From assembly GCA_038324715.1 (NCBI GenBank), contig JBBQIG010000001.1, forward strand, positions 1 to 27,795: 27,795 nucleotides of DNA. The letters are read 5' to 3'. The first letter of the stretch is position 1. Every line of letters starts with the position of its first letter. Source of the stretch: Anaerolineae bacterium (lineage in GTDB: Bacteria; Chloroflexota; Anaerolineae; Caldilineales; Caldilineaceae). The position numbers and the translations under genes are program-made. The notes below the pieces were generated by a model, which worked only from the letters and a program-made list of their open reading frames with translations, made no database searches and was not told the DNA's origin. Shown one piece after another: positions 1 to 27,795 of this stretch.

Positions 1-1
1 C

Positions 2-88
2 AAATATCGTAAGTGGACAAGCGGGTTTATGAGCTGCTACTCAAACTATCTGGATCATTATTTCTTTGAAAGCGCCTTAATATCTTGA
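2..88 (+). CDS. Possible 3' end of a CDS entering from the left edge (KYRKWTSGFMSCYSNYLDHYFFESALIS*)
   Basis: Open frame from base 2 to TGA 86-88, 30 bp before the next start. No recognisable motif. Confidence 0.25.
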   Translation, partial: KYRKWTSGFMSCYSNYLDHYFFESALIS

Positions 89-118
89 AACAGAAACTAA
101 ACCATCGAAACTAACTAC

Positions 119-1138
119 GTGACTACAGTGACATCAACATCCAGTGATTGGGCAAAGAAAAACCTTGCCGCCATCCATGCTCGGCTTCAACCGATTCAGA
201 AATTAAAAAGCGGCACCATCTATACCGAACCATCAGGTATCCACTTTCACGTTGTCACCAAGAATGGATCCAGCCTCTGTTTTTGGCTGATTGAACAAAC
301 CGATCCCAGCACGGGCGTTATCCAATCCGAAATCGACCTGGAAAACCCCTTGCTCCTCATGGAACCCTACACACAGGCGATGACGCTGGGACTTTTGTGG
401 AAGCCCCAACCTTGCGCTATCTATATTGCCGGTTTTGGTGGTGGACGAATTCCCCTCGTGCTCCATCACTACCTACCCGATGCACGCATTGATTGCACCG
501 ATATTGAGCCCAATATTGTCTTCATTGCCCAACGCTTCTTTGGCATAGAACTTGATGACCGTCTCCAGGTTACCATCAAAGATGGTCGCCAAGCGTTGGA
601 AGACGCAACAACCTTCTACGACCTGATCTTGCTAGATGTCTTTCTGGACAACGGCTATTCGCCCTATCGGCTGACGACGCTTGAGTTCTACCAACTCTGT
701 CGCGCTCGCTTATCACCAGGAGGGGTGGTCGCCATTAACATTTTAGCAATCGACCCCTTTGCCGCCGCCAAAGCCCGTACCCTGGCAGAAGCCTTCCCCT
801 ATGTCTATTCCTTTGTAGATCCCGAAGAGAATACAATTCTCTTTGCCACCACGAACGAACTGGGCATTGAAGCGTTACATGCACGAGCCGCCAAGTTGGA
901 TGCCATTCACGCCTTTCCCTATCCCTTCCGCGAGCATGGGCAAAATCTAATGATCGGCTTTGGCGATCTAGCAACCGCAGCGGAATCTGCGCCTATCTTA
1001 ACCGACGCCAACCCGCCGCCAGAATACTTCGACATGCTGCCCTCATTTGAGGCCCCCTTCAGCACGGTCGATCCCGATCTACCTTGCCCCTGTGGTTCCG
1101 GACAACGTTTTGCAGATTGTCACAGCGCAATCCCCTAG
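119..1138 (+). CDS. Spermidine-synthase-like class I SAM/dcSAM-binding transferase with C-terminal SEC-C metal-binding motif
   Basis: GTG start. Motifs IAGFGGGRIP, DCTDIEP, DGRQ and YDLILLDVF; the C-terminus has CPCGSGQRFADCH (1085-1123). Confidence 0.8.
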   Translation: MTTVTSTSSDWAKKNLAAIHARLQPIQKLKSGTIYTEPSGIHFHVVTKNGSSLCFWLIEQTDPSTGVIQSEIDLENPLLLMEPYTQAMTLGLLWKPQPCAIYIAGFGGGRIPLVLHHYLPDARIDCTDIEPNIVFIAQRFFGIELDDRLQVTIKDGRQALEDATTFYDLILLDVFLDNGYSPYRLTTLEFYQLCRARLSPGGVVAINILAIDPFAAAKARTLAEAFPYVYSFVDPEENTILFATTNELGIEALHARAAKLDAIHAFPYPFREHGQNLMIGFGDLATAAESAPILTDANPPPEYFDMLPSFEAPFSTVDPDLPCPCGSGQRFADCHSAIP

Positions 1139-1218
1139 GCAATCAACGAACGTTACTCCCTGTATTTCACCTGTACAAGCACTCCATACAAGGAATATAG
1201 CAGCAGAATTAAAGAAAC

Positions 1219-1259
1219 GTTCACATGGCGTTTACACGAGGTCAATCAAGGTGTTAACA
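1219..1259 (+). promoter_or_regulatory. PHO-box-like array (PhoP/PhoB-type direct repeats)
   Basis: GTTCACA (1219), GTTTACA (1230), degenerate GTCAATC (1241) and GTTAACA (1253), with 11/11/12-bp spacing, directly upstream of a phosphatase-like gene. Confidence 0.6.
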
Positions 1260-1324
1260 GAGATGCAGGATGATAAGAAGTCTTAATTTTCGATTTACTC
1301 ATCAACTGCATGAAAGGAACTTCC

Positions 1325-4135
1325 ATGCGTCGTTCACATTCTCTGTTGCTCTTGCTCTTCTCCATTGTAGTTGGCAGTACTGCGTCTGTAGGGCAATTGC
1401 TTGCCGCACCACGACCTCAAGAAACAGTTGATCTAACCGTAACCCCCATAGGAACCTATGCCACAGGCATCTTTGATGAAGGTGCCAGTGAAATCGTCGC
1501 CTACGATGTTGCCAGCCAACGTCTCTTTTCAGTGAATGCAGCGGCTACCTCAATTGACATTCTTGATTTATCTGACCCTACCACACCTACCTTCATCACC
1601 CAGATTGATGCCACGGCATTGGGAGCCAACGCAAACAGTGTTGCCGTTCATGAAGGCTTAGTAGCGGCTGCTATCGAAGCCGAGGCTGTGGGTGAAGCAG
1701 GGATCGTCGCCTTTTATGACATTGATGGCAATTTGCTCAATTCAGTGGAAGTTGGTTTCCTTCCCGATATGGTGACCTTTTCACCCGATGGGCAAAAAGT
1801 AGTCAGCGCCAACGAAGGCGAACCAAGCGATGATTACACCATTGATCCCGTGGGCAGCATCAGCATCATTGACCTGAGTGATGGCATTGAAAATTTGACC
1901 CAAGATGCCGTGACCACGCTGGACTTTTCAACCTTCAATGACACAGAGCTTCCCGACTCGATCCGCATCTTTGGACCAGGAGCGACAGTTGCCCAGGATG
2001 TGGAACCTGAATATGTTGCCATCTCGCCAGACTCCACTACGGCATGGGTGACGCTGCAAGAAAATAATGCCATTGCGGTCGTTGACTTGGAGGCAGGGGA
2101 AATTTCTGAATTACTTCCCCTTGGCACAAAGAACTTCAATGCCCCTGTCGCCACCCTAGAGACCTATACGTTTGACGAGTTACCGCTGCTAGGTACAACC
2201 GAAGCAGGGCAAGAGATCCTGCTGGGCGGCTTCTCTGGCCTCTTCTTTGAGGGCGTCAACGAAGAGACCGGTGCGTTACAATTCATTACCCACCCCGACC
2301 GCGGCCCCAACCCGGAGCCAATCGACACCGATGGCGATGGCGTCAACGAGCGTCCCTTTGCGCTACCCGATTATCAGGCCCAGTGGGTGCGCTTTGAACT
2401 AGACTCCACCACAGGCGCATTGACCATCACCGAGCAAACGCGGCTCAGTAGAGCGGATGGCACGCCCATCAGTGGTCTGCCTAATCTGGCTGGCGAGGAG
2501 GGCATAGCCTATGCCGATGAATTGCCCATTGACCTATTTGGCACACCGCTTGAAAATGACCCCTATGGAGCCGACCTTGAAGGCATTATCCAGGCGGAAG
2601 ACGGAACCTATTGGCTGGTTGACGAATATCGCCCTGCCATCTATCATTTTGATGCCACCGGCGTTTTGATCGAACGTTATGTGCCAGAAGGCTCGAACGA
2701 GAGCGGCGTGGACGTTGGCGTGGAAGCCTTCCCTGCCATCTATGCCCAGCGCCGTGCCAACCGTGGCTTTGAAGCCGTTGCCTATGAGAATGGCATTCTC
2801 TATGCCTTTATCCAAAGCCCAATTGACAACCCCGACCGCACCAATGATGAGAACTCCAAGGCATCAAACTTTGTGCGTATTCTGGCCTTTGATACCACTA
2901 CCGCCACCCCTGTTGCCGAATATCTCTACGAGTTGGATGGTATGCCCGTGGATAAAATCGGTGACGCCGTCGCCTTGGGTAATGGGCAATTCCTGGTGGT
3001 CGAACGCGATGCTGCCGTTGGCCCCCAAGCGAAAAAATTCATCTACAAGATCGACCTGGAAGGCGCAACCAACCTGCTTGAGCTAGACGAGCTTCCTGCG
3101 GGTCTAGAACGCCAAAATCTGTCTGGCTTGGCACGGCTTGGCATTGCACCCGTACAAAAGAGTCTTTATGTAGACTTAAGCGCCATTGGCTATGTGCAAG
3201 GGGATAAGGTTGAAGGCTTGGCCTTTATTGATGAGAATACCCTTGCCATCCTCAACGACAATGACTTTGCAATTTCGGGTAATTTTGATCCTGAAACTGG
3301 GTTACTGGCAGAAAACGAGAATCCGGTTGAACCCGTGTTGGGCATTATTCGCCTACATCCTAACGGTCTTGATGCCAGTAATGAAGATGGCGCAATCAAT
3401 ATTCAAAATTGGCCTGTAGAAGCCTATTACCTACCCGATGCCATTGCTGCCTATACCGCTGCCGATGGTGAAACCTATTATGTGACTGCTAATGAAGGCG
3501 ATACGCGCGATTATGATGGCTATAGCGAAGTCACCCGCATCGGCGACCTACTGCTCGACTTTGCCACCTATCCCGATGCGCTTACCCTTCAAGCTGAAGG
3601 CGCATTGGGCCGTCTGCTGACCAGCACAAACGTTGGAGATGAAGATGGCGATGGACTGGTAGAGCAACTGTACACTTTGGGCGCTCGCTCCTTCACCATC
3701 TGGCGCGCTGATGGCACCGTTGCCTTTGACAGTGGCAGTGACTTGGAAACGATCACCGCAGAACTTTCCCCCGACAACTTTAACTCAAATGGGGGAGCCG
3801 ATGGCTTTGATGGTCGCAGCGACGACAAGGGACCTGAGCCAGAAGCAGTCACCATTGGCGTCATTGGTGAGCGCACCTACGCCTTCATCGCCTTGGAGCG
3901 CACGGGCGGCGTCGCCGTCTATGAGATCACAGAGCCGACCGCAGCCACCTTTGTCACCTATGCCAACAATCGTGACATCACCCTTCCTGCCGATGATCCC
4001 GCAGCTGGTGACAGTGGCCCAGAGAGTATGGCCTTCGTTCCCGCAAGCGACAGCCCAACTGGGCAAGACTTGCTAATCGTGGGCAATGAGGTGAGCGGTT
4101 CCATCACGATCTACGCCGTCGAAACAGCAGAATAG
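1325..4135 (+). CDS. Secreted alkaline-phosphatase-like protein: choice-of-anchor I domain interrupted by an esterase-like phytase-family domain
   Basis: Signal peptide MRRSHSLLLLLFSIVVGSTA; AAAGGA RBS favours ATG 1325 over 1310. Choice-of-anchor I motifs ANEGEP, EPEY, LQENNA, PDAIA, TANEGD, DGRSDDKGPEPE, LERTGG, GPE and GNEVSG. Inner domain motifs HPDRGPN, DLEGI, DEYRP, NRGFEA and KVEGLA. Confidence 0.8.
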   Translation: MRRSHSLLLLLFSIVVGSTASVGQLLAAPRPQETVDLTVTPIGTYATGIFDEGASEIVAYDVASQRLFSVNAAATSIDILDLSDPTTPTFITQIDATALGANANSVAVHEGLVAAAIEAEAVGEAGIVAFYDIDGNLLNSVEVGFLPDMVTFSPDGQKVVSANEGEPSDDYTIDPVGSISIIDLSDGIENLTQDAVTTLDFSTFNDTELPDSIRIFGPGATVAQDVEPEYVAISPDSTTAWVTLQENNAIAVVDLEAGEISELLPLGTKNFNAPVATLETYTFDELPLLGTTEAGQEILLGGFSGLFFEGVNEETGALQFITHPDRGPNPEPIDTDGDGVNERPFALPDYQAQWVRFELDSTTGALTITEQTRLSRADGTPISGLPNLAGEEGIAYADELPIDLFGTPLENDPYGADLEGIIQAEDGTYWLVDEYRPAIYHFDATGVLIERYVPEGSNESGVDVGVEAFPAIYAQRRANRGFEAVAYENGILYAFIQSPIDNPDRTNDENSKASNFVRILAFDTTTATPVAEYLYELDGMPVDKIGDAVALGNGQFLVVERDAAVGPQAKKFIYKIDLEGATNLLELDELPAGLERQNLSGLARLGIAPVQKSLYVDLSAIGYVQGDKVEGLAFIDENTLAILNDNDFAISGNFDPETGLLAENENPVEPVLGIIRLHPNGLDASNEDGAINIQNWPVEAYYLPDAIAAYTAADGETYYVTANEGDTRDYDGYSEVTRIGDLLLDFATYPDALTLQAEGALGRLLTSTNVGDEDGDGLVEQLYTLGARSFTIWRADGTVAFDSGSDLETITAELSPDNFNSNGGADGFDGRSDDKGPEPEAVTIGVIGERTYAFIALERTGGVAVYEITEPTAATFVTYANNRDITLPADDPAAGDSGPESMAFVPASDSPTGQDLLIVGNEVSGSITIYAVETAE

Positions 4136-4171
4136 CCCGATCTGTTGTAACACCAACAATCGAGTCAACAC

Positions 4172-4217
4172 AAAAGAGGGGTACTGTCCCATGTGCGGAC
4201 AATACCCCTCCTAATTT
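4172..4217. terminator. Probable bidirectional intrinsic terminator
   Basis: GAGGGGTA-c-TGTCC ... GGACA-a-TACCCCTC stem (4176-4210) with AAAA on the left and a T-rich run on the right, between convergent genes. Confidence 0.7.
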
Positions 4218-4322
4218 TGCATTTCAGTTCTTTTTAGAATTCAGTGGACTTGTCTCCATCCTTGGAGCAGGACGCCGTTTGAGCCACTCGAGGATGGTTA
4301 AACCGTCAGCAAATCAACCCTA

Positions 4323-5048
4323 CTAGATCTTCGCAGACGCAATAGCTTCTGCCTGAAACTTAAACAACTGCTGAATGCCCATCTCCGCCAACAGTAGCAT
4401 TGCATTGAGTGCGGCGCGGCTAAAGGGTTCACCCTCTGCCGTCCCCTGCACCTCAATAAAACGCCCATCGGCAGCCATTGCCACGTTCATATCCACATCC
4501 GCAGCCAAGTCCATATCATAATTCAGATCGAGTGCCGCCTTACCCTTAACAATGCCCACGCTCACCGCAGCCACTGCTTGTGTAAGTGTCCCAACGGGAA
4601 TGGTCCTCTTTTTCTCCAAGCGTAGCAATGCCAATGCCATTGCGACATAGCCGCCGGTGATCGAAGCGGTGCGCGTGCCCCCATCAGCCTGAATAACATC
4701 ACAATCAATGATGATTTGCCGTTCGCCAAGCTTTTCCAAGTCCACGCCCGCGCGCAGACTGCGTGCGATCAAGCGCTTAATCTCCTGCGTCCGTCCTTTG
4801 GGCGTTAAAGTCTCCCGTTGGTTGCGTTGTGCCGTAGAGCGAGGAAGCATCGCATATTCCGCCGTAATCCAGCCGTGGCGATCTTTGCCACTCCTCAGCC
4901 AGCGCGGCAGATTCTCATCTATGGTGGCGTTGCACAACACCTTAGTTTGGCCCATACTGATCAAGACCGAACCTTCGGGATAGATTACATAATCCAGCTC
5001 AAAATTCACGGGGCGCAATTCGTCTAAGGCGCGTGTTTGCTCTGTCAC
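4323..5048 (-). CDS. rph: Ribonuclease PH
   Basis: [53 protein letters not shown] and EVQGTAEG; GTG start with GAGGA RBS. Confidence 0.97.
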
Positions 5049-5216
5049 CAGTTTGTCCTCTCGTTCTTTTAAAAACAGTTCTAGATTTACAGCCTACAAA
5101 TACAGCTGCCTCCATGGGGAGAAAGCCAGTGCAAAGTCCGGTCGCTCTGCCATATAGAAAACAGTCACCTGTTAGGTTCATCTACATTGTGCCCCATGCC
5201 ATCTCCGGAGGACAAC

Positions 5217-5244
5217 AAAAAACCCTTCCAGTACTGGAAGGGTT
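5217..5244 (-). terminator. Intrinsic terminator after the tRNA-Ala genes
   Basis: Perfect palindrome CCCTTCCAGT/ACTGGAAGGG followed by T6 on the minus strand, a few bases past the tRNA 3' end. Confidence 0.85.
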
Positions 5245-5248
5245 GAGG

Positions 5249-5321
<73 letters not shown>

Positions 5322-5357
5322 AAACAAAGGTCTCGACAAATTTTCCTGCCGACCTAT

Positions 5358-5385
5358 ATTCTATTGTTTCTGACCCGCCTGTCAA
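5358..5385 (-). promoter_or_regulatory. Sigma70-type promoter for tRNA-Ala(GGC)
   Basis: TTGACA-16 bp-TAGAAT on the minus strand, about 36 bp upstream of the tRNA. Confidence 0.65.
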
Positions 5386-5458
5386 ATCCAGCTCTAGCAA
5401 ATGGTCTAAAACTTATACCACTCCTCTTGACACTCGCAGGTACATCCTTGGTCAGGAG

Positions 5459-5531
<73 letters not shown>

Positions 5532-5551
5532 GCTTGCGTTGACAAGAAGGC

Positions 5552-5580
5552 AGTATAACAGATGCCCCACCTCTGGTCAA
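5552..5580 (-). promoter_or_regulatory. Sigma70-type promoter with extended -10 for tRNA-Ala(CGC)
   Basis: TTGACC-17 bp-TATACT with TG-n before the -10, 20 bp upstream of the tRNA. Confidence 0.75.
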
Positions 5581-5674
5581 ATCTGGGTGGAAAAAGGGTG
5601 CAAGTAAGGTTGCCTAGTAACCAGCGCCTTCCCTTCTACTTCCACTCCCTCCTGTATGACAACTTCTGATTAGA

Positions 5675-6826
5675 CTAGACTTGATTCGATTGTTGGACTT
5701 CTCCGACGGACAGTTCATCAGCACCTAATTGGTCTACACGCCGAACGGATCTACCCCGCGACGCAATCGCCTGGGCGATACGTTCGGCATCCCTGCTGAC
5801 GCCGTGAACCATCGTCGACGACAATGCGTGGAGGAAGTGCAGACCGACAAAATAGAGTCCAGGTTCGTTTGTGACCACGCCGCTCTGGTGATTTGGTTCT
5901 CCATCCTCAAGCACAGGAAGGTCAATCCACGAGAAGCCGGGGTGGAATCCCGTGCACCAAATAATATTCGCCACATCAAGAACGCTACCATCCTCCAGCA
6001 CGGGCAGCCCATCGCGCACGCCCACGGTCTTGGGGACTCGTTTGATCCCGGCAGCCGTGATGTCGCCAGGCTTGGAGCGTATCAAAGGCCCGCCTTGAGA
6101 AATGACCTTCGGGCGCACCTTTCGACCGATCGGGGTGTTCACGGTCATCACGCGATGGAAGAGACCGCGCAACACGAGACGAACGAGGAGCAATCGTGCC
6201 GCAACGCCGTCAATGCGGAACGGGATGTGACCTGTATCCCGCCCTGACACCCAGGTTGGATGCCCGCGCACGACATCAAGGGCAATCTCAACGCCCGAGT
6301 TGCCAGCACCCACGACGAGGACGCCCCCCTCCCGCAGTTGAGAGGGATTCCGATATTCGCTGGAATGTAACTGAACGATACTCGGATCAAGTTCCTGAGC
6401 AAAGGAAGGCACGCGCGGATGTTGATAGTTCGCCATGGCTACCACCACTTGTTTTGCCTCAAAGCAGTCATCACCTGTCGCCACCACAAAGCTATCCCCT
6501 CGTCTAGAAAGCCTCTCCACCTTGACGCCATTAAGAACTGGCAGTTTAAAGTGCGTTGCGTAGGCCTCAAGATAATCTCCCATCTCATCCTTCGTCGGGA
6601 ACAAGTGAGGTGGCGCGGGGAAGGGCATCCCTACAAGCCCATTGTAGCGGGCAGGGGTAAAGAGACGCAGTGAATCCCACCGCTTTCGCCAGCTGTCACC
6701 AATGCGCTCATTGGCGTCTAGGATAACGAAATCGCATCCCTGCTGTTGCAGGTAATAGCCGGTGGATAGCCCAGCTTGGCCACCACCAATAATGATAGTG
6801 TCATAGGTACGGGTTGGGTTCTTCAT
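5675..6826 (-). CDS. Flavin-containing monooxygenase-like NAD(P)/FAD-dependent oxidoreductase (CzcO/TrkA-like)
   Basis: IGGGQAG (FAD), WRKRWDSLRLFTP, QLHSSEYRNP, VGAGNSG (NADPH), IIWCTGF and PGLYFVG. Confidence 0.88.
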   Translation of the reverse strand: MKNPTRTYDTIIIGGGQAGLSTGYYLQQQGCDFVILDANERIGDSWRKRWDSLRLFTPARYNGLVGMPFPAPPHLFPTKDEMGDYLEAYATHFKLPVLNGVKVERLSRRGDSFVVATGDDCFEAKQVVVAMANYQHPRVPSFAQELDPSIVQLHSSEYRNPSQLREGGVLVVGAGNSGVEIALDVVRGHPTWVSGRDTGHIPFRIDGVAARLLLVRLVLRGLFHRVMTVNTPIGRKVRPKVISQGGPLIRSKPGDITAAGIKRVPKTVGVRDGLPVLEDGSVLDVANIIWCTGFHPGFSWIDLPVLEDGEPNHQSGVVTNEPGLYFVGLHFLHALSSTMVHGVSRDAERIAQAIASRGRSVRRVDQLGADELSVGEVQQSNQV

Positions 6827-6874
6827 TAGGTTCTCTCCTCAGTACTTTCATAACATGGCTGGCATTACTTCCAA

Positions 6875-7309
6875 CTAGCGGGCAACCTTCTCCGGCATAG
6901 GGAGAACGCCAAGCAGCCTCATCAGGCCTAAGTCATCTGCATTCGTCCAGCATTCTACGATCTTGCTGTTGGCGACGCGCTCAACGGTGATTCCTGTGAT
7001 AGTGCCACACTTACCGGTGGGCGAGATGCCCTGGAATTCGCCTGTATGGGTCACTCGGGCTATCCAACGCGTCACGACCTTGTCCCCTTCGGCAATCTGC
7101 TCCTCGACCGAAAACTGAATGTCGGGAAATCCCTGGCGCAATATGGAATAGAACTGCTTGTAGCCGTCGCGCTCATGCGTTTCGCCACTTGGCATGGATG
7201 AATGGCCGATGTAGTCACTGGCAATCAATTCGTCAACGACAGCAAAATTACCCTGATTCCACACTTGCTCAATCGCACGCCTCACCACAGCTTTATTCTC
7301 TTCGGACAT
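6875..7309 (-). CDS. SnoaL-like ester cyclase (NTF2 fold)
   Basis: MSEENKAVVRR, FPDIQFSVEEQIAEGDKVVTRW, THTGEFQGISPTGK and GKIVE-like terminus; GGAG RBS. Confidence 0.88.
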   Translation of the reverse strand: MSEENKAVVRRAIEQVWNQGNFAVVDELIASDYIGHSSMPSGETHERDGYKQFYSILRQGFPDIQFSVEEQIAEGDKVVTRWIARVTHTGEFQGISPTGKCGTITGITVERVANSKIVECWTNADDLGLMRLLGVLPMPEKVAR

Positions 7310-7354
7310 GAGACATCTCCTTTGCCCGTTCTAAATGTGTGCTTCACTTTACTG

Positions 7355-7420
7355 ACTGCAAGTGTACTGCAAGTAGCGGGCGCGGTCATGCCCCCATTGG
7401 GGTATTCGAGCGGGGTATTC
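7355..7420 (-). promoter_or_regulatory. Putative operator region between the LuxR regulator and snoaL
   Basis: GGGGTATTC direct repeat (7399, 7412), 14/18 palindrome at 7388-7405 and ACTGCAAGT direct repeat (7355, 7366; 11-bp period). Confidence 0.45.
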
Positions 7421-7464
7421 TTGCTGGTTGTGAACAAATCGAGGGGAATGGATCGAATAAGTTG

Positions 7465-10134
7465 CTAGCCGAGCCAGCCCAACTCTCTGGCTTTGGCCGC
7501 GGCCTGGGTGCGGTTGCTGACATCCAACTTATCGCAGATGTTGGCGACGTGCTTCTTTACCGTCTCAGCAGATATGATTAATTGCTCGGCGATCTCGCGG
7601 TTGATTAAGCCAGCGGCGAGCAATTGCAAAACTTCCTGTTCGCGCGCAGTCAACGGTTCCAACAGCATCTTCTCTGCCTGGGGAGAGCCGGAGTGGTTGG
7701 CACCAAACGCGGCCAAAAGCTGCTCGACATAGTCAGGCATCACCGCACGCGACTGAGCTTCCTGCAACAGCCGAGCCATAGGCAGACCGAGGTCGACGAA
7801 GAGGCGCACGCAGCCTTCAGATTCAGCCATACGCAGGGCAGTTTCCAGTGAGGTCATTGCTTGCACCTGCTGCCCTCGCTTTGCGTGTGCGAGCGATTGA
7901 AGGGCCAGCGCCTCGGCCTGGACACCGGCTCTGCCTTCCACTCCCGCCACCACGAGCAATCGTCCAAGCAGCGACAGTGCACGCTCGACCGATGGCAGAT
8001 CGCCTTTGACAATCTGCACGCGTGCAATGGCGAGGTGAGTCACCTCGCTTTCTGGCCGTTGCTCGAGTGCGCCACCCTGCTGCATCGCATCGGCCCAGTT
8101 TACCGCGGCACGCAACTTATCTTGTGCCAGCCAGAGTTCAAGTTGGCAACGCTCGAAGCGGCTGGTCCAATCCGCAAACGGAGCCTTTTCCACCAGCGGG
8201 CGCGCCTGCTCCAAGTATTGCGCCGCCACGTTGACATCACCTTCCGAAAGCTTCAATCGCGCCGTGATAACACAACCAGCAATCAGTGCCCGTATGTCGC
8301 CACCCAGTTCGGCGCGTTCTAGCCCACGCGACAGATGATCTCGCGCTTCCTGCAGTTGGTTCCACTCGTAAAGAAGCTCGCCCATCCGTATATAGACCCA
8401 GCCGATGACCGGGAGTGAAAGGCGGCCCCAATTCTCACGATCCTGGATGCACGCGAGTGCCTTTCTCCAGTAATCAGCAGCACTGTGCAAACGTCCCTGT
8501 CGCAGATCGAGATCGGCAAGCGCACCGAACAGATGCACAGACTGGACACGGATGCCAGGCGCACGTGCGAAGTCAAGCGCCCTTACATAGCACGCTTTCG
8601 CTTCCTGCCAGCGCCCATTCTGGCGGTAGGTATCGCCTAGCGCGCCATATATTCCTGGTCGAAAGCCAAGATCCTCCTCTGGTAGATCTCGCAGCGCCCG
8701 ATCAGCAAAGCCCTCTGCTTGCTTCAGATCATTCATAATGCAGGCCATGAAACATCGGACAGCTGTCACCCTTGCCAATTGTTGGCGTCGATCTTTGCTC
8801 TCTGCGGGCAGCAGTTTCTGTTCAACTTCATCAAGGCAGTGGAGACAAGACTCAAATGCACCCGTGTAGGCGAATAAACCTGCTTGAGCAAGAGCAAACG
8901 GAGGATAAGCGGCAATCCACTCCGCGGGGATCAAGTCGAACCACCGCTTTATAAGCCGGAGTTCGCCAGCCATCAACTTTGCATTCACGTAACGGTTGAA
9001 GATCTGAACGAGGAGTTCAAGATTCTTCCCTTCAACCGCATGGTGAAAGGCTGGTTCCGCTAGATCACGCTCCAGATACCAGCGGGCGGCGCTGCTGTGG
9101 AGGTCAGCGACCTCTTCTGGGTGGCGGCGAGTAAACTCTTCGCGCAGGAAATCGGCAAAGAGCCGGTGATAACGAAACCAGTGGCGACTGTCATCCAATG
9201 GGACGAGGAAGAGATTGTCTCGTTCCAGGGCTTCCAGCATCCCCTGACTGTCTCCTTGCCCTGTAACAGCATCGCATAATGGGGCACATAGGCGATCCAG
9301 GATACTAGTTTGGAGCAGGAATTGTCGCATGTTCTCTGACAGATAAGCGAGCACATCTTGATTCAAATAATCAGCGATGAAACGATGTCGTCCACTAATG
9401 ACTAGCGGATCTCTCCCTCCGGCTCGACGCTGAAGTGTAAGCGCTACCAACTGCAGACCAGCAATCCAGCCCTCCATTTGGTCTTGCAACCTTGCAACTT
9501 CACCTTGAGCCACATCAAGTCCCATCACCCGCGTCAAGAAATCTGCTGTCTCTTCCTGCACAAACTGGAGTTCTTCAGTGCGCAACTCAAGCAGTTCCCG
9601 ACGAGCGCGATAGCGACTTAGGGGCAAAGGTGGCTCACTACGACCTGCTAAGACGAAGGTGAGAGCAGGGGGCAGATGGTCTAACAGGAATGTTAACGCT
9701 TGATGTATGGCAGGTTCTTCAATGAGATGATAATCGTCAAGGACAAAGACAATAGTGTCTGTCGACGAGTTGACAAGGTTGATGAAGGCGGGCAAGACTG
9801 CATTGATGTCTGGCATCATTGCGCTCAGACGCAGCCCCAGTGGACTCTCGAGAACGGCAGGCTGCACCTCCCCCCATGCCGCTACAAGGTAGCGCAAGAA
9901 ACGCTCGAGGTCATTATCCTCTTCGCCAAGCGACAGCCAAACAACAGGCATGCGGCTCGAGTTCGCCCATTGTGAAAGAAGCGTTGTCTTTCCATATCCA
10001 GCGGGAGCAGAGAGCAGAAGCAGTTTGTGATGAGGGATGCTACTTTCAAGAGTGTCGATGAGCCAAACGCGCGGCACAACATTCTGAGGTTTTGGGGGAA
10101 TCGTAAATTTAGTTACTAACAGAGAAGATTCCAT
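7465..10134 (-). CDS. MalT-like large ATP-binding LuxR-family transcriptional regulator (AAA + TPR + HTH)
   Basis: Walker A APAGYGKTTL, Walker B LDDYH, WFRYHRLFADFL and C-terminal LTAREQEVLQLLAAG...TVKKHVANICDKL. The GGAGG RBS favours ATG 10134 over 10146. Confidence 0.92.
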   Translation of the reverse strand: MESSLLVTKFTIPPKPQNVVPRVWLIDTLESSIPHHKLLLLSAPAGYGKTTLLSQWANSSRMPVVWLSLGEEDNDLERFLRYLVAAWGEVQPAVLESPLGLRLSAMMPDINAVLPAFINLVNSSTDTIVFVLDDYHLIEEPAIHQALTFLLDHLPPALTFVLAGRSEPPLPLSRYRARRELLELRTEELQFVQEETADFLTRVMGLDVAQGEVARLQDQMEGWIAGLQLVALTLQRRAGGRDPLVISGRHRFIADYLNQDVLAYLSENMRQFLLQTSILDRLCAPLCDAVTGQGDSQGMLEALERDNLFLVPLDDSRHWFRYHRLFADFLREEFTRRHPEEVADLHSSAARWYLERDLAEPAFHHAVEGKNLELLVQIFNRYVNAKLMAGELRLIKRWFDLIPAEWIAAYPPFALAQAGLFAYTGAFESCLHCLDEVEQKLLPAESKDRRQQLARVTAVRCFMACIMNDLKQAEGFADRALRDLPEEDLGFRPGIYGALGDTYRQNGRWQEAKACYVRALDFARAPGIRVQSVHLFGALADLDLRQGRLHSAADYWRKALACIQDRENWGRLSLPVIGWVYIRMGELLYEWNQLQEARDHLSRGLERAELGGDIRALIAGCVITARLKLSEGDVNVAAQYLEQARPLVEKAPFADWTSRFERCQLELWLAQDKLRAAVNWADAMQQGGALEQRPESEVTHLAIARVQIVKGDLPSVERALSLLGRLLVVAGVEGRAGVQAEALALQSLAHAKRGQQVQAMTSLETALRMAESEGCVRLFVDLGLPMARLLQEAQSRAVMPDYVEQLLAAFGANHSGSPQAEKMLLEPLTAREQEVLQLLAAGLINREIAEQLIISAETVKKHVANICDKLDVSNRTQAAAKARELGWLG

Positions 10135-10595
10135 AGAGACCTCCAATCATAACTTCAACATATCTATTGTATCTGTGCTGTCAACTGTTGGCTACAACCG
10201 CCCCCCTCGAAACCCGAAAAAGGTGGAACATATCCATATATTACTCCGTCAACATGATATTGAGACGAATAGCGGAGATGAGACTATATTTCCCTACTCT
10301 ATACCTGTCGGATGCGCCAGGGTATGCGGTGTCCATACTGGCAGGTAAAAAACTGGCGCAGACGCCGTTCTTATAAGATGGTAAGCATGTTACTCTTTAG
10401 ATACAGAGAACGTTACAGAAAAAGCAAGTAGTTGTCAGGTACACTACCTAGACTAGATGTAGCAATCGACTCGTTTTAACGTAGGAAAACGGTCTGAATT
10501 ATAGGTCACTAAAGTCAAACAGACCTTCAGCAGAGTTGATAGACTGAGAACAACACGGGAAATTACCCGACTGAAAGACGCAAAGGGAGATTCAA

Positions 10596-11816
10596 ATGAA
10601 CGCTCGAAAATTTGCTATCGTTACGCTAACTATCGTTTTGATACTTGCACTCTTCACCGGTGCCGTCAGCGCCTTGGGTGGCAATGCCGCTCCAGCAGTT
10701 CGCACGCAGTTGGCGAACGTGCGTGACTTTAGCTCGGTGAATGCTACTTCCGATAGCTATGCAGTAGATGGTGGAGTGCTCTTTCAGGGACAACCAGGTG
10801 CGTGGACACAAGTCAGCACGCCCGAAGACGTAATCGTGAGTGCAGTTGCAGTCAACAGCAATGACACAAACGTCGTCTACGTCGGCGCGGCCAATGAAAT
10901 GGCAATCTTCCGCACACTAGATAATGGACGCAGTTGGTTGCGTATCCCTTTAACTGAGAAATACATCGGTGGTGTCACCGACATCGCTATTGATGGCGCA
11001 CAGAGCATTGTTTATGTGGGTACAGACACAGCAGGTCTTTTCCGCCTTCGTGACGTTGGTTCCAGCGTAGTCTTGGGTGGTCACCTGTTGCTAGAGGAGC
11101 CAGTCTTGGAGGTTGTTGCCGACAGCACTGGTCAGGGCATGGCTTTTGCTCGCACAGCTTGGAACCTCTACCGAGCAGAAGATTTCGGTCTGGCTTGGGT
11201 CGCTGTGAACAATTTGCAAAGCACTGCAACAGCAGTTGCCATCGCCAATACGGAGCCTGCACAGGTCTATGTAGGAACAATGGATCGTGGCTTGCTCGTG
11301 AGCAACAATGGTCTTGAGTGGACAATGGCGAATCAGGGTCTGAACTTTGTACCTGGCTCACGCCTGATGATTAGCGACTTGGCAATTGATCCAGCGCAGC
11401 CCGAAGTGATGTACGTTGCCACCAGCTATCTGTATGGCACAAACGAGGTACACACCGCCCCTGGTGGTGTTGCTCTCAGCACAGATGGGGCACAGGCTTG
11501 GTCGCCCATCTATGAGGCTTCTAACCTAGCCGTTGCTGAACTTCTGCCGGTTAGTGGCGTTACGGGTGGCGTCTATGCTCTGACGAATGAGAGCCGCACA
11601 CCGTTAGCCCTGGGCAATGCGCCAGTAATCACCGAAGCTGTGGTCACGACGCAACCAGTTGCTGAGACGGGTGTTAGCTTGACCACCATCCTGGCTTGGG
11701 TCATTGCGGGTCTCGCCGCCCTAGCTCTAATCTTCGCAGTGGCAATGGATCTCCGCAGCCGCAGCCGCACGGAAGAGGAAAGCACACTTACTCCCAGCCC
11801 AGTACGCATTCGCTAA
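10596..11816 (+). CDS. Exported WD40/YVTN/BNR-like beta-propeller protein with C-terminal membrane anchor
   Basis: Signal peptide; Asp-box-like repeats (RTLDNGRSW, RAEDFGLAW, SNNGLEW, STDGAQAW); C-terminal VAETG, hydrophobic helix and RSRSR tail. GGGAGA RBS. Confidence 0.75.
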   Translation: MNARKFAIVTLTIVLILALFTGAVSALGGNAAPAVRTQLANVRDFSSVNATSDSYAVDGGVLFQGQPGAWTQVSTPEDVIVSAVAVNSNDTNVVYVGAANEMAIFRTLDNGRSWLRIPLTEKYIGGVTDIAIDGAQSIVYVGTDTAGLFRLRDVGSSVVLGGHLLLEEPVLEVVADSTGQGMAFARTAWNLYRAEDFGLAWVAVNNLQSTATAVAIANTEPAQVYVGTMDRGLLVSNNGLEWTMANQGLNFVPGSRLMISDLAIDPAQPEVMYVATSYLYGTNEVHTAPGGVALSTDGAQAWSPIYEASNLAVAELLPVSGVTGGVYALTNESRTPLALGNAPVITEAVVTTQPVAETGVSLTTILAWVIAGLAALALIFAVAMDLRSRSRTEEESTLTPSPVRIR

Positions 11817-11835
11817 GTAGACATTACAACAAATC

Positions 11836-11868
11836 AAGGGCCTCTCGGTTAGCCGAGAGGCCCTTTTC
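11836..11868 (+). terminator. Intrinsic terminator
   Basis: AAGGGCCTCTCGG-TTAG-CCGAGAGGCCCTT followed by TT, 20 bp after the stop. Confidence 0.9.
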
Positions 11869-11950
11869 TATTGGCCTAGAACTCTATTGGCCTTGTTTAA
11901 GGCCTTGGGCAATCTCCATCAAAACTTGATTGCTATGCAGCAGACATTCA

Positions 11951-12016
11951 GGGACATTCTTCCTCACCAGCGCGGGACTTTGTCTCATGACAGCGGGACA
12001 GCGTGCACAGTATGCT
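11951..12016 (+). promoter_or_regulatory. Putative response-regulator-dependent promoter of the CPBP gene
   Basis: GGGAC at 11951, 11974 and 11995 (23/21-bp spacing). The middle copy is a near-palindrome GGGAC-TTT-GTCTC. A -10-like TATGCT lies at 12011 with no consensus -35. Confidence 0.45.
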
Positions 12017-12086
12017 AAAGACATAGCTGCCACGCCGGCGGCAAGAGTATTGCGAAGAATGAAACATCTCAAAAAAGGAAATCCTT

Positions 12087-13034
12087 ATGTCTACGCTCGC
12101 AGTCAATCCAAAATCAACATTCGCTGTCTCTATCCGTCAATGGATCATCAACCATCCATTAGTCGCCTACTTCGTCATTGCCTTTGCGGGAACCTGGATC
12201 TTCGTGCTACCACTTGCGCTATCAAGCGGTGTGAATGGGTTACGACTCCTGCCTTTCACTTACTCAGAACCTGTGCTCTATTTATTAGGCACGCTCGGTG
12301 GTTTCGCCGGGCCACCATTGGCAGCTTTCGTCGTGACTGCCATTACGTTGGGGCGAACGGGTGTCAAGGAGTTGCTGCGTCGCTGTGTTCAATGGCGCGC
12401 GGGCATCCACTGGTATCTCATCGTTGCCTTCGGTGCACTGTTAGTCTATCTACTCGGCTTTGGCATTGTCTACGGAATGAACTTGTTTGGGGCTTTGCTA
12501 GACCAACCGACGCTGCTACTTTCGGTATTCTTAGCGGGAGCGCTTTTCAGCCTGGTAACAGCGAACTTTGGAGAAGAAGTGGGTTGGCGTGGTTTTGCCC
12601 TGCCGAGATTGCAGCAACGCTATGGTCCATTTGTTGCGACCATCATTCTGGGCACGCTACATAGCCTCTGGCATTTGCCCTTGCTCTTTACACCAGTGCT
12701 CGGACCGACCAACCTGCTCGATTTTGCTGGATTCATCGCCGCGGCACTCTTTATGACCTTTGTATACACTTGGATATTCAACAACACGCGAGGCAGCATC
12801 CTGATCGCCGCACTCTTTCATGCGTTTTCCAATGGAGCACTCGGTGTGATTGGTACGCTTATCCCCGCCGGTACAATTATCACTGGCTGGGCAGAACCCC
12901 TGGTCTCTGGCGGATGGAAAGGTGATGTTATCTTTCCCGTTGCCATTCCTGCACTCTTGCTGATTGCACTTACCAAAGGCCGGTTAGGCTACAGATTAGA
13001 ACAGACGCCGCAAAATAGAGCAACAGTAAAATAA
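12087..13034 (+). CDS. CPBP (CAAX/Abi) family intramembrane glutamic endopeptidase
   Basis: Multi-TM protein with GEEVGWRGFALPRL, HSLWHLP and ALFHAFSN motifs. Confidence 0.92.
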   Translation: MSTLAVNPKSTFAVSIRQWIINHPLVAYFVIAFAGTWIFVLPLALSSGVNGLRLLPFTYSEPVLYLLGTLGGFAGPPLAAFVVTAITLGRTGVKELLRRCVQWRAGIHWYLIVAFGALLVYLLGFGIVYGMNLFGALLDQPTLLLSVFLAGALFSLVTANFGEEVGWRGFALPRLQQRYGPFVATIILGTLHSLWHLPLLFTPVLGPTNLLDFAGFIAAALFMTFVYTWIFNNTRGSILIAALFHAFSNGALGVIGTLIPAGTIITGWAEPLVSGGWKGDVIFPVAIPALLLIALTKGRLGYRLEQTPQNRATVK

Positions 13035-13060
13035 CTAACCCTTACCGTGCAGTTGCGAAT

Positions 13061-13108
13061 TGCCACCATCCCGGTAGTTACAACAGTTCCGGGATGGTAC
13101 CAGTGGCA
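13061..13108. other. Inverted repeat / hairpin between the CPBP and kinase genes
   Basis: ACCATCCCGG (13065-74) / CCGGGATGGT (13089-98), with outer TGCCAC/GTGGCA. No U-tract follows directly. Confidence 0.5.
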
Positions 13109-13239
13109 GGTTGGGTAATTTTTGAAACGAAGTAATGCCTTGGCAGTTGCTGGCGAAAAGGTCATAACTCAAGTAAGATCAGGTGCAGTCACTGGGTTGC
13201 TCGAAGTCGGGTTTAACAACACGGAACCAGAAGATAGCT

Positions 13240-15423
13240 ATGCAATCTCACTCCACCTTGCTCGCCACTGTAGGCCACTCAGACCCACGCCCTTTGCCAG
13301 ATACACGCATCCACGGTACATGGCGTCTGCTAATCCAAGCAGCCAGTGCAATCATAGCCTCTCTTGCACTGATAATATTCCTAGCCAGTCTTCCAGTAGC
13401 CTATAGTTTCTGGCGTACCCTTTGTACTAGATCGACCTGTATCAACGGACAGATAGGCCCGGTGGGCGCACAAGCCTTGCAGGATCTGGGTCTTTCAATG
13501 TCACACTATGCTGGATATCTACTGGCGCTCAATCTACTCTTAGCCACCTTCTTTGTAACGAGTGCAGTCGTGATTGTGCTGCGTAAATCGGATGATTGGC
13601 TTGCGCTGGTTGTAGCTTTGATGCTCATTACCTTTGGCACAATGACCTTTTCAGACACAATGCACGGGTTTATCAGCGTTCACCCAGAGTGGTGGTTGCC
13701 AGCACAATTTGTCGCTTTTTTTGGCGATTTTGCCATTATGCTCTTTTTCTTCATCTTTCCCACTGGGCAATTCGTGCCACGTTGGGCGCCATTAATCGTG
13801 CTGCTTTGGAGTTTGATGCAAGGCTTTCGTCTCTTCTTTCCCGATACACCTTTTAACCTTGAAGTTTTCGCCCCCGTACTCTACCGGCTCCTGTTTACGC
13901 TTGGGCTTATCAGTGGCATATCGGCTCAAATTTACCGCTATCGTCGCATATCCGGCCCAGCACAACGCCAGCAAACAAAGTGGGTTGTCTTTAGTGTGAC
14001 CCTCGCCCTAGGTGCGACTGTGCTCATGAACCTACTCTTCCAGCAGTGGCAATCCGAAGAAGAGATTGCCTTCTTGCTGGTGTTGGGTAGCGCGCAAGTT
14101 TTGTTTATGGTATTGATACCCACCTCCATCGCCATAGCCGTCTTGCGCTACCGGCTATGGGAGATCGATCCTCTGATTAACCGAACGCTCGTCTATGGTG
14201 CCCTCACCCTCACGGTGATCGGCTTCTATGTTCTGGTTGTCGGCGGGTTGGGTACACTTTTTCAAGGGCAGGGGAATTTCTTCATTTCCATATTAGCCAC
14301 AGGTGTAGCCGCGATTCTGTTCGAGCCTGTGCGGATGCGCCTCCAGCGCAGCGTTGACCGCTTCATGTACGGTGAGCGTGATGAGCCTTACACCGTGCTG
14401 GCTCGCTTGGGTCAACGGCTGAAAGCAACCATTGCACCCGAAGCGCTTCTCCCTGCTTTGAGTGAAACAGTCGCTCAGGCACTCAAGCTGCCCTATGTTG
14501 CCTTGACCCTGAGACAAGGCGATAACAACTTTGAAACTGTTGCCTCCACAGGCATTCCACAGGACAATGTGCTCTGCTTGCCGCTGATCTATCAAACTGA
14601 AATCGTTGGACAATTGGTCGTTGCACCACGCGCACGCGGGGAAATCTTCTCGTCCACCGAGCTACGACTGCTAGAAGACATTGCACAGCAAAGTGGCGTG
14701 GCTGTACACGCGATGCGCCTAACACATGCCTTGCAACGTTCGCGTGAGCGGCTGATTTCCGCACGCGAAGAAGAGCGTCGCCGTCTGCGTCGCGATCTAC
14801 ACGATGGTCTAGGACCCGCACTGGCAAACTTGACCCTACAAACTGAAACAGCGCGCGATCTACTCATCTCTGATCCAGTGCGTGCCGATGCACTTTTGGC
14901 GGATTTAACGACCAAAGCACAGGCTGCTATCACAGATATTCGTCGCTTGGTCTATGATTTGCGTCCGCCTGCACTCGACGAATTTGGCTTGGTCTTTGCA
15001 TTGCGCGAGCAAGCGGCACAATATGAGCACCTCGGATTGAACACCACAGTGATTGCGCCGGAGCCGTTGCCACACTTACCCGCGGCAGTAGAAGTGGCAG
15101 CCTATCGTATTGCACAGGAAGCACTGACTAATGTTGCCCGTCATGCTCAGGCACGCACCTGTTTGATCCGACTGGATACAAGTCATGAACTGATCGTGGA
15201 GATTCGTGACGATGGCATGGGTTTGCCCACAAGCCGCCACTTGGGTGTTGGGCTGACTTCGATGCGTGAACGGGCAGACGAATTGGGTGGAACCTGGACG
15301 ATTGACTCCATGCCAGAGGGCGGCACGCGTGTAGTCGCCCGTTTGCCCCTGTCGGCTAATTACCATGAATACCATGGAAATGATTATGAATCTGAACTTG
15401 AAGATGAGAATGAAGATAAATAG
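13240..15423 (+). CDS. Membrane sensor histidine kinase (multi-TM input, GAF-like, HisKA_3, HATPase)
   Basis: Many hydrophobic helices; ERRRLRRDLHDGLGP (H-box), QEALTNVARHA, IRDDGMG and GLTSMRERA. ATG 13240 preferred over GTG 13183. Confidence 0.9.
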   Translation: MQSHSTLLATVGHSDPRPLPDTRIHGTWRLLIQAASAIIASLALIIFLASLPVAYSFWRTLCTRSTCINGQIGPVGAQALQDLGLSMSHYAGYLLALNLLLATFFVTSAVVIVLRKSDDWLALVVALMLITFGTMTFSDTMHGFISVHPEWWLPAQFVAFFGDFAIMLFFFIFPTGQFVPRWAPLIVLLWSLMQGFRLFFPDTPFNLEVFAPVLYRLLFTLGLISGISAQIYRYRRISGPAQRQQTKWVVFSVTLALGATVLMNLLFQQWQSEEEIAFLLVLGSAQVLFMVLIPTSIAIAVLRYRLWEIDPLINRTLVYGALTLTVIGFYVLVVGGLGTLFQGQGNFFISILATGVAAILFEPVRMRLQRSVDRFMYGERDEPYTVLARLGQRLKATIAPEALLPALSETVAQALKLPYVALTLRQGDNNFETVASTGIPQDNVLCLPLIYQTEIVGQLVVAPRARGEIFSSTELRLLEDIAQQSGVAVHAMRLTHALQRSRERLISAREEERRRLRRDLHDGLGPALANLTLQTETARDLLISDPVRADALLADLTTKAQAAITDIRRLVYDLRPPALDEFGLVFALREQAAQYEHLGLNTTVIAPEPLPHLPAAVEVAAYRIAQEALTNVARHAQARTCLIRLDTSHELIVEIRDDGMGLPTSRHLGVGLTSMRERADELGGTWTIDSMPEGGTRVVARLPLSANYHEYHGNDYESELEDENEDK

Positions 15424-15449
15424 ACTGTTCTACCGTGGGAGAAACTAAC

Positions 15450-16097
15450 GTGGATAAAATTCAAATTCTCATCGTCGATGATAATGCACCCCTGCGCGAG
15501 GGGCTGCGTACCCTATTGCAGTCCACGCCAGATATTGACGTGATCGGTGAAGCGGCAACTGGTGCGGAAGCCGTTGAGCAAGCAGCTCACTTGCAGCCAG
15601 ATGTGATCCTGATGGACATCAAAATGCCTGATCTAAACGGCATCGAAGCGACCCGTCGCATTGTCAATACCAGCCCCCACATCAGCATTCTCATCATGAC
15701 GATGTTTGAGGACGATGATTCCGTTTTTGCCGCGTTGCGCGCAGGGGCGCGTGGCTACCTATTAAAGGGTGCGCTAAAGGCGGAAATTCTGCGTGCCATT
15801 CGCGGCGTTAGCAATGGAGAGGCAATTTTCGGCCCCTCCATTGCCAAGCGCCTGATGCAATTTTTTGCCACACCCCGAGCCACCCTGATTCCCCAGGCAT
15901 TCCCAGAACTCACCGAGCGCGAACTCGAAATCCTTAAACTGATTGCCCAGCACCAGACCAACCCGGAGATCGCAGACCGCCTTTCACTTAGCCCCAAAAC
16001 TGTACGCAACAATGTTTCGAATATTTTCGCCAAGATTCAGGTTGCAGACCGTGCACAGGCAATCATCAGAGCACGCGAAGCGGGTCTGGATAAGTAG
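15450..16097 (+). CDS. NarL/LuxR-family response regulator
   Basis: ILIVDD, PDVILMDIKMP, GARGYLLKG and HTH LTERELEILKLIA...SPKTVRNNVSNIF. GGGAGA RBS favours GTG 15450. Confidence 0.93.
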   Translation: MDKIQILIVDDNAPLREGLRTLLQSTPDIDVIGEAATGAEAVEQAAHLQPDVILMDIKMPDLNGIEATRRIVNTSPHISILIMTMFEDDDSVFAALRAGARGYLLKGALKAEILRAIRGVSNGEAIFGPSIAKRLMQFFATPRATLIPQAFPELTERELEILKLIAQHQTNPEIADRLSLSPKTVRNNVSNIFAKIQVADRAQAIIRAREAGLDK

Positions 16098-16250
16098 AAC
16101 CTAGACCCGGGTTCATTCAGGATTTACAGGAGTTACTTTAGCACTTTAGGTCGCCATGCACACTCGCTTCTGTCATGCCTGGAACAATCCGCAGATCAAA
16201 CATGAGCGTGGTCATGTTCTGATAGGGATGTGGCCCCGTTCCAGCGCACC

Positions 16251-16284
16251 AAAGCACTGCCTCGCCTGGGCAAGGCAGTGCTTT
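16251..16284. terminator. Probable bidirectional terminator
   Basis: AAAGCACTGCCT / AGGCAGTGCTTT 12-bp perfect inverted repeat between convergent genes. Confidence 0.8.
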
Positions 16285-16370
16285 AACAAGTGGCAAATAG
16301 TAGTTAACGAGAGAGACTAGAGAGGCTATGTTGCTAGCAAAACTTGGAAGTCTAGCTCATACCTTGCGAC

Positions 16371-17588
16371 CTACTTGCCCGCGTCCATCTCACCCGCATT
16401 CATTTCATAAGGATAAGGGAGGGGCGTAGGTGTCTTGGTCATCCCATAAATAAGCACGACCATTGTCGGTGTTGGCTCGGGATTGTATGGCACTGACTTC
16501 GTAACCACCGTAGGTTGTGCAGGTTGCATTGTACTTATCGGTGTGGCTGTGGCTGGCATAGAATGCGCTGTGGGCACTGCGTTCTGACCCGAACCCAGTT
16601 GATTCGTGGCAGATGGCTCAACCGCTTGCGGTTGCGAGGCATCATCTAAACTGTTCTCATCTAAACTATACGGATACGGCAAAGCAGTAGGCGCACTGGT
16701 TGCAAGCAGAGCTAAATGGAACGGGGTAGGTGTAGCCCCAGACGGGGGTTGTGGCGTAACGGCAGGCGGAGAAATTGCGTACTGGAGTGGAATCTCAGTG
16801 GGTACCCTTGTTGCAGTTGCTATTGCCGTCTCTGCGCTTGTCTTATCCGTAGCAACGGAGGGATTCGCAGGTACGCCAGCATCGACAACGGGTGGAGCAG
16901 TGGTAGAGGGTCCAGCCAATACGGTCACTGCCACAGGCCCTGTCATACCCCGACGCAGCGCGGTCTGGTAATCCACATCCACAACCCAGTTGCGCTCTAA
17001 CAAATAGTTAACATGATGCGCAGCCGCCACGTCCGCCACTAAAAAGGGGCCTTCAACCTTGCCATCTGCCCATTGCAGCCAGACGCGACGATTCAGATCG
17101 CCCACGCGCAACAATGCCACATGACCAATGCACTCACTACAGGTCGAAAGATGTCCCATTGCCATCCGATTCGCCACGACCTCGCGCATAACGTTGGGGT
17201 TGTAATACATGGCAAGACCACTCAACGGCAAAGGTGAAGCCTGACTGTACGCAGGATTGAGCGCAACATTCGGCTGTGAACGTGATGTTGCGGCTGTGAT
17301 GGATGGAGTAGCAGTGGGAGGTACGGGAGTGGGCGGGACAGTTGATATACTGTTAGGATGGGGCTGGTTCACATCAACTTCATCGTCAGCCACAGCTCTA
17401 TTGTGCGAACCAACAGAGAGATCAAAGGGCCAAGAAAGCAAAACATCAGGAGGGGTTGCCTCTTTTTCCTTGGCAAAGACTTCAGAGCGAGTGGAAAAAA
17501 TGGGAAAAGATTGTGGGGGATTCTCGGCAACAACTTCGATCAGAGCGAACAAACTTATGGATGCAAAAGCAATATAAATTAAACGCAT
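16371..17588 (-). CDS. Exported Pro/Thr-rich protein with a central RlpA/DPBB-like globular domain (tentative)
   Basis: Hydrophobic N-terminus; globular aa ~122-224 (GLAMYY...[10 protein letters not shown]...VVDVDYQTA) flanked by [10 protein letters not shown]-type low-complexity sequence. Confidence 0.6.
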
Positions 17589-17739
17589 AACATTTCCTTA
17601 GGTGACTACAGGCACGGTAGCAATGAGCATTGAGCGATGGTTAACCTACCTATAGAAAGAATGTTCTTTGGTCTTATGGTTTCAATGGTTGTCAATAGGC
17701 ATTTCTCCTAAGCTCAATCAAGATGAAGGTAGGTACACC

Positions 17740-17865
17740 ATGCTAAAAAATCTCGAACGTAAACAAGTCTGGGCAATGCGCACCAAACATGTACGAGCAA
17801 TACCGCCTCAGCCTGTTTTGCAAGTGAGTAACGATTCGACGATTCGATTATTTGTTTTATCATGA
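17740..17865 (+). CDS. Possible small protein, 41 aa (MLKNLERKQVWAMRTKHVRAIPPQPVLQVSNDSTIRLFVLS)
   Basis: ATG with upstream GAAGGTAGG in an otherwise empty 660-bp gap. No recognisable family. Confidence 0.2.
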   Translation: MLKNLERKQVWAMRTKHVRAIPPQPVLQVSNDSTIRLFVLS

Positions 17866-17895
17866 TGCAGATTGAGGCGCGCTGCTTAGCGTACC

Positions 17896-17931
17896 CTGTT
17901 CAAACCTTTGAACAGATACCGAACAGATGCC
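17896..17931. promoter_or_regulatory. Palindromic putative operator
   Basis: CTGTTCAAA-CC-TTTGAACAG perfect inverted repeat overlapping the tandem repeat GAACAGATACC/GAACAGATGCC. Confidence 0.45.
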
Positions 17932-18099
17932 ATAGTTTGCCATAACCCGCACCAGTGTGCAACTCGTCTAAATTTGGGTACTTTTTAACATTTGACAAAC
18001 CTTTCAGGCGCGACTTTACGTGTCTATGCGCCACACATTTGACAGCCCTTTTTCTGCAAAACTGTCGCAATAGCGCACAAAGGATTGCAGGATCGCCCT

Positions 18100-18145
18100 A
18101 AAAACGGCAGATCGGGAGCCATCATCCCCCCGATCTGCGGTTTTT
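18100..18145. terminator. Intrinsic terminator-like hairpin lying between divergent genes
   Basis: GCAGATCGGG / CCCGATCTGC 10-bp stem with A5 on the left and T5 on the right. Confidence 0.7.
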
Positions 18146-18204
18146 AATGTAAAGATTCCAGTAATTTGCCAATAAATTCGCTAAAGTATCCACGAATATA
18201 TCCA

Positions 18205-18232
18205 CTGCTGTATCTAATTTCTGCTGTATCTA
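18205..18232 (+). repeat. 12-bp direct repeat adjoining the RBS of the creatininase-family gene
   Basis: CTGCTGTATCTA at 18205 and 18221 (period 16), then AAGGAG. Confidence 0.7.
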
Positions 18233-18251
18233 GTAAGGAGAAGGTACAATA

Positions 18252-19091
18252 ATGTCCGACGATCAAATTCTTTTTGTGCAAAAAGGCCCAGCCACCCTAC
18301 CAGAAATGACTGGACCCGAAGTCCAGGAGATGCTCAAACGAACCGATGTCGTACTGATCCCTGTGGGCGCTACCGAGGATCATGGGGCGCATTTACCTTT
18401 GGGCACAGATAGCATGGAGGCACGCGAAATTTGCCGACGCACCGCCATTCTTTTGGCCGAACAAGGATGTCCTGTGGTCATTGGCCCAGTAATCCCGTTT
18501 GGCACATCCAGCTTTCATCTAGGCTTCCCTGGCACCGTCAGCATTAGCGCCAGCACCCTGATCACCTTGCTTAAAGAAGTCTGCTTAAGCCTCTACCAGG
18601 GCGGATTCCGCAATTTTGTCTTTATCCACGGACACGATGGCAATCTCCCCTCTATGATGGTCGCCGCCCAAGAGTTGGTAGACGCCACACCTGATGCCAA
18701 AGCCTGTGTCCTCAATTGGATGGTCGCCCTCAGCAAGGTCTATCACACCATTCAAGTCTCTAAAAAAGGTGAAAGTCATGGCGGTGAAGGTGAAACTGCA
18801 CGCCTGTTAGTCACGCATCCAGAACTTGTCTACCCAGAAAAGGGTACAGCGTTCTACCTAGAACCCGAAGATCTACGCAAGATTCAAAGCCCCGAACACA
18901 TGAAGACTGGTGGCGGCATCTATTATGGCGTTCGCTCTTATAAAGACCTCACGCCCTATGGACATATTGGCGACCCCACGCTGGCAAAAGAAGAGACGGG
19001 CGACAAGGGCTATACCGCCATCGTTGATTGGTTGAGCATGGTGATCAAGCGCGATTTCTTTGATGAAGTCGCTACCCATACACAAGGATAA
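18252..19091 (+). CDS. Creatininase-family amidohydrolase
   Basis: PVGATEDHGAHLPLGTD, FPGTVS, HGHDGN, HGGEGET and GHIGDPT; AAGGAG RBS. Confidence 0.9.
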   Translation: MSDDQILFVQKGPATLPEMTGPEVQEMLKRTDVVLIPVGATEDHGAHLPLGTDSMEAREICRRTAILLAEQGCPVVIGPVIPFGTSSFHLGFPGTVSISASTLITLLKEVCLSLYQGGFRNFVFIHGHDGNLPSMMVAAQELVDATPDAKACVLNWMVALSKVYHTIQVSKKGESHGGEGETARLLVTHPELVYPEKGTAFYLEPEDLRKIQSPEHMKTGGGIYYGVRSYKDLTPYGHIGDPTLAKEETGDKGYTAIVDWLSMVIKRDFFDEVATHTQG

Positions 19092-19113
19092 GCACGAAAA
19101 AGGGGATGCAAAG

Positions 19114-20148
19114 ATGAAGATGGAACGGCAACCGCTGGGTCAAAGCTCACTGATGGCAACACCCTTAGGACTTGGTTTAGCCGCATTGGGGCGACCGGGC
19201 TATATCACGCTGGGTCACGCTGCTGATCTCCAAGCCAGCCAACAGTCTGACGGCTATTCTGTCGCCGCCATGCAAGAGCAGACCCATCTTATACTTGACC
19301 AAGCGTGGGCTGCGGGCATCCGTTACTTCGATACCGCTCGCTCCTATGGGCGCGCCGAGGAATTTTTGGGAAATTGGCTGGCAAATCGCATCTTTACAGA
19401 GGTCGATTTGCCAGTTGTCGCCTCCAAATGGGGCTATACCTATACCGCTGATTGGCGCGTGGAGGCGCAACAGCATGAGGTTAAAGATCACACGCTGCCC
19501 GTGCTACAACGCCAATGGCAAGAGAGCCAACAGAACTTAGGTGCTTTCCTAGCTCTCTATCAAATTCATTCGGCGACGCTGGAAAGCGGTGTCTTGACGC
19601 GCACAGAGGTATTGGCAGAGTTAGCCGCCATCAAGGGCAGAGGGAAACGCATTGGTCTTTCACTGAGTGGCGAAAATCAAAGCGAGGTGCTGGCTGCGGC
19701 GATGGAGGTCGCCGTTGACGGGGCACCTCTTTTCGATACAGTACAGGCCACGTGGAATCTGTTGGAGCCTTCGTGTGGGCCGATGCTAGAAGCGGCACAT
19801 CAGGCAGGAATGGGCATTATCATCAAAGAAGCGCTCGCCAATGGCCGTTTGACCGATCGCAATCAAGAACCAACCTTTGCACCCCAGCTAGCCCGTCTCA
19901 CAGCCATCGCTAATTGCCAGGGTACTGTGGGAAGTAAAGTAACAGTGGATGCAGTGGCATTGGCAGCAGTTCTCGCACAACCGTGGGCGAATGTCGTCCT
20001 GAGTGGCGCAACAACCACTGACCAGCTACGTTCAAACCTAAGTGCGCTTGATCTGTCACTCACATCAAGCGACTGGGAGGAGCTAGGCACGCTCGCCGAA
20101 TCACCACGCCAATACTGGGCAGCGCGCAGCAACCTTGCTTGGAATTAG
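19114..20148 (+). CDS. Aldo/keto reductase
   Basis: GLGLAALGRPGY, GIRYFDTARSYGRAE, VASKWGY, LYQIHSA, VQATWNL and VVLSGATT. Start at 19114 or 19120 with AGGGG RBS. Confidence 0.9.
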   Translation: MKMERQPLGQSSLMATPLGLGLAALGRPGYITLGHAADLQASQQSDGYSVAAMQEQTHLILDQAWAAGIRYFDTARSYGRAEEFLGNWLANRIFTEVDLPVVASKWGYTYTADWRVEAQQHEVKDHTLPVLQRQWQESQQNLGAFLALYQIHSATLESGVLTRTEVLAELAAIKGRGKRIGLSLSGENQSEVLAAAMEVAVDGAPLFDTVQATWNLLEPSCGPMLEAAHQAGMGIIIKEALANGRLTDRNQEPTFAPQLARLTAIANCQGTVGSKVTVDAVALAAVLAQPWANVVLSGATTTDQLRSNLSALDLSLTSSDWEELGTLAESPRQYWAARSNLAWN

Positions 20149-20160
20149 AACCGCGTCTCG

Positions 20161-20190
20161 TTCGACTCTATGTTTTTCGACTCTGTGTTT
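20161..20190. repeat. 15-bp tandem duplication in a convergent intergenic gap
   Basis: TTCGACTCTATGTTT / TTCGACTCTGTGTTT, 1 mismatch. Confidence 0.75.
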
Positions 20191-20202
20191 ATAGTCCACT
20201 GT

Positions 20203-21030
20203 TTATGGCCCAGTGGCTTGAATATATTCTTCCACGTCTACATTGTAGACCACATCTTCCAAGCGGAAGAGTGCCCAAGGTGTGCCCTCGTCGAACCATG
20301 TAACTGCACCAACAGCAGGGACTTTACTGCCACTGATAGAAGTCCACTCTGAAGCTCTGTTGAGCCATAGAATTTTAGCGCCGCCCGCAGCATCTTTGTA
20401 ACGCATGGATTCCATGAGTTGGAGCATGCCCGTATCTGGACTAAAACGTACCACGAAATTCTGCTCATCTTCACCAAAAGGCACGACGAGCAGCGCGGTC
20501 TCCTCATCAATTGCTTCCCATCGTACCCGCGGATCGGTAATCCAAAGGGCAGGAAACCAAATAGCTTCAGCCCACAAGGCCAAATTAGCCCCCTGATCTA
20601 TTTGAGCACCTTCGCTAATCCCAAAAGGCAATTCCATGCGACCTTTGCCACCTAAAAAATTTTCATTGATTTTCATCAAAGGTAGGCCAAAGAAGGTGGT
20701 CTCGATGTAATGACGGTACGCTTGACCTACTTCATGTGTAAAACGAAAACGCGCAGGAAGGGTGACCCCACTTACTCGTAGAGTCGCTCGACCTGTAACC
20801 ACGGCGGACTCAATCACAGGCACAGTGTCACCATAAAGTTGCTGGTAAAAACGCTCCACAGGCACAGGCAAACCTTCAGGCAAAGGGATAGTTCTTCTCC
20901 CGGTTGTGTTTGGAGGAAAAGGCGGGAAGGGTCGGGGCTTTATGCGCAAGCCCAACCAGCCAACCAGTAGAAGGAGAACAAGAACCAGCAACAGAACAGT
21001 CACAAATCGCGTAGGTTTCCTCGCTATCAT
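20203..21030 (-). CDS. DUF6544-like membrane-anchored protein
   Basis: N-terminal TM helix; LPVPVERFY, QGANLALWAEAIWFPA, VRWEAIDE and RYKD patterns recalled from this family. Confidence 0.6.
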   Translation of the reverse strand: MIARKPTRFVTVLLLVLVLLLLVGWLGLRIKPRPFPPFPPNTTGRRTIPLPEGLPVPVERFYQQLYGDTVPVIESAVVTGRATLRVSGVTLPARFRFTHEVGQAYRHYIETTFFGLPLMKINENFLGGKGRMELPFGISEGAQIDQGANLALWAEAIWFPALWITDPRVRWEAIDEETALLVVPFGEDEQNFVVRFSPDTGMLQLMESMRYKDAAGGAKILWLNRASEWTSISGSKVPAVGAVTWFDEGTPWALFRLEDVVYNVDVEEYIQATGP

Positions 21031-21093
21031 ATAGTCGCTTTCATATAATCTCTGGCCCCCTGAATTGCTGAACCATTCAGATCAGCGATGAGC

Positions 21094-21516
21094 TTACTCA
21101 TCATCCCGCCGCACACGACCCCGCAACGACTTTATCTTCCCCCGTTGCGTTTTGCGCTCAACGCGCTTGCGCTTCGATGCTGCCGTCGGTCGAGTTTTAT
21201 ACCGATTCTTGGGACGAATTGCCGCTTGGCGAATAAGGTCAATCAACTGTACCACTGCCGCTTCACGGTTGCGTGTCTGGGATCGGGTCGCCCGCGCATC
21301 AAGAATCAGTACCCCCTCATCCGTCATTCGCTGCCCTGCCAGCTTGATCAGCCGCTGCCGCGCATCTTCAGGCAATGCCGCCTTTGCCACATCATAACGC
21401 AATTGCACCGCGCTAGAGACCTTGTTGACATTTTGGCCCCCAGGCCCCGACGCGCGCACAAACTCAAAGTCTAGATCGTTTTCGTCTATCTCAATCCCAG
21501 GTGCTACGTGAATCAT
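21094..21516 (-). CDS. arfB: Alternative ribosome rescue peptidyl-tRNA hydrolase ArfB (YaeJ)
   Basis: FVRASGPGGQNVNKVSSAVQLR (GGQ), RSQTRNREAA and basic tail KTRPTAASKRKRVERK. Confidence 0.95.
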   Translation of the reverse strand: MIHVAPGIEIDENDLDFEFVRASGPGGQNVNKVSSAVQLRYDVAKAALPEDARQRLIKLAGQRMTDEGVLILDARATRSQTRNREAAVVQLIDLIRQAAIRPKNRYKTRPTAASKRKRVERKTQRGKIKSLRGRVRRDDE

Positions 21517-23309
21517 GCCGCTACCCTTTCTACTTGCATCACCAAGTGGGCTAGCACGCGCAGCAAATCAGGCAGTGCATCCATGCGATACTCACCCATC
21601 AAGGAAATCTGAATCCAATTCTTCTCCACCAAGTAGCGACTTTGATAATTGACCAGAAACCCATGTTCCGCCAAGCCATCCCCCACTGCCACAGAAGAGA
21701 CTCCTGACGGCAGCACAACAGTTGTCACCGCGGGCGATGCCACCGCCTCAGGTGCGCACACACAGAGGCCAGCCTTTCTCAGTGCATCACGCAAGGTTGC
21801 CCCATCGCGCGCAATCAGTTCATACGAGCGCGACCCCAAAGTTTCCAACGCAACCGTCAATGCATAGACTATATTGGTGTTAAGGGTAAAAGGAACCCCG
21901 TTGGCCTGCCGGTAAGTACCTAAATCGAGATAGGCAGGAAGTTGATTCGAGGCAGGTTGCAGTGGCTCGTTGTAAAAGACCATCGCCAATCCCGCAACAG
22001 CCCCCAACGCCTTACCGCTAGTTGAAGTCGCTAAATACAGATCACGCAAATCAAGTTCCACCACGCCCAATGAGCTAATACAATCAACACACAGCTTCAC
22101 GCCGCGGCCTTTGCACAAAGCCGCCAGTCCAGACAGGTCATTGAGTACCCCGGTGGAGGTCTCGCTATGCACACACCAGATCCAGGTAATTGCAGGATCG
22201 GCGGCAAGGTGGGCATCAATCTCTGCCAAAGAAAAACTTTCACCCCAAGGCATCTCCACCCGATCAAAGCATAGCTGCCAACGTTGTGCCTTATCCACCA
22301 ATCGCCGCCCAAACTCACCATTGATCAAGACCAATCCGCGACCCGCCAGCAAAGACAACTGCCCTGCCACTGCCTCGTTCCCCAACGTGCCAGAACCAAA
22401 CAGAAACTCCACATAGCGAGCGCCCACCCTAGTACACAATTGTGACTGCAACGCAGCTACATCGTCGAGAAATTTTCTACTACGGTGCGAAATCATTGGT
22501 TGGCTCATACTTGCCATCACCGCCGCAGGAATATTGACAGGTCCCGGCAAATAGTTGAGGGGCGGATCATAAACAGGCAATTCCACGTTTCCTCTTGGCT
22601 CAATCGCATTCGTCACATTTGCAACTTGCGTAGCAACAGCATTACTTTCTCCATTGCTTTCGCGGTTACTTTCAACCCTACTCGCACCATGCAATGATTT
22701 CACCCAAGGAGTCTGACGCATTGCTGCACTGAGGGTCAAGTACATCGGCTGAAAGTGCGCATCCCCTTTGCCCACCAGCGGTCCAAAGGCGGCAAAACCC
22801 AGATGACGATAAAAGCGCTCTTGGCGCGTCGTGCCAGAGATCAACGCCAGATCATGCCCATGCGCCACAGCATATTGTGCAATCATCTCCATCAGCCCGC
22901 GCATAACCTTACCATTCCGGTGTGCAGGTTGCACATAAAGCAAGCGTATCTCACACAATGACCGGTGAGGTGGCAGATAGCTCTCCAAGTCAGGCAATTT
23001 CTTGTCCAATGAGAAAGGGCGATTGGAGCGCAATGCCAACATCGCCACAACACGCTCCCTTATAGCATTAACATCGCTGTAGGGGGGTGCACTATTGAAG
23101 TTCATGTGCGCAGTTATTTGGTATTCGCTATCCACAGACGAGTCGTCGGAAAGTGCAATGGCATAGCAATTTTCAGCATGAAATTGATCAACCAGCCGCC
23201 GCTCTGGGTTGGCTGCATGTTGGAGAATCTCCTCCACAAAAGCGGTATAATTTAGCCGGTGGATCTGCTCGAATTCAGAATCTTCACTAGCAAACTTGAA
23301 GTGGTACAC
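21513..23309 (-). CDS. Two-domain protein: GNAT-fold N-acyl-amide synthase (FeeM/AHL-synthase-like) fused to a class V PLP aminotransferase
   Basis: aa 1-195: EQIHRLNY..FVEE, RPFSLDKKL, LCEIRLL, ISGTTRQ..FY..LGF. aa ~250-598: LPGPV, SHRS, GSGTLGNE, NGEFG, HSETSTG, VDCISSLG (D409) and SGKALG (K433). GTG start. Confidence 0.88.
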   Translation of the reverse strand: MYHFKFASEDSEFEQIHRLNYTAFVEEILQHAANPERRLVDQFHAENCYAIALSDDSSVDSEYQITAHMNFNSAPPYSDVNAIRERVVAMLALRSNRPFSLDKKLPDLESYLPPHRSLCEIRLLYVQPAHRNGKVMRGLMEMIAQYAVAHGHDLALISGTTRQERFYRHLGFAAFGPLVGKGDAHFQPMYLTLSAAMRQTPWVKSLHGASRVESNRESNGESNAVATQVANVTNAIEPRGNVELPVYDPPLNYLPGPVNIPAAVMASMSQPMISHRSRKFLDDVAALQSQLCTRVGARYVEFLFGSGTLGNEAVAGQLSLLAGRGLVLINGEFGRRLVDKAQRWQLCFDRVEMPWGESFSLAEIDAHLAADPAITWIWCVHSETSTGVLNDLSGLAALCKGRGVKLCVDCISSLGVVELDLRDLYLATSTSGKALGAVAGLAMVFYNEPLQPASNQLPAYLDLGTYRQANGVPFTLNTNIVYALTVALETLGSRSYELIARDGATLRDALRKAGLCVCAPEAVASPAVTTVVLPSGVSSVAVGDGLAEHGFLVNYQSRYLVEKNWIQISLMGEYRMDALPDLLRVLAHLVMQVERVAA

Positions 23310-23411
23310 AGGGACTTCCCCTTCCCAACAAAACCTACAGAACTCCTGGCGGATTTCTATAGCAGCTCTTTTAATAGATATTCCTACAGGCTCTCAGATT
23401 ATGTTCTCAGA

Positions 23412-24002
23412 TTATGTAGAGTGCGAAGAAAGAGGCTGCGGCATGAAACTCGCACGATGTGCAAAAAGCAGCAAAGCTGCCAGCACAACCAGACCGCCCG
23501 CCATAAGATCATCCACGCCCAAAAACCAAGCCACGAGCGGTGTGAGTATCACCGCAATCAATCCAGAACGCGTAAATCTACGCGTTAACGCCAACAAAAC
23601 CAACGCAATGGCTGCAACAATCAGCCCAAGCGTCACATCGAGCATTAAAACGCCACCAAATGCAGTAGATGCGCCCTTGCCACCTCGCCAACCCAATTGG
23701 ATGGGCCATAAATGACCCATGACCACAGCTAGTAGCACAGCAATCAAGCCAACGGAAGACAAACCGGCCCAATTCGCCAGTTGAACTGCCAACGCACCTT
23801 TGATGGCATCAACCAAAAAGGTCGCCACAAATCCACCTTTGCCCAGAATGCGCCCCACATTGCGTGCGCCTGCTGTGCCGCTTCCCAACTGCCGAATATC
23901 TTGGCCTGTGCGCCATCGGACTAGGTAATAGGCAGTAGAGAAACATCCTAATAAGTAGCTTGCTAGAATTACAAGTACGTTCATGATTAGAAATTGATTC
24001 AT
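23412..24002 (-). CDS. PlsY-like acyl-phosphate acyltransferase paralog with divergent motifs
   Basis: YLLG, DIRQLGSGTAGARNVGR, DAIKG, GHLWP and RGGKGAST; motif 3 reads HRAS rather than HxxN. Start at ATG 24002 or 23984. Confidence 0.85.
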   Translation of the reverse strand: MNQFLIMNVLVILASYLLGCFSTAYYLVRWRTGQDIRQLGSGTAGARNVGRILGKGGFVATFLVDAIKGALAVQLANWAGLSSVGLIAVLLAVVMGHLWPIQLGWRGGKGASTAFGGVLMLDVTLGLIVAAIALVLLALTRRFTRSGLIAVILTPLVAWFLGVDDLMAGGLVVLAALLLFAHRASFMPQPLSSHST

Positions 24003-24388
24003 AACAAGTTGACCGGTAGGGTTAACCAATGGACGAGAAACCCAGAGAATGCCCAAAGATAAAGTGAGTAAATCAGTTTGTTTTCTAGCAAACTGTTACA
24101 GGAACCAAGCAGCATAAACGGAAGCAGAGGTACTACTTGTCCACCGTAAGCCTATCACAGACAGCCCTCTGCCTCAAGCGGCAACTTGCCGTCCCCTTGT
24201 CGTCCTTAGCGTTATCTAATGCGCTTTCTAAAGCATCGTCTGATCCACCCATGCCACAACTTGATTGCTCCCCAAAATCTGAGAGAACTATCTCGCAGCA
24301 AAACTTCATAGCAAACTCTGGCTTTGATCTGCCCATTTACCCGCGCCACTCAAGTAAAATTTAAGCAAGCGGTCGATCTCCCATTTTA

Positions 24389-24417
24389 TTGACAAAGCTG
24401 AGCGGCTTTTGTACCAT
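24389..24417 (+). promoter_or_regulatory. Sigma70-type promoter for the GNAT, gabD-like, thrC-like genes
   Basis: TTGACA-17 bp-TACCAT. Confidence 0.65.
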
Positions 24418-24538
24418 GCCTCTATACATACTAAACAACACACCTAAACAATCTCATCAAGATCACCACAATCGAGTAAAATACCTTGCAGTTCTGAATT
24501 TGCGAACCAGTCGCTAGCGAACCCCAGAGGACGCTATT

Positions 24539-25303
24539 TTGATCGAGATAAGCCGTGCGCAACTGGATATGCTGGCTACATGGTTCCGTCCCGAGACCCC
24601 CGGCCCACTACTTATTGGGCCCCACGTCTTACGCACAGGTTTTGGCCGCGCTTGGGTAGATCGCTGGCCCATCGTTCAGGCTCTATTGGTGGAGAGTGCC
24701 TACAACTTCATCTTGATAGGTGACCCTACGGCGCTAGACTCCACAGCGCTGGCAAAGAGAGCAGCGGGTTTCTTGGCCGCCCCCGAAGCCTTTCTCCCCC
24801 TTTTGGAAAGCACCTTTCCCAGCATGAAAAAGTGGCCTCGTCTCATTGGCAAACTTCCTGGCTCCCCCATCCAGCCGCCCCCGGTGCAGGCGGAATTGCG
24901 CCGCTTCCATGCCAACGATGCCAACGATCTCGCCATGCTCAGTGCTGAATCCGTGTGGGTTTCCCAAACGTGGGGTAGTGCAGATCCTTTGGCACAAAGT
25001 GGTTATGGCTGGGGAGCCTGGGTAGGTGGAGTGCTGGTCTCAGTGGCTTGCACCTTCTTTCTGGGCGAAGAATATGAGGACATTGGCGTTGTGACAGAAC
25101 CGGGCTATCAAGGCGAGGGGTTAAGCACTGCCTGCACCTACGAGCTTTGCCTCGACATCATCGCCCGTGGACGCACTCCCAGTTGGTCTACCTCGCTAGA
25201 TAATCAGAATAGTTGGCGTGTTGCACAGAAGCTAGGCTTTGTCCACCAACGCAACGATTGGCTCTACATCGTTGGCCGCGATCTGCCAAAGTCAGAGAGT
25301 TAA
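24539..25303 (+). CDS. GNAT family N-acetyltransferase
   Basis: TTG start with GAGGA RBS; DIGVVTEPGYQGEGLS (AcCoA loop) and DNQNSWRVAQKLGF. Confidence 0.85.
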   Translation: MIEISRAQLDMLATWFRPETPGPLLIGPHVLRTGFGRAWVDRWPIVQALLVESAYNFILIGDPTALDSTALAKRAAGFLAAPEAFLPLLESTFPSMKKWPRLIGKLPGSPIQPPPVQAELRRFHANDANDLAMLSAESVWVSQTWGSADPLAQSGYGWGAWVGGVLVSVACTFFLGEEYEDIGVVTEPGYQGEGLSTACTYELCLDIIARGRTPSWSTSLDNQNSWRVAQKLGFVHQRNDWLYIVGRDLPKSES

Positions 25304-25421
25304 TTTCCAAGTCATTCTTCATTCTTCTAAGTCATTTAAGTCATTCAACGGTTACAACTATTCTATCGAATTGTTTCAACCCGAATAGCTCAACCACAAT
25401 TGTTCAAACTGAGGTAATTTC

Positions 25422-26858
25422 ATGCCCTACCAAATGTACATCAACGGCCAATGGCGCGATGGCGCTGCTGGCAAGACAGTCGATATTAAAAATCCTGCCA
25501 CGGGCGCAACCGTGGCGCAGCCCGTCTATGGTGAAGTCTCCGACGCCATCGATGCAATGGACGCCGCCGCCACCGCTTTCCCCGGCTGGAAAGCCCAAAC
25601 TGCCTATGTGCGTGGCAATCATCTAGACAAAGCAGCAGCGCTCATCCGTGAACGCGCCAAAGAAATTTCGCGCGTGCTTACCGAAGAAAACGGCAAGACT
25701 TTTGCCGAGTCAATGGCAGAGACCATCGGCTGTGCCATGTGGTTCGAATGGTTTGCCGAAGAAGGCAAGCGTGTCTATGGGCGCATGATCCCAAGTCACT
25801 TTGCAAACAAGCGCCACTGGGTCATCCACCAACCCGTGGGCGTCGTCGTCGCCGTCAACCCCTGGAATTTCCCCATCAACTTAATGTGTCGCAAATTGGC
25901 AGGAGCACTCTCCGCAGGCTGCACCATTGTCAGCCGCCCTGCCACCAAAACGCCACTCAGTTCGATGTTGCTTTATGAGTGTTTGCATGATGCAGACTTT
26001 CCTCCTGGTGTCGTTAATTTGGTCACAGGCAGCGCAGGTAAGGTCACAAACGCTATGCTGGAGCACCCCGCCTGTCGCAAACTCACCTTTACGGGCAGCA
26101 CTGAGGTCGGTAAAGAACTGATGCAGCAAGCGGGTGCACGCATCACCAAGCTTTCACTAGAGCTAGGCGGTCACGCCCCTCTGCTCGTCTTCCCCGATGT
26201 CAAGTTGGACGAAGCTGTAGAACAGAGCGTGGTGGCTAAATTCCGCAACGCAGGGCAAAGCTGCATCGCCCCCACCCGATTCTATGTCCATGAGGATATC
26301 TTTGACACCTTTGCCGAAAAAGTCACGGCGCGTGTCGCCGCCATGAAAGTGGGCAACGGCTTGACCGACGGCATGGAGATGGGGCCACTCTTTGACCAGA
26401 ACCAACTCGATGGTGTGGCTGGCTTTGTGGACGACGCCGTTGCCAAGGGAGCCAAAGTGCTCACTGGTGGCAAGCGACTTGCTGGCGGGGAGTATGACCA
26501 AGGCTATTTCTACGCACCGACGGTCTTAACCAATATCAGTCCTGATATGCGCCTCACTTGTGAAGAGGTCTTTGGCCCGATCCTGCCATTGATTCCCTTT
26601 AACGATGAGGCAGAGGTCATTGCCCAGGCAAACAACACAGAGTATGGTTTGGCAGCCTATGTGCTGGTACGTGACATCTCCACAGCCCTGCGTGTCAGCG
26701 AAGCGTTGGAATATGGCATTGTCGGTCTCAACGACGCCGTACCCACAGTGCCCCAAGCGCCCTTTGGCGGTTGGAAGGAGAGTGGGCTGAATCGGGAAGG
26801 CGGCTATGAGGGTATCCACTCCTACATGGAAGTCAAATACATCAGCGTGGGGGTCTAA
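25422..26858 (+). CDS. gabD: NAD(P)-dependent succinate-semialdehyde dehydrogenase-like aldehyde dehydrogenase
   Basis: PWNFP, FTGSTEVG, LELGGHAP, FRNAGQSCIAP (catalytic Cys), EEVFGP and PFGGWKESG. Substrate specificity is not provable from sequence. Confidence 0.85.
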   Translation: MPYQMYINGQWRDGAAGKTVDIKNPATGATVAQPVYGEVSDAIDAMDAAATAFPGWKAQTAYVRGNHLDKAAALIRERAKEISRVLTEENGKTFAESMAETIGCAMWFEWFAEEGKRVYGRMIPSHFANKRHWVIHQPVGVVVAVNPWNFPINLMCRKLAGALSAGCTIVSRPATKTPLSSMLLYECLHDADFPPGVVNLVTGSAGKVTNAMLEHPACRKLTFTGSTEVGKELMQQAGARITKLSLELGGHAPLLVFPDVKLDEAVEQSVVAKFRNAGQSCIAPTRFYVHEDIFDTFAEKVTARVAAMKVGNGLTDGMEMGPLFDQNQLDGVAGFVDDAVAKGAKVLTGGKRLAGGEYDQGYFYAPTVLTNISPDMRLTCEEVFGPILPLIPFNDEAEVIAQANNTEYGLAAYVLVRDISTALRVSEALEYGIVGLNDAVPTVPQAPFGGWKESGLNREGGYEGIHSYMEVKYISVGV

Positions 26859-26863
26859 TCCAT

Positions 26864-27795
26864 ATGCACACAGGCTCAACGCTGACTCATCTGGAGTGTG
26901 GGCGTTGTGGGGAAACCTATCCCGCTGACAAATTGATGAACCTTTGTCCGGCGTGTAGTAAACCCCTCCTCGCACGCTATGACCTCGCCCTGGCAGCACT
27001 CACAATGACGCCAGAAGCACTGCGTCAACGTCCACAAACGCTCTGGCGCTATGCCGAAGTGTTACCCGTCCAAGAAGAGTGGGCTGTGCTCAACTTGGGC
27101 GAAGGCTTTACGCCGCTGATCAAGGCCGAACGTCTTGGTGACTCAATCGGTTGCCCCCAGACATACATCAAGGATGAAGGACTCAACCCCACGGGCAGTT
27201 TTAAAGCGCGTGGGTTGAGTGTTGCCGTCAGCCGTGCCTATGAGTTGGGAGCCAAAGAGGTCGCCATACCAAGTGCTGGGAATGCAGCAGGGGCTATGAG
27301 TGCCTATGCCGCCGCCGCGGGTCTACCCGCGCATGTCTTCATGCCCGCCGATGTCCCCATGCTCTTCCGCACCGAATGTGAACAATTAGGTGCCAGCGTA
27401 AGCCTGGTCAACGGCTTGATCACAGATTGCGGTGTCAAGGTGCGCGAAGGAGTTGCCGAGCATGGCTGGTTCGATGTCAGCACCCTGCGTGAGCCTTATC
27501 GTATTGAAGGCAAGAAGACCATGGGCTATGAACTGGTTGAGCAGATGGAGTGGACGCTGCCGGATGTGATCATCTATCCCACAGGCGGCGGCACGGGTCT
27601 GGTCGGCATGTGGAAAGCCTTTGCCGAAATGGAATCAATGGGGCTGATCGGCTCCCAACGCCCGCGCATGGTCACGGTGCAAAGCGATGGCTGTGCGCCA
27701 ATGGTACGTGCCTTTCTCCAAGAAGAGGAGTTTGCCGAACCCTGGCAAGGAGCAAAGACCGTTGCCGATGGATTGCGCGTTCCTGCCGCAGTCGG
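26864..27795 (+). CDS. Threonine-synthase-family PLP enzyme with N-terminal Zn ribbon (partial; runs off the window and is absent from the ORF track)
   Basis: Hand translation: ECGRCG..LCPACSKPL, LWRYAEVLP, LGEGFTPL, KDEGLNPTGSFKARG (PLP Lys), PSAGNA, REPYRIEGKKTMG and YPTGGGTG. Starts 5 bp after the gabD-like stop. Confidence 0.9.
   Translation, partial: MHTGSTLTHLECGRCGETYPADKLMNLCPACSKPLLARYDLALAALTMTPEALRQRPQTLWRYAEVLPVQEEWAVLNLGEGFTPLIKAERLGDSIGCPQTYIKDEGLNPTGSFKARGLSVAVSRAYELGAKEVAIPSAGNAAGAMSAYAAAAGLPAHVFMPADVPMLFRTECEQLGASVSLVNGLITDCGVKVREGVAEHGWFDVSTLREPYRIEGKKTMGYELVEQMEWTLPDVIIYPTGGGTGLVGMWKAFAEMESMGLIGSQRPRMVTVQSDGCAPMVRAFLQEEEFAEPWQGAKTVADGLRVPAAV

Follow-up and report, generated by a model that had tools for sequence, protein, structure and literature searches.

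Two adjacent genes of an Anaerolineae bacterium probably form a biosynthetic unit for a hitherto undescribed membrane lipid, with serinol phosphate in place of glycerol phosphate as its backbone. They lie in a 27,795-nucleotide stretch of DNA that was analysed as a whole (hereafter the window), and they encode a paralog of the acyltransferase PlsY and a fusion of an N-acyl synthase with a class V PLP aminotransferase. The N-acyl serinol synthase family is already known; its recurrent pairing with a PlsY clade of its own appears to be undescribed.

Locus architecture

Both genes are read from the minus strand, PlsY first (23412–24002; 196 aa from an ATG at 24002, within an open reading frame that spans 23412–24056 and offers an alternative TTG start at 24056) and then the fusion (21513–23309; 598 aa from a GTG start), with exactly 102 bp from the stop of the former to the start of the latter. 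These coordinates agree with the original prediction, which had placed a PlsY-like gene 102 bp upstream of a co-oriented fusion gene. A purine-rich, Shine-Dalgarno-like run, GGGAAGGGGAAG, is located 6 nt ahead of the fusion's GTG, and a sequence scan of the intergenic spacer (23310–23411, minus strand, as read from the sequence) revealed no terminator-like site between PlsY and the fusion; promoter and terminator consensus scans returned site numbers not above chance expectation.

A third gene, arfB (21094–21516, minus strand; ribosome-rescue peptidyl-tRNA hydrolase, NCBIfam ArfB 177.6 bits), overlaps the stop of the fusion with its own start by 4 nt. This arrangement of the pair with arfB occurs in close Caldilineaceae-like relatives only and is not kept in the other 80 loci. 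ArfB was considered as a member of the module and rejected on that distribution; it is probably a co-transcribed passenger that stands outside the module.

The fusion protein and its family

The fusion combines an N-acyl synthase domain of the FeeM/AHL-synthase-like GNAT fold (aa 1–200; 22710–23309, minus strand) with a class V PLP aminotransferase domain (aa 249–598; 21513–22565, minus strand, stop codon included), an architecture that had been read from the sequence beforehand and that the Pfam matches to FeeM (PF21926) and Aminotran_5 (PF00266) bear out. In the N-terminal domain the FeeM match covers residues 16–177 (E 6e-10, 39.6 bits against a cut-off of 27), and PF13444, which is recorded for most homologs, scores 20.0 bits in the window protein, slightly below its cut-off of 22.4. 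The domain is modelled with a pLDDT of 87.9, and its top structural neighbours are the AHL synthases BjaI, MesI, TofI and LasI together with FeeM (2G0B). E120, which sits in the motif LCEIRLL, is invariant along with R122 and R131 (each 80/80 in homologs from 12 or more phyla), and E120 is the candidate acidic catalytic residue of the domain. Two segments stand apart from the conserved core: a lineage-specific insertion of about 33 aa within the N-acyl synthase domain (aa 56–88; 23046–23144, minus strand), which is missing from the other 25 sequences of our alignment A1 and has a pLDDT below 50 at residues 59–80, and the interdomain linker (aa 201–248; 22566–22709, minus strand), which is weakly conserved and variable in length in the same alignment, with a pLDDT below 50 at residues 202–222.

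Over its full length, both domains included, the window fusion shares 42% identity (E 3e-152) with EHL05550.1, a fusion of class V and FeeM type from Desulfitobacterium hafniense DP7. N-acyl serinol synthases have been traced to D. hafniense DP7, Bacillus sp. 2_A_57_CT2 (MIBiG BGC0001683) and Gemella haemolysans (Cohen et al. 2017, as related in PMC9605164, PMC12795557 and PMC13012048), and a passage of PMC9605164 that cites Cohen 2017 attributes the formation of N-palmitoyl serinol in E. coli to the hm-NAS gene of DP7. EHL05550.1 would be the product of that cloned gene, judging from the strain name only. Protein searches surfaced no Gemella or Bacillus sp. 2_A_57_CT2 proteins among the homologs, and Gemella proteins were not found in the Atlas either; since no Gemella sequence surfaced, the link to a characterised enzyme goes through D. 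hafniense DP7. By sequence, the fusion is a member of the N-acyl-serinol synthase family that includes the DP7 protein, and the check proposed with the original prediction, against characterised N-acyl serinol synthases (as these are described in the secondary accounts above) and FeeM profiles, thus came out in its favor on both counts, the full-length identity to the DP7 protein and the FeeM score above cut-off.

The likeness to the D. hafniense DP7 protein extends to the order of the domains, with the FeeM/PF13444-type N-acyl synthase preceding the class V aminotransferase, and to all catalytic and motif residues, which it has in common with the window fusion. The window protein differs in its 33-aa insertion and in its host, an environmental Chloroflexota bacterium. 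A further difference concerns genetic context: the published work, as the papers cited above recount it, expressed the synthase gene alone and saw N-acyl serinol as a host-signalling end product, whereas both in the window and in D. hafniense, where the reading frame of an intact, linked-type PlsY runs into the start of the fusion gene, the synthase is coupled to a dedicated PlsY paralog. Such coupling would imply a further acylated, phosphorylated product. In D. dehalogenans the linked PlsY gene is split by a frameshift.

Distribution and linkage to PlsY

Genomes of at least 591 species, spread over 12 or more phyla, encode the fusion. A co-oriented PlsY gene stands immediately upstream of it in 61 of the 77 informative loci, again across 12 or more phyla, so that the linkage anticipated from the single locus proves to be conserved. 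At most other loci the spacing is tighter, with the reading frames overlapping or separated by a few bases, and in one natural protein, P0152, a lone ORF of 756 aa unites all three domains, PlsY, FeeM and aminotransferase. Since the pair recurs across phyla amid unrelated flanking genes, the pairing is more than chance. All-against-all clustering of the flanking ORFs from 82 loci yielded no other conserved neighbour family, be it a transporter, a phosphatase or a CDP-transferase; only the fusion, PlsY and shadow ORFs recur. PlsY is absent from the remaining 16 of the 77 loci, which indicates that the fusion can act alone, and the fusion itself is patchy within Chloroflexota, as none of 300 sampled genomes of that phylum carries it. 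Carriers available in culture include D. hafniense, Desulfosporosinus lacus DSM 15449, Desulforhopalus singaporensis DSM 12130, Limisphaera ngatamarikiensis, Litorilinea aerophila and Alkalihalobacillus sp. AL-G.

The linked PlsY clade

PlsY is the acyl-phosphate:glycerol-3-phosphate (G3P) acyltransferase, with the Aquifex aeolicus enzyme (5XJ5; PMC5700162) as reference structure. The window protein scores 127.4 bits on the family model G3P_acyltransf (PF02660; cut-off 24.1) but does not reach equivalog level in NCBIfam (NF001254, 127.5 vs. 199; TIGR00023, 102.6 vs. 137.2). A second PlsY is encoded in the same genome on another contig (C142), which makes the window PlsY a paralog, and an additional, higher-scoring housekeeping PlsY is present in all eight carrier genomes tested (8/8). 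Linked PlsYs occupy one side of a branch with support 100/98, apart from 12 unlinked PlsYs, and the window protein falls inside the linked group; the paralog status claimed at the outset therefore holds, both by the second gene on C142 and by the separate clade. The seven genomes with a stand-alone fusion have 0–1 PlsY, of the housekeeping type. Conversely, 300 Chloroflexota genomes devoid of the fusion yielded no linked-type PlsY; the best score there against a linked-PlsY profile was 156 bits, on a scale on which free PlsYs reach 155 bits or less and held-out linked PlsYs 185–258.

In the Aquifex enzyme the phosphate clamp is formed by S35, R45, K104 and N180, His92 serves the acyl-phosphate, and S142 and H177 contact the glycerol 2-OH, with Thr41 as a further position of note (PMC5700162). 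At the functional positions the window PlsY has S35, T37, R41, R45, H92, K104, G142, H177 and S180; the Ser, Arg, Lys and His are thus retained, yet Ser stands at clamp position N180, as in 1/63 of the linked clade. Across that clade (n = 63) the core is well kept (S35 63/63, R45 59/63, K104 56/63 with Arg in the other seven, N180 54/63, H92 61/63). The acceptor side differs: S142 is replaced by Gly in 48/63 and T41 by Arg in 49/63, and N37 gives way to Ser or Thr, while among free PlsYs S142 (11/11) and T/S41 (12/12) are invariant. H177 is kept in the window protein, whose G142 and R41 depart from ordinary PlsY; family-wide, R41 and G142 are found in 3.0% and 5.2% of PlsYs, respectively. Because Ala (33% of ordinary PlsYs) or Gly also occurs at position 142 in ordinary PlsYs and Bacillota linked PlsYs retain T41, these acceptor-pocket changes, read from sequence, are suggestive and not diagnostic. 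Relative to the PlsX/PlsY/PlsC pathway, then, the paralog shares PF02660 membership, the seven-helix family signature, the phosphate clamp (save for position 180 of the window copy) and the acyl-phosphate His92, with PlsX present in the genome, and it differs in its separate clade, its sub-equivalog scores (window copy), its substitutions at 142, 41 (Thr kept in Bacillota) and 37, and its position beside the fusion in addition to a housekeeping PlsY.

These observations also bear on whether the two genes work toward separate products, with the fusion producing N-acyl serinol, phosphorylated or not, for signalling or as a secondary lipid and the linked PlsY acting as an ordinary G3P acyltransferase that balances acyl flux or raises phospholipid synthesis when the operon is on. 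The paralog does keep all the residues essential in Aquifex PlsY (S35, R45, K104, H92, H177), the Ala or Gly at position 142 of ordinary PlsYs weakens the pocket argument, N-acyl serinol is reported to form in E. coli from the fusion alone, and the loci devoid of PlsY point the same way. However, carrier genomes already possess a housekeeping PlsY, the paralog is a distinct clade not found away from the fusion in the genomes searched, and overlap between the two genes is the rule, with one instance of a single polypeptide that unites them, so we regard separate products as unlikely and favor a shared one.

The aminotransferase domain and its amine

In the C-terminal domain of the fusion, where the PF00266 match covers residues 275–452, the PLP-binding Lys and Asp are K433 and D409, both of which align with their counterparts in the alanine-glyoxylate aminotransferase (AGT) 1vjo. 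Together with E120 these are the residues named in the original prediction, and all three are found as stated, each in 80/80 homologs from 12 or more phyla. K433 also aligns with the Lys of E. coli SerC, and a conserved S274-H275-R276 motif, whose His-Arg pair is invariant, aligns with SerC S40-H41-R42; the probability of the E. coli SerC alignment is low (28%), and we rely on it at the motif level only. The fusion shares the SHR motif with SerC but has an invariant Gln, Q567, at the position of the α-carboxylate-binding Arg of AGT-like enzymes, and the SerC equivalog NF003764 is not reached (28 vs. a cut-off of 253). The top NCBIfam match is PhnW-AepZ (TIGR03301, 151 bits vs. a cut-off of 361), with TIGR02326 at 105 vs. 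401 and likewise below equivalog level, and in the PDB the domain finds its neighbours, by sequence as well as by fold, among AGT and PhnW enzymes, the best structural neighbour being the 2-aminoethylphosphonate (AEP):pyruvate transaminase 7e7g.

[quoted passage not shown] The reaction is the one proposed here, and the SHR motif is common to the SerC/PSAT family and the fusion. RtxA and Cj1437 are likened to the fusion domain by this proposed reaction and not by sequence, its closest relatives being AGT and PhnW, and in the fusion Gln takes the place of the canonical carboxylate Arg.

The PhnW-like matches, both by family model and by structure, and the identity of only 42% to the DP7 enzyme leave room for a different amine in this lineage, such as 2-aminoethylphosphonate, phosphoethanolamine, phosphoserine or a 1-amino-glycerol-3-phosphate made from glyceraldehyde-3-phosphate, in which case the lipid would not be serinol-based. 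The PhnW scores are far under the equivalog cut-offs, though, and the active-site residues are invariant family-wide, the Desulfitobacterium branch included; moreover, AEP, phosphoethanolamine and phosphoserine have no hydroxyl for PlsY to acylate. A search for PEP mutase in six carrier genomes (G000–G005) gave no match above cut-off in any and no match at all in four, so that in these carriers the phosphonate pathway that would indicate another amine is absent. An N-acyl-aminoethylphosphonate product, which those matches had prompted us to consider, was rejected because PEP mutase does not rise above cut-off and AEP offers PlsY no hydroxyl. A different amine appears to us even less probable than separate products, and serinol remains the preferred reading.

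Discussion

The OlsB/OlsA pathway of ornithine-lipid synthesis illustrates how an N-acyl synthase of the PF13444 kind gives an amide-linked lyso-lipid to which a second acyltransferase adds an ester-linked chain, activities that are sometimes fused in the bifunctional OlsF. That second enzyme, a member of the PlsC family, places its acyl chain on the 3-hydroxy group of the fatty acid attached first. By analogy the module described here may follow the same logic of N-acylation and subsequent ester formation, with the differences that it has a PlsY in place of the PlsC-type enzyme, that the acceptor hydroxyl is presumed to lie on the backbone, and that the amine would be made in situ by the fused aminotransferase.

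We propose that the class V aminotransferase domain would convert DHAP to serinol phosphate, that the fused FeeM-like domain would transfer a fatty acyl group, probably from acyl-ACP, to its 2-amino group, and that the PlsY paralog would esterify the free primary hydroxyl with acyl-phosphate supplied by PlsX. The resulting 1-O-acyl-2-N-acyl-serinol 3-phosphate could then enter head-group pathways or be dephosphorylated. We put the chances that the two genes are one biosynthetic unit for such an amide-linked phosphatidic acid analogue, by these steps, a little above even; DHAP as the substrate, the sources of the two acyl chains, the order in which they are attached and N,O-diacyl-serinol-phosphate as the product are all our inference. 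The pathway interpretation of the original prediction is partly supported, and its descriptions of the GNAT domain as replacing PlsC and of the product as ceramide-phosphate-like may serve as analogies only. The literature searched contained no paper on the coupling of PlsY with the fusion and no lipid of the proposed structure.

Further features speak against the pathway. PlsY enzymes normally use a soluble acceptor (PMC5700162), and an N-acylated, lipidic one would require a second hydrophobic groove. The aminotransferase domain has AEP transaminases and AGT as its closest named families, and not a known DHAP transaminase. The same end product could in principle be reached in reverse order, with the paralog first O-acylating soluble serinol phosphate, as would suit PlsY's usual acceptor and demand the smallest change to its pocket, and the FeeM-like domain then N-acylating the lyso intermediate in a PlsC-like role, but we give this very little credence, as the joining of aminotransferase and N-acyl synthase in one protein suggests that the amine passes straight from the one domain to the other, the fusion by itself is reported to yield N-acyl serinol in E. 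coli, and an O-acyl ester adjacent to a free amine tends, as a matter of general chemistry, to undergo O-to-N acyl migration.

If the proposed route is correct, a widely shared gene pair yields an analogue of phosphatidic acid that is amide-bonded at C2, and hence a sphingolipid-like, hydrolysis-resistant backbone. Glycerolipid-based lipidomics pipelines would mis-assign such a serinol lipid, since its mass falls about 0.98 Da short of that of the corresponding glycerolipid. PlsY, which has been put forward as an antibiotic target and is regarded as strictly specific for G3P, would acquire a natural subfamily that acylates another acceptor. The N-acyl serinols of the human microbiome would likewise stem from a membrane-lipid pathway, as intermediates or as degradation products, and would not be dedicated signals. 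In its broadest form, which we offer tentatively and with chances somewhat short of even, the proposal is that hundreds of species in no fewer than 12 phyla, human-associated Firmicutes included, use the module to make a whole class of bacterial membrane phospholipids in which serinol phosphate, and not glycerol phosphate, bears one chain through an amide and the other through an ester bond, and that the "GPCR-ligand" N-acyl serinols obtained by expression of the synthase only may represent a truncated or dephosphorylated intermediate of this pathway.

Architecture of the PlsY-fusion gene pair

The fusion gene (21513-23309, minus strand) encodes a 598-aa protein from a GTG start preceded by a purine-rich, ribosome-binding-like run and lies 102 bp downstream of a PlsY family gene (23412-24002, minus strand; PF02660, 127 bits) whose reading frame extends upstream as far as a TTG at 24056. 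Re-reading of the sequence bore out the coordinates, the 102-bp spacing and the residues E120, D409 and K433 named in the original prediction, and Pfam profiles match the architecture proposed there: a FeeM N-acyl amino acid synthase domain (residues 16-177, E 6e-10) followed by a class V aminotransferase domain (residues 275-452). Among NCBIfam models the aminotransferase half is closest to PhnW-AepZ, BhcA and pyridoxamine-pyruvate transaminases, all far under equivalog cut-offs, and the PlsY protein scores under the PlsY equivalog cut-offs.

The AlphaFold model of the whole fusion (mean pLDDT 83) consists of two domains separated by a disordered linker, with the aminotransferase half superposing on AEP transaminases, PH1308 and alanine-glyoxylate aminotransferases (TM ~0.8 relative to the targets). 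Modelled alone (pLDDT 88), the N-domain finds its best structural neighbors in the acyl-homoserine-lactone synthases BjaI, MesI, TofI and LasI and in FeeM (2G0B), neighbors that place its predicted structure with the N-acyl synthases among GNAT-fold proteins. This domain also carries a lineage-specific, Ser/Asp-rich 33-aa insertion (window 23046-23144, minus strand), absent from 25 aligned homologs, within which residues 59-80 are predicted to be disordered.

The fusion stop codon shares a 4-nt overlap with the ribosome-rescue factor gene arfB (21094-21516, minus strand), an arrangement that otherwise occurs only in two Caldilineaceae-like relatives; co-transcription of arfB with the lipid operon is apparently an odd, lineage-specific feature. 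Divergent and upstream of PlsY, genes for a GNAT_acetyltran protein (PF12746; 24539-25303), an aldehyde dehydrogenase (25422-26858) and a PALP-family enzyme (26864-27793) lie on the plus strand. The trio also sits next to the pair in a relative with 68% identity but is missing at distant loci, and therefore probably reflects local synteny only.

Conserved coupling and a dedicated PlsY paralog

Protein searches return thousands of full-length homologs of the fusion, and scanning GTDB with a single genome per species confirmed at least 591 loci, the best 80 of which fall in Verrucomicrobiota, Planctomycetota, Acidobacteriota, Chloroflexota, Thermodesulfobacteriota, Bacillota, Kiritimatiellota, Gemmatimonadota, Methylomirabilota, Nitrospirota, Pseudomonadota and others. 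In Chloroflexota, the phylum of the window, the module is rare and patchy, with the fusion in none of 300 sampled genomes. The predicted conservation of the neighborhood across genomes is upheld: among the matches listed, 77 loci extend far enough upstream to be informative, and in 61 of them a PlsY ORF in the same orientation comes immediately before the fusion, mostly overlapping it or a few bases away. Clustering of all flanking ORFs at the loci among these matches revealed no further recurring gene family, so that the conserved unit is exactly PlsY plus the fusion. The remaining loci (16/77) are spread over at least six positions in the tree of the fusion, nested among linked loci, a distribution that points to repeated loss or separation of PlsY. 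At one locus from a human-gut Clostridiaceae MAG (L084:4974-6611), the N-acyl synthase (4974-5543) and aminotransferase (5547-6611) are separate ORFs in a shared frame with one stop codon between them, downstream of a linked PlsY (4373-4972). The split may be genuine (a natural unfused form), or it may mark a read-through site or a mistake in the assembly.

That the upstream gene is a paralog and not the sole plsY of its genome is confirmed by a second PlsY on another contig of the window's own genome. All eight carrier genomes examined encode, besides the linked PlsY, at least one other scoring higher on the Pfam model (150-183 bits vs. 116-135 for linked PlsYs), and seven genomes with a stand-alone fusion have zero or one PlsY, all of the high-scoring kind. 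A maximum-likelihood tree splits 63 linked from 12 unlinked PlsYs by a branch with support 100/98, and a linked-PlsY profile scores held-out linked members at 185-258 bits vs. at most 155 for unlinked ones. In the 300 sampled fusion-less Chloroflexota genomes the top PlsY match to this profile reached 156 bits, and none of them therefore showed a PlsY of the linked type. By these sequence measures, the linked PlsY is a dedicated paralog. Small Dehalococcoidia-type genomes (the Dehalococcoidia G004 and G005, as well as G235 and others) hold 4-8 PlsY family genes each, among them two highly divergent ones (L096, L097) in which Glu replaces the clamp residue R45.

We assigned acceptor-pocket residues by alignment to Aquifex aeolicus PlsY (5XJ5), with roles taken from its structures and mutagenesis (PMC5700162). 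Linked PlsYs retain the phosphate clamp (S35 in 63/63, R45 in 59/63, K104 or Arg in 63/63, N180 in 54/63), the acyl-phosphate residue His92 (61/63) and H177 (63/63). Position 142, where Ser is one of two side chains binding the glycerol 2-OH (PMC5700162), is Gly in 48/63 linked vs. Ser in 11/11 unlinked PlsYs; position 41 is Arg in 49/63 vs. Thr or Ser in 12/12; and N37 is mostly replaced by Ser. These residues match minority states in a survey of 7,288 PlsYs (R41 3.0%, S37 6.0%, G142 5.2%; PMC5700162). The R41/G142 signature recurs in protein cluster P0152 (L105:382-2652; 254 bits on the linked profile), where PlsY, FeeM-like and class V aminotransferase domains share one 756-aa ORF. The pocket changes fit a phosphorylated acceptor with three carbons that differs at C2; they are not diagnostic, since Ala142 is common in ordinary PlsYs, Bacillota members keep T41 and the window protein has Ser180.

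Serinol phosphate as the likely amine

The fusion residues S274-H275-R276, R336, D409 and K433 are invariant in all carriers compared, as is Q567, which occupies the site of the substrate α-carboxylate-binding Arg of AGT-like enzymes, including a stand-alone paralog in the window's genome. In a low-probability profile match that holds at motif level only, the SHR motif falls on S40-H41-R42 of E. coli SerC, residues that bind the phosphoserine phosphate. Conversion of DHAP to serinol phosphate is physiological for RtxA (PMC3222319) and slow for human PSAT1 (PMC9283133). Serinol phosphate carries an amine and a phosphate as well as a primary hydroxyl that is free, and it is the simplest substrate explaining all three domains and the reported product. 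AEP, phosphoethanolamine or phosphoserine would leave nothing for PlsY to acylate, and a phosphonate amine is further unlikely given that none of six carrier genomes has a PEP mutase above cut-off, four lacking any match. In Desulforhopalus singaporensis, a PEP-mutase/isocitrate-lyase superfamily gene (G002:C61:14314-15117; 145 bits vs. a PEP mutase cut-off of 320) lies ~4 kb from the pair on the same contig and is not conserved at other loci.

We propose that DHAP would be transaminated to serinol phosphate, N-acylated by the fused FeeM-like domain and O-acylated by the PlsY paralog with acyl-phosphate as donor, yielding 1-O-acyl-2-N-acyl-serinol-3-phosphate; PlsX is encoded in the window's genome. 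The reverse order of the two acylations is possible, but N-acylation is placed first because transamination and N-acylation reside in one polypeptide, which by itself makes N-acyl serinol. In paralog-less genomes the pathway presumably ends at N-acyl serinol(-P). The fusion adds a new member to an already known family; our full-text literature searches found no paper joining PlsY with serinol and none on serinol-backbone bacterial phospholipids, and as far as we found neither the dedicated PlsY clade nor the implied lipid has been described.

Coupling in a species with a studied N-acyl serinol synthase

As recounted in a passage of PMC9605164 citing Cohen et al. 2017, hm-NAS genes (N-acyl synthase genes) of Desulfitobacterium hafniense DP7 and Bacillus sp. 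2_A_57_CT2 yield N-palmitoyl serinol when expressed in E. coli; the Bacillus strain is also the source of MIBiG BGC0001683, named as an N-acyl serinol cluster in PMC12795557. Cluster look-up places EHL05550.1 ("aminotransferase, class V [D. hafniense DP7]") in the fusion family, and this full-length relative, which shares 42% identity with the window protein over both domains (E 3e-152), supports the proposed kinship with characterized synthases. From the strain name, we infer that EHL05550.1 is the gene cloned from DP7.

At the Desulfitobacterium loci L110 and L114 (1558-3300, 8750-9630) lipid genes surround the pair: upstream, DegV/FakB, which binds fatty acids for acyl-phosphate formation, and a CMAS-like methyltransferase; downstream, MscL and a DAG-kinase-like gene. 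In Desulfitobacterium dehalogenans (CP003348.1, L110:3420-4001) the upstream PlsY is broken into two ORFs (3420-3701, 3717-4001) that lie in different frames, with no gene called there, and its D. hafniense counterpart (L114:3393-4001) is intact; the split gene is a possible natural knock-out for comparative lipidomics. D. hafniense genomes carry an intact linked-type PlsY (G142; 221 bits on the linked profile) ending at the same base at which the fusion starts, and the PlsY coupling is therefore also present where the synthase was studied. With the synthase expressed alone, as in PMC13012048, a PlsY-dependent product would stay hidden.
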